Source: Ginkgo biloba
Lineage: Eukaryota; Plantae; Ginkgophyta
Assembly (NCBI GenBank): GCA_024626585.2
Contig: JANKJI020000004.1
Span: 80,897,730-80,917,546, forward strand
DNA length: 19,817 nt
Reading direction: 5' to 3'
Position 1 is the stretch's first letter. Each line of letters starts with the position of its first letter. Positions 1-19,817 of this stretch are shown in pieces. Both the position numbers and the translations under genes were made by a program. The notes under the pieces were generated by a model. The model ran no database searches. It was not told the origin of the DNA and worked only from the letters and a program-made list of their open reading frames with translations.

Positions 1-2
1 AT

Positions 3-810
3 GGACATAAATTTTTACTAATAGCCACCGACTATTGCACCAGGTGGGCCGAAGTGATAGCTTCCAAAAATAGCACCGCTACAGTGGTCATTGACTTCTT
101 GGAAGCTAACATAATCACCAGGTTCAGAACCCCCTTTCGTTGGTGTGTCGACAATGGTCCAACCTTCTCGTCAGCCAAATTTACTGAGTGGGCCTACGAC
201 AATCACATAACCTTGAAGCTTTCTTTGAATTATTATCCATAGGGGAATGGATTGGTCGAATCCACGAATGAGAACATAATCGACGCAATCAAGAAGGCAA
301 CAACAAACAAGCCCAGGTAGTGGCATGTCCTCCTGAAGTATGCATTATGGGCCGACAAGACTAGGATAAAAGCGACACTTAAGACTTCACCTTTTCTATT
401 GGTTTACAGGCAGGAACCAATTTTTTCCATTACATTGAGATTGCCTACCTATCAATTCATACACGAGTAACGGTGGAAGGTGATAAGGTGAAGGCCTGGA
501 TGCTAGACATCCTAGAACTGCAAGAGGCCAGGGATCGGGCCCTCCAAAACTTCAACAAGCACCAGGAGGTGGTGAAAAGGTGGTTCAACAGGAGAGCCAA
601 AATTAAAGCCTTTAGGATTGAATATTTGGTTCTTTTATAGGACAAGGCTTGTGAGAAGAAGGGGCAACATGCTAAATTTGATCCCCTCTTGATAGACCCT
701 TATTAGTTATTAGATATCTTAGGGAGCAACACCTTTAGGGTGAAGGACCTAAAAGGAATGATCTTCCTTTAATAGTTAAATGCCAATATCTAAAGCATTA
801 CTTCATGGCA
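3..810 (+). mobile_element. Degenerate Ty3/gypsy integrase (catalytic core + GPY/F C-terminal region), non-chromovirus Tat/Ogre-like; pseudogenised
   Basis: Manual translation from position 3: GHKFLLIATDYCTRWAEV...CVDNGPTF...NYYP*GNGLVESTN...W...ALWADKT...SPFLLVY. After a frameshift near 470: ...RWFNRRAK...KKGQHAKFDPLLIDPY*...NTFRVKDLKG / ...QYLKHYF. This matches the D,D(35)E integrase motifs and the GPY/F module. Stops at 240-242, 318-320, 468-470 and others. No chromodomain follows. Confidence 0.9.
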
Positions 811-972
811 GTGATATCCTCCACACCATCAAAATGATTATGTAAGTAAGTAGGAGTAGGGTAAATGGGCTTCATTTGTTTCTTTTATTGATCATTTAGT
901 CAACTACCTGCTTTTCTTGTTGTAGTTTTAGTACTCCCATGTTATTAGGACACTTTTGGTTTATTAGAATAA
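811..972 (+). mobile_element. Start of the 3' non-coding region of the same gypsy family
   Basis: Aligns by eye with ~12025-12190 (CCTCCACAC.ATCAAAATGAT...AAGTAAGTAGGAGTAGGGTAAAT...TTTTCTTGTTGTAGTTT..TACTCCCA.GTTATTAGGA). Similarity stops near 972. Confidence 0.75.
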
Positions 973-1161
973 TGCATATTTGAATTATAGAGTCATTTTG
1001 GTTAATGTGAAGGGTCACTATTGATCCTATATATGACAACATTATTTTGTTATTCATCACTTGACTTGGATGTAATAGATAGTTTTCTAATTATGAATTA
1101 TTTTTCCACATATATAACTGTGTATCTTCTATTCATTTATAATTTAATATGGTATTGGAGC
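973..1161 (+). mobile_element. Probable 3' part of a 5' LTR plus tRNA-iMet-like primer binding site (Copia-like), decayed
   Basis: TGGTATTGGAGC at 1150-1161 matches the canonical iMet PBS TGGTATCAGAGC at 10/12 positions. It follows TTAATA, a possible decayed ...AACA LTR end. A TATA-like CTATATAT lies near 1027, and TTTTCCACATATATAACTGTGT near 1102 resembles a Copia U5 motif. No gag was recognised downstream. Confidence 0.45.
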
Positions 1162-4100
1162 TTCTAAGGATTAATGGGTAGTTGTGAAGATCAAATATGT
1201 GATGGGTGACCTCAATGAAGTGGAGAGAAAGGATAGTGATGTTGTGAGTAGAAAGAACAGACAGCAAAGGTAAAAAATAACCTATTGCATTCAATCAATG
1301 AGTGGGCTTTGCTAATGGACTAAAATCATTTATGAAAGATACTAGGGTGTAGCAAAAGGATGGAAAACCCTATTATAAAAATAATCATCAAATTCATTAA
1401 GAATTGAGGGAGAATGATCCAACGGTATCTTTCGTACGTCGTCGCATCATCATCATTCCTGAGTTACAGGTCGGCATTAGATTTTTGGAATTTACATATT
1501 TTTTTCAAAGTTTAAAATTAAATTTAACTATATTGGAAATTTATTTGAAGTTTAGAATATTCTACAATATATTCTTTGTTAAATGCTTGACCTCTGACTG
1601 CATTGACTAGTAAGAAGTGAGAAAGAAGGTACCCAACTTCAAATGTTAATATCTATCTCATATGGTGTCCATTTTGTGAATCGTTCAAACTATTGGAAAA
1701 ATTATTCATATATCTTCCATTTGACANNNNNNNNNNNNNNNNNNNNNNNNNNNNNNNNNNNNNNNNNNNNNNNNNNNNNNNNNNNNNNNNNNNNNNNNNN
1801 NNNNNNNNNNNNNNNNNNNNNNNNNNAAATTTCCTATGAGAATACATCTACCTCTTTGAATTAATGAATACCATCATTCATAATAAAGGAAGTACCATTT
1901 GACCACTTGGGAATTTTGAACTTTGTATCCCTTCTAGGAATGTAATCCTTCATCCTAATTCAATCTAAAATATTGAGTGTGTCTTCCAAAGAACTTTTTC
2001 ATCAAGATTAATTAATAGGGTAAATTATAGTAATAGAAAGAGGTCCCATTTATGNNNNNNNNNNNNNNNNNNNNNNNNNNNNNNNNNNNNNNNNNNNNNN
2101 NNNNNNNNNNNNAAAACATATCGTCTAAAGCAAGGATCAAATAATTATTCTAATATGACTAAGAAGAGTTACATCACACAATCAACAAACTTAGATCTTT
2201 AAATTTTGAGTCAATAATTAACTTTTACATCCTAGATTAATAATTTGGTCAAAATTGCATTAATCCCGTGATTTGATTATTGTAGGTTAAAATCGTTGGA
2301 GCATCGTATGAAGTTGGTAGCTCACTTCCTNNNNNNNNNNNNNNNNNCACTAAAAAGGATGCAACTGTGAAAGGATGATTTTTGTACCCAAAAAGAAAAT
2401 ATATTTTGTGAGGTCTTTCTAGTGGTGGGGAGATGAAAAAATATTAGTTTTCAAAGTTTTGAAAACACAAAGAAAACATTTTGATAATCACTTATGGAAC
2501 CCTAAAGAGCCAAAGGGAACTCACAAAACTGAATTAGGAAGTTAAAACTTGAAACTCGGGTATCATATCCCTANNNNNNNNNNNNNNNNNNNNNNNNNNN
2601 NNNNNNNGATCAGAGTTTGATGGTTATAAACCTCTCAAGAATCAACTTAGATAATGGCTTGGTACACACATACCTGATCAAATTTTGGTTCTATTTGATA
2701 TAGATTTAGATTCACTTTCGTAAGAAGTAATACTTTGAAGGACAACTCTTTTGGTCTAAGAGGGGAATTCTCCTTCCCTGAGTTTTATGGAATTGAAAAT
2801 AAATAGAAAGGAGTTGATCATAGATCAAGCTCCTGGGTTATGATGAAAGGTTTTTCTCAATTTAATATGGTCATTATCTAAATGTTTAAAGTGTAAGAAA
2901 AAGAAAAGAGATGGAACCCATAGGGTTTAAAATTCAGACACATGGTGGTATACTATTGATGGTCATCCCAACTAATCACCATCTCATACATTCACCATGT
3001 CAGGTGAGATAATTATCCCATACTTCAAGAGAATTTATTATCACAACATGGATTCCAAGGTGGTGAACTGGTATCCTTCAAATTAAAATAAATCATCCTA
3101 TTTATTAGTCAACTTTAAATGATTTTTTCTTTTATAAAGTAGATTATTTCTTGTGAGATAATCCATAAGTTGAAGGAAAACAAAAAAGGAAAAATCAGAG
3201 CTCATATTTTTTTCATATTGAGTACTACTTGTCACTCAAATCTTATTTCAATTCATAAATCATGGATAGAAGAAGTGTAGGAAGCTTAAGAGTTCAAGTA
3301 TTTGAAGTAATATCAATGATAGAAATTATGAACACTCAATATACCTATCAAGCAGGTTTTACACTAATTTTTGAATACTTAATGTAGGTAGTTGAAGAAA
3401 GAAGGAAATAAGACCCATTGTCACATCCTGGCATGGTTCAAGAAGCACCATTTCCTGAGGTTCTTCCTTATAGAATTTTTATTGAATGGGAAGAACAGAG
3501 ATTTGATTCTAGAATAAAATGTGTAGTTTTAACCTCAAGTCAAGTATTATGTATTTTAAATGATGAATTTAGTAAAAAACGTTTAACCTCCCAAACCCTG
3601 AGGAAGACTTCTCTTTTGAAAAAATTGAGAGGTTTTATCAAGAATATCCACAAGTCTTTGAATTGGTCACTTCATGGAGGGAGGTACTAATTTTCATTTC
3701 ACTAATAAGATTGCTTATGATATGAGAAAATTAGAGTAACATGTGTATTTGGGGGAAAAATGGGAATGAACATTTTGATATTCAAAAACTAGAAATCTAG
3801 TGATACTTTCTTTGGAGGAAGTGAAAGATTCTCTAGGATTCCTTTATACTTATCTAACCTAGTATAAGTATTTCTTTCTTTAGCTAGGTTGATCAATCAA
3901 ATTATTACTTCACATTGGTTAATTTAGTCCCCAGTATGGTCACTAGTTATGTTTCTTAGATTTTGTGTACCAGTAGAAATAATAATTTTGACCGATATTC
4001 CCAAGGATGAGGGTATCACAAAATATGAATTACAAGGGAAGATGAACTTTCTCTTCTATTTTGAGGGGCATCTCCTTACGATAATTATAAAATTAAATAA

Positions 4101-7100
4101 ATAAAGAGGAGGAAATATTAATAATAATTATTCACACTATATAGAGGGGATTATTTTGATTAAAATAGAAATAAAACCATATAGAATAGGAAAATTAAAA
4201 GTAAGGGGTAGAATAATCTGCTATCAGTGTTTACAAACAACTCATAATAGAGTGTGAATATATAGTAATGGGGAGGAGAAAAACTATAACAAAAACTTAT
4301 CAATTATGTACACCCTCTTCAGTATTTCTCCTAATTGCATAAACGAGGTCCTCTAGGTTTATGAGAATATTAGGACAATACTATTTCATAAATTTAATAA
4401 CTAATAGTGATTGACCTCTTTAGTGGACTAATATGCTACATTATTTCCTCTAATTCTCTCTAATAGTGATTGAATGGATATAAATATGAGATTATACTTA
4501 AGAATGGAAAATAATCCATACAAGTAATATACTCCAGTAGCACTCAAAGCATGAACCTGAAATATCACTTATATTTAATGGTAATATGACCCACTTAGAT
4601 CAATTATTTAGAAATGATAAANNNNNNNNNNNNNNNNNNNNNNNNNNNNNNNNNNNNNNNNNNNNNNNNNNNNNNNNNNNNNNNNNNNNNNNNNNNNNNN
4701 NNNNNNNNNNNNNNNNNNNNNACATAGGTTGGATTAAGGCTAAGGAAGCCCATTTTGAGCATATAAGGGAAAAAAAGATTCTTTATCAGACATAATTTAA
4801 ATTTTATCTTGATCTTATTTCAATATTCTTCTTCATTTATGGATTCATGGTTTTGTATGTAGGCATTCGTCACCTCAGACTTCCCCACAAAATGGTTCAT
4901 GTAATGGTCGCATTTTCCTTCAACAAGGAATTACTAATCTTCCATATTCACTCTACATATCATATGGGAGTAGAAGGACAATATCGTTGGGGTAATTATG
5001 GGGGTAATCCTAAGATGTACGCTGCTAGAGATACCATGCAGCAATAGCATTATGGTGGTGATGATGAAGTCAATGTCAATAGTATTTTAGGGATGTTGAT
5101 TTATCCACATGGTCTTCATGCTGTGGATTCCTTCATTTATTCCAAAAGGATGCAGAATGCATCATGAGAATGGGCACTCTGTGCTAAGGTGTAGTGACCA
5201 GAAAGCCAATATGAGAGCCAAGGCACCCTCCAACTTGTAATTCAACTAGTATCTTACCTCAATTACTCTCTTAACAATCATTCTCTATGTTAGAATGGTT
5301 CAACAACATGATCAGAATTTCCATTATGAGCCACTAGAACAAAAACTTGTAAGGAATGAAGGTGCCAAAGATATGGAAATGGGTAATAACAGGAGAATAG
5401 TTAAACAAAGACAATTCCCTTACAAAATAACCATACAAAATATTGAACGATGCAGTGGGTTATATTCGAAATGATATATTAACTTTATAGCAAACATACA
5501 AAATGGAAGTTATGTTAAACATTAATGGAGCGTTGCAGGTCTATACAAATTTCTTCGAGAAGTTCATAAAATAGGAGTCTTTGGAGTTAATTAAACTTAA
5601 CCATGGTTAATTGAAGGTTAACGAGGATGAATGGATACGATGAAATAAATAATGCCTCCTTTTTCCTATCGTAACAATAATTTTGCCTATGGAGTTCAAT
5701 GTAGAGAACTTCCCATATATTCTAAGATCTACATACCCATAGGGGGTACTCTTCCCCAGAAAGGTCACCTTGTTGACCCGTAAATGGAGCCATATCTATG
5801 GAAATAAATATCANNNNNNNNNNNNNNNNNNNNNNNNNNNNNNNNNNNNNNNNNNNNNNNNNNNNNNNNNNNNNNNNNNNNNNNNNNNNNNNNNNNNNNN
5901 NNNNNNNNNNNNNCACCAAAGAATCCAATGGGCTATTCCCCAATCTAGAATAGATTACAGAATATGAGATATTATTTCTATTCAAAATAAATTTATCATA
6001 ATAAGGTATAGGATAGCTATCTGGATTAAAAACTAAAGTTGATCAAATACTATCCCCATTAGAGCAATGGAAAAAAGAGGATTGATCATCATCCCCATTG
6101 AAGGAAAATTGATTTGCCTCAAAGGATATTTAATCATAATCNNNNNNNNNNNNNNNNNNNNNNNNNNNNNNATATCTCAACCTATATAATATGGGGAGAA
6201 ATAGAATTCCACCACATTGGGTCCCTCTCTACTAGATAGATAATGTTTCAATCAAGATATGGATTCTTTCGTAAATTTAAAATTCAAAGAAATTAAAAAT
6301 ATAGAGAAAGAAATTTTGAATATTTACGTTCGTAAAAAATATATGTTCAAAAAAATTCAAGAAAGGGAAAATATTGAATAATCTCCAACAACTCTAAGAA
6401 CAAACATCAAGTCAAAAGAGATCAGTTGAAGAAACAACCTAGGCGAGTTAGTTTATAGTTATATCTAACAACTTCTAACTATCATAGTAGAGAAAGTATA
6501 AATCAAATAAGGATGAAATAATAATGGTTATACTAAGAACTTATAGTGAGAAAATCACTCTATCTTTCCATTCCTTATTTTCCCCATATTTCCTCTATTT
6601 TTGTACTTTATTCATCCTATCTTTATTTGTAACCAGTTTCTTTGTTCTCATAGATCTTTGATCGAAAGGGAGTTGTCCTAGTTACTTGTGGTTTCTTTGA
6701 TTTCAAACTTTAAGTTATAACTATCAATATTGTACATTCACCTTTTTGGGCTTAAACCTTTCTAATACTTTCGGGTTTGTAAACATGTAATATTGAAACA
6801 TTTTCATTAATGGAATTATCCCTCTATAGTTTCATCTCTTTAATGTATTATTCCAAATATCCATTTGTATCAAAAAATTGAGTGTTATTGATCTTTAGCT
6901 GTAAATATTGATTTGATATATTTTTGTTGTTCATTTTGAGTATTGTTTCACATTGTAAATGAGTGCTACTATCAAAATTATACTGCATATAGTCAAATGT
7001 GGACATATACCAAGCATTACTGATATATTGTTAACTTGGAGGAATTAGGATTTGTGGGAATATATTTTCAAAAGTTATTCTCTTTTCCTTTTTTACTCCT

Positions 7101-7299
7101 TTGTTATTTATATGTATCAAATATTCATCNNNNNNNNNNNNNNNNNNNNNNNNNNNNNNNNNNNNNNNNNNNNNNNNNNNNNNNNNNNNNNNNNNNNNNN
7201 NNNNNNNNNNNNNNNNNNNNNNNNNNNNNAAAACGTGTTGTAGTTAAATCTATCCCCTAGTGTCTTTGTGTCTCCCAGTGAGAAATAGTGCACCAACAA

Positions 7300-8825
7300 A
7301 CCCCCGCGTGAACACTTAGTGCTTTGAAGGTTAATGATAGAATCTAGATTTTAGCGTATTCTTACCACATGGTATCTTTTCACTTCTCATCGCTTTATTA
7401 TTTTGTGTGAAAAAATGCCTTCACGGGGTGTTTGATGGAATTATGTGTAGGTGTAGTGCAGTTTTAACATGTGGTAGGCCATCGTTGTTGCCCCTCGCAA
7501 TCAAGAGAAGAGTAAAAAGACCTAATATGTAGTGATTTTGGGAGAAAATTCCCATGACCCTCAGATGTAATGAGATGCTAACACATGGCATAGATTGAGA
7601 GGCCCTCCCCTTGGCACAATTCCCAACTCTAAATATTAAACCAAGAAAAAATGGTCTACGATCCTAGGAGCCACAAGATCACATCACGTGGTATTTCTCG
7701 CACCTCCTAATCTCATGATGGCAACACACTCTATGTTAGCACAAGATTCAAAATGGATATGAGACTGAGCTCCTAGATTCATGACAAGTGGTGGCCCCAT
7801 CAGGGATCCTCCCCTCGAGGTCATATAAATGGTAGCAAGGTAAGGTGGAAAGGCCTTGTGAGGAGAAGCTCATACAATCTTTTCACATAGTAAGATATCA
7901 TGATCTCCCCCTCGTAGTAGTGAGGGACCTTAACAAAAAGAAAGTGGGGGGGCACAGGGCCTCATCCTTCAAGATAGCACCATGTGTCATCATCTTGGGG
8001 GACCCATTCCCCTCATGACTCAGTCATAATGGAAAGAGAAAGGATTAAACCCCAGCATAAGGTGGATCTTAAGGGGTGTGAGATGGCACCATGTAGCTCC
8101 ATCTCAAGGGCCCCTCCCCCCCCACGCCCAACTCAAATAGTAAGAAAAAAAAAGTAAATGAAGAAAATGGAACTACAAATATGAGGTGGCTTGAGGAAGC
8201 ACCACATGGCATAAACTCAGGACTCCTCCCCTCACGGATGCCCCAAGAACTTAAGGTCTCATAAAGGGTATTATAGTTTCCTTAGGGCACCCAAGATCAT
8301 ACCACATGGCACGATCTTGGGATGCCTCCCCTCATAGCTCAAATGCAACAAGGAAAAATAAAGGGGAAAGTCCCCCAAAGTGATACAAGACCCCCAAGAA
8401 CTAGAGATGATGCCATGCATCAGGATCTTAGGTCCTCTTAATAATAAAGTATAAACATGAGAGACGAATGTAGGAACAAAGAAATATAGGAGCTTGAGAG
8501 CTCACACGATCTCACCACATGGCATGATTGCACGCACTCTCGAGGAGGCACAAACAAGAGAAGTTTGGCCTAGTTTAGAATGGTGATTTTGCACAGGAAG
8601 AGGATATTAAAATCATTTCTATGGATTTAGAGGCTTCTTCTCTATAGATCCCTACTCATCACCCATCATGATGATCATGATATTAATACATTCAGCGTAG
8701 GCAACCAACAAAAAAATGAGAAATCACCCTGCACCTACTAGAAGTTACGAGGAACCATGGTTGTGCTAAATTTTGGTCACCTGGATCAAGGTGACCCATC
8801 CTTATGTACTCTTAATAAAATTAAT
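7300..8825. repeat. Long non-coding repeat, copy A, with 12 regularly spaced palindromic G-box-derived cores
   Basis: Colinear with 9738-11220 along its length (e.g. 7631 AAATATTAAACCAAGAA = 10027; 8557 AGAGAAGTTTGGCC.AGTTTAGAATGG = 10952). Core hexamers start at 7366, 7468, 7582, 7685, 7785, 7884, 7981, 8090, 8203, 8303, 8414 and 8516. Confidence 0.9.
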
Positions 8826-8883
8826 TGATGAACATTTTATTTCTTCCCTGATGTTTACATGTGATAATCAAGCAAGCTAGAGA

Positions 8884-8990
8884 TGTGGGGTTCCAAACAC
8901 TGAGCAGTGTTCTTCCATAAAATTTGTCATTTGTTGTTGCCCCAACATGCCCCACATTTGCTCATAATATGGGGACCCTCTTTGCTTTGG
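8884..8990 (-). mobile_element. Candidate polypurine tract plus very short or internally deleted LTR of a minus-strand gypsy element
   Basis: The minus strand reads AAAGAGGGTCCCCATATTATGAGCAAATGTGGGGCA|TGTTGGGG...GGAACCCCACA. This is a G-rich PPT-like tract (8960-8948) followed by a 64-bp segment with TG...CA ends and inverted termini (TGTTGGGG / CCCCACA). Confidence 0.35.
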
Positions 8991-9231
8991 ATAAATCTAA
9001 GGCATTAATGCAGGGATCCTATATGCATGTCAATGGTGTATCACCACCTGATCTCCAACTCAAACTTGTTCACAATATTTATTTTAGCCTCTATGCATAG
9101 TGTGCGGGAAAATCCTTGATAAATTAATGGTCAATGCGCCCTTGTGTAGTGTCCTTAAGTCATCCTTGTGTAAATCCCTAAGGCCGCTTAATGAACTGTG
9201 TAAATTCATGTTCCTTAGAGGAATAGAGAGG

Positions 9232-9637
9232 GCCCTGCATGCGAGCACTTAGTGATTGAAAATATAAAATTTTACTTCATTTGGTGTGCCATATGGCATT
9301 TTATCACCCTCCTATTTTCTCATTTATTTTTCTATGAAAAGTGATTTTCATCGAGTTTTTTGTCAAGTATCATGTGTGCAGGTATCAAGTGTAGCGCTAT
9401 TGTGACACGTGGTAGACCATCGTTAATTGAAAGGAAGAGAATAATATGGTAAAAAACTTGATGGGGAACTTTGCAAGCCTTGGGTTCAATGAGATGCTGA
9501 CATGTGGCATGATCTCTCACCTCCCAAGCTTGTGGAAACAAGGCACTTCAAGTTTGTACAAAGATCAAAGGGGTCACGGGCCTAGGTTCCCAGATGCATT
9601 CTAGGTGGTGTCCCCTCGGGGTTGTTCAGGAGGGACA
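9232..9637. repeat. Long non-coding repeat, copy B (partial, ends at gap; one internal unit deleted)
   Basis: 9245 GCACTTAGTGATTGAA matches 7312 ACACTTAGTGCTTTGAA. 9277-9500 matches 9738-9978. Cores are at 9290 (CATATG), 9406 (intact CACGTG) and 9501 (CATGTG). Confidence 0.85.
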
Positions 9638-9737
9638 NNNNNNNNNNNNNNNNNNNNNNNNNNNNNNNNNNNNNNNNNNNNNNNNNNNNNNNNNNNNNNN
9701 NNNNNNNNNNNNNNNNNNNNNNNNNNNNNNNNNNNNN

Positions 9738-11220
9738 TTCATTTGGTATGCCATGTGGTAATTTGTTACCCTCATGTTTCCTTGTTTATTTTCTTTATGA
9801 AAAGTTCTTTTCATTGAGTTACTTTTCAAGTATCATGTGTGAAGGTATTAGGTGCAGTATGATCGTGACGTGTGGTGAACCATCACTGTCTTGTCCCTCA
9901 CTAATTTAAAGAAAGAGAATAAAATAGTGAAAAACTTGATAGAAAACTCTACAAGACACAGATTCAATGAGATGATGACACATGGCAAGACTTAAAGGTT
10001 TTCCCCTTGTCACAATTCCTAAATCCAAATATTAAACCAAGAAGAAATGGTCTGTGAACCCAGGAGCCACAAGATCACACCATATGGCATAATCTCGTGC
10101 CTCCCAAGCTTGTGATGGCAAGGCGTTCCAAGTTAGCACAAGGTACAAAAGGGGTGAGATCCTAGGCTCCTAGATGTATAACAAGTGAAAAACCCCTCAA
10201 GGTTCCTTACCCTAGTGTCATTTAAATGGCAGCAAGGCAAGTTGAAAAGGGACCACAAGGAGAATCTCATATAATATCATCACATGATGATATTTCATGA
10301 TCTTCTCCTTGTAGCAATGAGGGACCTTAACAAAAGGAAAGGGGAGGGGCGTGAGGCCTCATCCTGTGAGATGATACCATATGTCATCATCATGGGCCCC
10401 CCACACCCCTCATGACTCAGTTATAGTGGAAAGAGAAAGAACCATTTTCCAGCACAAGGTGGATCTCTAGGGGCATGATATGGCACCATGTGGTACCATA
10501 TCGGGGGCCCCTCCCCTTGCACACCCGGATCAAACAGAAAGAAAATAAATAAAGGAAAAAAAAGGAACTATAGATATGACATGACTTGAGAAAGCACCAT
10601 ATGGCACAAACTTGAGGCTCCTCCCCCTGCGGAGGCCCCAAGCACTTAAGGTCTCACAAAGAGGATTACAGTGGTCTTAGGGCACTTGATATCACACCAT
10701 GTGGTGCAATCTTTGGGAACCTCCCCTCACAACTCAAATGAAACAAGGAAAAAGAAAGGGGAAAGTCCTTCAAAGTGACACGAGCCCCTCAAAAAATAGA
10801 GATGATGCCACGCATTAGGATCCCATGTCCTCCCTATAATAAATTGAAAAGGTGGAAAAGGAAGGTAGGAACAAAAAAATTTGTGAGCCTGAGAGCTTTC
10901 ACAATCTCACCACATGGCATGATCATATGCACTCTTAGGGAGGCATAAAGAAGAGAAGTTTGGCCCAGTTTAGAATGGAAATTTTATACGGGAAGAGGAG
11001 ATTGAAATATTTTTTATGGCTTTTGAGGCTTCTTCTTTACATATCCCTACTCAGGCGCCCATCATGATGATCATACTATTAATACATTTAGCACAAACAT
11101 ACCAACAAAGGGGAGAAGTGACCCTACACCTACCAAATGTTATGAGGAACTGTGGTTACACTAGCTTTTGGTCACCTAAAGTAGGGTTACCCATCTTTGT
11201 ATACTCCCAGTGAAATCAAT
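9738..11220. repeat. Long non-coding repeat, copy C, with 12 palindromic cores (bounded by gaps)
   Basis: Core hexamers start at 9752, 9869, 9979, 10081, 10182, 10281, 10378, 10487, 10598, 10698, 10809 and 10911. Each core and spacer corresponds positionally to one in copy A. Confidence 0.9.
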
Positions 11221-11630
11221 NNNNNNNNNNNNNNNNNNNNNNNNNNNNNNNNNNNNNNNNNNNNNNNNNNNNNNNNNNNNNNNNNNNNNNNNNNNNNNNN
11301 NNNNNNNNNNNNNNNNNNNNTTCATAGAATTCAAAGTGTTATAGGTCATGATGTGTAAATTTGTGTGTTTACACAGCACCACACTAACGTGCACTTCAGG
11401 AGCATGCATATACGCATTAAATCTCTACAACTGTGCGTAATCATGCATTGTACAGTTTCTCAGAGTCCATACAAAATCAAAACCTGAAACCTCATAGATA
11501 GCTAAGATTTACCATTCTATAGAGACAGTAATNNNNNNNNNNNNNNNNNNNNNNNNNNNNNNNNNNNNNNNNNNNNNNNNNNNNNNNNNNNNTTTGTCAA
11601 ATCCTCCAGCACTAAGTGGGTACATCAAAC

Positions 11631-12190
11631 AACCCCTATTTCCCATTACTTTGAGGTTGCCTACTTATCAATTCATGCACAAGTACATGATGGAAGGGGA
11701 TGAGGTGAAGGCCAAAATATTGGAAATTTTAGAGATAGAAAGGGATGGATCCCTCCAAGAATTCAGCAAACACTAAGAGCTGGTGAAAAGGTGGTTCGAT
11801 AGGAGAGCCAAAATTAAAGCCTTTAGGATTGAAGATTTGATTCTGCTATGGAATAAGTCTCATGAGAAGAAGGGGAAACATGTTAAATTTGATCCCCTCT
11901 AGATAGTCCCTTATCAGATATCATATATATTAGGGAGAAACACCTTTAGGGTGAAGGACCTATAAGGGAATGATCTGCCTTTACTAGTTAATGGCCAATA
12001 TCTAAAGCATTACTTCATAATTATGTTGTCCTCCACACTATCAAAATGATAAGGGAAGTAAGTAGGAGTAGGGTAAATTAGCTAAATTTATTTATTTATT
12101 TTATTATCTAGTTAGCTTCCTTATTTTCTTGTTGTAGTTTCAATACTCCCAAGTTATTAGGATAGTTTTGGTTTTCATAAAATAGTGTTT
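11631..12190 (+). mobile_element. Second fragment of the Tat/Ogre-like gypsy integrase C-terminus plus 3' non-coding start
   Basis: Colinear with 415-972. Translation: PLFPITLRLPTYQFMHKYMMEGDEVKAKILEILE...KH*ELVKRWFDRRAKIKAFRIEDLILLWNKSHEKKGKHVKFDPL*IVPYQ...NTFRVKDL*GNDLPLLVNGQYLKHYF. Confidence 0.9.
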
Positions 12191-13752
12191 TTCTTCCAAT
12201 AAGAGAGAGAATTATTTTGAAATAGAGCTCTAACCAATGAAGGTATCCAAATGGCTAGCGGTTAAAGGAAGCTCCTATGCTCTTTGGCGTTGAGATTCAA
12301 TTTTTAAGGGTGAGCTTATTTGTCATAGGGGAATGCTTTGGTTGAAGATGATATTCATTCCTGACATAGATTGAGGATCGACCTTGAAATTATGNNNNNN
12401 NNNNNNNNNNNNNNNNNNNNNNNNNNNNNNNNNNNNNNNNNNNNNNNNNNNNNNNNNNNNNNNNNNNNNNNNNNNNNNNNNNNNNNNNNNNNNNAAATAT
12501 TCATTCTACATACCATCCCACCTAGAATAGATTTATTATTTGGGAAATAGGGGAGTCACCCCATCATAATGGAGGAAGTTTATTCTTCCGACCATTATCA
12601 TCTTTATGATGCCACTTCACATGTAGTTTTGATTATTCATCATCAGCAATACACAAAATCCCTATCAATGCCACTTCATGGGTGATTCCATAAGAATATA
12701 ACATAATTAGGATACATTTCATGCTATTGCTCCCTCATCAACTTTCTAAGATGGATAGCATCCCTTACTCACTACATCTACCAATCTATAATAGAGTAGA
12801 AATTTAATCCTATAACAATTGTTCATTCTTTTATCCATATGCCACAATCATAATTTAAATAAAGAAACTTAAAGGAATAGAAACATACCTAAAGCTTATA
12901 GTTTTCAAATAAATAAGAATGTAAAATCCAATAGCTTGAGGGCATACTAATAATATCCTATTCAAATTTTTAACATTTTAAAGTTTAGCTAATGCCAATG
13001 GTCCAATACCAATGTTATATTGTAAGTAAACCTAGGAGATCACAATGTATCATTAAAGGGAAGTTCCTCACATCTAGAGAACTAGCAAGCCACTAGTTTT
13101 TCCCTTGGCATGGGTTATAGGGGTATAATAGGATATTTGATAAATATTGTGCACCATAAGCATTCATAAATGAATGGTTAGTTGGCTAATTCACATTACA
13201 ACATTTATGCTAATAATGCAAGCCCCCAACATCTATCTATCTTAATTGTGTATCTTGGAGAGTGCTACAAACTACGCTTATAAGATAGTAATTCACTTTT
13301 TCCACTTCTGAGCCATTCTAATCACACAATTACAACCATGGCTAGACATATAAAATTCTTAGAATCTCCTTTGATTCCTTCTTATTTGCATATAATCATA
13401 AGAGTACTCTCAAGAAAACAAAGAATATTATGATTGTAATTTTGATAAACAAAGACACTATAAGGTGAGTTTGTGAATATATCCCCTAATATTATGAGTA
13501 ATTACATGTTAGCCTCTTTGTACTTCTAAAGGGAGGAAGAATTTTGAAGGAGCTTAAAAGTTGTCATCTTTGTCAAGGGCTCTCCTTTGCACGTAAGGGG
13601 TTAAGCTAAATTCTTTCTTTGGAGGATCATATGCAGATAAATACATAAGTTTGCAACATATATTGCAAGAGGAGTAAAAAACAATTAAAACATCCATTTA
13701 AACAAAGTCAACAACAATTGGTTCATTAATCAAATTTTCATGACACTTGCAA

Positions 13753-13803
13753 CACTACAAAGAAAAATAAAAAATTACACCCACTAATCATTTAGATGGG
13801 TGC
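13753..13803 (+). mobile_element. Possible CACTA (En/Spm) terminal inverted repeat with a subterminal inverted motif
   Basis: CACTACAAAGAAAAA at 13753 resembles the En/Spm TIR CACTACAAGAAAA. CACCCA-CTAATCATTTAGA-TGGGTG, an inverted repeat, follows about 25 bp later. No partner TIR was seen in the window. Confidence 0.35.
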
Positions 13804-14267
13804 ATACAACTTTTTAACATGAGACCTACCATTGAGCACAAAAGAGCACTCATATAAATGTGAGTAACCAAGGGGCACACCTCCTCACATCATTAATTAT
13901 CTCACACAAACAAATGAAAAATATCAAACAGGTATAATTTGATATGAAATAACTTATGAACTTAATGAGAGCATTATGAAAGAAATGAGAAACATTGAAA
14001 AAATCTTGAATATTCCTTCCAAGAAAAGTTAAAAGTATAGTGTTTTAAAATAATAATGCATACCACATGCATTCTTTTAAATATCATTTTTTTAATGTTT
14101 TTCTCTTTTTGCATGACTTTTTTTTTNNNNNNNNNNNNNNNNNNNNNNNNNNNNNNNNNNNNNNNNNNNNNNNNNNNNNNNNNNNNNNNNNNNNNNNNNN
14201 NNNNNNNNNNNNNNNNNNNNNNNNNNTAATTCTTCTTATCTAATTTTCTATTTCTCCTTTTTCTATG

Positions 14268-14590
14268 AGGATAAAAATCTATGGTTTTATAGTTATTTCT
14301 AAATTTATTGATGTGTTAGTGGGTTGAAAGATAAAAATATATGGTTTTCCATTTATAAATTATTGAGTTTGTTATTATACTAATTAGTTTAAGGATGGTG
14401 AAAAAGTTAATAAGGAGAACCAATAAGTGTAGCACACCATGGAAAATGAAATTGTTTATTGGTACTTTACCTCTAAAAATATAAAGACATATATTATAGT
14501 GATTATGAAGTTTTTTAATGTGTTAATGGGATGGAGGATGGTGGAAGAAGTTAATAGATAAAATAAATAAGGGGAATTTATCATGGAAAG
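14268..14590. repeat. Degenerate local direct duplications in AT-rich DNA
   Basis: GATAAAAAT(C/A)TATGGTTTT occurs at ~14270 and ~14330. AGGATGGTG.AA.AAGTTAATA...CATGGAAA occurs at ~14392 and ~14536. ATGTGTTA.TGGG.TG.A.GAT occurs at ~14311 and ~14518. Confidence 0.5.
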
Positions 14591-14594
14591 GGGA

Positions 14595-15345
14595 AAACAT
14601 TAATTATATAAAAAGCTAAGAAAGCATGAATTTTAGGATATTGAGATACATTATTTAGGACATATTGTCTTGGATATAGGTATGGTGGTTGATCATGATA
14701 AATTAAATTAAATTATGGATTGGATTTAGTCTCAATTGATGATTAAGATAAGGATTTTCTATATGAGAAGTTTGTAAAATAGTTATAATAGATAGACCTA
14801 TGTACTTCTTACATAATAAGGACACAAATATTATCTAGATAGTAAAATGTGAGAAAATATTTCAAAAATAAAAAATATTATTGATATCCACCCTAATTAT
14901 ATTTCTTCAATATGGTGACAACCCCTTTTATGATATGCATAAATGTGAGTATGGATGGCATAGGGAAAGTCCTGATGAAAAATAAAAGGGTAGTGGGTTA
15001 TGAGAGTAGGAAACTAAATAGACATGCATTAAATTACCCTACCTATGATTCATATCTAGTAGTCTAGTAGGTCATTAGTTTAAGAAGTACATATGTATAA
15101 AGTAGAACCCTAAGTTTTTCTTAAATAGAGTGTCCAAGGTATCAAANNNNNNNNNNNNNNNNNNNNNNNNNNNNNNNTAATATATATCAATGCAAATGGA
15201 TGGAAATCCTCTATGATTTTGATATAGATATTAAATATTTAAAAGTGAAGTAAAATAAGATAGCTAATGCACTTAATTATCATAGGTGCATGCCATCCAT
15301 CACATTAGTGATGACTAATGTAGTGATCCTAATTAAATAGTGCTC
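14595..15345 (+). mobile_element. Degenerate Ty3/gypsy (Tekay/Del-like) RT C-terminus plus RNase H fragment
   Basis: Reads KH*LYKKLRKHEF*DIEIHYLGHIV...VDHDK...IMDW, then YESRKL (14999), NYPTYD (15032) and WMEILYDFDIDIKYLK...NKIANAL. Colinear with 15865-16605. Confidence 0.8.
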
Positions 15346-15394
15346 TCCTATAGATCCTAATGTATAAGGTGTGGTAGAGAGACATTTTCATCTC

Positions 15395-17385
15395 TAAGAG
15401 ATGATAGATAAGTGAACATTAGGCCACATGTATCTCCTTTGATACCCCCATTAATATTATTAAGCATAAGGTAGGTACCCTTCATCTATGTTGATTATAG
15501 GAAGTTAAATAAAGTAACTATTAGGAATAAGTATTATCTACCCTATATTGATAATGTATTTCAATAGTTAAGGGTATCCAAGTACTTTTAAAAATTAATT
15601 TGAGGTTAGTATTCCATAAGATTAGAATTAAATAAGAAGATATTTTCAAGACAACTTTCAAGACCAAGTATGGTCACTTTGATTTTATCTTCCTTTCTTT
15701 TAGACTAGTGAATTCCCTAGATACATCCATGTCATTAATGAATCGGATTTTTCAACAGTATTTAGATAAATTTATCATAATGTTCCTATATTATATATTA
15801 CCTTATTATAATATGAAGGAGGAATATATAGAGAATCTAAGAGTGGCTTTAGGTACTTTGAGGAAATATTAATTGTATATAAAGATAAGTAAGTGTTAAT
15901 TTTGGAAGACTGAGATACATTATTTACACCACATTATTTTGGAAACAGGTGTGGAATTTGATACTAATGAAGAAAAATAAATATTGGATTGGCAGCATCC
16001 TTGGTTAGTGGATTTTCCTAGGCCTAGCTAGCTATTACTGAAATTTTGTAAAATACTTATCTCTGCTTGTTATACCTATGTCCTCCTTATAAAATAAGGA
16101 GACAAAGTTTTTTGAGATAGATAAATATAATTAAATATTTAAAAAATTAAAAACATTATTAATAATTGCACCAATTTTATGCCTATATGGTTATAACCTA
16201 TTTATGGTGTTCACAAATGTGAGTATGAATGGAATAGGTTTAATCCTAATGTAGAATGCAAAGGTAGTAGATTATCATAATAGAAAACTCAAGATCTATA
16301 AATTAAATTACCTTACCCATGATTTAGAGTTAGTATATATAGTCTGTGCCCTTAAATCATGGCATCATTACCTATAAGGATCCTTATTTGAGCTTCATAC
16401 TAATTATGATTTTTTAAAATATATTTTTACTTAGCACCAAATTAATGTATAATAATGTATATCAATGGAACTCCTCTATGAATTTGACATAGATATTAAA
16501 TATTTGAAAGGAAAGGAAAATAAGGTAGATAATACACTTAGTTGATAGAGATATGTGATATCCATCATGTTGATGAATGAGGTAGAGGAATTAATTAAAT
16601 AATACTTTCAATGAAAGTTACAAATGGAATTCCATATGTCCTCTATTCATGTTATTTCTAAAGATGGGATCCTTCAAGTTTACAATAAATTACATGTACC
16701 AAAAGTAGGAAAGATCCCAAAAATATTATCTTATGAATCCCATCATGTCCCAACATCATAACATCCTAGTTGTCATAATATATACATGTAGCTATAGACT
16801 TATTACTTCTATCCCAAGATGAATAATATTGTGATTAAATATATAGTGTGATGCCTTCAATGCTAGAAAGTAAAATCACTTCATCAACACTAAATAAGAT
16901 TGTTTGAACCCTTAGAAATTTTAAAAAGGAAATGTAAACATACAATGATGGATTTTGTGATAGGACTATCTTGTAAGNNNNNNNNNNNNNNNNNNNNNNN
17001 NNNNNNNNNNNNNNNTACATTAATAAAATCAGTACACTTCATGGGATTTGATACTAAATTTTTGGTGGACAAGAGAATAGTTATCTTTATGAGGGAAATT
17101 ATGCATTTACACAAGTTTCTATAAAGCATTATATCAAATTGAGATTCTAATTTCACCTCTCAATTTTAGAAATGAATGTTTGGTGCATTCAAAATATAAT
17201 CAATATTCATCATAGCTTATCATCCNNNNNNNNNNNNNNNNNNNNNNNNNNNNNNNNNNNNCAAATTCTAAAGCAAATGCTAATAATGTGTGTGATATAT
17301 AAACTAAAATGTTGAGAGGATTATTTTCACTTGGTTGAATCTTCTTGCAACAATATAGAGCATACATCACTTGTAGTAGCCCTGG
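15395..17385 (+). mobile_element. Degenerate Ty3/gypsy chromovirus-type (Tekay/Del-like) pol: RT - RNase H - integrase (HHCC + core)
   Basis: RT: IRPHVSP, VDYRKLNKVTIRNKYYLP (15490), EDIFKTTFKTKYGHFDF, MNRIFQQYLDKFIIMFLYYI (catalytic DD changed to YY within 15783-15794). RNase H: NYLTHDLEL...ALKSWHHYL (16306), GKENKVDNTLS. Zn finger H..H..CLQC (16741-16863). Integrase: PLEI...MDFVIGL, IKSVHF, EIMHLH, DSNFTSQF, AYHP. The RT-RH-IN order is diagnostic of gypsy. Many stops and frameshifts. Confidence 0.92.
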
Positions 17386-17765
17386 GAGGATTGCCTACTT
17401 AATTAAATTAAATTATGATGGTCTTTTTTAATAATAATTTTAAAAGAATTATCATAATTAAAAATATAAAGGATTATAAAATATAAAGAAATGGCAACAC
17501 CTTCTACCAAGAGGTATGAGGTGAATTTACCTCCCCTAATAGATTTATCCTTAAGAATAAGAATATATTGATTAATGATTGAATGAGAAGTATTTAGGCA
17601 TTTATATATTTAAAATATCAAACTTTCAAATATAAAGAGGTACCCCTTTATTATAATTATAATCTNNNNNNNNNNNNNNNNNNNNNNNNNNNNNNNNNNN
17701 NNNNNNNNNNNNNNNNNNNNNNNNNNNNNNNNNNNNNNNNNNNNNNNNNNNNNNNNNNNNNNNNN

Positions 17766-18990
17766 GGACCTGTTTGCCCACTTCAAGAGCTGAGAGACTG
17801 GCACATGCACTTACAGAACTGGCAAAGGTAAACTGGTTTGCCTTCATGCCTTCATGATGCATTTGTATGAAGAATTGAAGAGCCTCTTTGTCTTGCCCAT
17901 TCTGCACATATCCTGATAGCATTGCAGTCCAGGAAACTACATTCCGCTCAGGTATTTTATCAAACCATTGCCTTGCCTCCTTTGTGCATCCAAATTTGGA
18001 ATACATGTCAACAAGAGCAGTACCAACAGAAACATCTAATTCGAACCCAGATCTGATGATGTTGGCATGGACCTGCCTGCCCTCTCTCATAGCTGATAGG
18101 TTGCCACATGCTCTGAGAACACTGGAAAGAGTATAATGGTTCGGCTTCACGTCTGACTGTTGCATTTGAAGAAAGAGTTCTAGAGCCAAGTCGCAATATC
18201 CATTCTGCACATACCCTGAAATCATAGTAGTCCATAATACCAGATCCAGTTTAGGTATTCTGTCAAACAACCGACTTGCATCTTCTATGCTCCCACATTT
18301 AGCATATGTATCAACGAGAACACTCTCTACCATTGTATTGGTATCATATCGAGTTCTGGTAATATGGGCATGTACTTGCTTTCCTAGATCCAAATCTCTC
18401 AAGATCGCACAAGCCCTGAGAACATTTACAAAGGTGAACTGGTTGGGCTTGATGCCTGCCTGTTGCATCTGGCGAAAGAGTTTCAGAGCTTCCTGGCCAC
18501 AACCATTCTGGACATATCCTGAAATTGCAGCAGTCCACAAGACCACGTCTATTCGAGGCATGCTAACAAATACCTTGTGGGCGTCCTCCATAATCCCGCA
18601 TTTGGCATACATGTCAACGAGGCTACTCCCCACAGAGACATCAGACTCCAGTCCAACCTCAATAACGAGGGCATGGATTTGCTTACCCCGTTGTAGAGCT
18701 GCTAATCTACCACATGCATTGAGAAGACTGGCAAAGGTGAACTGGTTCGGCTTCATGCCTGCTTGTTGCATTGAGCCTAAGAGTTCAACAGCGTTCTCTC
18801 CATGCGCATTTTGTGCATATCCTACAATCATCGCAGTCCACAAAACGGCATCTGGTTTTGGCGTTTCGTCAAATACTTGCCGAGCATCTTCTATGCTACC
18901 ACATTTGGCATACATATCAACAAGGACACTCCCCACAAAGATATTTGATTCAAAACCAGTTTTGACAATGAGCACATGAACAAGCTTGTC
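17766..18990 (-). CDS. PLS-class pentatricopeptide repeat (PPR) protein, open portion; 3' end (expected E/E+/DYW) lost in gap
   Basis: About 408 stop-free codons with four regular 101-aa S-P-L triplets (LVDMYAKCG.IEDA..VFD / WTAMI.GY.QNG...AL.LF.QMQQ.G.KPN / QFTF..VL.AC..L..L..GKQVH). The first in-frame ATG is at 18915. The frame runs into the 100-N gap at 17765. Confidence 0.9.
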
Positions 18991-19344
18991 TTATTCCAGA
19001 TCTGCTAGGCTAGGGCATGCTTGAAGAACACCAATGAAAGTGAATTGGTTTGGTTTCATGTGTACTTATTGCATTTGGTGAAAGACTTTTAGGGCTTCTT
19101 CAATATCACCATCTTGTGCATACCTTGCGATCATGAAAGTCCATGAGATGACATTTTGCTCATACATTTTGTCAAACACGTGATGCCCATCCTCAATTTG
19201 CCTTCATTTAACATACAGGTTGAGAAGGTTGTTCCACATAATGATATCTAGCTCAAATTATACTTTAAGGATGTGGGCATGGACCTATTTACCTTCTGTC
19301 ATTGCTCTAGTGTCAATACACCACTGTAACATACTGTAGAGATC
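18991..19344 (-). pseudogene. Decayed in-frame N-terminal PPR motifs (L-S-P-L) of the same gene
   Basis: Same frame: DLYSMLQWCIDTRAMTEGK*VHAHILKV*FELDIIMWNNLLNLYVK*RQIEDGHHVFDKMYEQNVISWTFMIARYAQDGDIEEALKVFHQMQ*VHMKPNQFTFIGVLQACPSLADLE*. Stops at 19285-87, 19258-60, 19204-06, 19066-68 and 18991-93, with no frameshift. Confidence 0.88.
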
Positions 19345-19817
19345 ATAGCCAGGGTTGCAAGAAACCATGTTGACTCCCTCTTCATTTGGTTTTGTTGTGG
19401 CAACATTGGTGTTAGGGTAGGTTCTACAACATATATCTCTGGAATTGTACTGATACCTAGCGAATAATTGTATACGAGTTCATAATACATTAAGTTCCTA
19501 ATCATAGGTGTAGCTTAAACAATACCAAAAAAAAATAGAAGTACAACAGAACTAAGTACCTTGCAATAGGAGATATTTGTTTTAGGAGCCAAACACCCAT
19601 GTCAATAATTATGTGTAGTCCAATCTAGTTGAAGTAATGAATAAATAGTGGGTAGTCTCAATACAGCCATAGCAATATATGTGTCAATTCAACCTGTTCT
19701 AAACCCATACATTCATGGACTAGAAACTATGGAAACCAATCTAAAGTGATTTTTTGCGAAGGATAATGTTGTATTGTAATGTGTGTAATAAAAGTAGATT
19801 GGTAGCTATAGTGAAGG

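Follow-up and report, generated by a model that had tools for sequence, protein, structure and literature searches.

The window analysed here, a stretch of 19,817 nucleotides from Ginkgo biloba, contains an old, non-coding plant repeat in three copies arranged head to tail, of which two (A and C) are complete and one (B) covers about a third of the unit. The neighbouring host genes are a DUF716 gene upstream (exons 4796-5237), about 2 kb downstream of which the array begins, and a PPR gene downstream. Two gypsy integrase fragments also lie within the window on the same strand as the array. The first occupies 3-830 (rve at 3-239, with the C-terminal part running to about 830) and is 6.4 kb upstream of the array with the DUF716 exons in between, and the second lies downstream at 11594-12187; no copia domains were found in the window. 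The parts of the array and its surroundings are as follows.

7341-8596, plus strand: copy A, 12 subunits of about 105 bp, each with a palindromic core of about 28 bp that is followed by a C-rich box and finally by an A-rich spacer that cannot be aligned
Core centres of copy A: 7368, 7470, 7584, 7687, 7787, 7888, 7983, 8092, 8205, 8305, 8415, 8518
8291-8320, unstranded: A10, the best-preserved core of copy A, with arms of 8 bp (CCAAGATC and GATCTTGG) around ATACCACATGGCAC, 11 of 14 pairs complementary
8597-8825, plus strand: aperiodic tail of copy A, with homology to 10992-11220
8826-9242, unstranded: linker between A and B, with no counterpart elsewhere in the window
9243-9637, plus strand: partial copy B, cores at 9292, 9408 and 9503 and a degenerate core near 9604
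9638-9737, unstranded: assembly gap written as 100 N, real length zero, so that 9637 adjoins 9738
9738-10991, plus strand: copy C, 12 subunits in the same order as in copy A, 77% identical to A
Core centres of copy C: 9754, 9870, 9981, 10083, 10182, 10283, 10380, 10489, 10600, 10700, 10810, 10913
10255-10312, unstranded: core C6, within an exceptional 58-bp palindrome whose 28-nt arms are 86% complementary
10477-10502, unstranded: C8, the best-preserved core of copy C, in which the arms GATATGG and CCATATC enclose CACCATGTGGTA, 11 of 14 pairs complementary
10992-11220, plus strand: tail of copy C, ending at the assembly gap 11221-11320

The cores of copy A lie 95-114 bp apart (mean 104.5, sd 6.1) and those of copy C 105.4 bp apart on average, with an overall range of 95-116 bp for the two copies and a correlation between their individual spacings (r = 0.72). 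A preliminary description of this DNA had proposed twelve cores per copy in identical order, which the mapped centres bear out; its mean spacing of about 104.5 bp is that measured in copy A, but the range of 97-114 bp it gave is narrower than the one observed there. It had also held that the array was amplified as a larger repeat unit, and the correspondence of A and C agrees with this, to which the partial third copy can now be added. Copy B aligns with copy C in two blocks (9276-9512 with 9738-9990, and 9501-9623 with 10081-10204) and is missing precisely one subunit; subunits 3 and 4 have been fused at its core 9503, within which the break lies. Unequal recombination between cores has therefore taken place. 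Beyond the periodic part, the tail of copy A (8597-8825) holds a conserved TATTAATACATT, found about 165 bp past the last core in both A and C, together with an inverted repeat, GGTCACCT...AGGTGACC. No two-subunit or other higher-order pattern was seen within the array, a lag effect being absent.

Since the window contains 17 N gaps, three of which cut or border the array, it could be asked whether mis-scaffolding or repeat collapse has produced an apparent higher-order layout. We regard such an artefact as highly improbable. Copy A, the linker and copy B sit within one gapless stretch (7230-9637), Logan contigs from two independent studies are identical to the stretch analysed, and one contig spans the junction between B and C. 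In this gap-closing contig (record 6, run X1, 1667 nt) letters 1-1350 correspond to 9738-11087 and letters 1351-1667 to 9321-9637, with zero mismatches. Given that the gap at 9638-9737 has no length, the offset from A to C is about 2295 bp and not 2395 bp.

Within a copy, the cores share a palindrome of about 28 bp and a CCTCCCCTC box, and the remaining 50 bp or so of each subunit cannot be aligned. The core motif is GAGAT-n3-ACCAYRTGG-n3-ATCTC. Its centre, CCAYRTGG, is matched 12 times against 1.13 expected (at most 4 in 200 shuffles), with 11 of the 12 matches inside the array, and a weight matrix made from the cores reaches scores above about 10 only between 7368 and 10913. All subunits have the same orientation and share the core together with the C-rich box, which stands on one side only and so gives each subunit a polarity. 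The preliminary description had a GG..CCTCCCC motif following most cores; the C-rich box is indeed real, but it is strong in only about eight of the twelve subunits. Across 27 core centres a mean of 7.0 of 14 pairs are complementary, compared with a background of 3.9 (sd 1.7), and no more than roughly one core in three has nine pairs or more. Three palindromes that had been quoted as the clearest (8080-8105, 8291-8320 and 10477-10502) are present at exactly those positions. The longer ancestral core suggested alongside them, GCGCCACGTGGCGC, is not supported, since the bases that separate the G-box from the GAGAT/ATCTC arms are variable and unpaired. The GAGAT/ATCTC arms themselves are conserved and extend the site beyond the length of an ordinary G-box. 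A continuation of the palindrome into the G-rich and C-rich flanks is found at C6 alone, the arms of this continuation giving a mean z of -0.19.

Cores and spacers were retained to very different degrees among the subunits. When subunits of the same copy are compared, the cores score z values of 11-13 and the spacers remain at shuffle level (z of -0.6 and -0.3), yet the spacers of A and C are 73-74% identical when compared position by position. This is the pattern that had been put forward, of spacers dissimilar within an array and conserved by position between arrays, and it also answers the check proposed with it, namely whether spacers align with one another as well as cores do. The few spacer pairs that exceed the 99th percentile within a copy draw on C-box or A-rich parts, and weak similarity is seen between 7972-8119 and 8081-8231 (62%) and between 10466-10558 and 10675-10764 (68%). 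TRF reports no array in 7300-11220, which indicates that the repeat is very degenerate. Between copies the picture is different, for A and C have decayed evenly, with 73.5% identity in the palindrome and 72.6% in the spacer (Fisher p = 0.82).

These data need careful interpretation, as an old minisatellite or higher-order tandem repeat of the ordinary kind, functional at no stage, might come to look similar if short-tract gene conversion, or template switching at the palindromes, re-homogenised its cores and let the spacers drift. The loss of a subunit in copy B by recombination exactly at a core favours such a process, and the lack of any sparing of the core between A and C, the blank TRF result and the residual similarity of a few spacer pairs (62% and 68%) all point in the same direction. 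Nevertheless, conversion would have had to preserve the one-sided C-rich box as well and to have ceased entirely since A and C split; the count of twelve and the order of the subunits are stable between copies, and the contrast between cores and shuffle-level spacers is large for a neutral process. We consider a wholly neutral origin unlikely, while giving it real weight. The interpretation given in the preliminary description is partly supported; on our reading the array is an ancient degenerate tandem repeat, in whose ancestral form selection kept the cores.

The centres of the cores carry a record of how they have changed. In plants the G-box (CACGTG, or CCACGTGG) is bound by dimers of bZIP and bHLH proteins, and promoter G-boxes occur singly or as a few sites, not as twelve evenly spaced ones. 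The present cores are mostly CACATG, CATGTG or CATATG, and intact CACGTG is found today in A4 and B2 only, C2 having ACGTG, which amounts to two or three of the 27 cores overall. The present central hexamers are products of CpG decay from CACGTG. Those cores that differ from it do so by single or double CpG transitions, with orthologues altered on opposite sides of the CpG: A1, B1 and C1 read CACATG, CATATG and CATGTG; A3 and B3 read CACATG and CATGTG; A4 and C4 read CACGTG and CATATG; and A10 and C10 read CACATG and CATGTG. The CACGTG centre that had been proposed for the ancestor is in accord with these orthologous sets, each member of which is explained by one or more CpG transitions. We infer that the ancestral centre of every well-kept core was ACCACGTGGT/C, a perfect palindromic G-box, which would match the plant site. 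The ratio of observed to expected CpG is 0.19-0.28, TpG and CpA are in excess and the ratio of transitions to transversions is 2.0; the CpG depletion indicates methylation.

Twelve former G-boxes about 2 kb downstream of the DUF716 gene might suggest an enhancer or insulator exapted by the host from the repeat, serving this gene and the PPR gene downstream. We find this barely credible, since CACGTG is left in only two or three of 27 cores, the CpG depletion points to methylation and the cores decay as fast as the spacers. The even decay since A and C split also speaks against any present function of the array. The phased-site enhancer suggested earlier, with a period of about ten helical turns, finds no backing in the spacing either, as helical phasing is not significant (Rayleigh p about 0.10); strict phasing is lacking because the spacing varies by ±6 bp.

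The palindromes raise a further question, which is whether the array acts through folding rather than through protein binding. A multi-hairpin element, as the preliminary description had also envisaged, could provide stem-loops in the RNA or single-stranded DNA of a carrier transcript (for packaging, dimerisation or strand transfer) or hairpin templates that trigger small RNAs. Palindromy at the cores greatly exceeds the background (7.0 versus 3.9 pairs of 14), C6 forms a palindrome of 58 bp, copy C folds with average z values of -1.6 on the plus strand and -2.3 on the minus strand compared with -0.6 to -0.9 in controls, and there is a precedent in the small-RNA proposal made for the palindromes of Sirevirus LTRs (PMC4728375). 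Against this, the arms show no compensatory change beyond that in column shuffles (pairing of 62.7% versus 61.0%, with 83 of 500 shuffles reaching the observed value), their variable positions are paired in only about 41-44% of cells, the plus strand of copy A shows no more folding than controls do, and the signal has the strand symmetry that DNA palindromes would be expected to give. Searches of the array region turned up no tRNA and no Rfam family, whether by the gathering score or by an E below 0.3, and we reject a known RNA or tRNA-derived unit on these grounds. RNA reads on the array numbered zero in two RNA runs, although this is a weak test, as only 2% and 6% of the runs were sampled. 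A hairpin role seems quite unlikely to us. The palindrome resides in the column consensus and individual copies show no compensation, which fits symmetric half-sites for a protein better than a selected hairpin.

A coding origin was considered because a period of about 105 bp corresponds to the 35 residues of a PPR motif and the window has a PPR gene close by; it was rejected, as the periods vary from 95 to 116 bp, there is no open frame and pieces of reading frame from the array region have no Pfam matches. Further copies of the array exist in the genome. The word depth, when summed, reaches 2-10 times that of single-copy sequence (about 75), the depth of the linker (8826-9242) in DNA runs is several-fold the single-copy level, and variant letters at 8956, 9293, 11054 and 11057 occur on 5-7 separate contigs. 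A metagenome scan with a two-core pattern returned four contigs, which have no BLAST similarity to the window and contain no arrays. A word-based protein search that started from spurious ORFs and from the integrase piece gave no candidate copies, a result that carries no weight given its length filter. Within the window, the array has no attached coding domain, and neither a pair of LTRs nor a PBS or a PPT/LTR border was established for it. Near the borders of the unit, sequences resembling a PBS for initiator tRNA-Met are no more frequent than chance allows (17, with 12.4 expected), and the unit has no terminal inverted repeats around it. The flanks at 975-1726, 6172-7129, 11321-11532 and 12188-12394 resemble the tail or linker only at shuffle level, and the regions preceding A and B share a word of 15 bp only.

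Comparison with known systems helps to place the array. Ty3/gypsy retrotransposons of the Tat/Ogre type carry tandem subrepeats in their 3' non-coding region (Macas et al. 2009, cited after PMC7004042). They also show complex interlaced arrays, where stretches of element sequence separate short arrays that recur at fixed intervals (Vondrak et al. 2019, PMC7004042). The array here is likewise short, non-coding and head-to-tail, with monomers of one sequence family (12 subunits, 104.5-105.4 bp), and the succession of A, linker and B/C resembles the alternating arrays. Tat/Ogre arrays are, however, described as hypervariable in the sequence, length and number of their monomers and fairly homogeneous internally, whereas these monomers are nearly unalignable beyond a block of about 45 bp, and A and C have the same twelve at 77% identity, with only B differing by one lost subunit and a truncation. 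A place in the 3' region of such an element, which would put the array after the end of the integrase coding region and before the PPT/3' LTR, gains no clear support, for the DUF716 exons separate the array from the first integrase fragment and the second fragment lies downstream of it. The LTR of maize Sireviruses (Ty1/copia) has a palindrome-rich cis-regulatory region, for which roles in cis-regulation and as hairpins have been proposed; its palindrome is GC-rich, 17 bp long (CACCGGACtGTCCGGTG) and present in about seven copies at four loci per LTR, upstream of the TATA box (Bousios et al. 2016, PMC4728375). Both cases have several palindromes with conserved arms within otherwise fast-evolving non-coding DNA, which in Sireviruses belongs to a mobile element, but the cores described here do not match the Sirevirus consensus and consist of a G-box-centred palindrome of about 28 bp with a C-box, in 12 copies at intervals of about 105 bp over 1.2 kb. 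Satellite DNA forms long homogenised arrays, unlike the twelve monomers per copy, shuffle-level spacers and blank TRF result seen here. With CRISPR arrays there is a likeness of form, as had been remarked, in the regularly spaced, partly palindromic repeats and dissimilar spacers. The likeness ends there, because the spacers are orthologous and inherited in unchanged order between copies rather than acquired, and the context is eukaryotic and nuclear (PPR and DUF716 genes), with no cas genes, degenerate repeats and a period of about 105 bp.

The array is a decayed relic, with the regulatory region of a mobile element as its likeliest source, and neither a working system nor a CRISPR-like one. 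More specifically, we suggest with a probability of roughly 0.45 that it is a fossil multimerised G-box module, to which proteins would have bound and which may have served a mobile element as an enhancer. A non-coding module of about 1.5-1.9 kb would have arisen by old tandem duplication of a unit of about 105 bp, up to 12 subunits. Within the ancestral, presumably mobile, repeat, selection would have retained a block of about 45 bp per subunit, consisting of a palindrome of the type GAGAT-n3-ACCACGTGGT-n3-ATCTC on a perfect G-box followed by the one-sided CCTCCCCTC box, and the rest of each subunit would have drifted beyond recognition. The likeliest role of this block is as a multimerised platform on which dimeric proteins that bind G-boxes (bZIP or bHLH) would have docked, in which case the module would be a cis-regulatory region of enhancer type within a transposable element, either an LTR U3 or the non-coding region of a retroelement. 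Counting against this explanation are the separation of the integrase fragments from the array, the failure to find LTRs, a PBS, terminal inverted repeats or an attached coding domain, the extra length that the GAGAT/ATCTC arms give the site and the loose spacing of the cores. After their formation, the copies were probably methylated and then decayed, so that all but two or three of the central CpGs became TpG or CpA, and since they split, cores and spacers have diverged equally.

A bolder view, which we hold to be doubtful, is that the array represents the cis-regulatory centrepiece of an undescribed family of plant mobile elements with exactly twelve evenly spaced G-box palindromes and a polar C-rich box, under selection until the intervening DNA was fully randomised. 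Such a mobile 'G-box platform' might spread clusters of light-, hormone- or stress-responsive bZIP/bHLH sites or nucleate hairpin small RNAs. The copies in this window are dead, and their value is mainly as a dated record of the architecture and of methylation-driven loss of G-boxes. If young, unmethylated members exist, they would constitute a natural mobile element with a long ordered array of one high-affinity transcription factor site, and would be useful for studying how repeats spread motifs and how selection holds short motifs amid changing DNA.

The preliminary description had set out 12 palindromic cores in each of two repeat copies, A and C, and this array is real, statistically solid and was correctly described. 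The three palindromes quoted there are all present at the positions assigned to them, and all 12 cores can be placed in each copy, with spacings of 95-114 bp in A (mean 104.5 bp) and 97-116 bp in C (mean 105.4 bp) that co-vary between the copies (r = 0.72). The motif CCAYRTGG, whose count gives an enrichment test independent of the choice of cores, occurs 12 times in the window compared with 1.13 expected from shuffles (maximum over 200 shuffles, 4), with 11 of these 12 inside the array; a weight matrix derived from the cores found no comparable match in the window beyond 7368-10913. Complementary positions at core centres average 7.0 of 14, compared with 3.9 ± 1.7 elsewhere, and only around one third of the cores are clear palindromes today. 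The block common to the subunits consists of GAGAT, ACCAYRTGG(Y) and ATCTC in that order, each separated from the next by three variable bases. A C-rich box of the CCTCCCCTC type (the C-box) follows on the right, approximately 18-30 bp from the core centre, and on that side only, and then an A-rich stretch. The array is laid out as follows:

7341-8596, tail to 8825: copy A
8826-9242: linker of 417 bp between A and B, with no counterpart in the window
9243-9637: partial copy B
9738-10991, tail to 11220: copy C

Copies A and C share 77% identity across 1415 aligned positions, and their 218 transitions and 108 transversions correspond to a divergence of ~0.28 substitutions per site (Kimura two-parameter). 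Within B, 9276-9512 matches subunits 1-3 of C (9738-9990) and 9501-9623 matches subunits 4-5 (10081-10204); because these matches overlap within the core itself, B lost exactly one subunit by core-to-core recombination. B then breaks off and is directly joined to the start of C. This junction comes from a read-derived contig of 1667 nt, assembled independently from a publicly available DNA run for the species, which places its letters 1-1350 on 9738-11087 and 1351-1667 on 9321-9637 with 0 differing letters. Since it spans both flanks without differences, 9637 abuts 9738 and the 100 N at 9638-9737 represent nothing; the run may stem from the sample behind the assembly, and the bridging is to be read as read-level continuity rather than independent replication. 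With this gap closed, the A-to-C offset is ~2295 bp. The scaffold has 17 N runs, and the gaps at 7130-7229 and 11221-11320 are bridged by none of the listed contigs. Contigs reach 52-107 letters into the former, not to its opposite side, so real sequence is missing there, possibly including further repeat units. In the DNA runs, word depth summed over array and linker is 2-10x the single-copy level of ~75, and alternative letters at 8956, 9293, 11054 and 11057 are each carried by 5-7 separate contigs; there are therefore further copies, elsewhere in the genome or in unassembled parts of the cluster.

Between subunits of one copy, cores align far above shuffled sequence (z 11-13), the C-box weakly so (z 3-4), and spacers no better than shuffles (z -0.6 and -0.3). 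A second test on all inter-palindrome DNA gave a mean local score of ~8 vs 7 in shuffles, with few C-box or A-rich pairs above the 99th percentile and no effect of distance within the array on similarity, and BLAST returned two weak subunit-to-subunit matches (62-68%). The spacers of one array are thus as dissimilar as had been proposed and do not align as the cores do. By these alignments, the array is a very old tandem repeat with one retained block. As the core and spacer of a subunit duplicate together, the contrast between them implies either selection on the block or conversion confined to it; of these we favour selection, which would have acted in the array-carrying lineage, in a mobile ancestor.

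At this locus the cores are now without protection, since palindrome (73.5%), C-box (72.8%) and spacer (72.6%) show equal A-C divergence (Fisher p = 0.82). Their central hexamers are CACATG, CATGTG and CATATG, with CACGTG rare, and orthologous cores have often changed on opposite sides of the centre, as in the first core (CACATG in A, CATGTG in C, CATATG in B); the tenth reads CACATG in A vs CATGTG in C, and the fourth CACGTG vs CATATG. This is the pattern expected from independent C-to-T decay of methylated CpG, and it bears out the suggested ancestral CACGTG centre. CpG is depleted (observed/expected 0.19-0.28), and TpG and CpA are over-represented. The array region gave no Pfam match for any reading-frame piece, no Rfam family and no tRNA, and 0 RNA reads from two RNA runs of which only 2-6% was read. 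The copies at this locus are methylated fossils.

The DNA of the window is plant nuclear, and the array lies among genes and decayed gypsy pieces:

3-239: decayed Ty3/gypsy integrase core (rve, E 4e-10)
415-974 and 11631-12187, + strand: gypsy integrase C-terminal part, two occurrences (81% identity)
4796-5044, + strand: exon of a DUF716/TMEM45-like gene (E 2e-5, slightly below the Pfam cutoff)
5100-5237, + strand: second exon of the same DUF716/TMEM45-like gene (E 7.5e-12)
14897-15064: decayed Ty3/gypsy RNase H piece (RT_RNaseH match)
17626-19300, - strand: PLS-type pentatricopeptide (PPR) gene (PPR families, E down to 8e-64)

The duplicated integrase part includes ~140 bp downstream, its copies are 11.2 kb apart, and the homology ends abruptly at both sides. 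Approximately 320 bp past the end of the upstream integrase fragment, TGGTATTGGAGC (1150-1161, + strand) has 2 mismatches to the initiator tRNA-Met primer-binding site and could be where another element begins. Beside the downstream fragment, 11450-11643 has a word depth of ~200x single-copy in two DNA runs, with many contigs ending at 11597 and 11627-11629, and is a short repeat of very high copy number. Further on, a decayed RT/RNase H stretch is duplicated in tandem (14595-15347 and 15864-16609, + strand; 65% identity). The PPR gene has an internal self-similarity of ~303 nt, and its 3' part is broken by an assembly gap (17666-17765).

Placement in an Ogre/Tat 3' UTR would have good precedent: short tandem arrays occur downstream of gag-pol, and some of these alternate with element sequence at a regular spacing (PMC7004042). 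Here, the two DUF716/TMEM45-like host exons separate the upstream integrase fragment from the array, the downstream fragment lies on its wrong side, and no core occurs in the 900 bp after the former. No LTR pair, PBS, PPT/LTR border or terminal inverted repeat was found around the repeat unit. Tat arrays are also described as hypervariable and homogeneous, whereas this one has a constant 12 subunits and unalignable spacers. The nearest functional analogue is the cis-regulatory palindrome clusters of Sirevirus LTRs (PMC4728375), although motif, size, number and carrier all differ. The likeness to CRISPR stands as a formal resemblance and goes no further than form. In contigs from one metagenome sample, two ACCACGTGGT boxes surround CCTCCCCTCCCC-type boxes (L001:3226-3315 and L003:4340-4435); these were picked by search pattern, share no sequence similarity with the window and are probably unrelated. 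The array is best filed, as a variant, among the known cases in which tandem subrepeats in the non-coding DNA of mobile elements hold conserved cis-motifs.

Such palindromes could reflect a hairpin kept by compensatory change, and folding energies are indeed below those of shuffles, if only modestly. Pairing is, however, 62.7% vs 61.0% after partners are shuffled among sequences (83 of 500 shuffles as high), and the variable triplets inside the arms have not kept their complementarity, which argues against such a hairpin. A dimeric DNA-binding protein with symmetric half-sites fits the pattern better, because the palindromic signal is a property of the column consensus, pairing is not partner-specific and folding is similar on both strands. 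Strict helical phasing, also proposed, finds no support in the spacing (sd 6 bp, Rayleigh p ~0.10). Where the centre is a perfect CCACGTGG, it forms the classical G-box of plants, to which bZIP and bHLH dimers bind. For this reason the twelve-fold G-box module, with its polar accessory box, is best interpreted as a mobile element's cis-region of the enhancer type, with binding, transcription and mobility all inferred.
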